Positions 1 to 25,157 of a DNA stretch of 25,157 nucleotides are shown piece after piece. The translations under genes were made by a program, and so were the position numbers. Origin of the DNA: an uncultured Candidatus Saccharibacteria bacterium (GTDB lineage Bacteria; Patescibacteriota; Minisyncoccia; Phycocordibacterales; CAIRYW01); contig CAZIMQ010000001.1 of NCBI GenBank assembly GCA_964540495.1, positions 1-25,157 of the forward strand. Direction: 5' to 3'. Below the pieces are notes generated by a model that was given only the letters and a program-made list of their open reading frames with translations, was not told the DNA's origin and made no database searches. Numbering within the stretch: position 1 is the first letter of the stretch; every line of letters starts with the position of its first letter.

Positions 1-869
1 TCGTTTTTGATACTCTTGTTCAAGAAATAAGCAAGAAAGAAAGATATAAACAGGGTGAAAAGGTTTAGAGTAAGATCTGTTGTGTTTTGCAAGAAGAAAA
101 GTTGAGAAGCAATCATGATTACCAAGATAAATCCAAGCAACTGCTGGTTCCAACTCTTTAGGTTAAAAGTTCCAAGCTGTGTTGTTGTAAGCATGATCAT
201 GAGCTGGAATATAGGAAGTGCAAAAAGTCCGTAAAGAGAAATTTCGTATATATTAAATTGAGTCGCCCAGTATTCTGTAGTCGAAAAAATCAAAAGAAAC
301 GCAAGAAGGGATGAGCAAATAACAAAAGTAGCTTTTTTCCTTTGGGTGTCAAATGTGTGCCAAGCTCTAAAGGTTGTACTTAGTATTAGTAAGACTGTAA
401 TTCCTTCAACAAAAATTTTGTAATTTGTTAGAAAATTATTTTCAATTGATTCACAAAAAGGTTGTCCAAAACCCGTAATCGCCATCCCTTTCAATACGAT
501 AAAAAAGGCTGGAAGTGAGAGAGCTAACATGAAGATTTTCTTCTTCATTGTGATCCTTCCTGTTGCATATATATCAAAGAAAAACACAGCAGAAATAAAC
601 GCAAGAATGTTTATAAAATCAAGAGTTTGCCAAGCTGTGTTTACTAAATGGTAATTATTAGATGTCCAAGTAATTAAATCCCCCAATAGCCAGAGATTGA
701 ACATCAGCACAAAAGCAAAAAAACTCCCAGTGAGGGGTGTAACTTTGTTTTTGGAAATTACAAAAAGAGAAATACAGATTCCAATTGCTAAAGGTACCAA
801 GTGAGCGTAATAAGCAATCGGTCTTACTTCATTAGTTGTCGCAAAGCATGTATTTATTATTTCAATCAT
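1..869 (-). CDS. Polytopic (about 9 TM) membrane sensor protein, probably the N-terminal input region of a histidine kinase; 3'-truncated by the window edge
   Basis: Not in the ORF track because there is no stop in the window. Manual translation from the ATG at 869 gives 289 open codons: MIEIINTCFATTNEVRPIAYYAHLVPLAIGICISLFVISK...WLLGDLITWTS...PFCESIEN...FFLAYFLNKSIKN(E). About nine hydrophobic segments end in a charged helix start, which is typical of TM-to-DHp junctions. The kinase domain itself is not visible, so that part is inference. Confidence 0.55.
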   Translation of the reverse strand, partial: MIEIINTCFATTNEVRPIAYYAHLVPLAIGICISLFVISKNKVTPLTGSFFAFVLMFNLWLLGDLITWTSNNYHLVNTAWQTLDFINILAFISAVFFFDIYATGRITMKKKIFMLALSLPAFFIVLKGMAITGFGQPFCESIENNFLTNYKIFVEGITVLLILSTTFRAWHTFDTQRKKATFVICSSLLAFLLIFSTTEYWATQFNIYEISLYGLFALPIFQLMIMLTTTQLGTFNLKSWNQQLLGFILVIMIASQLFFLQNTTDLTLNLFTLFISFFLAYFLNKSIKN

Positions 870-885
870 GTTATTTATGTTAATT

Positions 886-1752
886 CTATTGCGACATCTT
901 TAATTTCACAAGGTCTAAAACATCAGGACTGTAACTATGCCAAAAAATATTACCTTCAATGTCGGTTGGTTCGAGTGCTACAATGATCGGTCTTACTCCA
1001 AAAAAATCTCTTACAAAACGAAAGGATGGTAAAAAAATTTTTTCTACGAACTCTCTTTCTTTTTCATCTTCAAGCATGAAGTTTTCAAATAAAACCGTGT
1101 TTCTTGTGAATAAAGCTAAGTAAAATTTATAGTAATTTTCAGCGGTTTTTCCACATGTTTCTAACCATTCAGAAGCGTCAAAAAAATTCTCTGTGTTTAA
1201 TTGATTGTACTTATTCTTTAGAATATTACGGTGGAAATCCACAACATCTTCTCCCCAAAAAGTTTTTAATGAATCAAAATGTTTCCCGTTAGATTCATTT
1301 ATATCAGCGATGTTTTTGTATTCAATTATGTGATCATTATTTTTTCCAAAACCAAAATGAAATGGCATTTTTATGAAATATTTTTTTAATTCGTTAACAG
1401 ATACAAATTTATCTTTTAAGTATTCAAAAAAAATAGGTTTTAATTCTAAAGAATCACTAATTATTAAAAATCTTGAATTTTCATAATTACAAGTTGCTAG
1501 TTGTCTAAATATGCTACTGTTTTTACCCTTAAAATAAATTTCAGGTTTTTGTTTTTCTTCAAAAAATTGTTCTATTTTTTTATCTAAATCTTTATCTTGT
1601 TCTCTTTTTGAAAGTTCGTGCACTGCTTCTTCTATTGTCATGTACACCTCTTTTTCAAATTCTGCTCGGTTTATTGGGGCAGAATTTGTCTGTGAATTTG
1701 CTAAAAAAGTTTGTTCTATTGTACTTCCTGACATATATCTGTTTCTTTGCAA
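886..1752 (-). CDS. Hypothetical soluble alpha/beta protein (288 aa; the true start may be the ATG at 1734); possible Rossmann-like fold
   Basis: Long ORF with alternating beta/alpha pattern (SIFRQLATCNYE, KPIFFEYLKDKF, FFDASEWL, YYKFYLALF, VLFENF, FGVRPIIVAL). It overlaps the upstream gene and lies 16 nt from the sensor gene start. Confidence 0.75.
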   Translation of the reverse strand: MQRNRYMSGSTIEQTFLANSQTNSAPINRAEFEKEVYMTIEEAVHELSKREQDKDLDKKIEQFFEEKQKPEIYFKGKNSSIFRQLATCNYENSRFLIISDSLELKPIFFEYLKDKFVSVNELKKYFIKMPFHFGFGKNNDHIIEYKNIADINESNGKHFDSLKTFWGEDVVDFHRNILKNKYNQLNTENFFDASEWLETCGKTAENYYKFYLALFTRNTVLFENFMLEDEKEREFVEKIFLPSFRFVRDFFGVRPIIVALEPTDIEGNIFWHSYSPDVLDLVKLKMSQ

Positions 1753-2018
1753 AGCTCAGTACAATCTTCATTTTCGCATCGCTCAAAATCTTTTGCCGAG
1801 ATTGTGTATTCTTTGTAAGTTTCTAATCCATTCGGGGGACACTCTTCTGTTTCGCAGTTGCGACTTAAGCACTCTTCCTCATCAGGATTACAACTTACTT
1901 CCACATAAAAATCATAATTTTTTGTTATGTAAAATTTGTTCACACTTATGAAAACTGCTACGGAGATCATAAGTAGTGAAAGAAAAAAGAAAACTTTATC
2001 TGAAAAAACTTTTTGCAT
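1716..2018 (-). CDS. Small single-TM-anchored, acidic, 8-Cys extracytoplasmic protein of unknown function
   Basis: N-terminal hydrophobic helix (VFFFLSLLMISVAVFISV) followed by a Glu-rich domain with 8 cysteines. Co-oriented within the operon. Confidence 0.7.
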   Translation of the reverse strand: MQKVFSDKVFFFLSLLMISVAVFISVNKFYITKNYDFYVEVSCNPDEEECLSRNCETEECPPNGLETYKEYTISAKDFERCENEDCTELCKETDICQEVQ

Positions 2019-2059
2019 TTATTTGATTAAAATATAAACCTTCTCTACAGACTGTTTCA

Positions 2060-2974
2060 TTATAACAGAATTAGGTAAACTCCAATAGCCATAATTACTA
2101 TTGAAACTCCTTTTTGGATCAGGTGCTTTTTAGATATGTTTTCTGAGGAAATTTTTGGAAAAAAGAGTGTTAGTAGAATTCCCTCAATAAAAACAAAAAG
2201 TGGTTGGAATGTGTAAGTTGCAAGAAGGACCAAAGCAACAGGGGCAAGCATAAGTGCGTAGTTGTTTGCGATGATTGCAATTGACTGTATTGTTTCCCCT
2301 GCGATATTTAGTGTGGCTATTTCTTTTCCTCCTTCTTTTATACTGCCAATAAATGAGCGTCTATAGTTTGCAACAAAAATAAGACAAATAATTCCAAAGG
2401 CTACCATTCCAATTTGATTCCAGAAAACTGATGGCCAAAAATCTACATGTTCTGCAAATTTTTTATAAATAATATCTGAAAGCGCGATTGTGAGAGCTGA
2501 AGCCAGCATTAGAACAACCGCAATTGATTTAATCTTTTTCTTTTGTTCAAACTCTACAGAAAGGATTACTGCTCCCAAAAGCACAACAATGGCTCCTAGA
2601 ACTTTTATCGGTTCTATTGTTTCTCCTAGGAAAATAATTCCCAAAAGAAAACCGAATACTGGCGCAAGGAGCCAAAAAGGTACTACATAGGAAGCGTCTT
2701 CTTTTTCGAGGGCGTAAAGGTAAAATAAAATACATATTGAATACATTGCCCCAGCGACAGCTAGGAAAAATTTTTCAGATCCAAGTAAATCAAAAACAGA
2801 AGTGTCACTTAAAAAGAATGCAATTGGTGCAATAAAGATTGCAAACAGAGAAGAATAAACAACCAATCCCCCCACCCCAACTTCTTTTGAATATTTAGAA
2901 ATCAAATACTTGTCGGCGTGATTAAGAAGGCTCCAAAGAAACGGCGCTATAAGTGACATTAAAAACCAGTTCAT
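2060..2974 (-). CDS. EamA/DMT-family transporter (two 5-TM repeats)
   Basis: 304 aa, about 10 TM segments. DMT-type motifs: LWSLLNHADKYL, LYALEKEDASYVVPFWLLAPVFGFLLGIIFLGE, and the second-repeat ALMLAPVALV...QPLFV. Confidence 0.88.
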   Translation of the reverse strand: MNWFLMSLIAPFLWSLLNHADKYLISKYSKEVGVGGLVVYSSLFAIFIAPIAFFLSDTSVFDLLGSEKFFLAVAGAMYSICILFYLYALEKEDASYVVPFWLLAPVFGFLLGIIFLGETIEPIKVLGAIVVLLGAVILSVEFEQKKKIKSIAVVLMLASALTIALSDIIYKKFAEHVDFWPSVFWNQIGMVAFGIICLIFVANYRRSFIGSIKEGGKEIATLNIAGETIQSIAIIANNYALMLAPVALVLLATYTFQPLFVFIEGILLTLFFPKISSENISKKHLIQKGVSIVIMAIGVYLILL

Positions 2975-3034
2975 AGAATAAGTATATATAATATAGAATT
3001 AAGAAGCTAGCACGCTAAAAAAGAAAGTCTAAAG

Positions 3035-3055
3035 TGGGGAGTGGGTTGCTCCCCA
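3035..3055. terminator. GC-rich hairpin, probable intrinsic terminator of the rhs-immunity transcript
   Basis: tggggag-tgggttg-ctcccca forms a perfect 7-bp stem. It is flanked by T-rich runs on both strands and lies about 85 nt downstream of the immunity stop. Confidence 0.6.
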
Positions 3056-3140
3056 ATTTTTTCTTTTTAGTTTCTGGTGTTCTTACATTAAGATGAGTCC
3101 CAAAACCCCATTTACCTATTCCTATTTATCTGTTTCTGTA

Positions 3141-3530
3141 CTATTTATTGTGGCTATTTTTAGATTTAATAGCTGATGTAATTCCAAGAACCGTCCCATT
3201 GCATATACCTATAATTAAACCAAGTCCGTTCCATGTTGATTCAAAAAAGAAGAAGTAAGTTTCTAGTAAAACAATAAGTCCAAAAGAATAAGCTAAAATA
3301 TATTTCCATAGTATTTCCCCATTATTCTTTTTTAATTTAAAGAAGATTAACGATCCCAAAACAGGAGCAATAACTGGTGATAATACTGTCATAATTGTGC
3401 TTACTGGAGACAAGTTTGTGTTTTCAACTAAAGCCATTATTTTGGAGAAAAGATAGTACATCAAGATGGTAGGTATAAACCCTGCTAAAATAACATAACT
3501 AAAATTTAATAATTGTGTTTTGTTTTTCAT
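3141..3530 (-). CDS. Putative immunity protein for the RHS toxin (129 aa, about 4 TM)
   Basis: Starts 4 nt after the rhs stop and has four hydrophobic segments. The position matches the toxin-immunity layout of polymorphic toxin loci; function is inferred from context only. Confidence 0.65.
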   Translation of the reverse strand: MKNKTQLLNFSYVILAGFIPTILMYYLFSKIMALVENTNLSPVSTIMTVLSPVIAPVLGSLIFFKLKKNNGEILWKYILAYSFGLIVLLETYFFFFESTWNGLGLIIGICNGTVLGITSAIKSKNSHNK

Positions 3531-3534
3531 TTTA

Positions 3535-6500
3535 TTATTTACTTATTTTCTTTTTAATACTTTCTCCTGCGTATTTTATGCTAGATTTTAAATTATTAAT
3601 TTTAGTTGGCAGACTTTCTACTTTGTTTTTAGGAACCCCTCTCCCCACTCCTGCGTCATAAAAATTTTTGGTTTTTAATTCTGAAATCTGTTCTTTCGTA
3701 AATCCAGCATTAAGTAAAATTTGAGTAAACACGTTACCAGAATTTCCTTGCCTATTTGGTAGGTCTCCTCCAAATGGAGAGTACGCTCCTAAATTGTTAT
3801 CAATTGCATTATAACCATCATAAACTTTCTGCTCAAACTCTTGTTGACTCATTCCATCAGGAGCTTTTAGTTCATGGGTTGAAAGATAATCATTTTCCGA
3901 TAAATTATAGTCGGTATCATAATTCTCATCTTTGAACAGATCTCCCCAAATAAAGTTTTTTGTATATCCTCCGAGTGTTGTTCTTTGCCCATTATTAATA
4001 TTAGGATTATCTCTGATCTCAATAAAACTATGAGCTCCTATTGTTACGTTTCCAATTTTTACAGGCCTATTCACGGCCTGCATAAATTGACCATCTTTAT
4101 CTGAATACTTCATCGGATTATTTCTCGCATAGCTATAACTATTCATAGCTTGAGGATCAGCAAGGTAATCACCAAACTTCAAACCAGTCTTAGATTCTAT
4201 TTCCCTCTCATTTCCTACACTTAAGAATACTGAATCCTGTGACAAAAATCCACCAGTCTTACTGTTGTAATATCGTGCATTAAGGTAATTTAATCCTGTA
4301 GAATCATCAAACTCCTCCCCTATATACTTCCTACTCGAATCAAAACTTCCCACCTTCTCATTTAGTCTCACATCTCCAAACGGGAAGTAATCCAAAGTCT
4401 CTACTTTTGTTCCCGCACTTCCTGTAACTATATTTGAACTTCCAAGATGATCAGTGTGAATGTAGTAAGGAGTAGTTGTGGTTGCGACTGTTTCTATTGT
4501 TGCTACGAGTTCATTTCCGGCGTAGATGTTTTTGGTTTTCTTTCCAGAGTTTGTGACGTTGTAGAATTTGTTTGGGAAGGTTGTTGTAGTGGTTCCTACA
4601 GTTTCTGTAACTCTGTTTCCTTCGTGATCGTATTTGTATGTTGAAGTCACCCCTCCTTTTACAACTGACGTTAGTTGGTTTTTGTAATTCCAAGTGTTTG
4701 TGAGTGTGCCGTTTGTAAGAAGGTTACCGTTGTTGTCGTAAGTGTAAGGCACTCCTGCAATAGATGTAGCTGCGTGAGGGTTTGCGTAGTTTGTGCCGGC
4801 GTAGGTGAATGCTCCAAGTGGATTTGAGAGAATGTTGCCGATTGAATTGTAAGAAAATCCTTGGTAATAGTTTTGCCCGTTGATAGCGTTTGTTGCGTTT
4901 GCTGAAGTTAGTCGGTGCAGATCGTCGTAGACGTAGTCAACAGTTTTTGCTGTACTTACCATAGAGCTGTCTATGATCTTTGTGATGTTTCCTACAGGAT
5001 CGTAAGTGTAGTTTAGATCTTGAAGATTCGCCGGTACGTTGTTTTGGGTAAAGATTCTTGAAAGTCGGTACATTTTGTTTGCATCGTAAGAGAAAGTTGT
5101 ATTTACAAAGTTTACAAAATTTTTGGTTTCCAAAGCTCCAAACGATGTGTAGTTAAAGTTTGAAACAACTGTCTGTACTGTGCCCCCAGTTTCTTTTCTT
5201 TCTATTTTTTCTAAAAGTCCGGCCCCATTGTAAGTGTAATAGACTTCTGAATTGTCTGGGTAAACAATCTTCGTGGTGTTTCCTTGGCGGTCATAGGTTA
5301 AAGATGTGGTATAGGTCAAAGCACCAAGATATTTGATCTCACTTAAAGGTTGATTGTTTGGTCCATAGGTATATCCAATGTTTCCTGTACCTGCCACAAT
5401 TACATTACAAAGTTTACCTTTACCGTTTGTACAAGTGTTTTGTACGTGGGTGATTTCGGTACCCACTCCACCTGTGTAGTCTTCGGTTAAGATTTGGTTT
5501 AGTTCGTTGTAAGTGTAGTTTACCGTGTGATTATTTGGACTAATTGTTTGAGTTAAATTGTTTGTATTGTCGTAACTAAATTGCCACACTCCAAAAGTAG
5601 TGTCTGCTGTTGCGTGTAAATCTTCTGCTGTTTTTCTTCTACCTAAACCGTCGTAAGTGAAGTTGCGTACATTTCCTAAAGCGTCTGTGATTTTTGTAAG
5701 TTTGCCGTTTAGGTTCCAAACATAGTTTGTGGTGTAAGTTGCTCCAGAATTTACCTCTTCTACTTTTGACAGATTTCCGCGCACATCTTTGAAAAATCTT
5801 TTTACTTTTCCTTTTGCATCAGTTACTTCTGTTTTTAGATCGTCGTAGGTGTAGTTTGTAGTACCAAGTGTGTTTGCAACTGTAAGAGGGCGACCAAGCG
5901 TGTCGTAAGTGTAAGAAGTGTAAAGAAGATTGTTTGAAGATGGATTTGTTTTTCCTCCGTTTGCTCCACCGTAAGCTACGGTTTCTTTTTCTACTAGACC
6001 TCTGTTGTTGTAGACAATGTCTTTGACTGCAAAGTTTGCACTACTTAGACTCTCTCTGGATTTTCTTTCTTGGATCAGTCTGCCGAAGCCGTCAAAATAT
6101 TGATAAGTGTCGACAAAAAGATCTTTGTTTAGATAATCTGTTTTCTTTATTGCTACAGCTCCTGAGGTATCTGTGTAGAAATATTTTGTTTTAGTAACAG
6201 GTAAATACGGAGATAATTCATTTGGAATCTTTTCTTCAAGAAGTCTTCCTAGTCCGTCGTAGATATTTTGATATACGAAGTTGTTTGCGTCTGTGATTTG
6301 TTTTGGTTGTCCTGAAGAGTAGTCGTATGTGTAAGAAGTGATCTGGTTAAGAGGCCGTGTCACAGTGCTTGGGTAGAGGTTGTGAGCGTCGTAGATGTAG
6401 GAAGTCACATATCCACGCGGATCAGTTTCGGTCGCCACTGTTCCATTTGGATTGTAAGATTTTTGGCTGTTTATATAAGTACTTCCTGTGACCCAGTTTT

Positions 6501-9500
6501 CAATTTTTGTAGGATTTCCTGCGCCAACAAGCCCATACGCTAGGTTGTCGTAGTAAATTTTTGTATCACGCACTCTACTTAGGTTTTGGTCAGACACTGT
6601 GTTTACGTAAGGAAGCCCCACTACTCCGTTTGTAGTGTTGTTTACGTAACTAATATTTTCTATGCTTTTGTCTGTACCGGTGTCTGTAAATGAACCGTCG
6701 GTGTTTGCTACAACTAGTCCGTTATCAATTTTTTGTGTGAGGTTTCCGTTTGTGTTGTCATACACATATTCTTTTGATGTGTCTGCGTGCGTGCTGTTGC
6801 CGTCGTACTGGAGTGTGGTTTCGCGTACAAGTTTTACAAAGTTTCGGTCTGTTCCGAGACTTGCTTTGTCCCATTTGTTTACGGAAAGTCGGAAAAGATT
6901 TCCAGAGCTGTCGTACTCTTCTGTGCGGTATACTTTTCCTGCTTTAGAAATATGATCGTCAAATTCTCCAAGGGCTGTAGCTGTAGTGTCTCCTTGGTGG
7001 AAATATGTTTTTGTAACATTTCCTGCCGGATCAGTTTTTACAACTTGCCCAAAGCCTGCGAATTTTCGATCAAATATATTTCCATTTCCTGTATAGAAGG
7101 AACCATCTTTGTAAACATAATTTGATTCAGATGAGTTTCCACCCTCTTCGTGTTTAATTTTTGAAACAGTAAATATTGTAAATGGAACTTTTGGATTTAG
7201 TAATGCTCCGTTTGTGTCTTTGTATTGCTGTGAGGTTTTATATTCAACGCTTGTTTTTCCTCCCGTTGGATATGTGATTGAGCTTAGTAAATCTACTTTC
7301 TTGCTTTTATTTGTGTAAGCTTCGACTTCTCCTAAAATATCTTTTCTGATTACATCAATCATTCCATCTCCATTGAAATCAACCAGACGGGTTCCTTTGT
7401 CTGACCAATTTTGCCCCTCTGTAAATGGCAAAGGATTTAACCATGTTGTATCTAAATCTTGCCAAGAGTTACCTAGGTCTATGTATGAAGATCTGTGGCT
7501 GAGACCGTCCCGTGCTAAAAATTTTAAGAAGTCTGTTTGACCATCTCCATTTACATCAGCCATTCTAAATCCGTTATCTTTTCTGCTTACTAGAAAAGCT
7601 TCTGTGTCACTTATTCCCGTAAAACCTTCTATAAATTCATAGTTTCCATTTCCACTGTTTATAAATTGCTCTTGCTTGATCTGGCTACTTATTCTAAACA
7701 TTCTTATAAAATCAGTTAATCCATCAGCATTTACATCTACTTCAAGAAAACCATTGTCTTTATTTGAAACATCTACAAAATTTAAGTCTGGTAAGCCCCA
7801 AAAGACATAAGACCATCCAGCACCTGTGTTTGCGTATACACTATTTGTTCCTTTATTGTTTGCATGAATTAGATCTACGAGTCCGTCATTATTTATATCT
7901 GCGATTCTTACCCCATTATCTTTTCCATCAGATAAATTAAACATTACAGGTGGGTACCAAGTGGGAGCGTCTATCCAAGTATTTCCATTGTTTATATATG
8001 CTTTTCTAACAGTATCGTAAGATCTAATTATGTCATCGAGACCGTCACCATTTACATCAACTACTCTGTAGCCTCTGTTATCGCCTTGTTCATAAAAATA
8101 TGGACCAGTTGGCAAATCCCAATTACTTGATGTTTCTAATGTCCAGCCTGTACCGTTGTGAAGGTATACACTACTTACTGTTGGTCTTCCAGAATATAAA
8201 TATGATTGAATAATATCAGGTAAACCATCTCCATTTACTTCAGCAAATATTGCTCCAGATGTAGCGCCACCGGCATCATAAAAAGAAACAGGTAGTTCCC
8301 ACTCGGTTGAAACATTTTGCCACCCAGGAGTATCTGAATCTTGATAATTAAATTCATATGGTGGCAGGGTTGTTGCCACACTATTTTCATCTATTCCTGT
8401 TTCTATGATTTTTTTGAGTAAAGAAACTTTTCTGTAAAGTGGCAGTGCAAATTCAAATTGATATTTTCTTAAAAGAGTGTTTTCTTTTTTAACAAGAATT
8501 TGATGCATTTGTAATTTTGTTTCTACTGGAAAACCTAAATTTGATTTTGCGTAGTAATTTAGGTTGTCTTGGTAGACAAATTCAACTTCAAAGATCCCGT
8601 CTGTTGTTCCGTTTCCTGTGTAAAAAACTTTCTTAGGATATAGTTGCCCAAAATTTAGATTACTATCAAAATATTCAAAACGGACAAAGTTGTTATTTGT
8701 GTCTCTGATTTCAGTTAGAAACCATCGTACTTTTTTTGCTGAATTGTTTGGATCTTTTTGAATAGATTCCGGGGTAGTTCCAAATTTATAAACAGTTCCC
8801 TTTTTATCTACCGCAGTCCATGATCCATTTAAATATGTATATTTTATAAAACTCCCATCTTCTACTTTTGCACTAAAAGTTGTGTTGTTTGTAGTAGAGG
8901 AAAGTTCACCACTTAAAGATGAGCTAAAATAGTCATCTGTAAACATGCTATTTAAGCCTTTTTTGTTTACTCTTTCGATATATGGAATGTTTAAAGACCA
9001 CCCTGAAGCAATAATACTAGCTTCTGTAACGTTCTTGCTTGAATATTGTAGAGAAAGGTTTGGTTCCATTCCGTTTCTTCCAGGAGGTACAGTGATTTGT
9101 ACTTCGAATTTTAGAGAACCGTCCGATTCTTCAACTTGAGCAAATTTATTTGTCTCGAAATTGTTTCTGTAGTGATCGACAGCCTCGGTTTCATCTTCCA
9201 CCGCAGCTTCCATTGTTTGAACTTCTTCGGTAGCTGTTTCTGGTTCTGGGGTTACTACTGCTTCCACGGGAGTTTCTGGACTAGTAGTCGTTTGTTCTGT
9301 AATAGCAGGTGCGCTTTCGGGTGCAGGAGTTTCTGCTGTTGTGGTAGTTTCCGCAGGTGCAGATACGGGCTCTTCGGCAGTAGGCGCTGCCAATACAGGC
9401 TCAAACGGAGCGAGTATAAAAGAAAAAACTAGCACAAGAAATGCTAGTTTTTTTGATATATTAAAAAAGTAAGAGTTGACCGACAGGCTTTCAAGTCGTG

Positions 9501-9516
9501 TTTTTCTTTTTTCCAT
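3535..9516 (-). CDS. RHS/YD-repeat polymorphic toxin with N-terminal signal peptide, SpvB-like domain, FG-GAP/VCBS repeats (fused TcB-TcC-like shell) and a 184-aa C-terminal toxin domain
   Basis: Signal peptide (KKLAFLVLVFSFILAPFEPVLA) and an E/T/P/A-rich linker. SpvB-like GSLKFEVQITVPPGRNGMEPNLSLQYSS. Six D/E-x-N-x-D-G-x-x-D repeats. DRKFAGFGQV motif and many YxYDxxGR repeats. RHS core HTDHLGS...YIGEEFDDSTGLNYLNARYY...YSYARNNPMKYSDKDG (4090-4101). Confidence 0.93.
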   Translation of the reverse strand: MEKRKTRLESLSVNSYFFNISKKLAFLVLVFSFILAPFEPVLAAPTAEEPVSAPAETTTTAETPAPESAPAITEQTTTSPETPVEAVVTPEPETATEEVQTMEAAVEDETEAVDHYRNNFETNKFAQVEESDGSLKFEVQITVPPGRNGMEPNLSLQYSSKNVTEASIIASGWSLNIPYIERVNKKGLNSMFTDDYFSSSLSGELSSTTNNTTFSAKVEDGSFIKYTYLNGSWTAVDKKGTVYKFGTTPESIQKDPNNSAKKVRWFLTEIRDTNNNFVRFEYFDSNLNFGQLYPKKVFYTGNGTTDGIFEVEFVYQDNLNYYAKSNLGFPVETKLQMHQILVKKENTLLRKYQFEFALPLYRKVSLLKKIIETGIDENSVATTLPPYEFNYQDSDTPGWQNVSTEWELPVSFYDAGGATSGAIFAEVNGDGLPDIIQSYLYSGRPTVSSVYLHNGTGWTLETSSNWDLPTGPYFYEQGDNRGYRVVDVNGDGLDDIIRSYDTVRKAYINNGNTWIDAPTWYPPVMFNLSDGKDNGVRIADINNDGLVDLIHANNKGTNSVYANTGAGWSYVFWGLPDLNFVDVSNKDNGFLEVDVNADGLTDFIRMFRISSQIKQEQFINSGNGNYEFIEGFTGISDTEAFLVSRKDNGFRMADVNGDGQTDFLKFLARDGLSHRSSYIDLGNSWQDLDTTWLNPLPFTEGQNWSDKGTRLVDFNGDGMIDVIRKDILGEVEAYTNKSKKVDLLSSITYPTGGKTSVEYKTSQQYKDTNGALLNPKVPFTIFTVSKIKHEEGGNSSESNYVYKDGSFYTGNGNIFDRKFAGFGQVVKTDPAGNVTKTYFHQGDTTATALGEFDDHISKAGKVYRTEEYDSSGNLFRLSVNKWDKASLGTDRNFVKLVRETTLQYDGNSTHADTSKEYVYDNTNGNLTQKIDNGLVVANTDGSFTDTGTDKSIENISYVNNTTNGVVGLPYVNTVSDQNLSRVRDTKIYYDNLAYGLVGAGNPTKIENWVTGSTYINSQKSYNPNGTVATETDPRGYVTSYIYDAHNLYPSTVTRPLNQITSYTYDYSSGQPKQITDANNFVYQNIYDGLGRLLEEKIPNELSPYLPVTKTKYFYTDTSGAVAIKKTDYLNKDLFVDTYQYFDGFGRLIQERKSRESLSSANFAVKDIVYNNRGLVEKETVAYGGANGGKTNPSSNNLLYTSYTYDTLGRPLTVANTLGTTNYTYDDLKTEVTDAKGKVKRFFKDVRGNLSKVEEVNSGATYTTNYVWNLNGKLTKITDALGNVRNFTYDGLGRRKTAEDLHATADTTFGVWQFSYDNTNNLTQTISPNNHTVNYTYNELNQILTEDYTGGVGTEITHVQNTCTNGKGKLCNVIVAGTGNIGYTYGPNNQPLSEIKYLGALTYTTSLTYDRQGNTTKIVYPDNSEVYYTYNGAGLLEKIERKETGGTVQTVVSNFNYTSFGALETKNFVNFVNTTFSYDANKMYRLSRIFTQNNVPANLQDLNYTYDPVGNITKIIDSSMVSTAKTVDYVYDDLHRLTSANATNAINGQNYYQGFSYNSIGNILSNPLGAFTYAGTNYANPHAATSIAGVPYTYDNNGNLLTNGTLTNTWNYKNQLTSVVKGGVTSTYKYDHEGNRVTETVGTTTTTFPNKFYNVTNSGKKTKNIYAGNELVATIETVATTTTPYYIHTDHLGSSNIVTGSAGTKVETLDYFPFGDVRLNEKVGSFDSSRKYIGEEFDDSTGLNYLNARYYNSKTGGFLSQDSVFLSVGNEREIESKTGLKFGDYLADPQAMNSYSYARNNPMKYSDKDGQFMQAVNRPVKIGNVTIGAHSFIEIRDNPNINNGQRTTLGGYTKNFIWGDLFKDENYDTDYNLSENDYLSTHELKAPDGMSQQEFEQKVYDGYNAIDNNLGAYSPFGGDLPNRQGNSGNVFTQILLNAGFTKEQISELKTKNFYDAGVGRGVPKNKVESLPTKINNLKSSIKYAGESIKKKISK

Positions 9517-9556
9517 AAAATCTGGGGTTTTGCCCCTTTACGGTAGTAATGAAAAA

Positions 9557-9584
9557 AGTCTATAGTCTTTCGAGAAAAAGTCAA
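9557..9584 (-). promoter_or_regulatory. Candidate sigma70 promoter of rhs
   Basis: TTGACT-16 nt-TAGACT on the minus strand, 40 nt upstream of the rhs ATG. The 5' UTR contains a small GGGG-CAAAA-CCCC hairpin (9524-9536). Confidence 0.45.
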
Positions 9585-9623
9585 TGTTTATTAAAGTATT
9601 TCATTAGTATAATGATTAAAATA

Positions 9624-10214
9624 ATGAATAATCCGCAAAATAGAAAAATAATACTAGCCTCGACTTCCCCACGAAGGAAAGAGATATTTGCAAAACTTCG
9701 AATTCCTTTTGAGGTGAGGTCTTCTGATTATGAAGAGGATATGTCTTTACCAATGTCTCCAACTGATCTTGCGAAATATCTTTCTTTAGGAAAAGCGGAG
9801 TCTGTGGCTTTGGAAAATCCTGATTCGATAATTATCGCAGCCGACACTTTTGTAGTTTTTGAGGGTAAGTTTCTTGGAAAGCCAAAATCCAAAGAAGATG
9901 CATTTGAGATGCTTAAAAAGCTCTGCGGAAAAGAAAATGATGTTGTGACAGGAGTTACTATTATAGATACAAAGACAAAACAAATGGTGTCTTTTCATGA
10001 AGTAGCTAAAGTTTTTATGAAAGAATATTCTGAAGAGAAAATTAAAAACTATATCGATACAGGAGAGCCTATGGACAAAGCTGGAGCTTACGCACTTCAA
10101 GAGCTGGGAGCTCTTTTGGTAGATAGAATAGAAGGAGATTTTTTTAATGTAATGGGGCTTCCCCTTCGGCGCCTTGCTGAAGAATTAGAAAATTTCGGAG
10201 TAAAAGTTTTGTAA
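9624..10214 (+). CDS. maf: Maf-family nucleoside triphosphate pyrophosphatase, YhdE type (dTTP/UTP)
   Basis: IILASTSPRRKE, IIAADTFV, LGKP and DKAGAYALQ motifs, with YhdE-type R/T/Q signature residues. The ORF track starts at 9549. A start at 9624 is more likely because TATAAT sits at 9608-9613 and the family begins near KIILAS. Confidence 0.93.
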   Translation: MNNPQNRKIILASTSPRRKEIFAKLRIPFEVRSSDYEEDMSLPMSPTDLAKYLSLGKAESVALENPDSIIIAADTFVVFEGKFLGKPKSKEDAFEMLKKLCGKENDVVTGVTIIDTKTKQMVSFHEVAKVFMKEYSEEKIKNYIDTGEPMDKAGAYALQELGALLVDRIEGDFFNVMGLPLRRLAEELENFGVKVL

Positions 10215-10216
10215 TT

Positions 10217-10789
10217 TTATATTTCTAAATAAAACTCTTCCTCAAATTTGTAGGTTTTTTGATTATCTTTAATAAACTTTCGAATGAGTGCTGGGGAATT
10301 TTCAATTTTGCCGTCCGTTTTTACAAAGGCTTCAATCAGTTTTAATCGAAAGGAGTGAGAGAAAATGATAATATTTTTGTTGGGATATTTTCCTACTATT
10401 TTCAGTAAATGACGAATTTCTCTAAAGATTTTTTTTCTTGAATCGAGAAGGTTGTCATTTATAAAAAAAGTTTTAAATTTTTTTCTTACAATTGTGCTTT
10501 TGTCTTTTTTCCACTTTTTAAAATCACACATTTTTTCTAAATCAAATCTGATTTCTTTGAGCTCTGGTAGTATTAGTAAATTTAAGTTTTCTTTATTTTT
10601 TATGCTTTGCACTGCTCTGGGCAAAGGAGAGGAAAAAATAATACTGTTTGTATCAAAGATAATTGAATCTGGTTTTTGGGTGGGAGGATTCACCTTCCCT
10701 AAACAAAGCTTTTGTAAATATGAAAAAGTATCTAAATCATCTTTTAGATAAGTGTTGTACTTTGCAATTTTTTTACATTTTATTTTCAT
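10217..10789 (-). CDS. Histidine-phosphatase-superfamily fold protein lacking the RHG catalytic motif
   Basis: Retains IFSSPLPRAVQS, LxEIxF (ELKEIRF) and NIIIFSHS, but the N-terminus reads MKIKCKKIAKY with no RHG. Confidence 0.6.
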   Translation of the reverse strand: MKIKCKKIAKYNTYLKDDLDTFSYLQKLCLGKVNPPTQKPDSIIFDTNSIIFSSPLPRAVQSIKNKENLNLLILPELKEIRFDLEKMCDFKKWKKDKSTIVRKKFKTFFINDNLLDSRKKIFREIRHLLKIVGKYPNKNIIIFSHSFRLKLIEAFVKTDGKIENSPALIRKFIKDNQKTYKFEEEFYLEI

Positions 10790-10799
10790 TTTAAAAATT

Positions 10800-10835
10800 G
10801 AATTTACCTTGGCAATTATATGCCAAGGTAAATTC
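10800..10835. promoter_or_regulatory. Perfect 15-bp inverted repeat (terminator or operator) with a TATAAT in the loop
   Basis: gaatttaccttggca-attata-tgccaaggtaaattc. On the minus strand the loop reads TATAAT, with TTTACT 16 nt upstream. It ends 10 nt before the ATG at 10789. Confidence 0.7.
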
Positions 10836-11638
10836 TAGTAAACCGAAACCTCATTGTGAACTAAAGCAGTTCCTGTGGTTTTATAGTATCTCAGGTTCAC
10901 GGTTGTATGGTTTACGACCAAAGCATTTGAGCGTGTTGCAATGGTTCCCATTGCTAAGTATTGGGAAGCTGTCCTTGTAGCTCGCTCTACTCGTAGTCCT
11001 GCAGACATTTGAGGATTAATTTTGTCGTACATTGCTTTTCGCATGATTGCTTCACACTCCAATTTACTAAGTGCCTGAGCCTCCTTTAGTTTTTCACTAA
11101 AAAGATGTTCCAAGGCTGTAATTTCTGGTGCAAAGGTAGTCATTTTGCTTGCTCGCCATCCCCTTGCTTCAAATTGCTCTCTCATTGTTTGAAGAGAAGA
11201 GGTAATAAGATGGTCAAATTCTTCTTTTGTTTTTCTAATTGCTTGGCGAATCAAGACATCTTCGGATTCTTGATCTGCAATTAAAAATTCAACTGAAAGA
11301 GGAAGAATTTTTTCAAGTCTTCTTACAAACATTGCGTGTTTTAAAGCAAGAAGAGAAATCCCCCCATTTAACCCTCTGAAGTCATACTTTCCATCTTCAT
11401 GAGTATAGTCCGGACATACCGGTACTATAGTTAGTGGAACTTTTTGATGAAGAAGAATTTGTGCAACACAAATTAAAATTTGTCGCGAGTGCGTGGCCTC
11501 TCCAGATATAGAAGCAATTTCTTTTAGCATTGAAATTACTTCTGAAGAACCGCGTACACATGCAGTTTTTCTTTCTTCATCAGAAGCAAACTTTCCTATA
11601 CGCTTCCAATCAATACTTAGTATATCTTTAGTGTTCAT
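10835..11638 (-). CDS. Orphan 267-aa alpha/beta protein under T-box control; putative class Ic aaRS-like / CDPS-like aminoacyl-tRNA-related enzyme
   Basis: The ORF is clear and the function is inferred. Motifs: IVPVCPDY, EFLIADQE, QFEARGWRA, RTASQYLAMG, LVVNHTTVN, ALVHNEV. It lies 43 nt downstream of a T-box terminator. Confidence 0.6.
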   Translation of the reverse strand: MNTKDILSIDWKRIGKFASDEERKTACVRGSSEVISMLKEIASISGEATHSRQILICVAQILLHQKVPLTIVPVCPDYTHEDGKYDFRGLNGGISLLALKHAMFVRRLEKILPLSVEFLIADQESEDVLIRQAIRKTKEEFDHLITSSLQTMREQFEARGWRASKMTTFAPEITALEHLFSEKLKEAQALSKLECEAIMRKAMYDKINPQMSAGLRVERATRTASQYLAMGTIATRSNALVVNHTTVNLRYYKTTGTALVHNEVSVY

Positions 11639-11681
11639 TGTGTAGTTTTTGGTTTATGGTTTTAAAGAACAGATTTAAGAC

Positions 11682-11967
11682 AAAAGAAAAAACTCCTTGT
11701 CTCTTCATGCGAAAAATCGCAAAAAGGGACGAGAAGTCTTTTGTTACTCGTGGTGCCACCCTAATTTAAAAACTAGTATTTACCTAGTTTTTCTCACCAG
11801 CTTTATGCATTTTGCCAACACTGGTTTTCTCTATAACGGGAGAACCCGGATTTCCACGAGGACTTTTGTCTTTGCAGAAACCATCTTTTGTGTTTTAGAC
11901 AATACTCAAGGCCCAATCTCACAGAACTTTTTGCTCGTGAGACCTTGAAAGATGTTATTTCGATCTA
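11682..11967 (-). ncRNA. T-box riboswitch leader (transcription-attenuation type)
   Basis: T-box sequence AAAUUAGGG-UGGCACC-ACGAG (11747-11767) pairs with CUCGUCCCU (11725-11733) as the antiterminator. An overlapping terminator (11692-11737) has a U-tract (11682-11691). Stem III is aaaaactag/ctagttttt (11768-11792). The stem IIA/B pseudoknot is CGGG-UUCU-CCCG-UUA-UAG-AGAA (11827-11848). Confidence 0.92.
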
Positions 11968-11973
11968 TAGGTA

Positions 11974-12002
11974 ATCATACATTGATTCACAACAAAAATC
12001 AA
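11974..12002 (-). promoter_or_regulatory. sigma70 promoter driving the T-box leader
   Basis: TTGATT (11997-12002)-17 nt-TATGAT (11974-11979), positioned immediately 5' of the structured leader. Confidence 0.75.
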
Positions 12003-12020
12003 TAGAAGGTTTTTTGTATT

Positions 12021-12050
12021 GAAGCTAAAAGCTTTAAAGCTCTAAGCTAA
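12021..12050. repeat. Intergenic AAGCT mini-tandem repeat (period 7-8, four copies)
   Basis: gaagctaaaagctttaaagctctaagctaa, directly after the dnaJ stop. Confidence 0.7.
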
Positions 12051-13136
12051 CTACACTCCCTCCCCTCTTAATTCTTCAATTAGTTTTTTTGCATGTTTTG
12101 ATAGTTTTCCTGGAAGTTCAATTTGAATTCGCAGATACATGTCGCCTCTTCGTCCGCTTCCCATAGGCACTCCTTTTCCTTTGATGCGCAACACTTCACC
12201 AAATTTTACTCTTTCTGGAATTGTAACAGTAAGTGGGCCGTCTAGAGTTTCTATTTTGTAGTCTGCACCCAAAAGAGCGTCGGAAAGTTTTACTTGTAGG
12301 TCCATTATCAAACTACTTCCTTCTTTTCGAATTGTCTTATGAGGTTTTACATGAATTTTGATATACAAATCCCCTGCTACTCCACCCGCGATCGCTTCAC
12401 CTTTTCCTGTCATTCGGATCATTTCACCGTTTTCAATTCCAGATGGAATTTCAAGTTTGATGTCTTCTTGTTTTCCTTTCACCCCGACACCTTTACACTC
12501 TGTGCATTTTTGTTTTGGCACAGCTCCTACACCAAAGCACTCGTCGCAAGTTTTTGTTGCGGCGATTTGTCCAAAGATAGATCTTTTCATTTCTCGAATT
12601 GAGCCCTTACCGTTGCAGTTTTTACAACTTACCATGTCTGAACCTGGCTCAGCTCGGTTTCCTTTACATCTTTCACATGTACTAGTTTTGTTTAGAAGTA
12701 CATGTTTTGTAACTCCAAAGATTGATTCTTTAAAATCGATTTCTGCGTCTATTGAAATGTCACGACCTCTTTTTTGTTTTGGAGCTCTTCCTCCTCCACC
12801 AAAGAAATCTCCAAAAATGTCTCCTAGATCTTCAAAATTAAATTCAAACCCACCTTGTTGTCCACCAAAGCCTTGTGAAAATTGACTAAAGTCAAAACCT
12901 TCAAAACCTCCTGCCCCACCGTTTCCTCCAAAAGTTTTTCCGTAAGAATCGTATTCTGCTCTTTTTTTCTCATCAGAAAGCACACTGTAGGCTTCACTTG
13001 CCTCTTTGAATTTTTCAGCATTTCCAGAACCTTTGTCTGGGTGGTGTGTGTGGGCGATTTTTCGAAATGCTTTTTTGATTTCATCTGCACTGGCGCCTTT
13101 TGAGACGCCAAGGATTGAGTAGTAGTCTTTTTTCAT
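12051..13136 (-). CDS. dnaJ: Chaperone DnaJ
   Basis: J-domain with HPD, G/F-rich region, four CxxCxGxG-type zinc motifs and a C-terminal GDLY domain. Confidence 0.98.
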
Positions 13137-13145
13137 AGTTTTTGA

Positions 13146-13173
13146 GTTAAAGGTTAAAAGTCAAAAGTTAAAT
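13146..13173. repeat. Intergenic heptamer tandem repeat
   Basis: gttaaag-gttaaaa-gtcaaaa-gttaaat, four units with exact period 7. Confidence 0.7.
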
Positions 13174-13228
13174 CTTGCACAAGAAGGACTAGCTCATTAT
13201 CTAGTCCTTCTTGTTATTTCGCAAGATT
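13171..13228. terminator. Long stem-loop between dnaK and dnaJ (terminator or processing/stability element)
   Basis: Perfect 14-bp stem acaagaaggactag/ctagtccttcttgt (13179-13214) with an 8-nt loop, extended by aatcttgc/gcaagatt across a 6-nt bulge. The U-tract on the sense strand is weak. Confidence 0.7.
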
Positions 13229-15149
13229 ATTCCTTCACTTCTGCATCTCGAGCACTGTCAGTTGGTGGAGTGTCTTTATTTTCACCTTCTGTTTTTGGTG
13301 CTTCCTCTGTAGGTGGAGTCTGGGTTCCTTCTTGTCCTGTCGCTTGTCCTGCTTTAGCAAGGATTTCTCCAATCTTTGAAAGCTCGGTTGAAAGCTCGTC
13401 TAGAGCTTTTTTGATTGCGTCTGCGTCTGTTCCATCTTTTACTGCTTTTAGAGCGTCAATTTTTTCTTGAATACTTTTTTTTACATCTTCCGGAATTTTT
13501 TCAGCGTACTCTTTTAGAGATTTTTCCGCAGTGTAGATAGATTGCTCAGATGTATTTTTGATTTCAACAAGAGCTTTTTTCTTCTCGTCTTCTGTTGCGT
13601 TGATTTCAGCGTCTTTTTTCATTTTCTCAATATCTGCGTCTGTAAGACCTGAACTTGCTTCGATTCTAATTGATTGTTCTTTTCCTGTAGATTTGTCTTT
13701 TGCTTTTACAGAAAGAATTCCGTTTGCGTCTACGTCGAAAGTTACTTCAACTTGAGGAATACCTCGAGGTGCTGGTGGAATTCCGTCTAAGATAAATCTT
13801 CCTAGAGATTTGTTGTCGGAAGCCATCGCTCGTTCTCCTTGAACAATGTGAATTTCTACAGAAGTTTGGTTGTCTGAAGCTGTAGAGAAAACTTGAGATT
13901 TACTTGTTGGGATCGTTGTATTTTTGTCGATTAGTTTTGTGGCAATACTTCCCATAGTTTCAATTCCAAGAGATAGAGGAATCACATCTAGAAGAAGTAC
14001 GTCTTTTACGTCTCCTGCTAGAATTCCTCCTTGGATCGCAGCACCAAGTGCCACTACTTCGTCTGGGTTTACTCCCATGTGTAGTTCTTTACCAAAGAAA
14101 TCTTTCACAGCTTTTTGAAGAGCTGGCATTCTTGTTTGTCCTCCAACCAAAATCACTTCATTTATTTGTTCTTTTTTGAAAGGAGATGCTTCAAGAGCTC
14201 GCTTTGTGATTTGCATAGCTCGCTCGATAAACTCACTTGCTAGTTCTTCAAGTTTTGCTCGTGTCATTGTAAGCAAAAGGTGTCGTGGACCAGAAGCATC
14301 TGAAGTGATAAACGGAATGTTTACTTCAGTTTGAGAAGCTGTAGAAAGTTCAATCTTTGCTTTTTCAGCTGCTTCATCAAGTCTTTGAAGTGCTAGAGCG
14401 TCACTGCGAAGATCGATTCCTGATTCTTTTTTGAATTCGTCAGCAAGGAAGTTGATGATCTTTTGATCGATGTCTTTTCCTCCAAGGTGAGCGTCTCCGT
14501 CTGTAGATTTTACTTCTACCACGTCGTCTCCTACTTCAAGAATTGAGATGTCGAAAGTTCCTCCTCCGAAGTCGAACACTGCAATTTTTTCGTCTTTCTT
14601 TTTGTTGAATCCGTAAGCAAGAGCGGCTGCTGTAGGTTCATTGATAATTCTTTTTACATCAAGACCTGCAATTTTTCCCGCGTCTTTTGTTGCTTGTCTT
14701 TGTGCGTCGTTAAAGTATGCAGGTACTGTGATCACAGCTTCTGTGATTGTTTCGCCGATTCGTGCTTCAGCATCAGCTTTTAATTTTTGAAGAATCATCG
14801 CAGAAATTTCTTCTGGTCGGTACCACTTTTCTGCCATCTTTACTTCGATCCCTCCGTTTTCTGCTTTTCGCATTTCGTAAGGCACAGAAGCTTTGTCTTT
14901 TTGCACAAGCGGTTCATCGAAGTTGTGACCGATGAATCTTTTGATTTGGTAAATTGTGTTCTTAGGGTTTGTAACTCCTTGTCTTTTTGCTAAAAGACCC
15001 GCAAGTTTTTCTGCAGTTTTACTTTCAGCAACAATAGAAGGTGTAGTGCGTGCACCCTCAGCATTTTCGAGAATTTTTGGACTCCCTGCCTCCATTACAG
15101 CGACAGCAGAGTTTGTAGTTCCTAGATCGATTCCAATTATTTTAGCCAT
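13227..15149 (-). CDS. dnaK: Chaperone DnaK (Hsp70)
   Basis: [33 protein letters not shown] and NPDEVVA motifs. Confidence 0.99.
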
Positions 15150-15228
15150 ATTTTTTTAAAAAATTAAACAATAATCAATTTTCAATAAAACAAACAAAAA
15201 CACCAAAAATCAACTAACCAACTTTGAA

Positions 15229-15249
15229 AATTGGTAATTGATAATTGGA
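15229..15249. repeat. Intergenic heptamer tandem repeat
   Basis: aattggt-aattgat-aattgga, three units of period 7. Confidence 0.6.
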
Positions 15250-15549
15250 TTATTTACTTAAGGCCGGTGCTCTAGGTTTAGAACCGTTTATGAAAATAAG
15301 AGAAGAATAAGGAGAAGCTACAGAGTCTCGGAAGAAAACTCCTAGAGCTTCACCGTAGACTTTTTGCTGTTCTTCTTTTGGTATGTAGTTTACTTGTTTG
15401 ATTTCCTCAACTTTTCCAAGAGTGATTACTTTTACAACCTCAACTTTTCTTTGACCAAATTCTGTAGAGATCGCAAAAAACACTCGAAAAGCAATTCCGT
15501 TTTGTTCTACAATTTGCTCAACGATTTGTTTTCTGGAGGTTGTTAACAT
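15250..15549 (-). CDS. Hypothetical 99-aa protein directly upstream of dnaK; probably leaderless; C-terminal KPRAPA motif
   Basis: Co-oriented ORF filling the gap. An extended -10 lies 6 nt upstream of its ATG. Confidence 0.7.
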   Translation of the reverse strand: MLTTSRKQIVEQIVEQNGIAFRVFFAISTEFGQRKVEVVKVITLGKVEEIKQVNYIPKEEQQKVYGEALGVFFRDSVASPYSSLIFINGSKPRAPALSK

Positions 15550-15555
15550 GGAAGT

Positions 15556-15564
15556 ATTATAACA
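15556..15564 (-). promoter_or_regulatory. Extended -10 promoter (TGn-TATAAT) giving a leaderless transcript for the 99-aa ORF and dnaK-dnaJ
   Basis: The minus strand reads ATGTTATAAT-acttcc-ATG. The 6-nt gap puts the start site at the A of the ATG (15549). Confidence 0.7.
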
Positions 15565-15585
15565 TAAAAAAATATCAAGTAAAAT

Positions 15586-15924
15586 TTAAAATGAATGCTC
15601 AGTAATTTGCATAACCGCTTTAAATATTAAAATTGAATATAAAATCACAATTACTACACTTATAAACCAAGAGGTGTGTTTTAGCCATTTTTGTTTTATG
15701 TTTGGAAACAAAGTCTCTGTTATAAGTTTAGGAAAGGTTAATAACACCATTACGAGTGGAACAAGACAGATAAAGAAGAGAAATTGTAAATATCCACCAC
15801 CGATTTTCTGTTTAAAGTAGTATATTGCAGAAATTATTGTGGTAAATTCCATCCATCTAAATAATTTGTCTGCAAAAAACCAGGTAACCTCTAAGTCTTT
15901 CTCAGGTTTCATAAGTTTACTCAA
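15586..15924 (-). CDS. Hypothetical membrane protein (112 aa, about 3 TM)
   Basis: Hydrophobic segments. The start overlaps the grpE stop by 8 nt. Confidence 0.65.
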   Translation of the reverse strand: MSKLMKPEKDLEVTWFFADKLFRWMEFTTIISAIYYFKQKIGGGYLQFLFFICLVPLVMVLLTFPKLITETLFPNIKQKWLKHTSWFISVVIVILYSILIFKAVMQITEHSF

Positions 15925-16492
15925 ACACTTTTACACTTGCAGGTCGAATTTCTTTTCCATGCATTGTGTAGCCTTTTTGCATCACTTGCGCTACTTTTCC
16001 TTTGAGAGATTCGTCTTCTGTTGTAACTGTGCCAATTGGATTGTGCTTCATGACATCAACTTCTAGGTTTAAAGGATTTTCTTGTTTTACTCCAAAGCGC
16101 TCTAGTGTACTGATGATGTGGTTGTAAATATACTCGATTCCTGATCTCCAGTTTTTGTCTACTTTTTCCCAGTTTTCTTTGTTTGCCATCGCCATATCAA
16201 AGGCATCTAGAGCCGACAGGAGCTCCACCACGAGGGTTTCGTTGGCATACTTGATAAGTTCACCTTGATTTTTCTCAGCTTCTTTCTTGCTGTTTATGTA
16301 GTCAGCTTTAGTTCTCTGCCAGCCAGTTAAATATTCACGGTTTTCTTGCTCTAGTTTTTTTACTTTTTCTTTCAGTTTCTTGACCGTGTCTTTTAGGTTT
16401 TCGTCTGAATACTCAATATCGTCAGCAGAGTCTGCGTCTGCGTTCGTATCTGGTTCTAATATAAGATCATCTTTGTTTGAGGTGTCGTCCAT
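15917..16492 (-). CDS. grpE: Nucleotide exchange factor GrpE
   Basis: Acidic N-terminus, coiled coil, WQRTKADYINSKK, LLSALDAFD and QKGYTMHGKEIRPASVKV. Confidence 0.97.
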   Translation of the reverse strand: MDDTSNKDDLILEPDTNADADSADDIEYSDENLKDTVKKLKEKVKKLEQENREYLTGWQRTKADYINSKKEAEKNQGELIKYANETLVVELLSALDAFDMAMANKENWEKVDKNWRSGIEYIYNHIISTLERFGVKQENPLNLEVDVMKHNPIGTVTTEDESLKGKVAQVMQKGYTMHGKEIRPASVKVFE

Positions 16493-16501
16493 AGTCAGGG
16501 T

Positions 16502-16530
16502 ATTGTAAATTTTTTAGGTAAAATATGCAA
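16502..16530 (-). promoter_or_regulatory. sigma70 promoter of grpE (very short leader)
   Basis: TTGCAT (16525-16530)-17 nt-TACAAT (16502-16507), 9 nt before the ATG. Confidence 0.7.
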
Positions 16531-16560
16531 GAAAAAATCCCCTTTCGGGGAGTTTTTCTT
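16529..16560. terminator. Intrinsic (bidirectional-type) terminator
   Basis: Minus strand aagaaaaactcccc-GAAA-ggggattttttctt: GNRA loop with A/U flanks. Confidence 0.85.
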
Positions 16561-16754
16561 TATCTTTTTGACCAATGAGGACGCTCCGCTACCTTGGAAA
16601 CCCACGGTTTTCCAACGCTCGAAGACTCACTGCCTTCCTCCACAGGGAAACCGGAGTTTCCCTGGCACCCTTCTCACTCCTCAGTGGTCAAAAATAAAAA
16701 AACTCCCACTGAAGTGTGAGAGTTTTTTTTATTATCTTTTTGACCACTGAGGAG
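16560..16754. repeat. Structured element containing three copies of the rpsI 3' end around a GC-rich two-hairpin core (MITE/REP-like or att-site remnant)
   Basis: 16560-16581 matches 16732-16753 at 21/22 nt in direct orientation. 16677-16694 is a perfect 18-nt inverted copy of 16737-16754. The core 16582-16676 is 55/95 G+C, with hairpins at 16594-16615 and 16643-16664. Confidence 0.85.
16696..16729 (-). terminator. Intrinsic terminator directly after rpsI
   Basis: Minus strand aaaaaaa-ctctcac-acttca-gtgggag-ttttttt. Confidence 0.85.
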
Positions 16755-17130
16755 ATTTTCTCGCTTTCTTGAGTCCGAACTTTCTTCGTTCTTTTGCTCT
16801 AGGATCTCTCTTTAGGAAACCTTCTTTCTTTAGAGCTCCTCGAAGCTCGTGATCCATTTCAATCAATGCTCTTGAGATTCCAAGTCGGATTGATTCAGCT
16901 TGAGAAGACATACCTCCTCCAGAAACAATTGCACTTACTTTAAATTTTAGTTCAGGAGAGATTTTAGAGAAAGGTGCTTTTACAACATGCTCTAGTTCTT
17001 TTGTTGGAAAACATTCAGCTAGTGTTTTGTCGTTTATTACAAAACTCATTTTACTTTCAGGAAAAAGACGTACTCGAGCAATCGATGTTTTTCTTCGTCC
17101 AATACTTTCAAAATATTTCGTGTCTTTCAT
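16732..17130 (-). CDS. rpsI: 30S ribosomal protein S9
   Basis: GRRKTSIARVRL, GGGMSSQAESIRLGISRAL and ERRKFGLKKARKSPQWSKR. Confidence 0.98.
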   Translation of the reverse strand: MKDTKYFESIGRRKTSIARVRLFPESKMSFVINDKTLAECFPTKELEHVVKAPFSKISPELKFKVSAIVSGGGMSSQAESIRLGISRALIEMDHELRGALKKEGFLKRDPRAKERRKFGLKKARKSPQWSKR

Positions 17131-17135
17131 ATGAT

Positions 17136-17480
17136 TTAGTCTGTGATCTTTAAATTAACTAACATTCGATCTCGAAGTTTGTTTTTTGGAAGCATACCAG
17201 AAACCGCAAGACGTAAAACTTCTTTCATTCCTTTTTTTGCAGCTGTTTGCTCAAGTGTCGGTGTCTTTAGACCTCCTGGGTACCCAGAATATCGAATGTT
17301 TCTTTCCTCTTTCTTTTTCTTTTCTGTAATTGAAAGCTTAGAAGCGTTTACTACTTTTACGATATTTGTAGGAGCGGTGTTGCGAGCAAAATCTCTATGG
17401 TTTTTACCCATAAGAAGAGATGCAATTTCTGTTGCAACACGACCTAATTTTTGATTTTCTGCGTCTATTTTGTATTCCAT
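17136..17480 (-). CDS. rplM: 50S ribosomal protein L13 (short form, 114 aa)
   Basis: IDAENQKLGRVATEIASLLMGK, YSGYPGGLK and AVSGMLPKNKL. Confidence 0.96.
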   Translation of the reverse strand: MEYKIDAENQKLGRVATEIASLLMGKNHRDFARNTAPTNIVKVVNASKLSITEKKKKEERNIRYSGYPGGLKTPTLEQTAAKKGMKEVLRLAVSGMLPKNKLRDRMLVNLKITD

Positions 17481-17489
17481 TTTTTTATC

Positions 17490-17843
17490 TTACTTTACAA
17501 ATTCGATTGCTGCCATCTTGCTTCTGTCGTTTACTCGTGTTGGAAGCTTTGTGATTCGTGTATACCCACCAGCACGACTTTTTTGATCTTTCGCAATATC
17601 ACCTGTGAGTTTTTTGAAAGCAAGACCATTACCGATCTTTGAAGCAATAAGTCTTTTGGCAGAAAGAGTTTCTGTACGAGCGTGAGTAACTAGTTTTTCT
17701 ATAAAAGGTCGTAGTTCTTTTGCTTTTGTTTCAGTTGTTTTAATTTTACCATTTAAAATAAGGCCCACAGCTAAAGCTTTAAGAAGTGCTCTTCTTTGGT
17801 TTGTTCCTCTTCCTAATTTTTTTCCTTTTTTGTGGTGTCTCAT
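17490..17843 (-). CDS. rplQ: 50S ribosomal protein L17
   Basis: MRHHKKGKKLGR, IKTTETKAKELR and GGYTRITK. Confidence 0.98.
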   Translation of the reverse strand: MRHHKKGKKLGRGTNQRRALLKALAVGLILNGKIKTTETKAKELRPFIEKLVTHARTETLSAKRLIASKIGNGLAFKKLTGDIAKDQKSRAGGYTRITKLPTRVNDRSKMAAIEFVK

Positions 17844-17852
17844 GTTTGTATA

Positions 17853-18830
17853 TTATTTCAGTTCAATTCCAAGGCCTTTCAAAGTTACTTTGATTTCTTG
17901 AATTCCTTTTGTTCCAAGACCATCAATTTCTGAAAGATCACGCTCTTTTTTCCGAGCTAAACCTCCTACTGTTCTGATGTTTGCGTTTGTAAGAGCGTTG
18001 ATAGTTCTTTGAGACATGTCTACAGATTCGATTCTTGTTTTAAAGATTTCTTCTAGATCTTCTCTGTTTTCAAAATCGTCGTCTTTCTTTTCGTCTTTAG
18101 ATTTCTTAGTTTCAACCTTCTCTACAACTTCCTCTTCTTCTTTGAAGCCTACTATTGCTTTTAGTTGAGAGATCATGATTGCAATACTCTTTTCTAGAGC
18201 TTCTTTTGAAGTGATACTTCCGTCTGTTTCAATAAACATTCGAAGTTTGTTGAAGTCAGTACGACCTCCAACTCGCATGTTTTCTACTTCGTAAGCTACT
18301 CTTCGGATAGGACTAAAAATAGCGTCAACTGAGATTGACCCTATTTCTACTCTTTCTTTTTGTGTAACTTCTTTTGGAAGGTATCCTAGACCTTTTTCAA
18401 TAGTGATTTCCATAGAAAAATCTGAAGATTTGTCTGTAGTTTCAGCGATTGCTTGGTCTGGGTTCATTACTTCTACTTGTCCTGGAAGTTTAATATCTCC
18501 GGCTGTAATCTTTTGAGCACCTTTTACGGCTAGTGTAAGTGTCTGAGGTTCATCTGTAAGCATGTTAAAACGAACACGCTTTAGGTTTAAAATAATAGCA
18601 ACAACATCCTCCTTTACTCCTTCAAGAGTTGAGAATTCGTGAGAAGCCCCCTTGATTTTAAGGGAAGTGATAGCAGCTCCTTCAATAGAAGAAAGGATGA
18701 TTCTTCTAAGAGAGTTACCCAAAGTATGCCCGTACCCTGGGTACAGACCATCGATCTCGTAAGTTCCCGATTTAGCGTCTTCTTTTATGATCCTTGGTTT
18801 AGAAGGTAAGAGAATGTTTGTGTCTGCCAT
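17853..18830 (-). CDS. rpoA: RNA polymerase alpha subunit
   Basis: GYGHTLGNSLRRIILSSIEG, HEFSTLEGVKED, DAIFSPIRRV and a C-terminal domain. Confidence 0.99.
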   Translation of the reverse strand: MADTNILLPSKPRIIKEDAKSGTYEIDGLYPGYGHTLGNSLRRIILSSIEGAAITSLKIKGASHEFSTLEGVKEDVVAIILNLKRVRFNMLTDEPQTLTLAVKGAQKITAGDIKLPGQVEVMNPDQAIAETTDKSSDFSMEITIEKGLGYLPKEVTQKERVEIGSISVDAIFSPIRRVAYEVENMRVGGRTDFNKLRMFIETDGSITSKEALEKSIAIMISQLKAIVGFKEEEEVVEKVETKKSKDEKKDDDFENREDLEEIFKTRIESVDMSQRTINALTNANIRTVGGLARKKERDLSEIDGLGTKGIQEIKVTLKGLGIELK

Positions 18831-18920
18831 ATAAAACTTGTAATTATTTTTAAATTAAAATTTAACCTTTAAATTATAACCCGATTCTTTAAAAAAATCA
18901 AATCGGGGGAAATTTTGACT

Positions 18921-19523
18921 TTATCTTCGGTAATACTCGAATATTGTTTGAAGATCAAATAGGAGTTCTGTGGGATTTAGCTTTGGTTTTCCTGTAACTT
19001 CGATTGTGTAATTTTTCGCATCAACTTTTAGCCAGTTTGGCACTTCAGCTGTTTTTGCTACTTCCTCTAGTGTTCGAAAAACTCCTTTTGCTTTACTTCC
19101 CTCTCGGACAGCAATCTTGTCGCCGATACTTACTCTGTATGAAGGAATAGTAACTTTTCTTCCGTTTACTGTAATGTGCCCGTGAGAAACAGCTTGTCGT
19201 GCTCCTCTTCGTGTGTTTGCAAAAGCGCTTCGAGCAACGATGTTGTCTAGTCTTGTTTCAAGTTTTTCAAAAAGAGCTTCTGTTTGGGATCCGCTTTGAA
19301 GTGAGATTGCTTCGTTTACGTAGTTTTTGAATTGTTTTTCACTAATTCCGTATGTAAATCGTGCCTTTTGCTTTTCGTTCATCTGTGTTCCGAAAGCTGT
19401 TTTTGGCTTACTAAAACCAGTGCTTCTTTTTTCTTTTGAAGCAGCAAATTTCGCATTTTGAGTTTTCTCAAAAATTGGAGCTCCGAGTCTTCGTGCGATT
19501 TTGTATTTTGGTCCTAGTTGCAT
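18921..19523 (-). CDS. rpsD: 30S ribosomal protein S4
   Basis: GPKYKIARRLG, EKQKARFTYG and LETRLDNIVARS...ARQAVSHGHITVNG. Confidence 0.98.
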   Translation of the reverse strand: MQLGPKYKIARRLGAPIFEKTQNAKFAASKEKRSTGFSKPKTAFGTQMNEKQKARFTYGISEKQFKNYVNEAISLQSGSQTEALFEKLETRLDNIVARSAFANTRRGARQAVSHGHITVNGRKVTIPSYRVSIGDKIAVREGSKAKGVFRTLEEVAKTAEVPNWLKVDAKNYTIEVTGKPKLNPTELLFDLQTIFEYYRR

Positions 19524-19563
19524 GACTATTTAAAAATTAAAAATTGTAGATATGTTGTAAAGA

Positions 19564-19995
19564 TTAAACTCTTCTTGGTTTTGGTGGTCGAGGTCCGTTG
19601 TGAGGGACTGGAGTAGCGTCTTTGATTGAAGTAATTTCAAAAGCTCCTTTAGAGATAAATCCTCGAATTGAAGATTCTCGTCCAGATCCTACTCCTTTTA
19701 CTACAACTGAAACTTGCTTTACTCCCATAGCAAGAGCTTTTGCTCCTACAGTTTCTCCTACTTTAGCAGCTGCGAAAGGTGTTCCTTTCTTAGCTCCTTT
19801 AAATCCGAGACTTCCACTTGAAGACCAAGTAAGAGAGTTTCCTTTTGCATCAGTAAGAAGCACTAGAGTGTTGTTGTATGTAGATTGAACATTTAAAACA
19901 GCAACATCTACTCTCTTTTTTGAGAGCGCAGAAGAACCTGATTTTCCATCAGCTTTTCCTTCTCCTCCTTTTGTTGCAATTCTCTTCTTTCCCAT
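19564..19995 (-). CDS. rpsK: 30S ribosomal protein S11
   Basis: STYNNT, GFKGAKKGTPFAA, GVGSGRE and TPVPHNGPRPPKPRRV. Confidence 0.98.
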   Translation of the reverse strand: MGKKRIATKGGEGKADGKSGSSALSKKRVDVAVLNVQSTYNNTLVLLTDAKGNSLTWSSSGSLGFKGAKKGTPFAAAKVGETVGAKALAMGVKQVSVVVKGVGSGRESSIRGFISKGAFEITSIKDATPVPHNGPRPPKPRRV

Positions 19996-20011
19996 TTTGT
20001 TTATTTATATT

Positions 20012-20389
20012 TTATTTCTTATCAGCTTTCTTTCTTCCGCTTCCCATAGTTTTCTTTGCTCCTTTTAGTGTTCGGGCGTTAGTCTTTGTTCTTTGGCCTC
20101 TAGCTGGAAGTTTCTTTGCGTGTCTTGTTCCTTTGTAGCTCTTGATATCCTTCATTCGTTTGATGTTTGAAGAAACCTCTCTTTTTAGCTCTCCTTCAAG
20201 CTTGAAAACCTCGATGTTCTTTCGAATCTCGTTTTCTTCTTCTGTAGAAAGTTCTGATGCTTTTTTACCTAAATCAATCTTAGATTTCTTTAAAATCATT
20301 TGCGCGCGAGAACGACCGACTCCGTAGACGGCTGTTAGTGCGATTTCTAGACGCTTATTTTCTGGTATTGTAATTCCGAGTACTCTCAT
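20012..20389 (-). CDS. rpsM: 30S ribosomal protein S13
   Basis: ALTAVYGVG and HAKKLPARGQRTKTNART. Confidence 0.98.
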   Translation of the reverse strand: MRVLGITIPENKRLEIALTAVYGVGRSRAQMILKKSKIDLGKKASELSTEEENEIRKNIEVFKLEGELKREVSSNIKRMKDIKSYKGTRHAKKLPARGQRTKTNARTLKGAKKTMGSGRKKADKK

Positions 20390-20391
20390 TT

Positions 20392-20508
20392 TTATCCTTG
20401 TCGTTGTTTATGTCTTTTATCTCCTTTGCATACCACTCGTACAACCCCGTCTCTTTTGACGGTTTTACACTTTGGACACATTTTTTTAACTGAAGCTTTT
20501 ACTTTCAT
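20392..20508 (-). CDS. rpmJ: 50S ribosomal protein L36 (zinc-binding form)
   Basis: Below the ORF-track size cutoff. Manual translation gives [38 protein letters not shown], with CxxC...C...H ligands. Confidence 0.97.
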
Positions 20509-20521
20509 ATAAAACCAAAAC

Positions 20522-20550
20522 AATATACTATATCCTCTTTTTTAAGTCAA
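20522..20550 (-). promoter_or_regulatory. sigma70 promoter upstream of rpmJ
   Basis: TTGACT (20545-20550)-17 nt-TATATT (20522-20527). Confidence 0.7.
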
Positions 20551-20564
20551 AGGATTTTTTCCTT

Positions 20565-20780
20565 TTAAAGCCTTCTTGAAATTCTAGCTCTTCCCCCGTA
20601 AGGGTCTAACTCTAATTCAACCTTGTCTCCGATCAGAACTCTTATCCGATTTAACCTCATTTTACCGGCAAGATATGCCAGAACTATAGATCCGTTTTCC
20701 AGTTCAACTCTAAATAGAGTGTTTGGAAGCGCTTCTGTAACGACTCCGATTGTTTTTTCTTGGGCTGTTTTATCGCTCAT
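20565..20780 (-). CDS. infA: Translation initiation factor IF-1
   Basis: [16 protein letters not shown] and [16 protein letters not shown]. Confidence 0.98.
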
Positions 20781-20805
20781 TTATACTATTTTTTGTCGTC
20801 TGCAA

Positions 20806-20834
20806 ATATTAGCAGGAAGGATAAAGTAAGTCAA
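20806..20834 (-). promoter_or_regulatory. sigma70 promoter upstream of infA
   Basis: TTGACT (20829-20834)-17 nt-TAATAT (20806-20811), with a TG extension. Confidence 0.65.
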
Positions 20835-20839
20835 TGGTA

Positions 20840-22213
20840 TTATTCCTTTATAACTCTTATTTTTCCTACTTTTTCTGGGATTTCACTCTTCCAAAATGGA
20901 GAAATCACTACCTTGGCATCAGCTAAGCCTTCAAAAGTCTTTAGAAATTCAGACACATCGTCTTTGTTTTTACCTTTTAGATCTTCTTTTAGTTTCTCTT
21001 CGTCTATTATAAAGCTGTAAGAAAAAACTCCTGACATTGTCGCGTTTAGTGTACCAGCGCTTTCTTTTACGCTTTCTTTTTCAACGGTACCTTCTGAAAT
21101 TGCTACCATTGCATTTGGACTGATTTGCTCTTCTGAAAGTGAGTTTACGAGTTGGTTTTGATTGAATATGTAACCTACAATTTTTCCTGTGGCCTTAATT
21201 GTGGCTTTGTTTGCTTCTCCTGGGATTGGCTCTGAAAAATTGATAGTCACTGTGAAAGCTCCTTCTGGTAAGAAAAATTCTTTTGGTATTTCAGCTTTGA
21301 TTTTTTCTTTTAAGCTGGTTGTGAGTTCTGTTTCTAAGCTTTCCCGCGCGATTTTTCTCTCTTCGTCGCTAATAACGGCTACTTTTCCTTCCATTCCCCC
21401 ACTAAAAGCTACTTTTGAACGTGCGTAGATAGTGTTGAATTTTGGATCTCCTTTAAAACCTGGAATAGTGAAATCACTTGGACCTATGTTGTATTTTGAG
21501 CCCGCTACGTCTGCGATTACATTGACCTCAATACTTCCTGGGATTAGTTTCCCAGCGCTGTCTGCTTTTTGCCCTGGAACAGTAGTTCCTTTTTCAAGTC
21601 TAAAAATCAGGCCTTCTGGGGTTTCAAATCGTGTGTTTGCAACAAGAGTTTGGTTTGCTTTTGAAAAGTTGTTGTAAATTATGAGCTTTCCTTTTGCTTT
21701 TTCTGTCACTTCTTTTTCTCCTTTACCAGTGACTGTTGCTTCTTTTGTATCTTCTGTGGTGATTGTAGAGTACGCAAGTCCTCCAGTGCCGTCTTTTGTT
21801 GCAGTTATTTCTTTATTTGCCTCAATTGAGACAGTTTTTGCTTTCACAGTAACCGTGGCCTTGCTTAAAAATAGTGAGAAAGCAAAAAATAGCGCGCAAA
21901 TAGAGAGAATTGCGATTGACCACATACCAACTCTGCCTCCCCAACCTTTTTTTACAGAAGTGGCTTTAAAAGTTTCAAAATCCTCTACCTCTTCTTTTTT
22001 TCTTATGTGACGTTTTGGAGCTACGATAGATTCTTCAGGAGGATCTTCTTCTTTGTAATGTTGGTACTCTTCAGCAACAGGTGTAGGGTCAGAATACACT
22101 TCTTCTTCAGGAATTTCTTCTTCTTTTTTCTTTCTTGATCGAGAAGGAATTGGAATATTTCTGATTGATCTTTTTTCTGGTGGGATGATGTCGTGAAATG
22201 TACTTCGTGGCAT
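20840..22213 (-). CDS. Single-pass membrane protein: acidic disordered cytoplasmic N-terminus plus beta-rich extracellular region (resembles the CPR baseplate-J-like hypothetical family)
   Basis: N-terminal HDIIPP motif, Glu/Lys-rich linker and one TM (VGMWSIAILSICALFFAFSLFL). Then ATVTVK, AKGKLIIYN, LVANTRFET, LIFRL and AGSKYNIG. The family resemblance is recalled, not searched. Confidence 0.65.
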   Translation of the reverse strand: MPRSTFHDIIPPEKRSIRNIPIPSRSRKKKEEEIPEEEVYSDPTPVAEEYQHYKEEDPPEESIVAPKRHIRKKEEVEDFETFKATSVKKGWGGRVGMWSIAILSICALFFAFSLFLSKATVTVKAKTVSIEANKEITATKDGTGGLAYSTITTEDTKEATVTGKGEKEVTEKAKGKLIIYNNFSKANQTLVANTRFETPEGLIFRLEKGTTVPGQKADSAGKLIPGSIEVNVIADVAGSKYNIGPSDFTIPGFKGDPKFNTIYARSKVAFSGGMEGKVAVISDEERKIARESLETELTTSLKEKIKAEIPKEFFLPEGAFTVTINFSEPIPGEANKATIKATGKIVGYIFNQNQLVNSLSEEQISPNAMVAISEGTVEKESVKESAGTLNATMSGVFSYSFIIDEEKLKEDLKGKNKDDVSEFLKTFEGLADAKVVISPFWKSEIPEKVGKIRVIKE

Positions 22214-22279
22214 ATTTTTTATTTCAAAGTAAATTAAATAAAAATAATTTCTCCTAGTTTTTTAATTCGTCTTTATATT

Positions 22280-23449
22280 CTAAACCGAATGTGCAAAAAG
22301 TGCTAGACATCCAAGTAGTGGATTAAGTCTCGAGGTTGGGATAAGTGAATCTAAATTTTTTGAAACATCATCAAATGTAAAAAAAGCTACTTCAAAATTG
22401 TCTAAAGTAAGTGTTGCGTTGCTATATGTTTCTCCTAAAATCCACTCACCCATCAGTTTTGATTCAATACCATTGTCTGCTACTACAATGTTTCTTGGCA
22501 ATACAACTGTTGAACCCAATTTCCAAAGGCCTTCAGAGAGAAGTTTGTTCCATTCCACTCGAGCTTTGTCGATAATCATGTCTATTTTGTCGGAAGAATC
22601 TTTTTCTAGTTTTTTTTCTTGCCAAAGTCTAAAAATCGAGAAGCTGTGAGGAATGTCTAGGTTCATTTCGCTTGCGATTGTTCCTACAACCCTGTGTTTT
22701 CCGTAAGGAACTGTTGCTGTGCCCTCAATTCGCCCATTTCTAATGAGTAAAATATCGGAAACTTCATGTTCCGGAATAAAAAGAATAAAATCTTTTTTAT
22801 CAAGAATTTTTTTTGCAACAAAGTAAAGAGAAGAAGGGATTGTGTGGAAAACAATTTCGGTGTGAGGGAAAGAAAGTAAAATAGTTTCTTCTATCTTTGA
22901 AACCACTTTTTTTTGTGCACTTCCTGAGAAAAAAGAAACGTCCACTTCTAAAACTTTCTTTCCAATAGGGTCTTTTAGTGCGTAACCGTTGGCTTTTACT
23001 TCGGTTATAGCTTTTTCAATATTCATTAGGTCTGGGTGCTCCTGCGTAAAATTTTTCGAAACAACTTCTTCTAAAAGTTTTTCTGTGATAAAAAAAGTTT
23101 TATCTTTCTTTTCATTCGACGAGTCAATTTTGGACACGTGCCAAGGAGAGCCCAAAAAAACATATATTTTTGAAAGCTTTTTGTGTGACATCTTTCTTTG
23201 TTCAAGCTCTAAAAAACCGTCTTTTACAAGGTGTTCGCTAGCGCGTCTAAGTGACGTAAGCATTATTGGTTCTAATCTTTCTGGAGCTACAGATCCAAGG
23301 TTTTCCATGGCGTGTCTGGAAGCGTGACAAATTTTTGGGTTTTGATTTGGAGAATAGTCGACGATCATGGAAAGAACTTTTCCACTTTCAATTGCAAAAA
23401 TCGCAACAAGTTCATCTTTGTGTTTTTGAGGATGTAAAAAATCGAACAT
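22280..23449 (-). CDS. Degenerate FtsA/PilM-like actin-fold protein
   Basis: VAIFAIESGKV sits at the phosphate-1 position, ANGYALKDPIG resembles FtsA subdomain 1C, and FILFIPEHEVSDILLIRNG...ATVPYGKHRVVGTIA is the phosphate-2 region. The canonical DIG motifs are substituted. Confidence 0.6.
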   Translation of the reverse strand: MFDFLHPQKHKDELVAIFAIESGKVLSMIVDYSPNQNPKICHASRHAMENLGSVAPERLEPIMLTSLRRASEHLVKDGFLELEQRKMSHKKLSKIYVFLGSPWHVSKIDSSNEKKDKTFFITEKLLEEVVSKNFTQEHPDLMNIEKAITEVKANGYALKDPIGKKVLEVDVSFFSGSAQKKVVSKIEETILLSFPHTEIVFHTIPSSLYFVAKKILDKKDFILFIPEHEVSDILLIRNGRIEGTATVPYGKHRVVGTIASEMNLDIPHSFSIFRLWQEKKLEKDSSDKIDMIIDKARVEWNKLLSEGLWKLGSTVVLPRNIVVADNGIESKLMGEWILGETYSNATLTLDNFEVAFFTFDDVSKNLDSLIPTSRLNPLLGCLALFAHSV

Positions 23450-23462
23450 TATGGTTTGAATT

Positions 23463-23481
23463 ATAAACCATAAACCATAAA
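23463..23481. repeat. Intergenic heptamer repeat (ATAAACC)
   Basis: ataaacc-ataaacc-ataaa. The same unit occurs in the opposite orientation at about 11648-11662. Confidence 0.6.
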
Positions 23482-23494
23482 TAAAAAATGTAGA

Positions 23495-25157
23495 TTATTC
23501 CAAAACTGCTTTTATTCGACGAACTCCAGCAGACACAGCTTCTTCTTTTGCGATTTTAAATGTTCCAATGAGTTCTGAAGTATTTTTTACGTGAGGACCA
23601 CCGCAATACTCTTTTGAAAAAGCAGTGGCTAAATCTTTTCCAACAAAATAAATTGAAATTTGGTCGCCGTATTTTTCACCAAAGAAGTGGAGAGCCCCCG
23701 TTTCTTCTGCATTAGCTTTTGGCATCACTATATTTTGCACAGGAAGAGCTTCTTTTATCTTTTGATTTACGATTTCTTCAACTTTCTTTTTTTCTTCGTC
23801 GGTCATCTTTCGCTCAAATGCAAAGTCAAAACGCAGTCGCTCAGGTGTGATGTTTGAGCCTTTTTGACTTACTGTGTTTCCGAGCACATCTCGAAGAGCT
23901 TGTTGGAGTAAGTGTGTTGCCGTGTGGTACTGCAAAGATTTTTCACTTGTGTCTCCAAGCCCTCCTTTGAATTTTTGTTCTGAACCAGCACGAGAAAGAT
24001 CTTGGTGTTTTTTAAATTCAATATTAAAAGAGTCTTTATCTATTGTGATGCCTTTTTCTTTTGCGATTTCTTCTGTGATTTCAACAGGAAAACCATAGGT
24101 AGAGAAAAGCAAAAACGCATCTTCGGGAGACAAATTACCCTTTTCGAGTCTTTTTGAAAGCTCTTTTTGACCATCACGAAGAGTTTTTCTAAACTTTTCT
24201 TCCTCTTTTTTTATTTCTTCTACAATAAAATCTTTTTTGTTAAAAGTTTCGGGGTAAGAGTCTTTGTAAAATTCTAAAAGCGGACTTACAAGCTCGCTTA
24301 ATCCAGTTTTTTCAATCCCCAGTTTGTCAGAAAAACGAATCGCGCGCCGAAGAAGTCTTCTTACAAAGTACCCTTGCTCGCTGTTTGAAGGAAGTACTCC
24401 ATCTCCAATTAGAAAAACACTAGATCGCACGTGGTCAGCGATAATTCTAAAGATGTGCGTATATAGAGGATCAGAGTATTTTTTGCCTGAGAGGGCTTCC
24501 AAAGCCTTTACGATGCCTTGTAAGGTGTCTATTTGAAATATATCGTTTGTATTTTCTGTAATTGCAACAAATCGTTCTAATCCCCCGCCAAAATCCACAT
24601 TTTTTTGAGGAAGTTTTTTGAAGCCGTCTTCAGATCTCCAGTATTCCATAAATACTGAGTTTCCGATTTCAAGGAATCTTCCACAGTCACAGTTTGGGTG
24701 ACAGTTTTCACCAAATTTTTTGTCGTGTGTTACAAAATCAAATTCATAGAAAATCTCTGAATCTGGTCCTCCTGGTTCTCCGAAAGGCATTTTTTCTGGA
24801 ATTCCACTTCTGCTCCACCAGTTTTTCTTTGTGTCGTACGCGAAGATCCTTTCTCCTTCTTTTATCCCTCTTTTGCCTGCTTCTTCTTCATTTACGAGGT
24901 CCACGTCTAAAGCGTCGATCCCTTTTTCTTTGAAAAGAGCTTTCCAAAGTTCTACAGACTCAGTGTCTTTTTCTATACCTGTTTTTTCGTCACCTCGAAA
25001 AACTGAAACAAAAAGTTTTTTTGGATCAACTTTTAATTCTTCTGTTAGAAATTCAAATATAAAAGGAAGTTGTTCTTGTTTAAAATAATCTCCTAGAGAC
25101 CAGTTTCCAAGCATCTCAAAAAAGGTTGTGTGACGGTTGTCACCGACATCTTCGATG
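23495..25157 (-). CDS. alaS: Alanyl-tRNA synthetase, short form; 5'-truncated by the window edge
   Basis: The frame stays open to 25157 (IEDVGDNRHTTFFEMLGNWSLGDYFK). It has GPDSEIF, EIGNSVF, NVDFGGGLER and IIADHVR, plus the editing motifs HTATHLL and CGGPHV. It ends at GVRRIKAVLE. Confidence 0.97.
   Translation of the reverse strand, partial: IEDVGDNRHTTFFEMLGNWSLGDYFKQEQLPFIFEFLTEELKVDPKKLFVSVFRGDEKTGIEKDTESVELWKALFKEKGIDALDVDLVNEEEAGKRGIKEGERIFAYDTKKNWWSRSGIPEKMPFGEPGGPDSEIFYEFDFVTHDKKFGENCHPNCDCGRFLEIGNSVFMEYWRSEDGFKKLPQKNVDFGGGLERFVAITENTNDIFQIDTLQGIVKALEALSGKKYSDPLYTHIFRIIADHVRSSVFLIGDGVLPSNSEQGYFVRRLLRRAIRFSDKLGIEKTGLSELVSPLLEFYKDSYPETFNKKDFIVEEIKKEEEKFRKTLRDGQKELSKRLEKGNLSPEDAFLLFSTYGFPVEITEEIAKEKGITIDKDSFNIEFKKHQDLSRAGSEQKFKGGLGDTSEKSLQYHTATHLLQQALRDVLGNTVSQKGSNITPERLRFDFAFERKMTDEEKKKVEEIVNQKIKEALPVQNIVMPKANAEETGALHFFGEKYGDQISIYFVGKDLATAFSKEYCGGPHVKNTSELIGTFKIAKEEAVSAGVRRIKAVLE

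Follow-up and report, generated by a model that had tools for sequence, protein, structure and literature searches.

The window, which is the whole stretch of 25,157 nucleotides of DNA analysed here and comes from a very small Patescibacteria genome, carries on its minus strand a structured leader followed by two genes, X and Y (Table 1). A preliminary description had placed a promoter, a Stem IIA/B pseudoknot, Stem III, an antiterminator and a terminator ahead of a gene with no recognisable annotation. All of these elements lie on the minus strand where it had put them, and for gene X the lack of annotation holds: the protein has no match in Pfam, in NCBIfam or among PDB sequences. The window stretch itself has been found only in DNA metagenomes and in one marginal RNA run.

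Table 1. Leader elements and genes of the X-Y locus, with their positions in the window.
Feature	Position	Strand	Sequence or composition	Basis or remark
Promoter-like site	11974..12002	(-)	TTGATT, 17 nt, TATGAT	9/12 matches
Stem I, truncated	11883..11953	(-)		helices covary in L002, L034, L019, L018
Putative specifier (Trp)	11913..11915	(-)	UGG	inside 5-nt 3' bulge UUGGG (11916-11912), then purine G
Stem II	11849..11882	(-)	GGUUUC.../...GGAAAUC	cmscan alignment to RF00230
Stem IIA/B pseudoknot	11827..11848	(-)	CGGG-UUCUC-CCG ... GAGAA	loop-to-tail pairing covaries; cmscan-aligned
Stem III hairpin	11768..11792	(-)		RF00230 alignment
T-box sequence and antiterminator	11725..11767	(-)	AAAUUAGGGUGGCACCACGAG...CUCGUCCCU	cmscan, folding
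Intrinsic terminator and U-run	11682..11740	(-)		RNAfold, -29.9 kcal/mol for the terminator conformation
Gene X	10835..11638	(-)	267 aa	class-Ic aaRS-like Rossmann protein (predicted) without HIGH/KMSKS
X-Y spacer	10800..10835	(-)	15-bp hairpin, then T-rich run	
Gene Y	10217..10789	(-)	190 aa	histidine-phosphatase (branch 1) fold (predicted)

The Rfam T-box model RF00230, the covariance model by which the preliminary description had proposed to check its claim, matches positions 11722-11931 of the minus strand over the full length of the model, with 53.6 bits and an E-value of 5.7e-11 in a search of the region (1.7e-11 in a search of the whole genome), though the score stays below the curated gathering score of 93 bits. 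The leader is visible only in E-value mode, and a default Rfam search of the window at the gathering score returns no match. The low score results from the truncation of Stem I, which has 30 nt compared with 85 in the model; the cmscan alignment deletes some 55 nt of the modelled Stem I. Only one of the 17 T-box matches in the same class scores above the cut-off. RF00230 also matches the leaders of X homologs that are 89%, 79%, 47%, 42%, 41% and 34% identical, and the leaders of L004, L001, L002, L019, L034, L018 and L075 match the T-box model or carry the T-box motif. Since the leaders of diverged homologs also match, chance is excluded and the T-box is real. Homologs in five diverged lineages carry T-boxes, and the leader is therefore not a relic of a displaced aminoacyl-tRNA synthetase (aaRS) gene. 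The earlier suggestion of a new tRNA-responsive system did not stand, however: the leader is a truncated-Stem-I variant of the ordinary T-box, of a type that also precedes trpB and trpG/trpD-like genes in the class.

Stem I consists of a base helix (AUCUUU/AAAGAU), a lower helix (CAAGG/CCUUG) and an upper hairpin (UCUCAC...GUGAGA) whose length ranges over 4-10 bp among the leaders and whose loops are unrelated. This stem was misaligned by MAFFT, and its covariation was read by hand and then checked by folding. Neither the AG bulge/distal-loop platform that docks the tRNA elbow nor an S-turn specifier loop was recognised in Stem I of the window, and no clear K-turn is seen at the base of this copy; a K-turn-like AUGA...GA is present in the leaders of L002 and L019. 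The loop-to-tail pairing of the pseudoknot changes among leaders from UUCUC/GAGAA to UCCU/AGGA, UUCCC/GGGAA and GCCU/AGGC. In the T-box/antiterminator core, AGGGUGGCACCACGAG...CUCGUCCCU at 11762-11725 (-), a 7-nt antiterminator bulge presents UGGC at 11758-11755, complementary to the GCCA-3' end of tRNA-Trp. Terminator and antiterminator are mutually exclusive, with CUUCUCGUCCCUU common to both and CUCGUCCCU re-used by the terminator, the U-run of which ends at about 11682, 43 nt upstream of the ATG of gene X at 11638. Equivalent terminators are found in the leaders of L002, L034, L018 and L019. The promoter-like site keeps its position in leaders that are 79-90% identical; such sites are no more numerous in the region than in shuffled sequence. 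The analysis thus establishes the anatomy of this RNA, its conservation and covariation, and its assignment to tryptophan.

Which tRNA does the leader read? The preliminary description had rightly taken UGGC to imply a tRNA with discriminator G73, leaving Ser, Trp, Asn, Asp and Gln as candidates; of these Trp is retained, on the UGG specifier and a G73 tRNA-Trp, and the other four fall away. Minimum-free-energy folds of five lineages place UGG inside the bulge, and around the UGGG bulge of these lineages the flanking helices change sequence yet keep pairing (CAAGG/CCUUG, UAGG/CCUA, GCAUG/CAUGC, GCGUA/UACGC and CGUGG/CCUCG). The AUUGGG motif is shared with same-class T-boxes, likewise with UGGC, that precede trpB (TIGR00263, 635 bits), and a T-box of the same class with both AUUGGG and UGGC also stands before a GATase and a TrpD-type gene (trpG/trpD-like). 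The tRNA-Trp(CCA) of the organism's own genome, on contig C18, has G73 and fits the UGGC bulge. The L019/L020 lineage of T-boxes has UGGU instead, for which the tRNA-Trp of that organism would have to carry A73; in the relatives L064 and L065, UGG lies in a terminal loop. The long 3' loop of Stem I holds other triplets (AAC, CAC/AGC, ACA/CAG), which were rejected as specifiers, since they differ between 89%-identical relatives. Read from sequence, specificity for tRNA-Trp with UGG as the predicted specifier is well supported. No TyrRS was found in the own genome, the assembly of which is 91% complete, and the switch does not read Tyr.

The link with tryptophan extends to homologs with a quite different kind of leader. 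A short upstream open reading frame with tandem Trp codons, resembling trpL, precedes X in 15 of 31 non-redundant homolog loci, compared with 1.6% in shuffled sequences and 2/31 on the reverse complement. These leader reading frames have 16-30 codons, most are then followed by a hairpin and a T-run, and two give weak matches to the Rfam Trp_leader model. Genes of the TrpR family (PF01371) adjoin X in six loci. In four loci trpS (TIGR00233) lies directly downstream, in the same operon as X, and in L034 a single T-box stands ahead of X, Y and trpS. Among other homologs, the trpL-type leaders, the TrpR-family genes nearby and the trpS in the same operon give independent backing to the earlier proposal that the gene is induced by amino-acid starvation, and X-Y is very likely a conserved Trp-starvation module, part of a tryptophan-starvation response. 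Two simple roles were considered and rejected. A part in de novo Trp synthesis was discarded because trpB was found neither in the own genome nor in a second genome with X, G438. The notion of a missing synthetase of the predicted specificity, for which the preliminary description had suggested an inventory, fails since the own genome, like G438, encodes a normal TrpRS.

In its core the leader resembles the canonical transcriptional T-boxes of B. subtilis tyrS and glyQS, with which it shares the T-box sequence, the 7-nt antiterminator bulge whose UGGN is read by the NCCA end of the tRNA, the competing terminator, a specifier with a purine after it on the 3' side of Stem I, and Stems II, IIA/B and III. 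It differs from them in Stem I, which is a hairpin with a 5-nt bulge, and in its cargo, which falls outside the aaRS, biosynthesis and transporter genes. Actinobacterial ileS T-boxes reportedly have an ultrashort Stem I, a feature said to be known from work by Sherwood and colleagues in 2015 and from M. tuberculosis ileS structures of 2019. They act on translation, by sequestering the Shine-Dalgarno sequence, and read Ile. The leader is like them in having a Stem I without the elbow-binding distal region and in keeping Stem II and IIA/B, which presumably compensate; unlike them, it reads Trp and carries a clear terminator with its U-run. Non-synthetase cargo under a Trp T-box has a precedent in the Bacillus subtilis rtpA (anti-TRAP) operon (PMC10327191), where a T-box responsive to uncharged tRNA-Trp controls a gene encoding neither an aaRS nor a biosynthetic enzyme. 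Anti-TRAP, a small zinc protein, titrates TRAP, whereas X is an enzyme-like Rossmann protein and implies no TRAP system. The control of E. coli trp, by a trpL leader-peptide attenuator and TrpR, has its likeness in X homologs, with their tandem-Trp reading frame and terminator and in some cases a TrpR-family gene, and not in the window; its cargo is trpEDCBA, compared with X-Y, with or without trpS.

Gene X had been called an orphan, but it heads a conserved two-gene module and belongs to a sizeable family, with relatives in 131 representative clusters at 50% identity. Its homologs are annotated only as "hypothetical protein", no description of the family was found in the literature searched, and a Pfam search of 66 family members gave no match; nor do the extra parts of longer, remote relatives contain a Pfam domain. 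Searches of X against PADLOC and PHROGs returned nothing meaningful. The family is rare in the class, with two of 401 genomes sampled, and is therefore accessory rather than core. Its motifs are PxCPDYxH (residues 73-80), ADQE (121-124), RTxRTAAQY (219-227), NHTTxNL (243-249) and LHNP (260-263), with Cys75 and Tyr227 invariant. The AF2 model of X (pLDDT 96.6) has as its closest folds, by Z score, TyrRS (11.9), CDPS (10.8), TrpRS (10.2) and PvcA (8.8). Over about 150-205 residues the scores are 11.4-11.9 for TyrRS and 8.5-10.2 for TrpRS, and Foldseek agrees. As modelled, X has the Rossmann catalytic-core fold of the Tyr/TrpRS type, and the functional evidence on X consists of this fold-level similarity.

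The partner protein, Y, is predicted to have the fold of a branch 1 histidine phosphatase. It just exceeds the Pfam His_Phos_1 cut-off (21.9 bits compared with 21.7), and its AF2 model (pLDDT 97.2) is closest to phosphoserine phosphatases (Foldseek E 2e-5) and CobC. With the branch 1 enzymes iPSP, CobC and PhoE it shares the fold and the active-site Arg, Glu and second His, but the RHG nucleophile motif is replaced by I-K-x, which rules out a phospho-histidine intermediate. All of the 19-25 homologs aligned have x-I-K-x-x-x-Y in the N-terminal strand, and K7, R58, E79, R102 and H145 are invariant. To judge from its alignment, Y keeps the anion-binding residues of the histidine-phosphatase fold and not the nucleophilic His. 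Of 40 loci, about 30 have Y after X; G438 and several other loci have X and lack Y. Because of the strong hairpin and T-run between the two genes, co-transcription of Y in the window is uncertain.

How might such a module be switched on, and to what end? When Trp is scarce, the CCA anticodon of uncharged tRNA-Trp would pair with UGG in the bulge of the truncated Stem I (11915-11913), and the free GCCA end of this tRNA would pair with UGGC in the antiterminator bulge (11758-11755). The antiterminator would be stabilised and the terminator at 11740-11682 blocked, allowing RNA polymerase to read into gene X and probably into gene Y as well. We infer tRNA binding and read-through from the known mechanism of the T-box family. 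The best explanation of the locus as a whole, which we put forward with good confidence, is a tRNA-Trp T-box that controls a Trp-starvation module, X-Y.

For the function of X our preferred reading, a tentative one, is the salvage of Trp from small molecules. X may bind Trp, or a tryptophanyl ester or amide, in its synthetase-like pocket and use Cys75, which lies just after the first Rossmann strand, on the tryptophanyl carbonyl, while Y may bind an anionic (phosphate) moiety of the substrate. X would then release Trp from a scavenged conjugate, or transfer it, and the Trp-auxotrophic cell would keep its tRNA-Trp charged. That X carries out a tRNA-linked reaction, such as the charging, editing or other use of aminoacyl-tRNA put forward in the preliminary description, is possible but rather doubtful. 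Neither X nor Y is consistently basic, which is a weak argument against tRNA binding. A bolder proposal, quite improbable as it stands, is that X is a new kind of Trp-handling enzyme, one that forms a tryptophanyl thioester on Cys75 without ATP. The Trp would be passed directly to tRNA-Trp, so that Trp-tRNA-Trp was made or repaired independently of a synthetase, or would be freed from a scavenged conjugate, and Y would be a non-hydrolytic, phosphate-binding subunit built on a re-used histidine-phosphatase fold. If true, it would mean that ultra-small auxotrophs have a previously unknown way to secure the scarcest amino acid.

Among the alternatives, the one that survives best, though unlikely, makes X a tRNA-dependent enzyme of the CDPS type, which would take the aminoacyl group from aminoacyl-tRNA onto Cys75 and, when Trp is scarce, either deacylate mischarged tRNA-Trp by trans-editing or serve as a tryptophanyl/aminoacyl transferase. 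CDPSs (AlbC, Rv2275, YvmC; PF16715) are among the best fold matches (Z 10-10.8, and Foldseek) and, like X, are stand-alone class-Ic aaRS-like Rossmann domains of about 230-290 residues without ATP motifs. The CDPS nucleophile, Ser37, lies two residues after the Gly that ends a strand, and its S37C variant forms a thioester (PMC3105412). In X, P73-V-C75 ends the first strand and Cys75 is invariant, giving both proteins a nucleophile-capable residue just past the first strand, a putative equivalence assigned by secondary-structure position and motif. The trpS gene co-operonic with X in four loci would also suit such an enzyme. X differs, however, in having Cys for Ser in PxCPDYxH, three extra N-terminal helices and no PF16715 match. 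The conserved CDPS set comprises the G-x-S nucleophile after the first strand with Y178, E182, P184 and Y202 in AlbC numbering (PMC3105412), but the helix motif Y-x3-E-x-P that holds its Tyr, Glu and Pro (Y178/E182/P184) was not found in X, nor is X consistently basic. CDPSs use charged tRNA, and a consumer of Trp-tRNA should not be switched on by uncharged tRNA-Trp. A similar misfit separates X from the isonitrile synthases IsnA, PvcA and DIT1 (PF05141), which make secondary metabolites from Trp, the amino acid whose shortage would induce X. They share the superfold (PvcA Z 8.8, and a Foldseek match to PIsnA), but PF05141 matches neither X nor 66 relatives. These enzymes bind Trp or Tyr and a sugar phosphate (PMC7949033), which recalls the putative phosphate-binding partner Y.

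Protection from a natural TrpRS inhibitor or Trp analogue, with the module switched on since such compounds build up uncharged tRNA-Trp, is very unlikely. It would agree with a control that answers to uncharged tRNA-Trp, with the sporadic, accessory-like distribution (2/401 genomes in the class) and with the presence of an own trpS in some cassettes; TrpR-family neighbours and trpL-type attenuators, however, typify the control of Trp supply genes, X loci showed no mobile-element or resistance context, and there is no PADLOC or PHROG match. Still less probable is a stripped-down, ATP-dependent Trp-activating enzyme, formed by X with or without Y, that would act as a back-up or high-affinity TrpRS. 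Its fold, that of the Tyr/TrpRS catalytic core, the Trp-specific control and the sequence A-D-Q-E after the second strand, loosely like A-D-x-H after the corresponding strand of TrpRS, would fit such a role, but a normal TrpRS is already present in the own genome and in G438, X has no anticodon-binding domain, HIGH and KMSKS are absent from the 66-sequence consensus of the family, the PF00579, trpS and tyrS HMMs do not match X, and hhalign of the X family with a TrpRS alignment is insignificant (probability 4.8%). Least probable of all is a decayed T-box, left over without regulatory function, or one that reads another tRNA (Ser via UCC or Asn via AAC in the Stem I 3' loop), which the low Rfam score, the atypical Stem I and the other triplets in the long 3' loop at 11906-11889 might suggest, for all functional elements are intact and kept down to 34% protein identity, UGG is the one triplet kept in the register-defining bulge, those of the 3' loop vary between 89%-identical relatives (ACA compared with CAG), and Trp-codon leaders take the place of the T-box in other homologs.

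Few amino-acid sensors are as well understood as T-boxes, trpL attenuators and TrpR. Their regulons are generally regarded as known and comprise synthetases, biosynthesis genes, transporters and a few regulators. With the tRNA-Trp T-box ahead of X-Y, two such sensor systems, together with TrpR-family neighbours, converge on a single undescribed gene pair, in genomes that yielded no trpB. The X-Y family thereby gains a testable physiological label, tryptophan starvation, and the X family would form a fourth branch of the class-Ic synthetase-like fold, beside the aaRSs, the CDPSs and the isonitrile synthases. Finally, the leaders add to Patescibacteria both truncated-Stem-I Trp T-boxes that fall below the Rfam cut-off and classic leader-peptide attenuation.

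Sequence comparisons indicate that a Trp-specific T-box variant drives a conserved, undescribed Trp-starvation module made up of gene X, which lies directly behind the T-box, and its usual partner, gene Y; the regulation is well supported. A default Rfam search of the window gives no match, and it is in E-value mode that RF00230, the Rfam T-box model, matches 11722-11931 (-) end to end, with 53.6 bits and E 5.7e-11. The score falls short of the gathering value of 93 bits because cmscan must delete ∼55 nt of Stem I. Over the whole 716-kb assembly this is the better of two T-box matches (E 1.7e-11). The elements listed in the preliminary description, namely the IIA/B pseudoknot, Stem III, the UGGC antiterminator and a competing terminator, are all found. 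The terminator shares the 3' half of the antiterminator, with a U-run at its end ∼43 nt upstream of the X ATG, and the pseudoknot pairing covaries among leaders (UUCUC/GAGAA, UCCU/AGGA, UUCCC/GGGAA, GCCU/AGGC). The proposed promoter exists as a promoter-like pair, though shuffles of this region yield at least as many sites of the kind. The X ATG has no Shine-Dalgarno-like sequence ahead of it, 11639-11670 (-) being A/C-rich; GGAG-type sites are present ahead of X homologs at loci such as L055 and L038.

Features of the X-Y locus and of the T-box leader
Feature	Position	Strand	Details
Promoter-like pair	12002-11974	-	
Leader of X	~12002 to 11639	-	
Stem I			base helix AUCUUU/AAAGAU; lower helix CAAGG/CCUUG; upper hairpin UCUCAC...GUGAGA
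5-nt 3' bulge UUGGG	11916-11912	-	between lower helix and upper hairpin of Stem I
Stem II	11882-11849	-	
IIA/B pseudoknot	11848-11827	-	
Stem III	11792-11768	-	
T-box sequence and antiterminator	11767-11725	-	bulge UGGC at 11758-11755
Gene X	10835-11638	-	267 aa
Gene Y	10217-10789	-	190 aa; Pfam His_Phos_1, score at threshold

In the window copy, Stem I truly begins upstream of the point at which cmscan places it. Its layout is kept in other leaders with different lower helices (UAGG/CCUA in L002, GCAUG/CAUGC in L034, GCGUA/UACGC in L019, CGUGG/CCUCG in L018), the upper hairpin varying from 4 to 10 bp. The bulge is (U/A)UGGG in every one of these leaders, and minimum-energy folds of five of the Stem I segments leave UGG in the bulge. 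In canonical T-boxes the specifier triplet sits immediately above the lower helix, on the 3' strand of Stem I, and the next nucleotide is a purine. UGG occupies this position, and the specifier is therefore UGG, for Trp; judged in this way, the T-box of X would read tRNA-Trp. The tRNA-Trp(CCA) gene of the same genome has discriminator G, in agreement with the antiterminator UGGC, so that the G73 tRNA predicted earlier holds and Trp is singled out among the amino acids then offered. UGGU replaces UGGC in the L019/L020 lineage, which predicts A73 on the tRNA-Trp of that organism. A specifier in the long 3' loop of Stem I (11906-11889) was ruled out, since the triplets there differ even among 89%-identical relatives.

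The same leader precedes proteins 90, 89, 79 and 47% identical to X (L075, L004, L001 and L002), and more distant homologs, of 34-42% identity, also have a T-box directly upstream (57.4 bits in L019/L020, 36.6 in L034, 26.5 in L018). In L034 the T-box, X and Y are followed by TrpRS (TIGR00233), and L075, from a Patescibacteria MAG, shares the window layout of DnaK-DnaJ, T-box, X, Y and Maf. Because T-boxes are carried by homologs down to 34% identity, the leader is a conserved regulator of X; the debris of a displaced synthetase, which had been considered, is not borne out.

The T-box is absent from most X homologs. Yet the link to tryptophan recurs: of the 31 non-redundant loci whose upstream sequence was long enough, 15 have a short ORF (8-45 codons) containing Trp codons in tandem no more than 300 nt before the X start, compared with 1.6% in base-order shuffles and 2/31 in the reverse complement. 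Typical peptides read ...NSWWPTRNS..., ...SSWWW... and ...VVWWW..., with ...INWWSS... in G438, a genome of the window's class; TGGTGG lies 86-176 nt ahead of the X homolog, and in most cases a hairpin and T-run come after it. Rfam Trp_leader matches two of these leaders weakly (E 0.03 and 0.08). In four loci X-Y is immediately followed by a TrpRS gene, and genes of the TrpR family (PF01371) adjoin X in six; the latter are not ubiquitous neighbours, since none was found in the window's own genome or in G438. These data place the X family under T-boxes or leader-peptide attenuators according to lineage, with TrpR-family genes adjoining in others. Proteobacteria and Actinobacteria are the groups best known for leader-peptide attenuation; classic trpL-like attenuators, with tandem Trp codons and a terminator, are seen here in Patescibacteria-type genomes (L021-L049 and L055, the last at G438:C2 and thus in the window's class).

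How unusual is the RNA itself? Relative to Rfam T-boxes it has all the core features, but its score is under the cut-off and its Stem I is without a platform, none of the AG-bulge/distal-loop type being recognised in these leaders. T-box matches at E ≤ 1e-6 occur in 17 of 151 genomes sampled in the class, only one of the 17 exceeding the Rfam cut-off. Two have an ultrashort Stem I hairpin with the same AUUGGG as the window leader in its loop, plus UGGC, one ahead of TrpB (TIGR00263, 635 bits) and the other ahead of a GATase and a TrpD-type gene; these cargoes, like the TrpRS of L034, agree with a Trp specifier. The truncated-Stem-I variant appears typical of the class. In these two loci, L064 (genome G501) and L065 (genome G475), T-box-controlled trp genes are kept, and Stem I is reduced to a simple hairpin whose terminal loop carries the specifier. 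Actinobacteria have ileS T-boxes with an ultrashort Stem I; the likeness is confined to that respect, and the window RNA, unlike them, is clearly transcriptional. The new tRNA-responsive system envisaged in the preliminary description is accordingly new in its cargo, X-Y, whereas the RNA is a variant of the T-box: its observation is confirmed and its interpretation supported in part. The only other T-box match in the genome (C68:2757-2959 (-), locus L006) scores 33.8 bits, has a UGGC bulge and lies ahead of a gene for AspRS of the non-discriminating type, aspartate--tRNA(Asn) ligase (NF003483, 500 bits); ARAGORN found no tRNA-Asp or tRNA-Asn genes in this 91%-complete assembly.

X was described as an orphan. 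It has no match in Pfam, NCBIfam, PDB sequences, PADLOC or PHROG, and no family member matches the relevant Pfam families, but an exhaustive HMMER search gave 131 representative clusters of relatives, mostly of 255-270 aa, which public records label only "hypothetical protein"; a literature search found no published description. Cys75 and Tyr227 are invariant, and the motifs PxCPDYxH, ADQE, RTxRTAAQY, NHTTxNL and LHNP are recognisable in the alignment. The AF2 model (pLDDT 96.6) is closest to TyrRS catalytic domains (Z 11.4-11.9), followed by CDPS (cyclodipeptide synthases, ≤10.8), TrpRS (≤10.2) and the isonitrile synthase PvcA (8.8), a set also returned by Foldseek and the ESM Atlas. Cys75 ends the first Rossmann strand, two residues past Pro73. 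In CDPS the acyl-accepting Ser37 is two residues past Gly35 at the end of the strand, and a thioester is formed when this Ser is replaced by Cys (S37C; PMC3105412); in the model, Cys75 may be its positional equivalent.

Y follows X in ∼30 of 40 metagenomic loci. Its model (pLDDT 97.2) matches histidine-phosphatase-superfamily phosphoserine phosphatases, CobC and PhoE. Every homolog has I-K-x in place of RHG, with Arg58, Glu79, Arg102 and His145 invariant, and Y therefore retains an anion pocket but not the nucleophile. Some loci have X alone, and Y was not found in the 98%-complete G438. In five Y-less loci (L028, L042, L043, L050 and L052) a convergent APH-family phosphotransferase gene (PF01636) lies just downstream of X, another hint at a phosphorylated compound. 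The 45-nt X-Y spacer contains a perfect-looking 15-bp hairpin and then a T-rich run (10800-10835 (-)), overlapped by three promoter-like sites; this arrangement may loosen the hold of the T-box on Y, or the hairpin may serve to make the X transcript more stable.

What might X do under Trp starvation? No trpB was found in the window's own genome or in G438, and a normal TrpRS is present in both; X as a step of the classical Trp pathway or a substitute for a lost synthetase is thus ruled out. The family is rare (2/401 genomes sampled in the class, the rest of the phylum sample yielding remote relatives only), and the module is therefore accessory; the remote relative in L008 again forms an X-Y pair. 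We favour Trp salvage from a scavenged compound: X would use its synthetase-like pocket to bind Trp, either as such or as a tryptophanyl ester or amide, Cys75 would act on the tryptophanyl carbonyl so that Trp is freed or passed on, and Y would bind a portion of the substrate that carries phosphate. The strongest competing reading is a CDPS-like acyl transfer linked to tRNA, such as trans-editing of wrongly charged tRNA-Trp under Trp shortage; X and Y are not consistently basic, which weighs slightly against tRNA binding. A mini-TrpRS is less likely: X lacks the HIGH and KMSKS motifs, and comparing its profile with that of TrpRS gives nothing significant. Two further readings are also less likely than salvage: a defence against TrpRS inhibitors and, in the face of so conserved a leader, a T-box that has decayed or been mis-assigned.

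The only PF00579 gene of the genome is the TrpRS at C81:1166-2116. No TyrRS was found; as the assembly is in 116 contigs and 91% complete, the gene probably fell into a gap. G438 has both. ARAGORN reports a tRNA with anticodon UUA ('Stop') at C94:2064-2137, tRNA-Ile(UAU) at C75:1581-1654 and tRNA-Ser(ACU) at C48:4726-4813. The first has an acceptor stem like that of tRNA-Lys(CUU) and may be a suppressor, or else tRNA-Lys(UUU) with its anticodon called one base out of place; UAU for Ile and ACU for Ser are unusual bacterial anticodons.

Follow-up and report, generated by a model that had tools for sequence, protein, structure and literature searches.

Why should the 3' end of a ribosomal protein gene be followed, ahead of the next gene, by an inverted and then by a direct copy of itself, with a structured core held between the two? 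The question arises from the region between rpsI and grpE in the window (the whole 25,157-nt stretch of DNA that was analysed), where the parts lie on the minus strand in the order rpsI end (A), terminator 1, B, core, C, terminator 2, grpE, as the original prediction had it and with every part at the position foreseen. We demonstrate here the anatomy of this element, the family to which its core belongs, the structure of that core, its patchy presence among relatives and the match between its arms and the adjacent gene, and we consider it probable that the element belongs to a class of patescibacterial protein-less cassettes (~170-200 bp) that are gained and lost at the ends of conserved genes. 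Each such cassette would consist of a core of ~85 nt folding as a single strand, with an inverted copy of the gene end on its 5' side and a direct copy on its 3' side, these arms corresponding to the final (or first) ~15-57 nt of the adjacent gene; since the arms copy the gene end, the adjacent gene stays whole.

In particular, the host or target gene is rpsI (ribosomal protein S9; 16732-17130, an ORF that matches Pfam Ribosomal_S9 with E = 6e-39), and its final 20 nt together with the stop codon make up the mirrored sequence A (16732-16754). Terminator 1 (h; 16696-16729), a hairpin with A and T tracts, a 14-bp stem and a T run, forms the tip of the long A:B hairpin. B (16677-16694), the antisense copy of A that lies directly 5' of the core, is the perfect 18-nt copy that had been claimed (18/18 as the reverse complement of 16737-16754) and extends imperfectly to 16702 (26 nt, 88%). 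C (16560-16581), a direct copy of the rpsI end, is likewise as described, with 21 of 22 positions identical to 16732-16753 and the TAA stop included. Terminator 2 (16529-16559) comprises a hairpin at 16538-16551 and a T run, beyond which lies the next gene, grpE (15917-16492). Within the core, taken as the whole span between B and C (16582-16676), a conserved structured part of type 1 is matched by covariance model R1 at 16592-16675 (84 nt, 57% GC, 97.9 bits). Two hairpins had been predicted there, one with a UCCG loop; that hairpin stands but the count does not, three helices being found, namely P1 with the UCCG loop (16643-16664), P2 (16616-16630) and P3 (16594-16615), accompanied by a purine-rich joiner, GUGGAGGAAGGCA (16631-16642), and a tail or linker, TAGCGGAGCG (16582-16591), held in common with the tail ending ATAGCGAAGCG of tRNA-linked copies. 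The resemblance of the two tails hints at a tRNA-linked origin of the rpsI lineage. The 241-nt element stretch folds much more stably than shuffled sequences do (z = -9.3).

That the arrangement might be a one-off local duplication or an assembly artefact is refuted, with next to no doubt, by independent contigs and hundreds of family members, and the corresponding refuting conditions of the original prediction do not apply. Positions 16534-16789 are spanned by a Logan contig of an independent run (X2) with zero differences, and in a relative at ~90% from another study (run X4) the rpsI-grpE site is likewise occupied by the element. In the X4 relative the P3 region of the core is lengthened by 75 bases, placed at 16599, and similar P3-loop insertions are seen in some copies of genome G117 (L071 and L074).

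The rpsI copy is the sole type-1 copy in the source genome (G000). A BLAST search of 40 relatives recovered the core at other loci with 80-95% identity, several times per genome in some, and a covariance model built from 8 copies gave hits in 64 of 151 genomes belonging to the same order, the highest count being 15 copies in a 0.9-Mb genome; it is rarer among the other genomes sampled across the phylum (8 of 150) than within the order. Exact-motif core sites numbered 89 among 185,579 species-representative genomes, and all 89 were titled Patescibacteria or groups thereof (Parcubacteria/Paceibacterota, Kaiser-, Taylor-, Wolfe-, Nomurabacteria and others). Clustering of the cores, which are short sequences, by host or by target gave a weak signal. 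Rfam yielded no relevant match on the window, either at the gathering threshold or at E <= 10, and tRNAs only on 11 related loci; the core was absent from IMG/VR in two exact-motif scans and from INPHARED phages and PLSDB plasmids by BLAST, and we found no description of the CPR family in the literature. The core is a real structured family outside Rfam: widespread, undescribed and protein-less, in CPR bacteria.

The fold of this family is carried by P1, by a short and variable P2 and by P3. Among 63 aligned copies 98% of the cells were paired, and compensatory changes on both sides occurred in 18 of the 22 pairs; none of 500 shuffles reached these values, and slid controls were also far off. 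Pairing is favoured by the fitting of the alignment to the model, and genomes that are related do not count as independent, but we argue that the covariation is real in spite of this, given the size of the effect and the slid controls. Since G.U pairs in the core far outnumber A.C (62 to 9), the fold belongs to one strand, here the rpsI sense strand, as RNA or single-stranded DNA. Unpaired positions are strongly conserved in sequence, and P2, the P1 loop and the P3 loop accept insertions of tens of bases. A strand-specific fold with G.U pairs also speaks for a functional read-through small RNA of the TLR/RtT kind (E. coli tRNA-linked repeats), whereby the RNA or the A:B hairpin would serve the cell in processing, stability or protein titration, with the arms under selection; on the evidence assembled here and below, we judge that to be improbable as the explanation of the locus, although it is compatible with mobility.

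The plan of the rpsI copy (gene end A, spacer, antisense B, core, direct C up to the gene boundary) recurred in the first 30 loci, at a wide range of genes. According to ARAGORN and Pfam, the targets include the 3' ends of at least 14 tRNA species and those of tmRNA, rpsI and L33, and, according to Pfam, the 5' ends of genes for a GT4 glycosyltransferase, a MurD-like ligase, LepA/EF-G-type GTPases and an HMA/P-type ATPase; one core family thus has more than 20 different targets. Within an independent set of 82 copies, 48 lay behind tRNA or tmRNA genes and 9 behind rpsI, which is the commonest protein-gene target of the type-1 cassette family. In the same set the antisense arm (A:B) scored above all 40 shuffles in 53 copies, the direct arm (A:C) in 50, and either arm in 64, where chance would give ~2 of 82. 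Antisense arms measure 13-21 nt and gene-end duplications 16-57 nt, changing with the target. Cores of G117 that are 90-95% alike are found at tRNA-Arg, tRNA-Ile, tRNA-Phe and a protein gene, each with arms that match its own target, the tRNA-specific acceptor part included. The same core at other loci, with arms matching the local gene or tRNA ends, is the result that the original prediction had named as decisive, and it supports what had been proposed for the rpsI element, a non-autonomous mobile element that takes its arms from the target.

The boundaries of the arms are themselves informative. In 9 of 13 aligned copies at tRNA targets the antisense arm has its inner end at the first base of the T loop (GTTCGA), in the remaining 4 it lies within ~4 nt of that base, and in several tRNA-linked copies the inner arm is the consensus T loop and not the local variant. 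Where the target is a 5' end, the core strand runs antisense to the gene, there is no hairpin at the turn, and in at least 6 loci the duplication, up to 57 nt long, stops precisely where the start codon lies; arms of up to 57 nt with such an end point to selection that keeps the gene intact, or to exchange of the integrase type, and weigh against the main explanation. The strand orientation at these targets counts against the small-RNA explanation, under which B would there be sense to the mRNA, and the suggestion of an RNA switch or antisense RNA acting on rpsI cannot account for copies at gene 5' ends. The missing hairpin, in turn, weighs against template switching during replication, according to which a switch at terminator palindromes would generate a direct-inverted-direct triplication and an abundant small nucleic acid (the core) would be caught at the junction, with no dedicated mobility system. 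In favour of such switching are the direct-inverted-direct order and the palindromic terminator where it turns; A, h and B form one perfect palindrome in some copies (L032 and L034), and the T-loop TTCGAA is itself palindromic. The same core, however, recurs hundreds of times with precise junctions, and its unpaired sequence is strongly conserved, and we hold template switching to be extremely improbable.

Gain and loss can be followed at the rpsI site. Filled sites occur within the family in G000, G009, G014 and G020 (three genera), and the empty-site alleles that the original prediction had proposed to look for, consisting of rpsI, one terminator and grpE, are present in G005, G006, G012, G015 and G036. 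G012, a congener of G014, is empty, and the sequence after its rpsI matches that after C in G014; for a second comparison of an empty with a filled site (G159 versus G047) the sequences are too diverged. More generally, the presence of the type-1 core is patchy within genera, which is a further point against a small RNA that serves the cell. The arms at the four filled sites are in that explanation's favour: B tracks the local rpsI coding sequence (CTCCTC is paired with GAGGAG in two genomes, CACCTC with GAGGTG in the third and CACCGC with GTGGTG in the fourth), so that it follows coding changes across genera, the A:B mismatches are exclusively G.U on the sense strand, and the spacer hairpin differs from genome to genome. 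Over 35 loci, however, the wider count of A:B mismatches is 31 versus 21 for the G.U type, which is not significant.

In the rpsI lineage C often has alternative serine and lysine codons relative to A, and B always agrees with A. Considering that C differs while B and A agree, an element-borne or displaced gene end fits better than local duplication. This evidence also speaks for an integrase-type (Campbell) origin, in which the cassette would be a minimal satellite or CIME-like remnant of integrative elements, moved by a site-specific recombinase in trans. It would bring a substitute for the gene end (the end of A), together with a terminator, B and the core, and C would be the displaced native end. 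G014 points the other way: there A, not C, is like the native rpsI end of its congener G012. The tyrosine integrases of streptococcal ICEs target the 3' ends of tRNA genes, rpsI and rpmG and the 5' ends of housekeeping genes (PMC4701971), a spectrum shared by the cassettes; the duplications stop at the gene boundary; and in G117 a 6.9-kb defence island behind tRNA-Asn has a copy of the cassette region on either side. Against this, more than 20 targets are served by one core family, no copy of the core turned up in the phage, plasmid and IMG/VR collections, and classical att sites leave B unexplained. Taking both sides together, we think a Campbell-type origin rather unlikely.

ICE and IME att sites and CIMEs nevertheless deserve comparison, since they share the same targets and the gene is kept intact by a duplicated end (PMC4701971). 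The direct repeats A and C, made of the target gene end, flank the cassette much as attL and attR would. The differences are that the cassettes have no linked integrase, measure ~170-200 bp, combine one core with many target specificities and possess an extra inverted copy. The suggestion that the locus is an att-site remnant accordingly held for the classical integrase target spectrum (PMC4701971) but not for a linked integrase, nor for one core serving many targets. The overlap in targets with the streptococcal integrases may reflect related chemistry, or the survival of gene-sparing insertions only.

The search for a mobilising enzyme gave largely negative results. Clustering of neighbouring ORFs at 57 + 89 loci returned the targets and housekeeping genes only, with no recurrent mobile-element gene. 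The window contains no integrase or transposase, as had been stated, and in the whole assembly one Xer-like recombinase is present, located on a different contig, whereas RT, IS110 and Y1 genes are lacking. Xer-like tyrosine recombinases number one each in G000, G117, G115, G126 and G133 and two in G034, none of them within 1.5 kb of a core in the genomes tested, which also counts against a Campbell-type exchange. RT (PF00078) is absent from G000, G034, G115 and G126, the IS110 DEDD recombinase (PF01548) from G000 and five high-copy genomes, and TnpB (PF07282) and serine recombinases from the high-copy genomes. RAYT-like Y1 genes are present in 46 of 64 core-positive versus 44 of 87 core-negative genomes (odds ratio ~2.5), and each of the nine genomes that contain 6 or more cores has one, yet they are flanked by different palindromes of their own and have no core within 2.5 kb, so that their link to the core is weak. 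Of the RAYT, IS200, IS110 and RT genes that the original prediction had proposed to look for, none is linked, and the RAYT-like genes co-occur weakly.

Two side observations belong here. The RAYT-like Y1 genes are single-copy and encode ~220-245 aa (for example L138:2230-3185 in G117 and L140:2450-3255 in G126), and the palindromes around them, such as AGGTTTAACCT units and GACAAGTCAGACTTGTC, constitute a separate REP-like system. Additionally, a gene for a UPF0102/YraN-type (PD-(D/E)XK-like) nuclease lies within ~1 kb of a core in 8 of 89 loci (eight species), for example L161:4732-5310; this may be mere synteny with the tRNA gene.

As to how the cassettes move, we tentatively suggest a mechanism that we regard as possible. 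The cassette would move via a single-stranded intermediate; its core-adjacent arm would act as an address that pairs with the target end; as the cassette inserts, the new target would serve as the template for the rest of both arms; the inverted copy would arise when synthesis switches strands at the terminator palindrome; and host or other trans-acting enzymes would carry out the insertion. Once settled between two terminators, the cassette would be represented in RNA only through read-through of terminator 1, comparable to rrA/B/F of E. coli. If the arms are truly copied from each target, the insertion mechanism would be unlike any described transposon or integrase. A stronger version would make the address rewritable, a short core-adjacent seed pairing with the gene end at every move and the rest being copied into both arms, so that the cassette would retarget itself; were this true, the cassettes would form a self-reprogramming, nucleic-acid-guided insertion system. 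We consider such self-retargeting, by a protein-less element that would work through base pairing to both DNA strands, very improbable, and with it the view that the E. coli TLRs are its relatives.

Several known systems resemble parts of this arrangement. The CTX-phage attP(+) (XerCD) and the integron attC are folded single-strand attachment sites that act strand-specifically, and in folded attachment sites two inverted target-like copies ~90 nt apart fold into a duplex that mimics the target. The cassette differs in that it targets neither dif nor attI, lacks any visible phage or integron context, and maintains pairing between B and A, not between B and C. With the bridge (seek) RNA of IS110/IS1111 the likeness is one of geometry only, one arm being complementary to a given strand on one side of the crossover, the second identical to that strand on the opposite side; there is no DEDD recombinase in G000 or in five high-copy genomes, the arms are much longer and no donor-binding loop is recognised. 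REPIN-RAYT elements, PATEs of IS200/IS605 and MITEs are, like the cassettes, small, non-coding, hairpin-rich, multicopy, extragenic and strand-specific, whereas the arms of the cassettes vary with the target instead of forming fixed TIRs, and the duplication (16-57 nt) is not fixed. Membership was also rejected for REPIN-RAYT, in that the repeats do not flank a RAYT gene and co-occurrence is weak; IS200/IS605 and OMEGA (TnpB) RNA, in that PF07282 is absent, G000 has no Y1 gene and there is no Rfam match; and retrons, group II introns and DGRs, in that G000 has no RT, and RT and core are independent across 151 genomes (24 overlaps, ~26 expected).

The rpsI end and tRNA genes are also occupied by a second type of core. 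In G002 (L022) and G003 (L019), of the same genus, a type-2 core and not type 1 is found at the same rpsI 3' end, in units that follow the same plan with antisense and direct copies of their own. G000 has at least 11 type-2 copies that follow this plan behind tRNA genes (on contigs C18:1365-1550, C41:5830-6195, C14:5086-5245, C40:4665-4702, C48:2336-2660, C20:2881-2940 and others). The type-2 core ends in GGGGTCGCG, an AT-rich hairpin and TGTGACC, and has nothing corresponding to it in Rfam. In all, 18 of the 35 tRNA genes of G000 are followed, at a distance of 17-91 nt, by an antisense copy of the gene's own T arm, against a chance estimate of ~0.3, and so many tRNA genes with such a unit are again in favour of a small RNA that serves the cell. 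A single target can carry both types in tandem, and type 2 is sometimes nested in type 1.

Nesting is also seen around the G117 island (L084:4289-11800, contig C5), which lies between two direct repeats of ~450 bp, each of them a type-1 core with a nested type-2 module. The island genes are GmrSD-HNH, an EcoRI-type methylase, an SDH protease, AbiEii/AbiEi and two unknown ORFs; these two ORFs, beside the cassette, have no recombinase features, and one encodes a membrane protein.

The closest parallel in plan comes from E. coli, whose tRNA-linked repeats have lacked an explanation since 1978. [quoted passage not shown] The likeness to the cassettes is that the unit sits directly behind a gene and ends in a copy of the gene's end, as C does at rpsI (21/22). 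TLR units are single or in tandem, and the rrn units are placed between two terminators (PMC8144298), as the rpsI copy is between two terminator-like sites. This common plan of gene, T1, unit ending in the gene 3' end and T2 (PMC8144298) is a further argument for the small-RNA explanation. The direct repeat of TLR units is described in PMC8144298. Moreover, we find in the tyrT units (L147, K-12 tyrT-tyrV-rttR) an antisense 10-mer, GGGGAAGGAT, to the 3' part of tRNA-Tyr at the 5' side and a direct 19-mer at the 3' end, hence an antisense and a direct copy on the B-core-C plan, which also favours the small-RNA explanation; the rrnB unit has a direct copy only and no antisense copy. The differences are that the upstream gene is a tRNA or rRNA gene there and the protein gene rpsI here (48 of 82 CPR copies being behind tRNA or tmRNA), that the antisense arms here are longer (13-21 nt), that the CPR targets include protein genes and both gene ends, and that the CPR core has no match to TLRs in sequence or structure. 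Rfam model RF00391 scored 133-137 bits on four E. coli units, used as a positive control, and had no match on the window or the CPR loci even at E <= 10. Judged from sequence comparison, the CPR cassettes and E. coli RtT share an architecture but not a family.

Since CPR genomes offer many young copies together with empty sites, they provide a route to the origin of such units, whose plan is shared with the E. coli repeats. Cassettes at half of the tRNA genes of a 0.7-Mb genome, and at rpsI, amount to a major unannotated feature of CPR genomes. Such units may pass for att scars, pseudo-tRNAs or riboswitch-like leaders, and their long hairpins and repeats break assemblies.

Finally, we observed a type-1 subtype in which the core is bordered on either side by fixed hairpins and not by gene-end copies, at loci L110-L112 (G159), L058, L061, L064 and L069 (G126) and L068, L070, L073, L075 and L081 (G115). 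Its near-identical copies of ~215 nt lie at unrelated sites and hence look recently active and MITE-like.
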